Source: Verrucomicrobiota bacterium
GTDB lineage: Bacteria; Verrucomicrobiota; Verrucomicrobiia; Opitutales; Seribacteraceae
DNA length: 34,402 nt
Assembly: GCA_027622665.1 (NCBI GenBank)
Contig: JAQBYT010000041.1
Span: 1-34,402 of the forward strand
Reading direction: 5' to 3'
Under the pieces are notes generated by a model that made no database searches, was not told the origin of the DNA, and worked only from the letters and a program-made list of their open reading frames with translations. Below are positions 1 through 34,402 of the stretch, piece after piece. Numbering within the stretch: position 1 is the first letter of the stretch; every line of letters begins with the position of its first letter. The translations under genes and the position numbers were made by a program.

Positions 1-104
1 GGGCGGGACGATGCGGAATGCCGGGGCGATTCGGTAGTTGGCCTACACTTCCGCCGGATTGCCGCGTCGGAAATTTGTCCTTCCTACGATGACAAAGGTG
101 TGGA

Positions 105-350
105 CTAGTAGGCTTCTCGGCGGTGTTTTACGCGGGTGACCAATACTGTGTCTTCAAGGATAACGAAGAGGATACGGTAGTCGCCCACTCGGTATTTTCT
201 GAAGCCTGCGAATTTACCTTTCAATTCCGGATATTGCTCGGGGTTCCCGGAGAGATCCTTCTCCATTTGGTGGAAGATTCTCGTGAGGTTTTCTTTGCTG
301 CTCTTGGCGAGGTCCTTGGATACTGATTTCTTGAAAGTGATCCTATGCAT
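105..350 (-). CDS. relE: Type II toxin, RelE/ParE family mRNA interferase
   Basis: 81 aa basic protein with RelE-like segments LKGKFAGFRKYRVGDYRILF and RVKHRREAY; start overlaps the antitoxin stop. Confidence 0.9.
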   Translation of the reverse strand: MHRITFKKSVSKDLAKSSKENLTRIFHQMEKDLSGNPEQYPELKGKFAGFRKYRVGDYRILFVILEDTVLVTRVKHRREAY

Positions 351-561
351 CCAAAAGCTTCTTCATTTCATCCAAGGGAACGATGGGGTCGGTCGGATCG
401 CGGAGACGGTCTAGGGCGATTTGAAGGTCGGCCTGCTCCTCCAAGTAGGACTCCAGAGCTTTCTGGATGTGATAGGATCGCGATCTCTCCGTCGTTTTGG
501 CGACTTGGTCGAGTTCTTCGACGAGTGGATCGGGAATACGGACTGATACTGGTGTGCTCAT
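343..561 (-). CDS. Ribbon-helix-helix (CopG/RelB-like) antitoxin
   Basis: From ATG at 561: MSTPVSVRIPDPLVEELDQVAKTTERSRSYHIQKALESYL (RHH pattern), acidic C-terminus; directly upstream of and overlapping the toxin. Confidence 0.88.
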   Translation of the reverse strand: MSTPVSVRIPDPLVEELDQVAKTTERSRSYHIQKALESYLEEQADLQIALDRLRDPTDPIVPLDEMKKLLDA

Positions 562-574
562 GATTCTTAAATAA

Positions 575-611
575 TTGTATACGTTGTAATACAAAAGATA
601 CTTCGTATACG
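575..611 (-). promoter_or_regulatory. Putative TA promoter/operator region
   Basis: AT-rich segment just upstream of the antitoxin ATG with palindromes TTGTA-A-TACAA (584-594), CGTATACG (604-611) and GTATAC (577-582). Confidence 0.55.
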
Positions 612-716
612 CAACTGCAAATGGATCGGGATTCCATTGTCGGTTAGGGCAAGAAAACAGGAAGAGCCGGATACAGGTGGGAACGAGGAGTGATCCTCCT
701 CACTAGGCTCTTGTTC

Positions 717-2384
717 TCAGGGCGAGGTCGGGTTCGGCAAGGTGATGCGACTGGAGCGTACGTCGTTCTCGGGCTTGGCGTCTCGCCCGGAGGAGAGGGT
801 GACCTTGGACTTGATGCGGACGCCTTCGGCATTCGCGGCGGTGGTGGCGTCGAGAAATAGCTTTTCGCTGCGTACCTCCCCGGGGTCGAGGGAACCGATG
901 AGGAAGTTGCGGGTGAGCCCGCCGTACTCGACCTGCAGGGAAACCCCGTTGAGCCATGCGGTGCCCTGGTTCTGGACGTTGACGAGAAAGGGGGTGGTTC
1001 CACCTTTGAGCTCGTCGGGGTCGAAGTAGTAGCCGACCACGGCGGCGTCCTGAATGCCTTCGACCTTGCGGTTCTCTATCCGGCCGATGTTGAGTATGCC
1101 CTTGCCCGTCAAGATGTCGGCGCCGGGCTTTTCGGCCTCGTTAGAATATTCGTAGAGAAGATCGACCACTTGATCGGAGGTCATGCCGGGATTGCGAGAG
1201 ATTTCCGCGGCGAGCGCCCCGGATACGAAGCCCGCGGAGGAAGAAGTACCGGAAAAGGAGACGAGACCCTCTCCCGCCCATGCGGCGTATACGTCTACGC
1301 CGGGCGCTGCGATGTCCACTTCCTCGCCATAGTTGGCGAAGGAGGATTGGCGGCCCTTGGCATCGACCGAAGTAACGCCTACCACGCCTTCATAGCGAGC
1401 GGGAAAGGTGACGCCGCGGGTGCCGTCGTTCCCGACTGCGGCGACTACCAAGGCACCTTTTTCGCGGGCGTAGGCGACGGCGTTTTGCAGGACTTGGCTG
1501 CTGGTGTCCGAGCCGAGGCTGAGGTTGATGACGTCGGCCCCGCGGTCGGCGGCTTCCACTATGCCACGGGCAACGGTGAAGGAATCTCCGCTGCCTTCGC
1601 CGTCGAGGACGCGGATGGAGAGAATTTCGGCCTTGGGAGCGAGTCCCGGCGAACCATCTACCGTTCCGGCGATGAGCGAGGCGATGGCAGTACCGTGCCC
1701 GAGGTATGCGCCGTCGGGTCCGTGCGAACCGCCCACGAGGTCGATCGAGGTGAGCTTGACATCGGCGAGGGAGGGGTGGTCTGCGTTCACACCGGTATCG
1801 AGCAAGGCGACCTTCACTCCCCTGCCCCATTCGCTGCGGTTTTCGGGAACGTCCATCCAGTCGGCGGCGTCTCCCGCGAAGCCTTTTTCTCCGTCGAGGT
1901 ATTCGGGACGTGGCAAGGCAGGAGCCGATACGGTGCGGTTCCATTCCATTTCGGTGTCTTCCTTCCAGTCGCCGAGCATCTCGCGAGCCTTTGCGGGATC
2001 GCGAAGCCGAATGCGCAAACTGGCCAAGGGTCCGGACTCGTCGATCACGTCGATTCCACGAGAAGGTGCCTCCAAGGCAAAGGCGGCCGCCTTTTCGGGA
2101 GAGGAGAAGCCGATGACGACGTCGCGCAGTGGTTTGCGCTTCCGCAACATCAAATCGGCCAAGGCTTCGAAGGAAACGTCGGGCAAGTCGGTTTGGTTTG
2201 TCTTGGGTGGCCGTTTGGGGGTGAACACTTGCCGAGGTTTTTCCCGTGTGGCTCCGTCGGGGGGAGCTTGGTTGGAAGCGACGCCTTCGGAACGGTCCGA
2301 CTGTTTGGTTTTGCCATACCAATAGGACAGGGAAAACGCCACGACAGCCACTAAAAGTATAAGTAATCCTCGATTCACGGACAT
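717..2384 (-). CDS. S8 (subtilisin-like) serine peptidase with N-terminal membrane anchor and C-terminal CARDB/Ig-like domain
   Basis: Catalytic motifs VALLDTG, GHGTAIA, VINLSLG, AAVGNDG, DIAAPG, SGTS; hydrophobic N-terminus; C-terminal VNVQNQG...LDPGE...ENDVRS. Confidence 0.9.
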   Translation of the reverse strand: MSVNRGLLILLVAVVAFSLSYWYGKTKQSDRSEGVASNQAPPDGATREKPRQVFTPKRPPKTNQTDLPDVSFEALADLMLRKRKPLRDVVIGFSSPEKAAAFALEAPSRGIDVIDESGPLASLRIRLRDPAKAREMLGDWKEDTEMEWNRTVSAPALPRPEYLDGEKGFAGDAADWMDVPENRSEWGRGVKVALLDTGVNADHPSLADVKLTSIDLVGGSHGPDGAYLGHGTAIASLIAGTVDGSPGLAPKAEILSIRVLDGEGSGDSFTVARGIVEAADRGADVINLSLGSDTSSQVLQNAVAYAREKGALVVAAVGNDGTRGVTFPARYEGVVGVTSVDAKGRQSSFANYGEEVDIAAPGVDVYAAWAGEGLVSFSGTSSSAGFVSGALAAEISRNPGMTSDQVVDLLYEYSNEAEKPGADILTGKGILNIGRIENRKVEGIQDAAVVGYYFDPDELKGGTTPFLVNVQNQGTAWLNGVSLQVEYGGLTRNFLIGSLDPGEVRSEKLFLDATTAANAEGVRIKSKVTLSSGRDAKPENDVRSSRITLPNPTSP

Positions 2385-2436
2385 TAAACATTTGCCCGGA
2401 TGCGAGATACTCGCAAGACGAAAGCCTTTATTTTAG

Positions 2437-3480
2437 ATGAACTTGCACGAAGATATCGATTTTCTACTGGTTGGCCACGGCTTGGCCGGAGCTTTGCTTG
2501 CGGATAGCCTGGAGCGACGAGGGATGCGTGTTGCGGTCACCGATCCTTATCTGCCCTTTGGGGCGACCAAGGTTGCTGCGGGTATCCTGAACCCTATCAT
2601 AGGGCCGAAGCTGAATGCCCCGTGGCGAATCGAAGATTGCTTGAACAAGGCTCGCGAAACCTACGAGAGACTAGGTAAGGCTTGGGATGTGGAACTGTTT
2701 CGGGAATTCCGAATGGTCCGCATTTTCAAAGATCAAGAAATGGCGGACAGGTGGCGGGTTCGGAAAGTGGAATCCGCGACGGCGCCATTCATGGGAAAAA
2801 CCTTCGGCTCCGAGGAGCTGGGGGAAATGGGGGTGGGTTCTCCCTTTGGCGCCGGAGAAGTTCTTGGCGCGGGTGCCTTGCGTGCCAGGGAACTCATTGA
2901 AGCGTCCCGGAGACACTTGAGCGATGGTGGGCTCTTTTACTCCGAAGCCTTCGACCCGCAGAATGCTCCTTCGGGCCCAAGAATCGTATTCTGCGAAGGC
3001 TTTCGCGTGAAGGACAATCCTTGGTTCAGCGCCCTTCCCTTTGCTCCGGTTCGAGGAGAAATTCTTGAGCTTGCCGACGATCGGACCGATTTTCTGAATG
3101 GGGGCACGTGGTTGTTGCCACGGGGATCGGGCCAAGCATTGGCAGGTTCCACCTTTGACTGGGACGACTTGGAGAGCGGACCGACCGATATCGGAACAAA
3201 AAAGATTTTGGAGGGGCTCCATTATCTGAACGCCCCCAAGCCCTCGGTGACGGGTCGGAGAAGCGGTGTACGACCGGGAACGCGCGATCGCATGCCGATA
3301 ATGGGGACTCATCCCAAAAAACTATCTATCTCTATTTTCAATGGTTTTGGCTCTAGGGGGGGAACCTTGATTCCGCTCTGCACGGAACTCTTCGCCGAAT
3401 ACTTGTTGGAAGAAAAACCGTTGCCCGAGGAACTGGACCTGAGGCGCTTCCCCGAGGCGGATTCCTTGCCTACGCCATGA
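2437..3480 (+). CDS. FAD-dependent oxidoreductase, DAO/glycine-oxidase family (MnmC oxidase-domain-like)
   Basis: LLVGHGLAG Rossmann motif, AAGILNP, PVRGE, GSTF, GVRPGTRDRMPIMG, NGFGSRG. Confidence 0.85.
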   Translation: MNLHEDIDFLLVGHGLAGALLADSLERRGMRVAVTDPYLPFGATKVAAGILNPIIGPKLNAPWRIEDCLNKARETYERLGKAWDVELFREFRMVRIFKDQEMADRWRVRKVESATAPFMGKTFGSEELGEMGVGSPFGAGEVLGAGALRARELIEASRRHLSDGGLFYSEAFDPQNAPSGPRIVFCEGFRVKDNPWFSALPFAPVRGEILELADDRTDFLNGGTWLLPRGSGQALAGSTFDWDDLESGPTDIGTKKILEGLHYLNAPKPSVTGRRSGVRPGTRDRMPIMGTHPKKLSISIFNGFGSRGGTLIPLCTELFAEYLLEEKPLPEELDLRRFPEADSLPTP

Positions 3481-4028
3481 GGCTGGTGGATAGAGCGCAC
3501 GAATTGTTGGGAGAAGTCCTGAGCGAGGGAGACCTCGCGATAGACGCCACGGCGGGCAATGGTCACGACGTCGCTTTTCTGGCTGAAAAGGTCGAGCGTT
3601 CGGGAAAGGTGTACGCCTTCGACCTGCAGAATGAAGCGATTGAAGCGACCGCGAGACTTTTGGCAGAGAAAGGTCTGGAGAACGTGGAACTGCATCAATG
3701 CGGACACGAACGAATGGATGAAGTTCTGCCTCCGGAGATTTTGGGGCAGGTGGCCGCCGTCACCTTTAATCTGGGTTACCTGCCGGGTGGAGACAAATCG
3801 GTGGTCACGCAAACAGCGACCACTCGCTTGGCCTTGCGACTCTCGATGGACTCGTTGCGTCGGGGCGGACTACTGGTGGTGGTGGCTTATCGCGGGCATC
3901 CCGGAGGATCGGAAGAATGCGATGCGGTTAGGGAGGAGCTCTCGTCCCTTACGGAAGATTTATCGGTGGAAGGAGATCCCGCCCCCGATGCCACTTCGCC
4001 TTTGCTGCTAACGGCGAGAAAAGCCTAG
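3477..4028 (+). CDS. mnmM: Class I SAM-dependent methyltransferase, YtqB/MnmM family
   Basis: DATAGNGHD, VYAFDLQ, FNLGYLPGGDKS and YRGHPGG match the YtqB/MnmM family; ATGA overlap with the upstream oxidoreductase. Confidence 0.8.
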   Translation: MRLVDRAHELLGEVLSEGDLAIDATAGNGHDVAFLAEKVERSGKVYAFDLQNEAIEATARLLAEKGLENVELHQCGHERMDEVLPPEILGQVAAVTFNLGYLPGGDKSVVTQTATTRLALRLSMDSLRRGGLLVVVAYRGHPGGSEECDAVREELSSLTEDLSVEGDPAPDATSPLLLTARKA

Positions 4029-5503
4029 CGGGGCAACTTGCGATCGTAGTACTGATCGTTCTTCGGTCGACGTACGGGAATGGACATGCCGCCCGAAGCT
4101 TCCAGTTCGTCGAAGAGCTTTTCCCGCAGTTCCAAGGCTCTCTTGCGAAAAGCGGGGACGGAAATGAGATTGTGCCTTTCGTGGGGGTCGGTAGCTAAGT
4201 CGTAGAAGCCGTTACGGTCCCACAAGCCGTGGTAGAATACGTATTTCTCGTGATCAGTCCGAATGGCGAAGGTGGTGGGGTTTGCGGGAAAGTTCCATTC
4301 CCAGTGGTACTCGTATACGAAATGCGAACGCCAAGGCTTTTTCGGTTTGTCGCCTTTTAGCAGAGGGAGAAAGGAGCTGCCATCCATCTTCGGCTTTTTG
4401 GGAAGGGGTATCCCCGCGAGATCGAGAATGGTGGGGGCCAGATCGACGTTGAGCACCATGTTTTCGACTCTTGAGCCAGGTCTCGTAATGCCGGGAGCCC
4501 GAACGAGCATGGGAATGCGGATGGATTGCTCGAAGGCGTCGCGCTTGTCGTAGAAGCCGTGCTCGCCCAGGGCGAACCCATTGTCGCCGAGGTAGATGAC
4601 GAGGGTGTCGTCCGTTAGTTTCAACTTGTCCAGTCGATTGAGAACTCGTCCGACGTTTTCGTCGAGCCCGTGAACGGTTTCGCAAAAGTCGTAGTACAAC
4701 TCGTCGAAGGAAGGAACGGGATCCTTGTCGAGAGCCCCCGTCTCCATGTGGTCGATGCCATGGATGCCGTACCTTCGCTCCTTGATCCAACGAGACTGCG
4801 AACGATAGTTTTCCTCGGTATTGGCCATAGTTTCGGGATAGTCGATGGGCTTGCCGGCGTAGCGTTTTGCGTGACGCGGCGCGGGTTGGAACGGATAGTG
4901 GACCGCCTTGTAACCGATTTGGAGGAAGAAGGGCTTTCCTGTTTTCGCCTCTCCGGCGACTTGATCGAGCCATGATACGGCTTGGTCGGTGAGGAGATCG
5001 GTGATGTACCCCTCAAACGCCTTTCGCTTTCCGTTTACGTTGAAGGTGGGGTTCATATACACGCCCTGACCGGGAAAACTCACCCAGTGATCAAATCCTT
5101 TGCGGGGCTCGTCGTTCTCGTGCCCCATGTGCCACTTGCCGACGTATCCGGTGCGATAGCCGGCTTTCTGCAGGTATTCGGGAAAAAACCTAGTGGATAG
5201 TGGCACGGGGCGCTGGTTGTCCACGACGTGGTGGTTGCGCATGTATTGCCCCGTGAGGATGGAAGCGCGACTGGGCGAGCAAAGGGAGGTGGTGACGAAA
5301 GCATTGGCGAGATGGGCGCCTTCGCGAGCGAGGCGATCAAAACTGGGGGTTTCGAGAAACTCCGGAGCTTTCTCCATGAAGCCCAAGAAATCGTAGCGGT
5401 GATCGTCGCTGAGGATGAGAACGACGTTTTTTTGTTTCCCAGTGCCTGCAAAGCAGAGGAGGAAGAGGAAAGTAAGGAAAGGGAAGGATCTTAAAACTTT
5501 CAT
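4025..5503 (-). CDS. Exported formylglycine-dependent sulfatase (S1 family)
   Basis: Signal peptide, NVVLILSDD, LCSPSRASILTG (CxPxR), GKWH, GDNG, DLAPT, YDLATDPHE. Confidence 0.93.
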   Translation of the reverse strand: MKVLRSFPFLTFLFLLCFAGTGKQKNVVLILSDDHRYDFLGFMEKAPEFLETPSFDRLAREGAHLANAFVTTSLCSPSRASILTGQYMRNHHVVDNQRPVPLSTRFFPEYLQKAGYRTGYVGKWHMGHENDEPRKGFDHWVSFPGQGVYMNPTFNVNGKRKAFEGYITDLLTDQAVSWLDQVAGEAKTGKPFFLQIGYKAVHYPFQPAPRHAKRYAGKPIDYPETMANTEENYRSQSRWIKERRYGIHGIDHMETGALDKDPVPSFDELYYDFCETVHGLDENVGRVLNRLDKLKLTDDTLVIYLGDNGFALGEHGFYDKRDAFEQSIRIPMLVRAPGITRPGSRVENMVLNVDLAPTILDLAGIPLPKKPKMDGSSFLPLLKGDKPKKPWRSHFVYEYHWEWNFPANPTTFAIRTDHEKYVFYHGLWDRNGFYDLATDPHERHNLISVPAFRKRALELREKLFDELEASGGMSIPVRRPKNDQYYDRKLPR

Positions 5504-5555
5504 AAGAAAAGTAAGGCGCGAGATAAGGTGGTTGTCACTCCGTTTGTGAAGATGC

Positions 5556-6305
5556 CTAGCTTAGTTCTCTACCCAAGGTCATAAGGATTTTCCCTGCCTT
5601 GTTGATTTCTCGATCGCGGATTCGCGCGTTGGATTGGAGAGTTTCCAGATGAGCCCAGAAGGCAGGTGAATGATTCATGTGGCGGAGGTGAGCGAGTTCG
5701 TGAAAGATGACGTAGTCCTGCAAATCGATTCGGAGGAGTAGGAGCCTCCAGTTCAAGGATATGGTGCCCTTGGAAGAGCAAGAACCCCATCGACTCTTTT
5801 GGTCGCCCACCCGAATTTTCTGGACTTCCTCTCCGGCAAATTCGGCGAGGTCATGCACGCGAGGCGGTAGCCAATCCTTAGCCAAGGAGCGTAGCAAAGA
5901 GAGCAACTGATTTTCTATGGGGGCTAATGGATCGAGGCTGAGGTGAAGTTCGCCCTCGGTCTTCGTAGACCAAGATCTTCGACGAGGTCGGGCATTCAAG
6001 CTCATGACCACGGTACGGGTTTCGTTGTCCAAGGAAACTTTTCCTCCTTTGCTGAAATACTGTTCCAGAGAAGGGTTCGTCCGGGGTTCGGAAAGCTTGC
6101 GTTCGAGCCATTTCGAATTGGCTCGGACGAAGTCAATGCCATCGCTTTCCTTGGAGCGGAGAGGGAGGGTGAGAACGATCTCGCCGACGTTCTTGACGCG
6201 GAGGTTCATCCTACGGGCTCGAGGAGATCTCCGAATGCGACAAGACAGCAAAACGGGCCCATCTCCGGATTCAACTTCGACCAACTCTATTTTGTCGTCG
6301 TGCAT
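5556..6305 (-). CDS. YgjP/DUF45 (M48/SprT-like) zinc metallohydrolase
   Basis: From ATG at 6305 (MHDDKIEL): RRSPRARRMNLRV, KSRWGSCS, LNWRL, YVIFHELAHLRHMNHSPAFW (HExxH). Confidence 0.88.
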   Translation of the reverse strand: MHDDKIELVEVESGDGPVLLSCRIRRSPRARRMNLRVKNVGEIVLTLPLRSKESDGIDFVRANSKWLERKLSEPRTNPSLEQYFSKGGKVSLDNETRTVVMSLNARPRRRSWSTKTEGELHLSLDPLAPIENQLLSLLRSLAKDWLPPRVHDLAEFAGEEVQKIRVGDQKSRWGSCSSKGTISLNWRLLLLRIDLQDYVIFHELAHLRHMNHSPAFWAHLETLQSNARIRDREINKAGKILMTLGRELS

Positions 6306-6321
6306 GGTCGGGGTGAAACGC

Positions 6322-7002
6322 TCAATCCTTTTCCAAGGAGGACTGCGGTTCCAATTCTTCGACCATCTCGGAAGCGTAACGGCGCAGAGCCGCCTCGGGA
6401 TCAACTCCCGTTTTTTGACAAGCCGAGACCAGGAGGAAGAGTGCCCGCCCCATCTTGTCCTCGTCCGGTTCATCCTCCGAGGTGTTGTCTTCGGATTCAT
6501 TCCATGAAGCTTTAGCAGCAAGGCCCGCCTTTTCGGCTCGCTTGTAAACGTCCACGGCAAAAAGGAGAGCCGGCAACCGTGGCGGCAAGTCGCGAAATAT
6601 CTTTCGCTTGTCGGGGGGGATGCCTTTGGCGGCCTTTTCCGCGGCCTTGATCTCGTCCCAGCGGGCGAGAACCTCATCGGCAGACTCCAGTTCGGCTCCT
6701 TCGCCAAACACATGGGGATGGCGACGAATAAGCTTTTCGTTTATCTCGCGGGCAACGTCTTCCAAGTCGAAAGATTCCGATTCCTCCGCGATTTGGGAGT
6801 GCATGACAACCTGGAGAAGTAGATCGCCCAGTTCTTCCCGCATGGCAGGCATGTCTTGGTTGTCGATGGTCTCGAGAACCTCCGAAGTCTCCTCGACAAG
6901 GCAACGAGACAGCGACTGGTGCGTCTGTTCGATATCCCATGGGCAACCGTCCGGCTCCCTCAACTTTGCAACTATTTCCCTTAGGCGTTGAATTTCACTC
7001 AC
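6322..7002 (-). CDS. mazG: MazG family nucleoside triphosphate pyrophosphohydrolase
   Basis: Likely GTG start at 7002 (VSEIQRLREIVAKLR); GCPWDIEQTH, EELGDLLLQVVMH, KLIRRHPHVFG; second domain short and degenerate. Confidence 0.9.
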   Translation of the reverse strand: MSEIQRLREIVAKLREPDGCPWDIEQTHQSLSRCLVEETSEVLETIDNQDMPAMREELGDLLLQVVMHSQIAEESESFDLEDVAREINEKLIRRHPHVFGEGAELESADEVLARWDEIKAAEKAAKGIPPDKRKIFRDLPPRLPALLFAVDVYKRAEKAGLAAKASWNESEDNTSEDEPDEDKMGRALFLLVSACQKTGVDPEAALRRYASEMVEELEPQSSLEKD

Positions 7003-7073
7003 GAGAGCGCATGCTGAATAGCTTACGCATTGTGGCAATCTTATCCTGTCGCGAATGCTGATTCTTGCCTCAA

Positions 7074-7868
7074 ATGGACAAACTGACCGAAATAATGAAT
7101 TGGAAGCGGAAGGAGATTGCTCCCCGCATTCGTCCTGTTCGCGACGAAGAACTGATTCGCTTGTCTGAAAAGTTTCCCTTTCGCGGAGCTTTTCGAGATG
7201 CCTTGTCGTCAGCGGACGAACTTTCCGTAATCGCAGAAATAAAGAGGCGTTCACCTTCCGCGGGGGAGATTGCCGATATTCCCGATGCGACTGACCAAGC
7301 CCGCAAGTACGTAAATGCCGAGGTAGACTGCCTCTCCATTCTAACGGATCAGAAGTATTTCGGGGGGCATTTGGACGACCTCTCCGACGTCACGGACTTC
7401 CTGCGAGAGCGGAATCGCCCCCTACCCTGCCTGCGGAAGGATTTCATGGTGCATCCCATTCAGGTAACCGAGGCCGCCGAGGGAGGCGCGAGAGCTATTC
7501 TGATAATCGTTCGCGCTCTATCGGACGATGAGATGAAGGAACTTCGAGAATCTGCGGATCTGGCCGGACTGGACTGCCTCTACGAAGTGCACGAAGAATC
7601 CGAGCTCGATCGCGTGCTTCCTCATAATCCCGAAATCATCGGTGTGAACAACCGAGACCTGACCCGATTCGTCACCGATTTGAGCATCAGCGAGTATCTC
7701 ATTCCGCTAATTCCCGACAACATCATCAAGGTGAGCGAGAGCGGGATCTTAGACGCCGAAGACGCTTGGCGGGTTCGAGATGCCGGGGCGGACGCCATCC
7801 TATGCGGGGAAGCCTTGATGAAGGCGGAAGACCCCGAAAGGCTTGTCGCCGACATGAAGGAAGAATAA
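7074..7868 (+). CDS. trpC: Indole-3-glycerol phosphate synthase
   Basis: IAEIKRRSPSAG, LSILTD, LRKDF, GVNNRDL, VSESGI, GEALMK; ATG at 7074. Confidence 0.95.
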   Translation: MDKLTEIMNWKRKEIAPRIRPVRDEELIRLSEKFPFRGAFRDALSSADELSVIAEIKRRSPSAGEIADIPDATDQARKYVNAEVDCLSILTDQKYFGGHLDDLSDVTDFLRERNRPLPCLRKDFMVHPIQVTEAAEGGARAILIIVRALSDDEMKELRESADLAGLDCLYEVHEESELDRVLPHNPEIIGVNNRDLTRFVTDLSISEYLIPLIPDNIIKVSESGILDAEDAWRVRDAGADAILCGEALMKAEDPERLVADMKEE

Positions 7869-7885
7869 CGGAGATGCTATAAGAC

Positions 7886-8707
7886 ATGCCCCTCACTCCC
7901 ACGGAAACAAGAGCATTGCTCGACAAATTGGGCCATCGTCCCCAGAAAAAACTTGGACAAAATTTCCTTGTCGACGGCAATCTCGTTCGCAAGTCCTTGG
8001 AGATGGCGGATCTGCCCGCCGGTTCGACGGTGGTGGAGATAGGTCCCGGACTCGGCAGTCTCACAGGAGCCTTGCTTGATGGCGGGCATAAAGTATATGC
8101 GGTCGAACTCGACCCTGCTCTCACCTCGCATCTTGAGGAAACTTTTACGGAACAGATCGAGCAAGCTAGACTGAACCTAGTGGAGGCCGATGCCGTACAA
8201 ACACCTATTGGTAAGCTTCCTCAAGAAACGGACGATTTTCACATCGTCGCCAACCTTCCCTATGCGATTTCTTCGCCTTGGTTGGAAGCAGTCCTCGCAA
8301 GCGGAAGGCTTCCTCGGCGTATGGTGCTTATGCTGCAAAAGGAATCCGCGGACCGTTACTTAGCAAAGCATGATTCCAAAAGTTTCGGAGCACTAGCCAT
8401 CTTCCTCGCGGGATCCTTTTCCGGAGGCGACATGCACGTCGTAAGTCGTCGCTGCTTTCATCCCGCGCCCGCGGTCGATTCCGTACTGCTTCGCTTTGAT
8501 CGTCGTGAGGAACCGTTTCTTTTTTCCGGGGAGGTTCGTACATTGGTTCGCCGCCTGTTCACTCGACGTCGCAAGCAATTGGGGGTCTTGGCCAAAACCG
8601 AAAAGCCGGAGGTTCTTCAACGGATCATGGATTGGCTCTCCCGTGAGGGATTGTCACCTACTCTGAGACCCGAGCAAGTGCCCGCCGATAGCTGGCGAAG
8701 TTTGTAG
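7886..8707 (+). CDS. rsmA: 16S rRNA m6,2A dimethyltransferase (KsgA)
   Basis: KKLGQNFLVD, VEIGPGLGSLT, VANLPYAISS, MLQKE, FHPAPAVDS, RRKQL. Confidence 0.95.
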   Translation: MPLTPTETRALLDKLGHRPQKKLGQNFLVDGNLVRKSLEMADLPAGSTVVEIGPGLGSLTGALLDGGHKVYAVELDPALTSHLEETFTEQIEQARLNLVEADAVQTPIGKLPQETDDFHIVANLPYAISSPWLEAVLASGRLPRRMVLMLQKESADRYLAKHDSKSFGALAIFLAGSFSGGDMHVVSRRCFHPAPAVDSVLLRFDRREEPFLFSGEVRTLVRRLFTRRRKQLGVLAKTEKPEVLQRIMDWLSREGLSPTLRPEQVPADSWRSL

Positions 8708-8715
8708 GCTGAACC

Positions 8716-9495
8716 TCAGGCTTGCTCGTAAGCTAGCCTGACCACTTCTTCCCCGTATTTTCGTTCCAGTCGGCGCACCGTGAAATGTCCGTGAGCCATA
8801 TCTTGAAAGTGGTCCATAAAGAGGGTGTTGATCAAGGCGCCTCCCGCAGCTCCTATGACGGGAACGGCTTGAGCCGCCATCTTCTGGGAAACCTGGATAC
8901 CAAAGCGAGTGGCAATTTGCTCGATTAACTTAATTACTACGGGAGCCGCTTCTTTACCGACACCTTGCGATGCTATATGCTTGGCCGCTTCCGAAACGGT
9001 CTTGGCCAAGGCCATTCTTGTAGCAAAGTAAGCCGATTCGGCGGCATCGTCTTCCTTGGCGGTTCCTCCGAGGGCAAAAACCCGGATGCATTCGAGCTTG
9101 GCATCGGATTCCTTGAGGTTCTCACCTTCACTTTGGGCAATGGCCCCGATCGACCGGAGCATGATGGTAGTGGATACCGGCAACTCGACCGTCAATCCGG
9201 CCAAGCCAAAAGCTCCGCCTGCCGCACCCGAAACCATCACCGCAACTTTGTGACCGAAATCGCTCGGAGTAAAACTGCCGGACTCACCCAAGCTATTAAC
9301 CGCAAATTTCAGGGACTGCTGCAGAGCGCCTTGCGTCGCCATCGAAATACGTTCGGACCAATTGTCGGGCAGGAGATCAAAGCCCTTCTCGATCGGTTTC
9401 CCGATCAGATTCGTCAGTTTGATAACCAGCCCCGGCGACTCGAGAATCTCCTTGGCTTCGCGAAGGGTGTTCGAGTCTTCGGTCGTGAGATTCAT
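8716..9495 (-). CDS. EcsC family protein (unknown function)
   Basis: GAAGGAFGLAGLTVELPVSTTIMLRSI, AQAVPVIGAAGGALINTLFMDHFQ, RRLERKYG. Confidence 0.8.
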   Translation of the reverse strand: MNLTTEDSNTLREAKEILESPGLVIKLTNLIGKPIEKGFDLLPDNWSERISMATQGALQQSLKFAVNSLGESGSFTPSDFGHKVAVMVSGAAGGAFGLAGLTVELPVSTTIMLRSIGAIAQSEGENLKESDAKLECIRVFALGGTAKEDDAAESAYFATRMALAKTVSEAAKHIASQGVGKEAAPVVIKLIEQIATRFGIQVSQKMAAQAVPVIGAAGGALINTLFMDHFQDMAHGHFTVRRLERKYGEEVVRLAYEQA

Positions 9496-9645
9496 GTCAT
9501 AACCGTGAGAGGATAATTCAGGAACTGCAAGGCAAACCTTGTCAACGCTCCTTCGAACGAACTCTATGAACCTCTTATTTGATCGAGACTCTATGGCAAA
9601 CCTACATATTATTCAAAAGGGCACTACAATTTTCCGACGAAAGAA

Positions 9646-10878
9646 TTATTTCCCGATGCAATAAAGCATTTCTTGCCTTAGGGAGCCATCGCGATGGGCG
9701 ACCCGAAGGAAAAGGCGATTCCCGGCAATGGCGGGAGAAGACAAGGTTTCGTCGCCCAATTTGTTGGTTGCCAGTAATTCAAAGGCTTTAGGATTCGCCC
9801 GATAGACGAAGAACTTGCCTTCCTCGTTGGCTGCATAAAGCAAGTCGTCCACCAAGGTAAGGGATGAGCTGTGGGTACCTCCTAAGCGAGCCTTCCATTG
9901 TTCCTCGCCGGTATCGCTTTTCCAGCAATAGGCAATCCCGGCATCGGCAACCGCATACAGATACCCTTGCCGCACAACCATGGATGGAACGTAAACTCGA
10001 ACCCTGTTTTCCCATACGATCTTGCCCGAACCATCCGCCAGCAGGGCCGAGACATGGTTCTTGGGATACCCTCCCGAGGAGTATACGTGCCGTCCGTCGG
10101 TGACCGTGGAAGTAACGCATTCCGTGGTAGCTCCCTTAGTTTCCCACAAAATCTTTCCGGTTAAAGGATCGAAAGCGGTCACAAGTTCGCAACCCGTAAG
10201 GATCAGTTGCTCTTTCCCGGCAGCGTTCACCACGATTGGCGAGGCGTAATTCGGCATCTTTGGACGTTTGCTCTTCCAGACGATCTCACCCGTTTTTTTA
10301 CGAAGCCCGGCTATGACTCCCGCCTTCTTGTTGTCCGCGGCAACAAGCAAGAGGTCTTTGTATGGCATGGGCGATGCCCCATAGGCTTGATGAACGACGT
10401 AATCCGTAATCCGAGCCTGCCAGAGGATTTCACCGTTGAGGGACAGGGCGGAGGTCCAGGCAGCCCCGCCATTGACGAAGCTGATGTATATTCGTTCACC
10501 ATCGCATGCGGGAGTAGAAGAGGCTTGCGAAGCCTTTTTGTTGCGTTTCATGAACTTGCCCTTGTGGACGGGAGTCTCCCAGAGGAGCTTGCCGGAAGAG
10601 CGACTGTAACAATAAACGCTCTGAACCTGTTTTTTCTCATCTGCGGAACAAAGGAGCACTTGGTCTCCGAATACGACAGGAGAACCGTGACCTCGCCCGG
10701 GAACGGGTGACTTCCATATAACTTCATCTGAGGAACTCCAACGAAGAGGCAAATCTTGACCGGATGCCGCCACGCCCGAATAGCTTGGACCACGCCACCA
10801 AGGCCAATCCTTATCGTGAGTAGAAGCTCCCGACGCTGTAACGCCAAGGAAAAGAAAAGCGAAGAAGAGGTTTCTCAT
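9646..10878 (-). CDS. Exported PQQ-binding-like (BamB-like) beta-propeller repeat protein
   Basis: Signal peptide, DWPWWRGP, repeated SP/TP...G..LW blades (GHGSPVV, SSTPAC, YASPIV, SSPAI). Confidence 0.85.
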   Translation of the reverse strand: MRNLFFAFLFLGVTASGASTHDKDWPWWRGPSYSGVAASGQDLPLRWSSSDEVIWKSPVPGRGHGSPVVFGDQVLLCSADEKKQVQSVYCYSRSSGKLLWETPVHKGKFMKRNKKASQASSTPACDGERIYISFVNGGAAWTSALSLNGEILWQARITDYVVHQAYGASPMPYKDLLLVAADNKKAGVIAGLRKKTGEIVWKSKRPKMPNYASPIVVNAAGKEQLILTGCELVTAFDPLTGKILWETKGATTECVTSTVTDGRHVYSSGGYPKNHVSALLADGSGKIVWENRVRVYVPSMVVRQGYLYAVADAGIAYCWKSDTGEEQWKARLGGTHSSSLTLVDDLLYAANEEGKFFVYRANPKAFELLATNKLGDETLSSPAIAGNRLFLRVAHRDGSLRQEMLYCIGK

Positions 10879-11064
10879 TCAACGAACACTAAGTCTCCAA
10901 CCGACAAAGTCTCCAAGAAAAGGAGCCGGACATCAAAAAAACGAAAGGAACAAGCCGGCTCGGGTCGAACCAGTTTATGTGCTTCCTGCGTTCGCGTTGT
11001 TCCGGGGAATGACATTCTACATTTTACCTTTTTGGCAACACTCCGTCCGAGTTCGAACGAAAAC

Positions 11065-12197
11065 TTATTCCCGCAGCCAAGCGATCAGGTCAGCTAGATC
11101 TTTCGGGCTGAGGACTTGCTCAAGACCTTCTGGCATTAGCGAAGCCTTTGTGGTTTCCATCTTTGCTATTTCTTTTCGAAGAATCACTTGATCGTTTCCA
11201 GCAAGGTCTCGCAAGGTAACGTTGCCCGGAGCTTCAGCCACGAGAAGACCTGCCAGTGTCTCGCCCTTTCCGGTGGTTAAAATATGGGTAGCATAACCAG
11301 CTGTAATTTCACGATTAGGAGCCAAGACATCCAAGATCATAGTTTCCTCGGCTCTGTTCTTTTCGCCCGTAAGGTCCGGGCCAACTGCCTTTCCGGCACC
11401 ACGTACAAGGTGGCAGGCGGCACATGTTTCCCTGAACAATTTCTCTCCTTTTTTCGGATCACGTTTTCCATGAAGAGCTTTTTTATAGCGCTCGTAGGTT
11501 TGGGTGAACTGTTTGTCGGTTGCAATCGGTTTCGCGCTAGCTAATTGTTGTGCCGCCTCCCGTCGATGATCGAGGTTTTGCGGCGATATTGCATCATTTT
11601 CATTTGCGCCTTTCGAGCTTTCTACGGCTGTCTTCATCCATTTCAATTCGGCATGCGCCTTGGCTAGGCGCTCAAGGGCTCGGCTAGCTTTTTCAGATCT
11701 GCTCTCTCCGAGTGTCAAAGCCAATTGGATGAGCACGAGTGGATTAGGTTCCTGCGTCATCGTTGCCACTTTCCCTAGCACCTTTTCGGATCGGTCAAGC
11801 CATGGTTCGGATAAACGTAGGGCGTGAACTCGAACACCGAAGTCGGTATGGTTCAAGGCGGCAAGGAGAGGAGGGGATGAAAGTTTGCCGAGACCGGCCA
11901 AGGTGTATAGCGCATTGACTACGGAGTTTCGGGAACCGGACGAATCCTTAGCCGTTTGTGTGAGAATGTTGATGGTGTCCGGTGAGAGTGTTGCTTTTTC
12001 GACGAGTAATCGACGAGTAATCGACGAGCTGTTTGTCGTCGCCAATAATAGGAACTACCGACTTCCTTGGCCAAGGATGCAGCTTCAAGTTTGTTCATGT
12101 CGAAATGCGGAGCCTTCGGCATATCCTCGTGGACTAGGCGCCAAATTCGACCGTGGTTCTTCCCATTCTCAAGCCGTCCCTGGCACCTGTTGTCTCG
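11065..12197 (-). pseudogene. 5'-truncated, frameshifted PVC-type heme-binding (HEAT repeat + cytochrome c) gene
   Basis: Downstream frame has HEAT-like VRVHALRLSE...QLALTLGE, CAACH, VGPDL, SLMPEGLE...DLIAWL. Upstream frame has GKNHGRIWRLVH...YWRRQTARRLLV. The frames are split by an 11-bp tandem duplication; in-frame stop at 12198-12200 and no N-terminal domain. Confidence 0.82.
11999..12028 (+). repeat. 11-bp tandem duplication causing the frameshift
   Basis: TCGACGAGTAA-TCGACGAGTAA-TCGACGAG read directly. Confidence 0.92.
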
Positions 12198-12221
12198 CTA
12201 TTCTGATTTTCCTAATTTTCA

Positions 12222-12302
12222 TTCTGTTGCCAGTTCTGTTGCCAGTTCGTTGCCCTAAAAGTGGAATTAATTGATACGAAATGATAATTTAGTAAGGCAA
12301 CA
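12222..12302. repeat. Short direct/inverted repeat cluster with TGTTGCC core
   Basis: TTCTGTTGCCAG twice (12222-12245), degenerate TTCGTTGCCC (12246-12255), inverted GGCAACA (12296-12302). Confidence 0.8.
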
Positions 12303-12303
12303 T

Positions 12304-12330
12304 AAAAAAAGGCCCTCGTGCTGAGAGCCT
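12304..12330 (-). terminator. Rho-independent terminator downstream of tRNA-Arg
   Basis: Minus strand GGCTCTC-AGCAC-GAGGGCC followed by TTTTTTT. Confidence 0.75.
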
Positions 12331-12361
12331 CTTCCTGTGCGGGTTTCCCGCTGTTTTACTA

Positions 12362-12438
12362 TGGTACACCCGGAGGGAGTCGAACCCCCAACCTCCTGGT
12401 CCGTAGCCAAGCGCTCTATCCAATTGAGCTACGGGTGC
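12362..12438 (-). tRNA. tRNA-Arg (anticodon ACG)
   Basis: GCACCCGTAGCTCAATTGGATAGAGCGCTTGGCT-ACG-GACCAGGAGGTTGGGGGTTCGACTCCCTCCGGGTGTACCA: 77 nt cloverleaf, GGTTCGA T-loop, encoded CCA. Confidence 0.97.
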
Positions 12439-12535
12439 ACACTTAAAGAAAGATCTATAAATAAGCCAGTTTGGCCCCCAGACACAAGTTAGAAAACCGA
12501 TGAGAAATAGAAAAAAGCTTTCCGATGCGAACTGA

Positions 12536-14014
12536 TTAGCTTTTCGGCAGGTGCCAAAGGGTGTAATAAGCTCCCGGATGGAGAAGTGGGTGGCTTTCCT
12601 CTTTGGAGCGAACACCAGAAGACTGGAGGTCATGAATGTGACCGATCTGCAGACCTTCGACTTCGAGCGTAACCGTTTTTCCGTCCTTAGCCAGAGCAGC
12701 GCTCTTGATGGTGGGAGTTGTGTGATCGACCTCCGGGCTACCGTACTTGGATTGGAAAATATAGGTGTATGTCTTCATCGTGTATGAAGCAACATCCGTG
12801 GCGGTCTTGGGATCGACCGGCTTGGTGAATTCCAACTCGAAACCATTGGGACGAATGCGCATCTCGAGGATTTCAAAGGGGGTCTTGCCCGTCCAGACTA
12901 CGCGATCGAGGGCATGACGACTGCCTCCTCGAGCACCCCATCCGCGATCGGTACCTCCGGAATAAAAGGAACCGTCGGGGCATTGCATGAGGGGCACGTT
13001 CCCGGAACCGAAGCCTTTTTTGAAAGGGAAACAGGCGCCTTGGTAGAATCCGTTGATTTTCTCCAGAAAGCAGCGATTGACTACGCTGTGGGTTTGGTCG
13101 GAAACGAAGAGTTGTTCCTTGAACGGACCAAACTTGCCTCCGGATTCGTCGCAGGCGATCCCGCTGGCGGAATTGCCCAGTTTGCCATGAGGTATGAGAA
13201 TGGCGGGTGGGCGGTATTTGGGAAGGCGTTTGAGCTCCTTGTGGAAACGGCTACCGCTGACGGGTTCGGCTGGTTTGTCTCCGAGGGCTTTCTTGGTGGC
13301 ATCGAGCTCGTACCAACCGAAACCGCCGGGATGCCCTTGAAAGCTTCCGGGCGTAAGGTGTTTGAGGGCGCTGGTGCCATTCCAGGGACCTTGGTTGTCG
13401 CTGTAAAAGACTTCGCCTAAGGCATTCAATCCTATGCCACCCGGGGAACGGATGCCACTGGCTGTGGGAATCATTTTGCCGTCCTTGGTGATCCGCACGC
13501 ACCATCCACGATAGGGAACTTTGCTGCTGAAGGAACCAGTGAGGCAAAGGACGACCCACATGTTGCCTTCCTTGTCGAACTTAGAACCAAAGGCGTATTC
13601 GTGATAATCGCCGGAGATTTCCCATGCGTCGCTCACTGTCTCAAAGAGATCTGCGCGGCCATCGCCGTCAAGATCCTTGATACGGGTAACTTCGGGACGT
13701 TGAGTGGCGTAAAGCCAACCGTCCGCATAGGAAAGACCGAGCACCTCGTGCAATCCCTCGGCCCAGAGGGTGAACTTGGCATTGTCTCCGGTGTCCTCGA
13801 AGGCGTTCTCAACCATGTAGACGTCACCGCGCCTAGTGGATACCGCAAGTTTTTTATCGGGCATGACCTCGAGACCTCCCGCCTCCAACACGATACCTTC
13901 GGGAATCGGAATCTTGATGATCTTATAGTAATCCTCCTCCGTCGGGACGGTGTTTTGCCCGAGAGCCCCGAGGGTTAAAGATATGGCGGCCAATGTTAGA
14001 GGTACTTTGATCAT
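12536..14014 (-). CDS. Exported PVC-type beta-propeller protein (sorbosone/glucose dehydrogenase-like, DUF7133-like)
   Basis: ATG at 14014 with signal peptide; [39 protein letters not shown]-terminal Ig-like [11 protein letters not shown]. Confidence 0.75.
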
Positions 14015-14046
14015 GCGTATGATTTTATTTAGAGAATAGATTGTGA

Positions 14047-16773
14047 TTACCATTCAAAAGTTTGCTTGATGACGAATTTCTTAGCGTCGGACGGAACGGG
14101 AACCAGTAGATCACCCTGTGCGGAACGGGTTACCACCTCACTGCCTGCAGGCAAGGAGAGATGGACGGTTAGGTCTCCCAACTTGTATACGTTCTCAGAG
14201 ATACGTTGAGGAGAACCACCCGCTCCTATTCGGAAATAAAGATCAGCGGTCATTTTTCCCGTGATTGTCACGATGCGATCCAAGGAGAAATCCTCATCAT
14301 CCCCGTGGTGCCTCTCCTTAAAAAAGTCTTCCACCTTTAACTCGCCAAAAGAATAACGAAAGGTGGGCCGACGTTGTTTATCCAAGAGATAACCACCGAA
14401 ACGAAAGCCTGCCGGTCTGGCATCTACCTTTGGCCAAGGCGTAAGGGGATCGTTCAGGATGGCGAAGGGAGGTCCATCGGGAAGAGTGAGACGATTAAAA
14501 CCATCGGGCGACTGAAACCCTTGACCGCGACCCAACCAATGTCGAGAAGCATCCATGAAAGGACCGTGCCAGAAGAGCGCAGGTCTCAGGTGATTGGCGT
14601 CCCAGGCAAGATTCACTTCTCCCGGATATCCCACGCCAATGGCTCTAGTACCTGCTCCATCGATGAAATTGCGATAGAGGCGAGCTTCTTCGTCGACGGT
14701 CAACTGCATCCCGCTGCGAGCCAATCCGCTGGGAACAGGAGCCTTTTCACCTAGCGAAAGGTAACGGTAAATCGCTTCAATTTGTTTGGCGGTATCGCCA
14801 TCGAGCACATCGGGCTTGGTCGACTTGCCTTGGGGCCAGAAAGAAGGCATACGAGTACCGGGACGAAGCGAGGTAGGATCCAGGAGATAACGGCTGAGCC
14901 AATCAAAGCGTAGACGCTTGTTCATGACGGTTAGATCCATGCCCTGTACGCCTAGAGAGGGAATCCCACCAAAGGTATGGCATGAAACGCAGGCCATGCC
15001 CTTGCTTCCGATAAGCTCCCTACCCTTCTTAAGCGCCTCGCGTTGGGGAAGTTCCGGAACTAGTGTCGAAGTCTCCTTGGGCTTGTCCACCTCAATAAAC
15101 CTCTCGGTCAAACGAGCCGCAAGTTCGGGACCGTAGCTCGGCATTCGGGTCATCATGTAGGGACGCACCTTGGTTCCTTTGGCAATCACCTCCTTTAGCC
15201 AACTCGATTTCAGCTTGGCCCCCACCCCATTTAAGTGCGGCGGGAGACGACCCTCCGGCCCCATGGCCTGTTGGCTCGTAAGAAAAGAGGTGTCGCGCTC
15301 ATCGGTGGGGCCACCAATTCCATTCCGCTTGTGGCATGCATAGCATTGGTAGGCAACCAAGGTCTGATCAAGAATCACAACAGGCTTAGGCTTAGCGGGT
15401 GACTTACCCAAGGCGGCAACGATGGCCTTGGCTTGATTCGGACTTAGCCTAAAGTGGGGAGCGATCCCGCTAGGAGTCATTGACAAGCAACCTCTTCCCC
15501 CGGCTTCCTTCATCTCAGCCAAAGCGGGAGGCGGACCCAAAATACCTTCGGGGCGAAAAAGTTTCCCGTTTGGCTCGACGGCGTGGCATGCCGCACAGTT
15601 CAATTCGGCAAACAACTGCTTTCCGAGCTTCACCTTGCCGAACTCGGCAATGAAGCGATTCGCCTTGGAAGGACGAATGCCGGGATGCTCTTCGGGACTC
15701 TGGGTGAGCCCATCACCTCCAAGAGCCTTTTCGGAAAAGCCCGGACCACTCCAACGGACATTATTGTGCTCTCCGCCCTCCTTGTCGAAAAAAAGAAGAG
15801 TGAAGGCATGCTTGCCGACAGCGAGCGATATGGTCCCCCTTTTCGTAACGCCACCGTGGACGCCATCGTTATTAACCACCAAGCGGTCGCCCAGGTAGAA
15901 ACGCGAACCATCGTCGGAATTGGTGGAAAACTGATATTCACCAGCCTTGTCGACGAGCAGGAAACCAGTGTGCCTCACGCCGAAGTGATCTTCCATTCCG
16001 GCGATGCTCGGCGAAAGATTGTCGACCACGCCTTTTTTAACAAGCTTGAGCTTGTCGAAATCAGGCAAGCGATCCCAATCCCCGACATAGGTTTCATAGT
16101 AAACGCCGGGCAAATCACTCCTTGGGTTGTCCGGAAGTCGCGGTGGACCGCCCTTGACTAGGGCGGACGCCACATCCTGCGCCTCCTGAGCATTCAACCC
16201 GAGGGAGGGCATCCGTGCATGACGATTAAGCCGTCGCGGGTTTTCCAAAAAATCAGCCAATCCTCGGGCATTTAAATACTTCGCCTGCAAATTCATGCCT
16301 TCCGCCTGACCGTGACAAGCGATACATCCCACTTGATTAAAGAGTTGTTGCCCCGTCTCCGGATTTCCCCGCAAGTTTTGCTCGGACACTCGAGTTGACT
16401 TGAGCATGGAGAGATATTGAGCGAGAGCTTCGGCTCGTGCCTTGGTCTCGGAGGTGGGAAGCCCTCCAAGAAGTACGGGATGACTAGATCCGGGGTCGAC
16501 CTTTTCAGGATCGATCAAAAAGGTGCGAATCCAGTTTGGAGTGAGACGACTTCCCGCCTCACTCAGGTTCGGAGCGCCGACAGTTGGGAGCGTGGCATTC
16601 ACCTTCCCCTCGTGACAGGCCATGCAATTCAGTTCGTGAATAAGGGTTGAACCATCCCCCGAATGATCGAACATAAGGGAAGCGGGTGCACCCATAGCTC
16701 CATGGGATAAAAGAGCGGAACAAGCCCAGACGAGAGACCGGACCAAATTCTTTCGAATCCGGAGACTACTCAC
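14047..16773 (-). CDS. Exported multiheme c-type cytochrome (5 CxxCH) with internal PA14 domain
   Basis: CMACH, CIACH, CAACH, CYACH and CVSCH, several followed by RMPS axial-Met segments; PA14 signature [30 protein letters not shown]. Confidence 0.88.
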
Positions 16774-16831
16774 GAAACTTCAAACGCTTAAAAAGGTAGA
16801 GAAAAGTCCTTGTGGATACGGATCAAAAGGC

Positions 16832-17470
16832 TCAGAGCCTCTTGATTCGTATCTTGCGAAAGGAGACGGGGTCGTTATGACCCGCAAAGCCAAAATGGCC
16901 TTCCTTTCGATTCATACCGGGATGTGGTTTCCCCCCCATGAAGTCTTTCACCTTGCTCAAGTCGGCATCGAGAATTTCCGTACCGTTAAGGATCACCTTG
17001 ATAGTCGAACCCTTGACCGAGACCTCCTGCTCGTTCCACTCTCCGGTGGGTCGTTGAAAACCTCGCTTGGCGCCAACCATGCCGTAAGCGGAACCATGAA
17101 CTTGCCGCGGATCCAACTTGGCTTTCCTCACCTTCTCGTAATTGTCGTCAAGCACTTGGAGTTCGCACATGCCGCCATAAGCGGTGTTTCCTTTGCCGGG
17201 ATAACGAAGGGCAAGACCATTGTTGCCTCCGGGAGGAATCTTGAATTCAAAACGCACCACAAAGTCGGCATAGACCTCCTTCGTGAATATGGTACCACCC
17301 TTCCCTTTTTTGCATTGGATGGCTCCATCAACAATTTGGTAATTGTCCAAAGGACCTGACCAACCCGCGAAGTCCTTTCCGTTGAAGATGCTCTTGAAGC
17401 CTTTCTCCTCCGATTCCGACATTACCGGAAGAACGCTTGCTAAAAGAATCGACAGTACAATTTTGGTCAT
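16832..17470 (-). CDS. DUF1080 (3-keto-glycoside hydrolase/hydratase family) exported protein
   Basis: Signal peptide, FNGKDFAGW, GNNGL, ELQVLDD, GEWN, GHFGFAGH, FRKIRIKRL. Confidence 0.9.
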   Translation of the reverse strand: MTKIVLSILLASVLPVMSESEEKGFKSIFNGKDFAGWSGPLDNYQIVDGAIQCKKGKGGTIFTKEVYADFVVRFEFKIPPGGNNGLALRYPGKGNTAYGGMCELQVLDDNYEKVRKAKLDPRQVHGSAYGMVGAKRGFQRPTGEWNEQEVSVKGSTIKVILNGTEILDADLSKVKDFMGGKPHPGMNRKEGHFGFAGHNDPVSFRKIRIKRL

Positions 17471-17481
17471 TCGATGAATCC

Positions 17482-18186
17482 TTAGTCTGAAGTCGGAGCG
17501 GATAACTCCTTTAAATATACATTCCTCCAGCGAATTTCCCCGCCGTGGGTTTGAAGCTCAATAGGACCACGCTTAGGCAGGGGGATCGCTCGGTTAAAGT
17601 AGTTTTCGAGCCGGGCATTATTCACCACAAGCTTGTCGTTCAGATGAATCGTCACCTTTTCTCCTTTCATGACGATGCGGAAACTGTTCCATTCACCAAA
17701 AGGTTTATCAGCAAGAACGAGTGGATTCTTCCCCTCGGGCTTTTTATTGTTCCAAAGACCGCCGGAACCCTTGTCGGCTCCAATATTCCACTTCCCGCCT
17801 TCCTTGGTGGAATCCCAAATTTGCACCTGAGGAACCCCCCGCAAGTAGATGCCACTGTCCGCTTTGGCCACGGTCTTGTAGTCCAAGTGAAATTCAAAAT
17901 CTCCGTAATTTTTTTCGGTCGAGAGATACAGTCCCTTTCCATCGTTCACGAGCACCCCGTCCTCAACCGTCCAGTGCTTGTGAATGTCCACAATGCTGGC
18001 CTTTTTCTTTGCAGCGAACTTTTCAGGCGAAAGCGCCATCCACTTGGCGGGATCCTCCGTATTCAATCCCCACCAACCATCCAAGTTCTTCCCGTTGAAA
18101 AGGGCAACGAAACCAGCGGGAGGTTTTGGCTTGGCGGCATGAGCTACAACTACTGCGAAAAGAGAAAGGAAGACTAAGAGTTTCAT
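17482..18186 (-). CDS. DUF1080 (3-keto-glycoside hydrolase/hydratase family) exported protein
   Basis: ATG at 18186 (MKLLVFLSLF signal); LFNGKNLDGW, DSGIYLRG, GSGGLWNN, GEWNSFRI, GPIELQTHG, WRNVYLKEL. Confidence 0.9.
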   Translation of the reverse strand: MKLLVFLSLFAVVVAHAAKPKPPAGFVALFNGKNLDGWWGLNTEDPAKWMALSPEKFAAKKKASIVDIHKHWTVEDGVLVNDGKGLYLSTEKNYGDFEFHLDYKTVAKADSGIYLRGVPQVQIWDSTKEGGKWNIGADKGSGGLWNNKKPEGKNPLVLADKPFGEWNSFRIVMKGEKVTIHLNDKLVVNNARLENYFNRAIPLPKRGPIELQTHGGEIRWRNVYLKELSAPTSD

Positions 18187-18285
18187 AAATGAGGACGATT
18201 GTCGGATTGCGGGATTTTTTGAAAAAGCAAGCGAACTCCTGCCGAGCGTTCGCCGCAAGCTGAAAACACCTCGCCGGAGATATTT

Positions 18286-19314
18286 TTATGCGGCGAACAC
18301 ATAGTCGACACCCTCCCGATGTCCGCGATCTCGGAGAAAAGCGCCGACCTTTTCGCGAGCTCCGCGAGCTCCCACCATAGCGACGATGAATTCTTCCCCC
18401 GGCTCAGGAATATCCTCAATCGATTGTACCATCAAACCAGTCCTTGGGTTGCCCACTTTACGAGGGTCAACATCGTAGAATCCGGAAATGACGGTACCCG
18501 CATTCGACAGAAACTTGACTCGTCTACGAGTAATTCTTCCCGCACCCCAAATCTTTACTTTTGGAAAGTGGCAGTTGTTGTCTTTCAGCCATCGATGCAA
18601 GTATTCGAGCTTCATTTCGTAAAAAGCCTCCACCGAGTAGCGAGGATCAATACGGGAGAGACGATTGTCGTGATCTCGCCAACGAAGCAGGATGGCATCG
18701 AGCTTTTCCATTTTCACTCCACATTCGAGCCAACGCAACCAAAGCTCGTAATCCTCGGGGAATAGACCTGACCGATATGCCCCATAAGTTCCCGCTAGGC
18801 TTTTACGGAAAACGACCGAAGGATGAGCAAAAGGAGATTCTACGAAGCGACGGAGCCTGATGTCCGTGTCCTCAACGAGTGCGTTGATCCATTCGACATA
18901 GGTTTCGTAACCTTTTCGAATCTCTCCATCCTCACTCCAATGCTCGACACGACAGGAAACCAAACCGACTTCCGGGTTGGTATCCAAAAAGTCGCACTGG
19001 AGGGACAGTCGCTTGGGAAGTGAAATGTCGTCGGAATCCATTCGAGCCAAATATGGAGCCCTAGCCTCCGCCAATCCGAGGTTTAGCGCTTCTACGATGC
19101 CCAGCTTGACGGTCGAAAGAACACGAATGCGCCCGTCGAGCTCGGCAAACTCCCGAAGAATCCCAGGGGATGCATCAGTTGAGCCGTCATCCACCACGAG
19201 CAGTTCGAGATTTCTCTCAGTTTGGCCGAGAATGCTTTCAATCGCCACGGACAAAGTTTTCTCGTCGTCACGGACGGGCAGAATCACCGAGATCCGAGGA
19301 ATGGGAGAGGTCAT
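18286..19314 (-). CDS. GT2 glycosyltransferase with C-terminal IWGAG Rossmann-like domain (QTGAL/B3GNTL1-like)
   Basis: SVILPV, VDDGSTD, ARMDSDD (DxD), PEDY; C-terminal IWGAGR, FYDVDPRK, EGVDYVFAA; ATG at 19314 (alternative TTG 19341). Confidence 0.85.
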   Translation of the reverse strand: MTSPIPRISVILPVRDDEKTLSVAIESILGQTERNLELLVVDDGSTDASPGILREFAELDGRIRVLSTVKLGIVEALNLGLAEARAPYLARMDSDDISLPKRLSLQCDFLDTNPEVGLVSCRVEHWSEDGEIRKGYETYVEWINALVEDTDIRLRRFVESPFAHPSVVFRKSLAGTYGAYRSGLFPEDYELWLRWLECGVKMEKLDAILLRWRDHDNRLSRIDPRYSVEAFYEMKLEYLHRWLKDNNCHFPKVKIWGAGRITRRRVKFLSNAGTVISGFYDVDPRKVGNPRTGLMVQSIEDIPEPGEEFIVAMVGARGAREKVGAFLRDRGHREGVDYVFAA

Positions 19315-19355
19315 TACTTCCGGTCCGCAGGAATCGAGCAAGCAGTTGAGGCAAT

Positions 19356-19814
19356 CTAACGAACCTCAATTTGCCTAAGCGCCTCGTAGCAACCAATTGA
19401 GACTGCATTGGCCAAGTTGAGGGAGCGTAGTCCATCTTTAAACTGGGGAATCTTAACCTTTCTACCCGATGCCCAGCTATGGACATCAGAGGTTACTCCG
19501 GTACTTTCGTTGCCGAAGAGGAGACCGTCTCCATCTCGAAACTCCGCATCCCAAATCGAAGTTTCCGCTTTCGTGGTGAAAAGATAAATGCTTTCAGGAC
19601 GCTCATCCGATGCTAGAAACGACTCCCAATCGTCGTGTTCCGAAAGATCCAGGGAACGCCAGTAATCCATGCCCGCGCGCCGGAGGCGGGAATCATCTAT
19701 CTCGAAACCATAGGGCTTGATAAGATGCAAACGGCAGCCCGAATAAGCGCATAGTCGACCGATATTACCAGTATTCTGTGGGATTTCGGGCCGAAGAAGA
19801 ATAAGGTGAATCAC
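19356..19814 (-). CDS. trmL: tRNA (cytidine/uridine-34 2'-O)-methyltransferase, SPOUT family
   Basis: PEIPQNTGNIGRLC, RRAGMDYW, LFGNESTG, RSLNLANAV, YEALRQ. Confidence 0.95.
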   Translation of the reverse strand: MIHLILLRPEIPQNTGNIGRLCAYSGCRLHLIKPYGFEIDDSRLRRAGMDYWRSLDLSEHDDWESFLASDERPESIYLFTTKAETSIWDAEFRDGDGLLFGNESTGVTSDVHSWASGRKVKIPQFKDGLRSLNLANAVSIGCYEALRQIEVR

Positions 19815-20290
19815 CGTCGGTTGTAATGTTTCAAAGCTTGTTCAGTTTCACGTTCGGCAGAACGTTTTTTGAGATCCTCTCGCTTGTCGTGAAGCTTTTT
19901 GCCCGTACAAATTCCAATTTCCAGCTTCACCAAGGAACCCTTGAAATACATTCGCAAAGGGATGATGGACTTTCCTCCCGCCTCCATCTCCACTTTAAGT
20001 CGAACCAGTTCACGCCTGTGCAAAAGCAGTTTGCGCAAACGCAAAGGTTCGTGATTCTCAGAACCGCCGAATTCGTATTCGGCTATGTGGGCGTTAAAGA
20101 GAAATAGCTCATCCTTAACGAATCTGCCGAAAGATTCGGAAATTTGAGCTCGACCCGCCCGCAAAGACTTCACCTCCGTGCCGCGCAAGGATATTCCTGC
20201 CTCGAACTTGTCGCCGATGAAATACTGGTGACGGGCCTTGGCGTTGTTTACCGAAGGAGGTCCACTCGCGTCTTTTTTTCGCTTGGACAC
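19811..20290 (-). CDS. smpB: SsrA-binding protein
   Basis: KARHQYFI, EAGISLRGTEVKSLR, RKLLLHRRE, GKKLHDKRE. Confidence 0.97.
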   Translation of the reverse strand: MSKRKKDASGPPSVNNAKARHQYFIGDKFEAGISLRGTEVKSLRAGRAQISESFGRFVKDELFLFNAHIAEYEFGGSENHEPLRLRKLLLHRRELVRLKVEMEAGGKSIIPLRMYFKGSLVKLEIGICTGKKLHDKREDLKKRSAERETEQALKHYNRR

Positions 20291-20318
20291 GATGGATAGT
20301 CACCTAGTGGTTAAGGCA

Positions 20319-20342
20319 TGGGCGAAAGCATGGAATCGCCCA
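20319..20342. other. Intergenic stem-loop between rpoZ and smpB
   Basis: TGGGCGA-10 nt-TCGCCCA inverted repeat without a U-tract. Confidence 0.4.
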
Positions 20343-20353
20343 ATCCCAGAGGT

Positions 20354-20566
20354 TTAGTTCTCCTCCTCTTCCTCGTACGGTTGGTAAGTTATCTTACCTT
20401 CAATAATCTCTCGAAGAGCGATATCCTCGGGTTCTAACTTCTCAAGTGATTCCACAAGGGCTTTGTTTCCAAACTTAAGTTGCTTCACCCGACGGGACAC
20501 GACGTTGATGAGGGCGTTGGGGTCCGTAATAATCTTATGGGCTGCCTGTAAATAATCGTCTCTCAC
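20354..20566 (-). CDS. rpoZ: RNA polymerase omega subunit
   Basis: 70 aa; LINVVSRRVKQL and DIALREIIEGKI match omega conserved regions. Confidence 0.88.
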   Translation of the reverse strand: MRDDYLQAAHKIITDPNALINVVSRRVKQLKFGNKALVESLEKLEPEDIALREIIEGKITYQPYEEEEEN

Positions 20567-20660
20567 GTTGGTAATATACTAAATGTTGACAAGGCTCTCT
20601 TGAACGGGAAAAGTTAGTGGAAATACCCAAAACAGTATTAATTTGCAAACTATTTCTGCC

Positions 20661-20981
20661 GTGCTCAATTTAATTCGAGTAGGTTGTACAACTCTTGAGA
20701 CTCGACACCAAGCTTTGGATCTCGGGAGAAAACTGGTTGCATTGAACCTCGTCGCTTGCGCTGAAATTGTAGGTCCCGTCACAACCGTTTATCGTTGGGA
20801 AGGAAAAATCGAAGAGAGCGAGGAATGGGAATTACGATTGAAATACTCTCGGCAAAATGAAGATGCGTTGATACGGTTCATCGCCGAAAAGCACGCGTAC
20901 GACGAGCCGCAATGGTTAAGCTGGGATGCTGACGCCTCAGAGGGTTATGCCAAATGGGTAACCCGAAAAAGTAAGGGATGA
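20661..20981 (+). CDS. cutA: Divalent-cation tolerance protein CutA
   Basis: LVACAEI, VYRWEGKIE, HAYDEPQ, YAKWV; start uncertain (GTG 20661 or TTG 20643). Confidence 0.88.
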   Translation: MLNLIRVGCTTLETRHQALDLGRKLVALNLVACAEIVGPVTTVYRWEGKIEESEEWELRLKYSRQNEDALIRFIAEKHAYDEPQWLSWDADASEGYAKWVTRKSKG

Positions 20982-20990
20982 ATCTAAGGA

Positions 20991-21146
20991 TTACTCCTCG
21001 GGCTTCGTTTTGGGAAGACTTACTACGCGATCACCTTCTTTCCACTGGTTGCGAAGTCGAAGTAACTCAATGCGCTGAAAACGCTTCAAGACATTGCGCT
21101 TTTTCATCAATCCGCCCGGAGGCTTTAAACTTGGATGTTGGCTCAT
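20991..21146 (-). CDS. PVC superphylum small basic (signature) protein
   Basis: 51 aa from ATG at 21146: MSQHPSLK...RNVLKRFQRIELL...WKEGDRVVSLPKTK, matching the Chlamydiae/Verrucomicrobia/Planctomycetes small basic protein pattern. Confidence 0.85.
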   Translation of the reverse strand: MSQHPSLKPPGGLMKKRNVLKRFQRIELLRLRNQWKEGDRVVSLPKTKPEE

Positions 21147-21209
21147 GGTGTTTAAGATAAATACTTTTTTATTTGTAATCGGCAAGCATATTTGACGCTA
21201 AAAAAATCT

Positions 21210-23240
21210 TCAGGCAGGGACGACTGTAGGTTCGGAACCCGGCTCAATATCACCGACGTCGTCGTCCTTCGCGGTTTTCTCTTGAGATTGCTCCTCTCCT
21301 TCCACTTCATCGGTGTCTTCGGGTGGAACGTCTTTGGTGATTGGCGAACGGATCTCTCCTAACTCAAGAATTTCGTGAACGTGCTTGCCCTCAATGGTCT
21401 CGTATTCGAGTAGCGCGGCGGCAATTTTGTCGAGAGCCGTGCGACGCTCGGTAAGGATGCCGACGGCACGCAGATACTGAACGTCGATGATATCCTTGAT
21501 GGCGGCATCCACCTTACGAGCGGTCTCTTCACTGTAGTTTTGAGCTCGGGTGAGTTCCTTTCCGAGAAAAACTTGATCTTGCTTATCACCGAGAGACAAC
21601 ATGCCGAGTTCACTCATTCCCCAGTCACAAACCATATTGCGGGCAAGGCGAGTGGCCATCCGTATGTCGCCCGCAGCCCCACTGGTAACGTCACCGATTT
21701 CCAATTCTTCGGCAGCCCGGCCTCCCATGGCGCAACATACCTGATTCAACAGCCTGCGCTTACTGTGATTGAGAATATCCTTCGTCGGGGTGAACATCGT
21801 ACTACCCAAGCTTTGACCTCGTGGAATGATGGTTACCTTGTGAATGGGGAGCAATCCGTCATCCACAACGGCTTGCACGATGGCGTGACCGGACTCGTGA
21901 TAAGCAATTATCTTTCGATCTTCATCATCCATTGCTCGTCGATGTTCACGTCCGAAGGAAATTTTTTCACGGGCATCGTCCAAATCGATGGGCTCCACCA
22001 TTTTCTTCCGACGCCGAGCAGCAATAAGGGCTCCCTCATTGAGCAGGTTGGCAAGATCGGCGCCGGAAAAGCCTGCTGTGGCACGGGCAAGCTTGGTAAG
22101 ATCAACGGTCTCCGATAGTTTGATCTTCTTTGCGTGAACCTGAAGGATAGCATCGCGCCCTTCGAGATCGGGCAGATCGATAACCACTTGACGATCAAAT
22201 CGACCGGGTCTGAGAAGGGCCGTATCGAGAACGTCGGGTCGGTTGGTGGCGGCAATGATGATGACACCTTCGTGCCCGTCGAATCCATCCATCTCGACAA
22301 GAAGGGAGTTCAGGGTTTGCTCTCGCTCGTCGTTTCCGCCGCCCATTCCAGCTCCGCGTTGACGGCCGACGGCATCGATTTCATCGATAAATATAAGACA
22401 CGGAGCATTCTTTCGGCCCTGTTCAAACATGTCACGAACACGAGCGGCGCCGACACCTACGAACATTTCAACGAAATCAGATCCGCTGATACTGAAAAAA
22501 GGCACCTCCGCCTCACCGGCCACCGCCTTCGCCAGCAAGGTCTTTCCCGTGCCCGGAGGACCAACCATGAGAACTCCCTTGGGGATTTTTCCCCCGATTT
22601 TGCGAAAGCGCTTCGGGTCTTTGAGAAAATCGACGATTTCCGCAACCTCCTCTTTGGCTTCGTCGCAACCTGCGACTTCTCCAAAAACGACTTTGTCTTT
22701 GCCTCGGGTAAGCAGCTTGGCCTTGCTTTTACCGAAACTCAAAGCGCCTTTACCCGCTTGTCGAAGTTGTCGCACGAAGAGAAAATACAAAAGACCGATT
22801 ATCAAAAGGAACGGCAAGAGACTGAAAAGTAAATCAGTCCAAATGGTGCTGGAAGGTTCCTCCTTGAGTTTCCCGGCAAGAGCAGTTCTCAGTTCCTTGT
22901 AGTCGGACTCGGTAATGCGCCCCGTAACCGCAAAAGGAAGAGTCTTAAACTGCTTGGAATCTCCCTCAAACCTTGGATTCGAGACTTTCCCCTTTACCAC
23001 ATACCATTCTTCTCCCCCCTTGGCGTCGCTTTGAATGGTAGCGTTCTCGATTCGCTTTTCCCGGGCAGCCTCCAATAGCTCGTTGACGGAAGAAATGGAG
23101 CGTTGGGATGGCTTAATTTCTTCCGTTTGCACCATAAGAAGCCCGACAATGGCCGCAAAAATCGCTAGCCAGATGAGCAAAACCTTCGGGTTAAATGTAC
23201 GTCCGGGGTTGTCTCCCTCTTTTTTAGGTTCGTTATCCAC
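21210..23240 (-). CDS. ftsH: ATP-dependent zinc metalloprotease FtsH
   Basis: Two TM helices, [24 protein letters not shown]...RPGRFDR, HESGH. Confidence 0.98.
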
Positions 23241-23250
23241 TGCCCTAGCA

Positions 23251-24705
23251 TCATGTAAACGGTCGACTATAAGTCAAACGGATTACCCGTCCGGAAGACT
23301 CGACTAACTTCGCTTTCTCGGCAGGAGGCAAACCGGGAACCCATAGGATGTCATCGGACTCGGAAACGATTACCGGCAGTTTGTCTCGTAGAGGCGGGGG
23401 AACCTTTTTATCAATAAAGATATCCTTCAGTTTTCGCTCGCCCGGTGCTCCCAAATGATGCAAACGATCTCCGGGTTGCCGCTTTCTAACGAAAAGTTTA
23501 GTCGCCGAAACGGCGGCCTCCGCAAGAAACGCCTGTTCGCAGGGTTCCACTTGACCAGTCGCAACCGAGGCAAAGCATTCTGGCGAAAGCAATTCAGTCT
23601 GCCAAATAAGAGAACCGCCCTCAGGGAGAAAGAGTCTTATGTTTTCGGGGAAGGCAACAAGACTCCACGCACTCGGCGGAGGACTTTCCTCAAAAAGACG
23701 CAAGTGTTTGCAGTCTGTTTCAATCCAAAGACTCGATGATAAATTCGTTTTGAATCGCTCACCTTGCTCCAGAGCATCAAGCAAGTGATCGAGGTTACTT
23801 GATTCGAGAAAACAACCCGGTGAAATTTCGTGAAGCCAACGCGCAATCAATTTTCGCCTTACGGCTGTTGGCAAACGGGTGAGGCCGTTCACTTTTAAAA
23901 GGTCTTCCTCAAAACATTCGCCCAAAGCTTCGTTCGCCCATTGCTCCAATGCGTCGTCCGCCTCCTCCAGTAATCGCCGACTTCGAGCGGTTCCCGCGCC
24001 AACCTCGCGGTCGGCATCCTTGCACCAAGCCTCCATAGTTCCCATGCGAAGACGGTTTCGTAAGTAAATCGGCGAGGTGTTGCTACCGTCTTCCCGCCAA
24101 GTCGCTCCGACCGATTGAAGGATACGCCGAACCTCTTCACGAGAAATGGTCAGCAGGGGTCGAACGAATACCATGTTGCCGGATCGACGAACAGGTCTCG
24201 GCGCCGCCAACCCGGCCAACCCAGCCCCTCGAGCCAATCGCCAGAGAAAAGTTTCGGCAATGTCGTCGCGTTGGTGTCCCTGAAGAAGAATTGCCGTTTG
24301 ATGGCCAGTGGTGACCTGAGACAGAAACGCCAATCTTTCCTCTCGCAGACTCGCCTCGTCACCTGTCGTTCCCATTCCTCTTGCGGAGGCAAATGAAACC
24401 CCAAGCCCTTCGGCAAGCCTGCGAACAAATGCTTCGTCACCGTTGGAAGCCTCTCCCCTCAGGCAGTGATTGAAATGAGCTACAGTGAAAGACTCTTGTC
24501 GGTCGGGAAAATGAGCAAGGGCCAGCAATGTCGACAAAACCGAATCCGCACCTCCGGAACAGGCCGAAAACCAAGTGCCTTGGACACCTTCACCTTGCAA
24601 AAACGAAACAGCCGAGGAATCAAGGGAGGTAAGCGGGAGCAGTGCCCCCACCCTAGCGGCAAGAACTGGCCACGACGACTCGGGGGATTCGCCGGGAGCA
24701 TTCAT
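23251..24705 (-). CDS. tilS: tRNA(Ile)-lysidine synthetase
   Basis: ATG at 24705; ACSGGADS PP-loop, HFNH, GHQRDDIAET, RPLL, DGSN...RNRLR, C-terminal KLKDIFIDKKVP. Confidence 0.93.
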   Translation of the reverse strand: MNAPGESPESSWPVLAARVGALLPLTSLDSSAVSFLQGEGVQGTWFSACSGGADSVLSTLLALAHFPDRQESFTVAHFNHCLRGEASNGDEAFVRRLAEGLGVSFASARGMGTTGDEASLREERLAFLSQVTTGHQTAILLQGHQRDDIAETFLWRLARGAGLAGLAAPRPVRRSGNMVFVRPLLTISREEVRRILQSVGATWREDGSNTSPIYLRNRLRMGTMEAWCKDADREVGAGTARSRRLLEEADDALEQWANEALGECFEEDLLKVNGLTRLPTAVRRKLIARWLHEISPGCFLESSNLDHLLDALEQGERFKTNLSSSLWIETDCKHLRLFEESPPPSAWSLVAFPENIRLFLPEGGSLIWQTELLSPECFASVATGQVEPCEQAFLAEAAVSATKLFVRKRQPGDRLHHLGAPGERKLKDIFIDKKVPPPLRDKLPVIVSESDDILWVPGLPPAEKAKLVESSGRVIRLTYSRPFT

Positions 24706-24724
24706 TTGGACTTCAGGTAGATAA

Positions 24725-25990
24725 TTATCCCGATAGAAAATCCTTGTCGAACCAAGTACGCAGGCAATCGGGAACCTTGACCCGACCTTCCGAGTCGAGG
24801 TTGTTCTCCAGGATCGCCGCAAGCACTCGGGGAATGGCAAGAGCTGAACCATTGAGGGTGTGAACAGGTTTCGGTTTTCCGTCTTCTCCACGAAATCGTA
24901 TATTTGCCCGCCTCGCTTGAAAATCAGTGAAATTACTGCAACTGGAAACCTCCAACCAACGTTTTTGTCCTGCAGCCCATACCTCCAAGTCATATTGCTT
25001 GGAATGGGGGAAACCAATATCGCCCGAGCAAATCAGCAGCACGCGATAGGGCAACCCGAGCTTTTGCAGGAGTCCTTCCGCATCTTTTCGCAGAGATTCG
25101 AGTTCATCGAAACTGTTTTCCGGATGAACCCACTTGACGAGCTCGACCTTGTCGAACTGATGCAAACGATTCAATCCCCTCACATCCTTGCCCCAGCTAC
25201 CGGCTTCTCTCCGGAAACAAGGCGTGTAAGCGCATCGCTTGACGGGCAATTCATCGGAGCTTAGAATTTCATCTCGAAAGAAATTAGTGACGGGAACTTC
25301 CGCGGTTGGAATTAAGTACAGACCCTCATTCTGATCGACGTACATTTGCCCCTCCTTGTCAGGGAGTTGCCCGGTCGCCATAGCGCTCGCGGCATTCACC
25401 ACAATTGGGCAATGAACTTCTTGGTATCCGTTCTTACCGGCCTCCTCTAGAAAGAAATTAATCAAGGCACGGACCAATTGAGACATTTCCCCCAAGTAAA
25501 AAGGAAAACCTGCCCCGGCGACCTTCACCCCACGAGGAAAATCTATCAACTGCTCGAACCAAGGAATATCGTAATGCGGAACGGCATGCGGAAAATCGCC
25601 CTCAACCTCCCCCCAAGTCGACACCGTTTGATTGTCTTCCTCGCCCTTCCCGTCGGGAACCGAGTCGTGCGGGAGATTGGGGATCGACAGAAAAGCCTCT
25701 TGAAATTGTTCGTCCGCATCCTTTGCCACCGCCTCCAAATCCTTGACATTGCCCGCCAGAGCCTTCATCTCGGCTAATTTCTCCAGAAATGCAGGTGACC
25801 CTTTTCCCAATTGAGACATCTCATTATTAGCGGCCTTTTGCCCCGCCCTAGCCTGCTCAGCCTCCGATATCGCTTCACGGCGTTTACGGTCTAGCTCGAC
25901 AATTGAATCCAAGTCGCATTCAAACTTCTTGCGAGCGAGTACCGTATTGAGGTCGGCGAGCCCTTGCCTTAAGTGCGATACGTCAATCAT
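24725..25990 (-). CDS. serS: Serine--tRNA ligase
   Basis: N-terminal coiled coil, LIPTAEVP, FRREAGS, RLHQFDKVE, EVSSCSN, HTLNGSALA. Confidence 0.98.
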   Translation of the reverse strand: MIDVSHLRQGLADLNTVLARKKFECDLDSIVELDRKRREAISEAEQARAGQKAANNEMSQLGKGSPAFLEKLAEMKALAGNVKDLEAVAKDADEQFQEAFLSIPNLPHDSVPDGKGEEDNQTVSTWGEVEGDFPHAVPHYDIPWFEQLIDFPRGVKVAGAGFPFYLGEMSQLVRALINFFLEEAGKNGYQEVHCPIVVNAASAMATGQLPDKEGQMYVDQNEGLYLIPTAEVPVTNFFRDEILSSDELPVKRCAYTPCFRREAGSWGKDVRGLNRLHQFDKVELVKWVHPENSFDELESLRKDAEGLLQKLGLPYRVLLICSGDIGFPHSKQYDLEVWAAGQKRWLEVSSCSNFTDFQARRANIRFRGEDGKPKPVHTLNGSALAIPRVLAAILENNLDSEGRVKVPDCLRTWFDKDFLSG

Positions 25991-26121
25991 GATATTTTGT
26001 TCGTTGCTGGTAAGCCTATGCGATTAGTAACTTAAGCCTCGTTCTGCAAAATGAATTTACCTATTCATCTTTCGGATAATGTTCAACCATTCAATATGAC
26101 TACTGGGGAATCCGTCAGAAT

Positions 26122-27147
26122 ATGAAGAAGATCGGCGTGCTCCGCTTATCTGCCCTTGGGGACGTGGTGCTAGCAGTGCCACTCGTTAACGCCCTCCTTC
26201 GAGCTTACCCGGAGGCTGAAGTCACTTGGGTGACAACTCAACCCACTGTCGACTTAATCGGTCCCATGAAGCGAGTGAAATGGGTGATTGTAAGCAAGCC
26301 GAAAAGTTTTCGCGCATTTTGGGACAATCACAAGGCACTTCGAGGAATGCATTTAGATACCCTCCTGCTTCTTCAGGCTAGCCTTTCCGCCCATTTGGTT
26401 AGCATGCAAATTTCGGCCGAACGCAAAATAGGCTTCGATCGAAGAAGAGGTAAGGACTTTCATCAATTTTTCATCGATGAATCAATTCCTTATGAAAACC
26501 AACATTTCGTTGATGCGTTTTTGGATTTTGCCCGAAAAATTGACGTCTGTATAGATGAAGCTTCATGGCAGGGAGCTTTTTCCAATATGGATTCCAACTG
26601 GGCACGTCGAACTTTACCAGAAGGTACTCCTCGCATCGGTATTTCGACGACCCCGAGCAAAATAGAAAGAAGATGGTCTGAAGATGGCTATGAGGAAGTC
26701 ATCGAGCGTTTACTGTCTAAAAACAGACTGGTTTGCCTCTTGGGAGGTGATGGGGAGGAAGAAGTTTCCTTTAATGCCGAACTCGCTTCTCATTTTTCCG
26801 ATAAAATTTTAAACCTAACTGGGAAGACCAACCTCAGCCAGTTGAGCGCCCTTCTTAAGGAAATTGACCTGCTTGTCGCTCCTGACACCGGCTGTGTCCA
26901 TTTAGCAAGGGCCCTCGGGACTCCCGTGGTAGGTCTATATGCCGTGGCGAACCCTTCTTTGACTGGCCCATATCAAGCACAAGACTATTGCGTGAACAAA
27001 TTTCACGAGGCTGTCCACAAATACCTACCCCTCAAAAAAGGACAAGATTATCACTTGCGGGTTCATCATCCCGATGCAATGACACTAATCAAACCAAAGG
27101 AAGTTACGGAAATGATCGACGAAGCACTTGCGGCCTTTTCCCATTAA
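26122..27147 (+). CDS. GT9 family LPS core (heptosyl)transferase
   Basis: RLSALGDVVLAVP, NLTGKTNL, APDTGCVHLARALGTPVVGLY. Confidence 0.9.
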   Translation: MKKIGVLRLSALGDVVLAVPLVNALLRAYPEAEVTWVTTQPTVDLIGPMKRVKWVIVSKPKSFRAFWDNHKALRGMHLDTLLLLQASLSAHLVSMQISAERKIGFDRRRGKDFHQFFIDESIPYENQHFVDAFLDFARKIDVCIDEASWQGAFSNMDSNWARRTLPEGTPRIGISTTPSKIERRWSEDGYEEVIERLLSKNRLVCLLGGDGEEEVSFNAELASHFSDKILNLTGKTNLSQLSALLKEIDLLVAPDTGCVHLARALGTPVVGLYAVANPSLTGPYQAQDYCVNKFHEAVHKYLPLKKGQDYHLRVHHPDAMTLIKPKEVTEMIDEALAAFSH

Positions 27148-27250
27148 GGAAGCGGTCTGCCCTCGTTGAAAAGAATCCCTCCCATTTCTTGGTTTTATCC
27201 AAAGTTTACACTCAACCAAGTTTTATGTTTAAAGTCGTCTGGCAATGGTG

Positions 27251-29131
27251 ATGGGATTCTTTATCAAAACATGGGGGTACGTATTTTCCCTACTGCCTTT
27301 TTCGTGCTTGGCGATTTTAACACAATTCCTCGCATATGTATTTGTATCAATCCCTAGCTGTCGGAGACGAATACTCTTGTCGAACCTCAAGCATGCATTT
27401 CCTTACTGGAATGATGTTAGAACAAAATCGGTCGCCAAAAAATCGGCGGCCAGAATGTTCGAGATGGGCTTTTTTTCCCTAACCTATCCTTTTCTGTCGA
27501 AAGATAAACTCAGAAGAACGCTGCTGTTCCCAGAGAAAGTCGAGCGAGAGCTTCACGATTTACGCAAGTCGGGTCGTCCTTTGCTAATACTTGTACCCCA
27601 TGTTTGCCTTTTCGAAACCTTGGTCACTTCACCGTATTTCCGCCCCCAGCGAGGCAAGACTCTTGGTGCGATTTATCGTCCGAACAAGAATGCTGAGCTC
27701 GACCTTTGGATCAATCGGGCAAGATTGAAAACCGGAATGAAGACTTTTGCCCGAAAAGAAGGATTGCTTAGGGCGCGCAATCATTTGCGTAAAGGTAATT
27801 GGCTTATCGTTTTATTTGACCAAAATGCGGGAATCAAAGGGGTAAAAGCCACTTTCCTGGATCGACTCTGTTCGATTTCACGCCTGCCCGATCTTTTGGC
27901 CAAGCAACCCGACTTAGCTTGTGTCTATGTCTCGCCCAGAAGGCATTCCTTTTTCCAAGCCAAACTGGAAGTGAAAAACCTAGAGGTTAAGCCTCAGGGG
28001 ACTCACCTCGATGCCCATCGCCTTCTTGAGCAAGAAATAAGAGATTGTCCGGACGGTCTTCCTGAATGGTTGTGGTCCCATGGGAAATGGAAAACAAACG
28101 ACATGCCCCACGAGTTCTTTCATTTGCAAACTAACAAGAAATCTAAAATCGATTTCCCCGACCTGACTCGCAAAACAAAACTTTGGATTAGAATGCCAAA
28201 CTGGTTGGGTGACATAATAATGGCAATCCCCTTGATCCGGTCTGTTCGTTCGAGTCGCCCGGACGCTGAAATCACGCTTCTTTGTCAAAAGCAATATGCT
28301 TCTTTTCTCGAGTCTTTAAGAATAGCAGAACATATTATTCCCCTCCCGGACAAAAGGGGCATTGGTTATTTTGCAAGCTTCCTTGCTTGGCGAAAGCATT
28401 ACCCCGATGCCATGCTGCTGTTCACGAATTCATTTCGAGGTGACCTCGAGGCGTTTATTATCGGAGCAAAGTTGAGATTCGGGATGGTCCGAAAGCATCT
28501 TAGGCCTCTCCTTAACGCCCGTTGGAAAGTTCCGGAAGAAATGACGCAATTTCATCAAACCAGGGTTTGGGAAGGGTTGCTAAGAAACTTTGGCCTCAAA
28601 GAGGAGACCGATCTCTCTGCGTTGCCAAGACTGGAGGGCCCAAAAGGGAAATCAATCGAAAAGATTCGAATCGGGCTCGCCCCAGGCTCGAACAACACCC
28701 CTTCCAAGAGATGGCCCGTGGAAAGCTGGATTGTTATCTGTGAAAATCTTATTTCGGAATCTCAGGGAAAGGAAATTACGCTCGAATTGTTCGGGACAAA
28801 TCAAGACAAAAGCCTTTGCGCGTCAATCAAGCACTCTTTACCTTCTAGTCTTTGCATCGATCATGCGGGCAAGACGTCCTTGGTTGAACTCATGAATCAT
28901 TTTCGTCAACTGGATGTCCTGTTATGCAATGATTCTGGAGCAATGCATCTTGCCAATGCTGCGGGAACCCCCGTCGTTGCGATCTTTGGACCGACTGACC
29001 CATCGATTACTGGACCGATTTATGAATCAACCTCTATTGCGATTCAGAGCAACACAGCTGATCCCATAGAATCAATAGAGCCAAAGACTGTAGTAAAGGA
29101 AGCCCTGCAAGTAATTGGTCTGCAAGTTTGA
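27251..29131 (+). CDS. Fusion of a lipid A late acyltransferase (LpxL/LpxM-like) and a GT9 heptosyltransferase II (WaaF-like)
   Basis: N-half: NLKHAFP, HVCLFE (Hx4E), IYRP, LFDQ, WLWSHGKWK. C-half: RMPNWLGDIIMA, KRWP, NDSGAMHLANAAGTPVVAIFGPT. Start 27245 or 27251. Confidence 0.88.
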   Translation: MGFFIKTWGYVFSLLPFSCLAILTQFLAYVFVSIPSCRRRILLSNLKHAFPYWNDVRTKSVAKKSAARMFEMGFFSLTYPFLSKDKLRRTLLFPEKVERELHDLRKSGRPLLILVPHVCLFETLVTSPYFRPQRGKTLGAIYRPNKNAELDLWINRARLKTGMKTFARKEGLLRARNHLRKGNWLIVLFDQNAGIKGVKATFLDRLCSISRLPDLLAKQPDLACVYVSPRRHSFFQAKLEVKNLEVKPQGTHLDAHRLLEQEIRDCPDGLPEWLWSHGKWKTNDMPHEFFHLQTNKKSKIDFPDLTRKTKLWIRMPNWLGDIIMAIPLIRSVRSSRPDAEITLLCQKQYASFLESLRIAEHIIPLPDKRGIGYFASFLAWRKHYPDAMLLFTNSFRGDLEAFIIGAKLRFGMVRKHLRPLLNARWKVPEEMTQFHQTRVWEGLLRNFGLKEETDLSALPRLEGPKGKSIEKIRIGLAPGSNNTPSKRWPVESWIVICENLISESQGKEITLELFGTNQDKSLCASIKHSLPSSLCIDHAGKTSLVELMNHFRQLDVLLCNDSGAMHLANAAGTPVVAIFGPTDPSITGPIYESTSIAIQSNTADPIESIEPKTVVKEALQVIGLQV

Positions 29132-29137
29132 TTCGAG

Positions 29138-29923
29138 TTACTCCTTCACGATTCCGTTGAGGCATCTTATCGTGCCGTTAGATATCGTTTCTTTCAACCT
29201 TTGGTCGTTTTGGCTAAGTTGGTCTCTGTTGTTCTCCGGATGATTTAGATGATAAACCAATGCCCTGCCGTAGACCATCTTTCGTTGCAGTCCCAAGTTA
29301 TATAATCTAGCTCCTAAATCCGAGTCTTCCCTCCCCCACCCTTCGTAGTCTTCGTCAAAACCGTTGATAGCAAGTAAATCTTCCTTCCAGGCAGCAAGGT
29401 TGCATCCTAGTAAACCGTACATTCCTTGGTTTACCTTGACGACAGGTTTGGGCAAACGGATGCTTTTGAGCAAACCGCTTACTTTTCCCATAAGCATTAA
29501 GCGTAACAGAGAGGTTTTCTCTTCGAGTAGCGAAACGACTTGATCCTCTTGAACAAAGCATCTCCTTCCCTGAACGAAGTAGCCCTTTTCGGCTATGGCT
29601 AAGTGATCTTTGACAAAATGCTTGTGGGGCAGGCAGTCACCATCGAGAAAAAGGACGTAATCTCCTTGGCAAGCGCTCAAAGCTCGGTTGAGAATCTTAG
29701 CCTTCCGAAAGCCTTGGTCTTCATGCCAATGGTGGTGAAGATGAATCGATATGAGCTTCTTCCGCTCGTCAATTATCGAATGCGTCCGACTGCTAGAACC
29801 GTCATCCGCGACATGGATGCAATCAGGGAGTCGAGAACCTTTGGCGATTCGGGCTAAAATCTCAGCCAATGATGCGGCTCCTTGGTAGGTGCTGACAATC
29901 AGGCTTGTCTTCGGAGGGTTCAT
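29138..29923 (-). CDS. GT2 glycosyltransferase
   Basis: SLIVSTY, ADDGS, FLDGDC, GCN, INGFDEDYEGWGREDSD. Confidence 0.92.
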   Translation of the reverse strand: MNPPKTSLIVSTYQGAASLAEILARIAKGSRLPDCIHVADDGSSSRTHSIIDERKKLISIHLHHHWHEDQGFRKAKILNRALSACQGDYVLFLDGDCLPHKHFVKDHLAIAEKGYFVQGRRCFVQEDQVVSLLEEKTSLLRLMLMGKVSGLLKSIRLPKPVVKVNQGMYGLLGCNLAAWKEDLLAINGFDEDYEGWGREDSDLGARLYNLGLQRKMVYGRALVYHLNHPENNRDQLSQNDQRLKETISNGTIRCLNGIVKE

Positions 29924-29993
29924 TCAAGATTCGAAGCAATTACGTAAATCCATCGAAAAATCAATTTGCCACCAAAGTTCTTCTAATGCTTCG

Positions 29994-30614
29994 TCATGCT
30001 TGACTTGATTGCAAAACCCAGATTCGAGTCCCCTGCTTGCTTCTTCTTGAATCGAAATATTTGTATTTCGTTTTATCCATTTTTTCCTCAATCATGTTCC
30101 AACCATACAGCTCTTTCCCATCGTTCCAGTCATGGCAAAATATATAAGGTATGTTCTTCTCCATAAAATGAAGCACTGTTTCGGCACGCGAGTGGAGACC
30201 TTGATCAACGAACGCAACCTCAATTTCCGAAAGAGGCGCAAAATCATCTATCATCTGGAGATAATTGCCGAAAGAATCATGTTCCCTGAGCTTTCCGCCG
30301 GAAGTTAAGATGTTCTGCTCCATTTCATCAACCCCAACTTCGATCAACGTACTAAAGAAACCTTCCCAAGAACCGATCTTTTTCCACTCGCCGGACTCGA
30401 TTTTTTCTTGGCAGCGAGTGAACCAGTCCTTGTTCTTGGCAACTTCGAAAGAATAGACGCAATCAAACGAAGCGAGCAAATGCTGGGTGCCCTCCCCTAT
30501 GCCAAGTTCAAGAATAGATTTTAAATGTTTTACAGGGATAAGTTCCAATACGTCGATCCAGTCAACGTACTTGTTCTGACGGATTCCCAATAAAGCTTTT
30601 ATGGAATTTATCAT
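29994..30614 (-). CDS. Putative class I SAM-dependent methyltransferase
   Basis: ILELGIGEGT motif I, VYSFE, AFVDQG, IFCHD. Confidence 0.6.
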   Translation of the reverse strand: MINSIKALLGIRQNKYVDWIDVLELIPVKHLKSILELGIGEGTQHLLASFDCVYSFEVAKNKDWFTRCQEKIESGEWKKIGSWEGFFSTLIEVGVDEMEQNILTSGGKLREHDSFGNYLQMIDDFAPLSEIEVAFVDQGLHSRAETVLHFMEKNIPYIFCHDWNDGKELYGWNMIEEKMDKTKYKYFDSRRSKQGTRIWVLQSSQA

Positions 30615-30633
30615 GATTTTGAATCCTTAGGTG

Positions 30634-31356
30634 TTATCCGAAGCGAATCTTGAGCCACTTTCTGGGGTGCCGATACCAAATGATTTTCTTCAGGTCCTCT
30701 ACGCGTTTGGTTCCAGAGGAGATCTGCATAGGTTTGGCTCGGCGAGATTTTTCGATGACCACAATGCTGTCGTGAAAATGGATGCCTTGAATATTTTCGG
30801 TCATGAAATCGGATTTAAGGAAAGAGCTTTGCGAATGAAAAGCATGCATCTTGTCGACCAGACCCTTGAGGTATTCGATGAAGGTTCCCCTGCGTCTATA
30901 TCCGCCCCCATAACCCTTTCGCCAATAGGAAGTATGCAGGTCCTCGCATAAATATACCCCTCCCTCGGCCAACTTGGGAAAGAGATAATCAAAAGATACT
31001 TGTTGTTGCTTCATGGAGTGTCCGCCGTCATCTATGATTATGTCCGGAGAGCCCATTTCCTCCAGAACTTCGCACAAGAAGGCAAGGTCGGTTTGGTCTC
31101 CAATGTGGATGAATACACCATTTTGCTCAGCTTCTTTGCAGTTCGGGTTGATGTCCAACCCGTGGATTGATGCTCCTTCTCCGAAATAATTACACCACAT
31201 CTGAAGAGACCCTCCGTGACACACACCTATTTCGAGCACTCGGGGGGATGCTCCAACGAATTTCGAGAAATATCGTTCGTAAACATCCAGATAGTGGTCG
31301 TACTTGGATATGACCATGTCGGTGTTATTCGAGAACCATTCTTTTAGTTCGGACAT
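30634..31356 (-). CDS. Class I SAM-dependent sugar O-methyltransferase (MycE/TylE-like)
   Basis: HYLDVYERYF, LEIGVCHGGSL, GLDINP, GDQTD, IIIDDGGH, GVYLCEDLHTSYW. Confidence 0.85.
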   Translation of the reverse strand: MSELKEWFSNNTDMVISKYDHYLDVYERYFSKFVGASPRVLEIGVCHGGSLQMWCNYFGEGASIHGLDINPNCKEAEQNGVFIHIGDQTDLAFLCEVLEEMGSPDIIIDDGGHSMKQQQVSFDYLFPKLAEGGVYLCEDLHTSYWRKGYGGGYRRRGTFIEYLKGLVDKMHAFHSQSSFLKSDFMTENIQGIHFHDSIVVIEKSRRAKPMQISSGTKRVEDLKKIIWYRHPRKWLKIRFG

Positions 31357-31357
31357 G

Positions 31358-32242
31358 TTACTTTCGCCTAATCAGATTTTTCAAAAATCGGCCGAAGCGT
31401 TTAGTCGCTGTAAGCTTTTTGGAGTTTTGGTTCCAATTGGACTGCATTACGATCCCAAAGTATTTTTGAGAAAGTTTTTTCTCTGCTTCCTCGTCTCCCT
31501 CGGTTGCGTCAAATTGTTCCTCATAATGAAAAACTTTAAAGAGAGGACCTCTGGTTTTGATTGGGAATGGTTTGTATTTAAGCAATGCCTCGCCGTAAAC
31601 CAGCAATTCCGAAGGGTATCTTGAGATCAGGGTTGCAAGAGATATATTATTCCTAATCAAGTAATCCGCTTTCAGTTTTTGCCAGACTTCAATTCCCCAG
31701 ACAACCGGCGTGGGACCGAAATCATAGATATCACCAGTGCGGCCAAAAAGACCTTGTAGTTTTTTCCTTTCCTTCTCGTAGTTTGTTTTGACGAAATGCA
31801 TCCCTTTTGCCTCACAAAACTCCAGAAGATCCTCGCAGTTGTGCATGATGGTTACGGGGTTTCCGTCTTCACATAAAAAGTCCCTTTTTCCAAAAGGTCG
31901 AAGAAAGAAAGAATCCGAATCGATAACTACGTAACGGGAGGCATGACCGATCATTCCGAATGCAACCTTGATTATTTGCTGAAGCAGGCTACCCGAGAAG
32001 TCTCTTGCCCTTTTTTTGCCCATAGCATCAGAGCGGATCAACAGATCTTCATCAGTCAAAAGTTTTGCATAACTTCTTTTTGCGAGAAGGGGTGTGAATA
32101 ATTCCACATCGGATTCGGGAACCGAGACAAAAAAGGGTATTCGCTCCAAGTTGTACCGATCAACGCTCTCAATCAATTTATGAAAGCGCTCCAAGTCGCC
32201 GACAAAAGATTTGCAGAACAGTCCTATTTCACACTCCCCCAT
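31358..32242 (-). CDS. DUF6492-like protein (putative GT-A-type glycosyltransferase)
   Basis: ATG at 32242; CKSFVGDLERFHKLIES, QQIIK, VIDSDSFF (DxD), E..VYGE. Confidence 0.65.
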   Translation of the reverse strand: MGECEIGLFCKSFVGDLERFHKLIESVDRYNLERIPFFVSVPESDVELFTPLLAKRSYAKLLTDEDLLIRSDAMGKKRARDFSGSLLQQIIKVAFGMIGHASRYVVIDSDSFFLRPFGKRDFLCEDGNPVTIMHNCEDLLEFCEAKGMHFVKTNYEKERKKLQGLFGRTGDIYDFGPTPVVWGIEVWQKLKADYLIRNNISLATLISRYPSELLVYGEALLKYKPFPIKTRGPLFKVFHYEEQFDATEGDEEAEKKLSQKYFGIVMQSNWNQNSKKLTATKRFGRFLKNLIRRK

Positions 32243-32244
32243 AA

Positions 32245-33855
32245 TCAGAGCCGGCAGGCCTTTGAAACTTTGCTGAATCTTGGCGAAGGTAATCTTTGAT
32301 CGCGCAACCCAATCCCCATTTGCTGAGCTCGCGAGATAACGTAGTGAAGTCCTACCCCTGAACTTTCGATTGCCTTTCTCACTCCACATTTTTTTGTTAC
32401 GACATCATGGAACAGCAAGATTTCGCTAGCTAGATGTGCATAGTTTTCTATGTCCATCTTTACCGCCTTCATGGAGTGATCAGCATCTATGAGAACAAAG
32501 TCGTAAGTTTTGCGAGCCTTGCAGACAGTTCGAATTACCATGGGATCTGCGGAATCTCCATCAATGATTCTTGCCGATGGAAATCCCTCTGACTTCATTC
32601 TTTCGCAGACCCTCACCAGGTCTTCGTTCTCCGGATTATGTTTCATCCAAGTCGCCGTAACGTAAAAGGGAGTCTTGCCGTGCTTCTTGCAGAGTATACC
32701 GAGAGCTATTGCCCACAAGCCCTTGAATGCGCCTATTTCAAGAAAGGACACCACATCCCCTTCGACTTCACGAATTCGGTGCTCGAGGTAAAGCAAAGCC
32801 AGAAGAAACTCACTGCGAGTTTGGGAACCGTTGTAGTCAGAAAGTTCGGGTTTGCTGATCAATGTCTCGTAAATTTCATCTATTTCTTTTAGGATCGGTT
32901 CATTCAAGAGAATAAGATCGTCAGCAGACTCTCTTGATAGCAAATGTAGTTTGTCCGAATATCTTTTCTTCTTTAGCCAGCCTTTCGGTTTATCGATGCA
33001 GGCCAAGCCCATACGTTTGAAAAACGGATAAGCAAGATCAAGTGGTTCCTTTACTTGGGTGCAGTAACTCTTGATCGTATCCAAGTTGCATTCCCTTCTA
33101 TGAAAAAAGGTGACATCGCTATGCTTTTCGATGATCTTTTTTTTGTTGGTCTTGATTAATTTTCTAGTGGCTTTTGGCTTTTTCGAGAAAGAAGCTCCGC
33201 CCTTATGGTAAACAAAGGCAGTCTCCAATACGCCCATTTTCAGGTTGTTCTCAGATAAGCGAATGCAGTAGTCGAAGTCTTCAAAGTATCCCGGAGAGAA
33301 GTCTTCATCCAATACACCGATTTCCTCACAAGTTTTTTTCGAAATTGCGACACAACAAAAATCAAGTCTTTGCGAAAGAAGAAGATTGGGGCTAGCGTTT
33401 TTCGTCCAGTTTTTAGCCGATTTCATGATTTTGCCTGAATCATCTCCAGGCAAGAACAGGTGTTGTTCGTTGCCTGCGGAATTGGTGACAGGAGACACCG
33501 CTCCAAAATCGGGGTGTTCCTCTAGAGCTCGAACGAGTTCGAGCATCGCACCGGGCATTACTCTAGTATCGCTGTTTAGGAGGATCAGGTATTGTCCCTT
33601 TGCCTGAGAAATCCCGAGGTTCACTGCCCGTGGAAAGCCGAGGTTCGATTTTTCGAGAAATAACCTCGGGATCGGGGCAAGTGAACTTATTTGCTGGAGA
33701 TCTCTACGGGTGACCTCGTCGGATCCGTTGTCTATCACGATGACTTCTCGTAACCCGGAGTCCTTGTCATCGGCTGCCAAACTTTCTAACGCACCACGGG
33801 TCGTTTGGTCGAAATTGTTATGACTGACTATAATTACACTGTAGAGTACATTCAT
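32245..33855 (-). CDS. GT2 glycosyltransferase fused to a C-terminal class I methyltransferase
   Basis: ATG at 33855; N-half VIDNGS, NLGF, LLNSD, YFEDFDYC, VYH; C-half LEIGAFKG, GDS, VLIDADH, LFHD. Confidence 0.85.
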   Translation of the reverse strand: MNVLYSVIIVSHNNFDQTTRGALESLAADDKDSGLREVIVIDNGSDEVTRRDLQQISSLAPIPRLFLEKSNLGFPRAVNLGISQAKGQYLILLNSDTRVMPGAMLELVRALEEHPDFGAVSPVTNSAGNEQHLFLPGDDSGKIMKSAKNWTKNASPNLLLSQRLDFCCVAISKKTCEEIGVLDEDFSPGYFEDFDYCIRLSENNLKMGVLETAFVYHKGGASFSKKPKATRKLIKTNKKKIIEKHSDVTFFHRRECNLDTIKSYCTQVKEPLDLAYPFFKRMGLACIDKPKGWLKKKRYSDKLHLLSRESADDLILLNEPILKEIDEIYETLISKPELSDYNGSQTRSEFLLALLYLEHRIREVEGDVVSFLEIGAFKGLWAIALGILCKKHGKTPFYVTATWMKHNPENEDLVRVCERMKSEGFPSARIIDGDSADPMVIRTVCKARKTYDFVLIDADHSMKAVKMDIENYAHLASEILLFHDVVTKKCGVRKAIESSGVGLHYVISRAQQMGIGLRDQRLPSPRFSKVSKACRL

Positions 33856-33956
33856 CTCGATTTTTTCTTTGTAATGAAGTTCAAAGCATGTTCTATGATT
33901 AGATTTGAATATGTCATATATACTTTCATAAGTAATCTCCAAAACCAATTTATTAT

Positions 33957-34402
33957 ATGAATGGCACCGACAATGCATATCTTAATTTGCTTAAAAAAAC
34001 CCTAACTTTTCAGCTTTGGCCCGAGCCCCCCCTGCCTGCCACCACTTTTCTAAACAGCAAAAAGAAAACTCGCCACAAAATAATTTTCAACAAACTACTC
34101 GAATCTTTTTTCCTTAAATTCAATAGACTTTTGTTGAAACCGGTCATATCGAATAAGGTCGACAAACTCGAAGGTAAAGCTTGGTCAGGATATGCTCACA
34201 CAATGATCGGAGAGAAACGCTTAGATAATATCCAGTACGCGATAAAAACCATAATTAAAGAGGGCGTCCCTGGAGATGTTATAGAAGCAGGTGTGTGGAG
34301 GGGCGGAGGCACCATTTTCATGAAAGCTTGCCTAGATCAGTATGAGGCGGGTGCGAGGAAAGTCTTTGTTGCTGATTCATTCAAAGGCTTGCCCCAGCCT
34401 AG
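33957..34402 (+). CDS. TylF/MycF (macrocin-type) O-methyltransferase, partial, runs off the window end
   Basis: Absent from the ORF track (no stop). Manual translation from ATG 33957: MNGTDNAYLNLLKKTLT...WSGYAHTMIGEKRLDNIQ...VPGDVIEAGVWRGGG...VFVADSFKGLPQP. Confidence 0.92.
   Translation, partial: MNGTDNAYLNLLKKTLTFQLWPEPPLPATTFLNSKKKTRHKIIFNKLLESFFLKFNRLLLKPVISNKVDKLEGKAWSGYAHTMIGEKRLDNIQYAIKTIIKEGVPGDVIEAGVWRGGGTIFMKACLDQYEAGARKVFVADSFKGLPQP

Follow-up and report, generated by a model that had tools for sequence, protein, structure and literature searches.

A bacterial glycosyltransferase family related to the eukaryotic queuosine-tRNA galactosyltransferase QTGAL

A marine bacterial gene of the GT2 glycosyltransferase type, located in an Opitutales-like genome downstream of rpoZ, smpB and trmL, raises the question of whether bacteria also attach a sugar to queuosine (Q) in tRNA. 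Vertebrate QTGAL (B3GNTL1) is a GT2 enzyme that galactosylates queuosine-34 of tRNA-Tyr. The gene was noticed in a stretch of 34,402 nucleotides (the window), for which a first-pass annotation had proposed a tRNA glycosylation system. According to a 2023 paper (PMC10690763), vertebrates have sugar-modified Q, the only modified form known from bacteria is glutamyl-Q, and GluQRS (YadB), the known bacterial Q34 hypermodifier, acts on the cyclopentene diol of Q34. In the literature searched, which did not include the original QTGAL paper, no description of the bacterial family was found.

Gene locus and protein architecture

On the minus strand the gene order is rpoZ, smpB, trmL and the glycosyltransferase (GT) gene (Table 1). 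The ATG start of the GT gene lies 41 nt past the trmL stop, while an alternative in-frame TTG at 19341 would lie at 14 nt; the ATG is preferred because close homologs are also 342 aa long. These positions bear out the reading frame and the distance of 14 to 41 nt given by the first-pass annotation, as does the start of the LPS-type genes at 26122, about 6.8 kb from the GT gene, where a distance of about 7 kb had been noted. The score of TrmL was below the NCBIfam equivalog cut-offs and above the Pfam SpoU cut-off. A scan for promoters and terminators returned sites no commoner than in shuffled sequence. In two of four RNA runs, contigs span 18652-18941 and also reach over the GT gene's 3' end; none in the four runs bridges trmL to the GT gene, and such contigs, uninformative on expression level, cannot reveal an operon.

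Table 1. Features of the GT gene, its product and the upstream genes (positions in the window).
Feature	Position	Strand	Remarks
QTGAL/B3GNTL1-like GT2 gene	18286..19314	minus	ATG...TAA, 342 aa, soluble, single copy in genome
C-terminal Rossmann-like domain, residues ~250-342	18289..18567	minus	Basic; Pfam match and predicted model
GT-A domain, residues ~5-246	18577..19302	minus	Predicted model, pLDDT 96
P186-E187-D188 motif	18751..18759	minus	Conserved in bacterial family and QTGAL
Y139-x-x-W142-x-N144-x-L146 helix	18877..18900	minus	Signature common to QTGAL, rare in nearest other GT2s
DxD motif, D93-S-D95-D96	19027..19038	minus	Putative metal/nucleotide-sugar motif
trmL, tRNA position-34 2'-O-methyltransferase	19356..19814	minus	NCBIfam and Pfam; adjoins GT gene in close kin only
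smpB (context)	19811..20290	minus	NCBIfam/Pfam; 4-nt overlap with trmL
rpoZ (context)	20354..20566	minus	NCBIfam/Pfam; stop at 20354-20356

The protein displays typical features of a GT2 enzyme, namely a PF00535 domain (E 2e-28), a DxD motif and a GT-A fold, the model of which matched SpsA best (1h7l; Z 25.3, rmsd 2.6, 217 aligned residues). D93-S-D95-D96 is invariant in 90 bacterial sequences and common to 38 eukaryotic QTGAL-family proteins, and we presume its metal and nucleotide-sugar role from general knowledge of GT-A enzymes. D188 is a likely candidate for the catalytic base, which we take to be so by analogy with other GT2s. In the signature helix, the tryptophan is present in 100% of family rows versus 14% of outgroup rows, and the asparagine in 96% versus 0%.

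The C-terminal part forms a separate Rossmann-like domain in the predicted model (pLDDT 96), with a Pfam CoA_binding match at residues 252-323 (E 1.2e-4), a glycine loop and an acidic residue. The best matches of its fold are glycan-pathway and NAD-binding domains (3nkl, Z 10.8; 3ndi, 9.9; WbaP, 9.7; Rex, 8.6). The extra domain noticed earlier is thus real, but its description as untypical of LPS glycosyltransferases was overstated, since enzymes of glycan pathways have this type of fold as well. Searches of the PDB by sequence and fold yielded nothing beyond matches to the GT-A core and general Rossmann folds, with no solved QTGAL structure among them, and a relative may still be present. The median net charge is +7 for the last 130 residues and -10 for the first 210. 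The protein has no membrane helix, because its highest 19-residue hydropathy is only 1.3.

Relationship to eukaryotic QTGAL

Homology to QTGAL is supported over the full length of the protein, including the C-terminal domain. The eukaryotic set consisted of non-human proteins named QTGAL or B3GNTL1 by NCBI or UniRef. The bacterial family aligned with the eukaryotic profile over 320 columns (hhalign, 99.94%, E 7.8e-37; query residues 4-340), whereas single-sequence BLASTP against the named proteins gave 23-28% identity over 293-364 columns. Both groups are ~340-350 aa long and share the layout of a GT-A domain followed by a Rossmann-like domain, colinear over residues 4-340, together with the motifs DxD, W-x-N, PED, W-x-x-G, DxDxxK and a terminal G-x-D; in the C-terminal domain, W256-x-x-G259-x-x-x-R263 and D281-x-D283-x-x-K286 are held in common. 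The first-pass annotation had listed five motif pairs with the human protein: among 14 NCBI-named (non-human) QTGAL or B3GNTL1 proteins, PED, IW[NG]AG and F[CY]DVD..K were found in all, the terminal EG.DY motif in 13, and the strict pattern Y[TV].W.N in only eight. The early impression that the likeness exceeds the generic GT2 core is therefore upheld by the end-to-end profile match and the shared C-terminal motifs. Moreover, conservation reaches at least 85% in the 38 eukaryotic as well as the 90 bacterial sequences at 32 positions, nine of them beyond residue 250.

A further 31 positions are conserved within each group yet differ between them, including (bacterial/eukaryotic) R156/Y, F157/T, S166/T, V167/W, Y189/L, W195/H, W212/Y and G257/N, and many of these likely sit on the acceptor side. 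There the bacterial ESPxAHPSV stands against the eukaryotic GPTVIMPTW, and WGAGRxTR against WNAGKQGR; the loop after DxDxxK is 8-15 residues shorter in the bacterial protein. Compared with the window protein, a Bacteroidota subfamily comes closer to QTGAL in two motifs.

The C-terminal domain sets the family apart from the control GT2s. Bacterial GT2s of the SpsA/EpsE/TuaG type share the GT-A fold and the N-terminal nucleotide-sugar-binding half, but lack the W-x-N signature and the QTGAL-type C-terminal domain, and the window protein scored 98 bits against the 450-bit cut-off of the curated EpsE family. None of 28 non-family GT2s scored on the eukaryotic C-terminal profile, and in a search of the ESM Atlas with the C-terminal part alone the fourth-ranked hit was a QTGAL cluster (score 0.92). 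On the GT-A part of the eukaryotic profile, hand-picked non-family GT2s averaged higher than the family (75 vs 67 bits). Reciprocal searching, suggested in the first pass, gave a divided result: the window gene ranked first in its own genome with a 6-row QTGAL profile (E 4e-24 vs 9e-13), and the best 13 full-length scores on the eukaryotic profile were all family members, whereas a segment search of 301 genomes, with at most six candidates scored per genome, returned the family in only three of the 34 matches listed, the remainder being generic GT2s aligned over positions 5-230.

Four of five trees unite the bacterial family with eukaryotic QTGAL (support 98-99); the outgroups comprised 20 top-scoring loci and paralogs from the window genome, not all GT2s. 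In site-heterogeneous trees of the GT-A domain alone the eukaryotes nest inside the bacterial family (SH-aLRT 99), and with long outgroups removed both models part the family and the eukaryotes from the outgroup (99 and 98). In the LG+G4 tree with long outgroups the eukaryotes fall among the outgroups, but an AU test did not reject the joint clade (p 0.22). Every tree shows a long stem leading to the eukaryotes. Taken together, the bacterial GT2 family, with the window protein as a member, is very probably the prokaryotic ortholog group of QTGAL.

Queuosine pathway of the host and proposed reaction

The presence of a Q pathway in the window genome is supported: it has queC, tgt, queA and queH, and so is not one of the genomes without tgt or Q that would have spoken against the early proposal. 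It also has galE. No match to queG was found above the cut-off, and queH stands in for it. With these Q genes and tRNA-Tyr(GTA), tRNA-His and tRNA-Asn, Q34-tRNA substrates are available in the host; neither tRNA-Asp nor QTMAN_N was found in the assembly, which is 93.5% complete. Across genomes, tgt was present in 29 of 30 carriers of a QTGAL-like gene and in 49 of 50 in a second sample, but because it is near-universal (293 of 301 genomes overall), this co-occurrence, put forward as a check, has no discriminating power. The tgt-less carrier of the first sample keeps queA, as do four other tgt-less genomes, which makes a gap in the assembly the more likely explanation.

The other two Q34-modifying enzymes compared belong to different families. 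GluQRS modifies Q34, as the proposed bacterial QTGAL would, but has an unrelated fold and adds glutamate; a 278-aa open frame of the window genome matches it below the cut-off. QTMAN/GTDC1 (PF12038, QTMAN_N), the other Q glycosyltransferase, likewise has bacterial relatives. QTMAN_N occurs in 12 of the 301 genomes, one of which also has a QTGAL-like gene, the chance expectation, and co-occurrence of the two was set aside. As regards animals, C. elegans has a QTGAL gene while galQ was undetected on its pre-tRNA-Tyr, according to PMC12313893, an observation that we counted against a Q34 reading.

By analogy with QTGAL, we infer glycosylation of Q34 in tRNA as the function of the bacterial family and give this about an even chance; that inference extends to which acceptor, donor and tRNA are used and to what the C-terminal domain does. 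Working as QTGAL does, the enzyme would most likely be an inverting, metal-dependent GT-A protein of the cytosol, drawing a hexose from an NDP-sugar and moving it onto a hydroxyl of the cyclopentene diol of queuosine-34 in a GUN-anticodon tRNA, probably tRNA-Tyr. UDP-Gal is a plausible donor, given the analogy with QTGAL and the galE gene in the genome. The modified nucleoside, Q plus a hexose, would have an m/z of about 572.22, the value given in PMC11705514. The basic Rossmann-like domain would help to grip the anticodon arm.

Genomic context and alternative acceptors

The bacterial family is broad, patchy and nearly always single-copy, with members in Verrucomicrobiota, Desulfobacterota, Acidobacteriota, Bacteroidota, Pseudomonadota and others; top homologs across several phyla share ~50% identity and a near-constant length. 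Carriers in culture include Puniceicoccus vermicola, Cerasicoccus frondis and Aureibacter tunicatorum. No viral members were found in IMG/VR by pattern search, and no phage record covered 80% of the GT.

One alternative accepts true orthology to QTGAL and restricts tRNA specificity to eukaryotes, so that in bacteria the Rossmann-like domain would bind a small molecule of the cytosol or a nucleotide-type metabolite as acceptor, possibly free queuine or a queuosine salvage product. The glycine loop and acidic residue, the matches to nucleotide(-sugar)-binding domains (3nkl, 3ndi, WbaP, Rex), the acceptor-side residues unlike those of QTGAL and the long eukaryotic stem are consistent with it, as are hydrolase or kinase neighbours at the level of lineages (an MBL fold in 6/9 Pseudomonadota loci, anmK in four Bacteroidota loci). 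However, no metabolic partner recurs across phyla in 97 contexts, and the domain is basic and retains the W/G/R and DxDxxK residues of QTGAL; we regard this alternative as unlikely.

The acceptor could also be another cytosolic macromolecule, either a protein or some other modified nucleoside in tRNA or rRNA, as a soluble, stand-alone, single-copy and conserved gene would allow. RNA-modification genes other than Q genes are scattered among the neighbours (trmL, TtuA-like, TtcA-like, TsaC, RlmI-like), but are not enriched: tRNA-modification neighbours make up 4 of 234 families, no more than an assumed baseline of 0.8-1.5% predicts (P 0.12-0.47), so that the synteny of orthologs with such genes, proposed as a check, is not supported. 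The adjacency of trmL, originally read as the sign of a tRNA-modification system, occurs in 5 of 80 loci, all of them Opitutales kin and one context, and was rejected as evidence for a functional partner. No tgt, queA, queH, gluQ or QTMAN gene was found in the flanks of the loci examined. Fusions, which might have pointed to a partner, were very rare: there was one TPR fusion among 732 long candidates, itself compatible with a macromolecular acceptor, and an AnmK frame fused to a shortened GT that probably reflects a deletion or faulty assembly. As Q34 is the substrate of the only clade member characterised, an acceptor of this kind appears quite improbable.

That the protein is an orphan glycosyltransferase of the envelope, serving LPS, capsule, glycolipid or wall recycling and only distantly akin to QTGAL, would fit the usual role of bacterial GT2s, the nearest curated families (EpsE and TuaG, though far under their cut-offs), the C-terminal fold of WbaP and PglD-type proteins and the isolated neighbours with a glycan link seen in about 5 of 97 contexts (GT28, L016; NAD-sugar epimerase, L066; RmlD-like, L160; Wzx-like, L245; kdtA, two genes away, L268), yet we hold it to be hardly probable, given a protein without membrane segment and a cross-phylum conservation and QTGAL signatures unexpected for a strain-variable glycan enzyme. 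Its stand-alone context is supported, too: none of 319 immediate neighbours was a GT2, the gene stands alone in 97 independent contexts, and the orthologs do not lie among glycosyltransferase, flippase and polymerase genes, so that the polysaccharide-locus placement named in the first pass as grounds for refutation was not seen.

Returning to Q34 as the acceptor, a wider scenario may be drawn, in which sugar-modified Q, so far described from animals, is a bacterial invention, members of a broad but patchy family transfer a hexose to Q34 and eukaryotes obtained their QTGAL from inside that family; this we put forward tentatively, at slightly less than even chances. If true, a bacterial QTGAL would extend tRNA modification in bacteria by a new class and would hint at where an animal enzyme required for normal decoding came from. 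The window protein is a small, soluble candidate for structural work on the QTGAL family, and should its acceptor prove to differ, the bacterial family would still display the ancestral chemistry behind QTGAL.

The window gene and its bacterial family

The first-pass annotation had placed a QTGAL-like GT2 gene (GT) behind rpoZ, smpB and trmL, and this arrangement was confirmed by the open reading frames. cutA lies upstream and is transcribed divergently. In two other loci (L002 and L079), the tandem 3-keto-disaccharide hydrolases found downstream of GT form one two-domain ORF.

Coordinates of the window genes and of individual features in other sequences
Feature	Sequence	Positions	Strand	Remark
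QTGAL-like GT2 gene (GT)	window	18286-19314	-	ORF, 342 aa
trmL	window	19356-19814	-	stop 41 nt before GT
smpB	window	19811-20290	-	precedes trmL, same strand as GT
rpoZ	window	20354-20566	-	precedes smpB, same strand as GT
two tandem 3-keto-disaccharide hydrolase genes	window	16832-18186	-	downstream of GT
lipid A acyltransferase domain fused to GT9 heptosyltransferase domain	window	27245-29131	+	628-aa ORF
predicted tRNA-Leu (AAG)	own genome (G000), C55	325599-325683		ARAGORN
family GT	locus L270	1498-2583	-	
family GT	locus L190	1501-2508	-	
AnmK in frame with C-terminal two thirds of GT	locus L238	1498-3186	-	563 aa

Pfam assigned residues 9-173 of GT to GT2 and residues 252-323 to a CoA_binding-like domain, and in the AlphaFold model (pLDDT 96) the C-terminal part folds as a Rossmann-like domain distinct from the GT-A domain. 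No membrane helix was found in the window protein (highest 19-residue hydropathy 1.3); this value exceeded 1.6 in 6 of 121 family proteins. The nearest named homologs belong to Opitutae/Opitutales. Of 8000 candidates scored, 5800 passed an E-value of 0.001, generic GT2s among them; the 120 best shared 49-95% identity with GT and were nearly all full length. A score below 1e-30 was reached by 798 of the 50%-identity representatives, with lengths centred near 335 aa. The GTDB scan gave at least 570 relatives, and the 80 retained came from Verrucomicrobiota, Acidobacteriota, Desulfovibrionaceae, Balneolaceae, Rokubacteria, Bacteroidota and Gammaproteobacteria. Using a profile restricted to the region beyond the generic GT2 core, and counting the centre genome in, full matches were obtained in 30/301 genomes of the own phylum, 12/121 of the Desulfobacterota group (plus one partial), 10/201 of the phylum of a gammaproteobacterial carrier, 3/151 of Bacteroidota and 5/61 of another phylum; at a looser threshold the profile matched 37/81 genomes of one Bacteroidota order.

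Kinship with eukaryotic QTGAL

Eukaryotic sequences were gathered by scanning metagenome contigs with a short C-terminal motif given in the first-pass annotation, which yielded full-length eukaryote-type ORFs in 6 of 52 loci, the remainder being exons or chance matches. Because the six ORFs were chosen by that motif, it is not independent evidence of kinship; the named-protein sets and the remaining motifs are. A profile of the six ORFs retrieved proteins named QTGAL, QTGAL-like or B3GNTL1 from molluscs, arthropods, an echinoderm and a hemichordate, these names being database annotations and the comparison one with non-human eukaryotic proteins. Residues 205-342 by themselves, searched against the ESM Atlas, matched a cluster named queuosine-tRNA galactosyltransferase (71% Eukaryota) as the fourth-ranking entry (score 0.92).

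Profile-to-profile comparison of the bacterial and eukaryotic sets gave an alignment of 320 columns spanning residues 4-340 (99.94%, E 7.8e-37). In 38 eukaryotic and 90 bacterial sequences, 32 positions were at least 85% conserved in both groups, including W142, N144, P161, P165, G178, P186-E187-D188, W256, G259, R263, D281, D283, K286, L327 and G335, while 31 were conserved within each group yet different between them. The motifs that the first-pass annotation had given for B3GNTL1 were each present in 8-14 of 14 named QTGAL/B3GNTL1 proteins. The claimed homology withstood testing.

Separation from generic GT2s was less uniform. The reciprocal search with a QTGAL profile ranked the window gene first in the own genome (E 4e-24 versus 9e-13 for the next) but was not clean across 301 genomes, where, with up to 6 candidates scored per genome, family members made up 3 of the 34 matches listed and the others were GT2s matched over the core. 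From these non-family matches 20 loci were taken as hard outgroups. When 124 family rows, including two duplicates, were compared with 28 non-family GT2s, the best 13 full-length scores against the eukaryotic profile all belonged to family members. Against the eukaryotic C-terminal profile none of the 28 scored, while family rows had a median of 5 and a maximum of 37.5 bits and a quarter of them stood at 0; with scoring limited to the GT-A part, the outgroups selected averaged higher than the family (75 versus 67 bits). The top scores on the eukaryotic profiles, 60.6 bits for the post-core part and 124 bits for the full length, came from L270 and L190; together with a Bacteroidota subfamily, they are nearer to QTGAL than the window subfamily in the P-x-W and glycine-loop motifs. 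The divergent Bacteroidota subfamily (L232, L233, L236-L264), present in 37/81 genomes of one order, carries WGAG[KR]KGK and P-x-W, motifs that resemble those of QTGAL more than the window protein's do.

The GT2 phylogeny proposed as a check recovered a joint clade under most settings. On the GT-A domain alone, LG+C20 trees of 55 rows and of 90 rows (after removal of two partial ORFs) nested the eukaryotes inside the family (SH-aLRT 99). When full-length family rows were combined with no more than the 10 nearest outgroups, family and eukaryotes together were split from the outgroup under both models (support 99 and 98). The mixture-model trees came from quick searches without bootstrap. The LG+G4 tree of 55 GT-A rows instead placed the eukaryotes among long-branched outgroups, the joint clade not being rejected (AU p 0.22). 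Within the GT-A domain, the eukaryotes share five columns with the family to the exclusion of the outgroups, and one column with the outgroups. These trees bear on the joint clade and not on which bacterial subfamily is sister to the eukaryotes. Taken as a group, the bacterial proteins are very probably the orthologs of QTGAL.

Genomic context and the queuosine pathway

Immediate neighbours were chosen by a simple ORF score; the 165 loci gave 319 slots with 234 neighbour families and represent 97 independent contexts. Most of these neighbours were annotated (150/153 in one set; one representative per cluster in another). No GT2 occupied any of the 319 slots; among the 20 outgroup loci, a second GT2 lay within 1.6-3.4 kb in three, and for one of the three a wider region had been retrieved because of it. 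Neighbours with a glycan-related role were isolated cases (GT28, an epimerase, RmlD-like, Wzx-like). The operon argument for a tRNA-glycosylation system fails, as trmL adjoins GT in Opitutales kin only; other lineages have msrA, TtuA-like, TtcA-like, TsaC, folE2, trpS, rpsT, an MBL-fold hydrolase or anmK. Nor did the expected synteny with tRNA-modification genes emerge: these made up 4 of 234 neighbour families (P 0.12-0.47 against an assumed baseline of 0.8-1.5% of genes). Matches to tgt, queA, queH, gluQ or QTMAN were absent from 1.04 Mb around 124 loci and from the surroundings of 44 further loci. With no GT2 neighbours, lineage-specific neighbours and no flanking Q genes, GT therefore behaves as a free-standing housekeeping-type gene, a context that argues against a polysaccharide role and leaves the acceptor unnamed.

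The MBL-fold hydrolase gene lies divergently upstream of GT in 6/9 Pseudomonadota loci (L221-L225, L227). The in-frame AnmK-GT fusion of L238 is probably a deletion or assembly fault; anmK is a separate gene upstream of GT in four related loci.

In the own genome (assembly 93.5% complete), a single copy of GT was present, queC, tgt, queA, queH and galE exceeded the cut-off, and queG had no match above it. The tRNAs include tRNA-Tyr(GTA), -His and -Asn; the predicted AAG anticodon of a tRNA-Leu is unusual in bacteria. Co-occurrence with tgt was found in 29/30 carriers of the own-phylum sample, the exception retaining queA, and in 49/50 other carriers (50 of 80 loci tested); it is consistent but without power, because tgt occurs in 293/301 genomes of that sample. 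The second animal Q glycosyltransferase, QTMAN, likewise has bacterial relatives: QTMAN_N (PF12038) was detected in 12/301 own-phylum genomes, independently of the QTGAL-like family, and such genes (L173-L184) have open frames of 374-512 aa.

Putative reaction and acceptor

A beta-galactose product is what an inverting GT2 would give. QTGAL uses UDP-galactose as donor (PMC11928779) and, in tRNA-Tyr, attaches beta-galactose to Q at its homoallylic hydroxyl (PMC12518689). The bacterial protein would perform the same type of reaction, its DxD binding metal and donor and D188 acting as base; the W-x-N helix and the basic C-terminal domain would together make up the acceptor site. By analogy with QTGAL it may glycosylate Q34 in tRNA, a proposal to which we give even chances.

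Folded alone (pLDDT 95.7), the C-terminal domain best matched the N-domain of UDP-quinovosamine dehydrogenase (3nkl; Z 10.8, rmsd 2.4, 90 aligned), followed by a sugar C-methyltransferase (Z 9.9), WbaP (9.7), a Clostridium protein (9.5) and Rex (8.6). The fold is thus shared with glycan enzymes and is not RNA-specific. A small-molecule acceptor is conceivable although unlikely. The last 130 residues have a median net charge of +7 in the family and +3 in eukaryotes; such a basic domain would fit RNA binding but does not prove it. Another RNA, or a protein, is an improbable acceptor. An envelope role, to be set beside the glycan-enzyme folds and the isolated glycan-related neighbours on one side and the free-standing gene context on the other, is similarly improbable.

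According to PMC10690763, bacteria are known for glutamyl-Q as their derivative, and sugar-Q is found in vertebrates. No description of a bacterial QTGAL or of bacterial sugar-Q was found in the literature searched, and supplements or reviews beyond it may already mention bacterial homologs. A bacterial ortholog family of QTGAL, with a putative function, is well supported.
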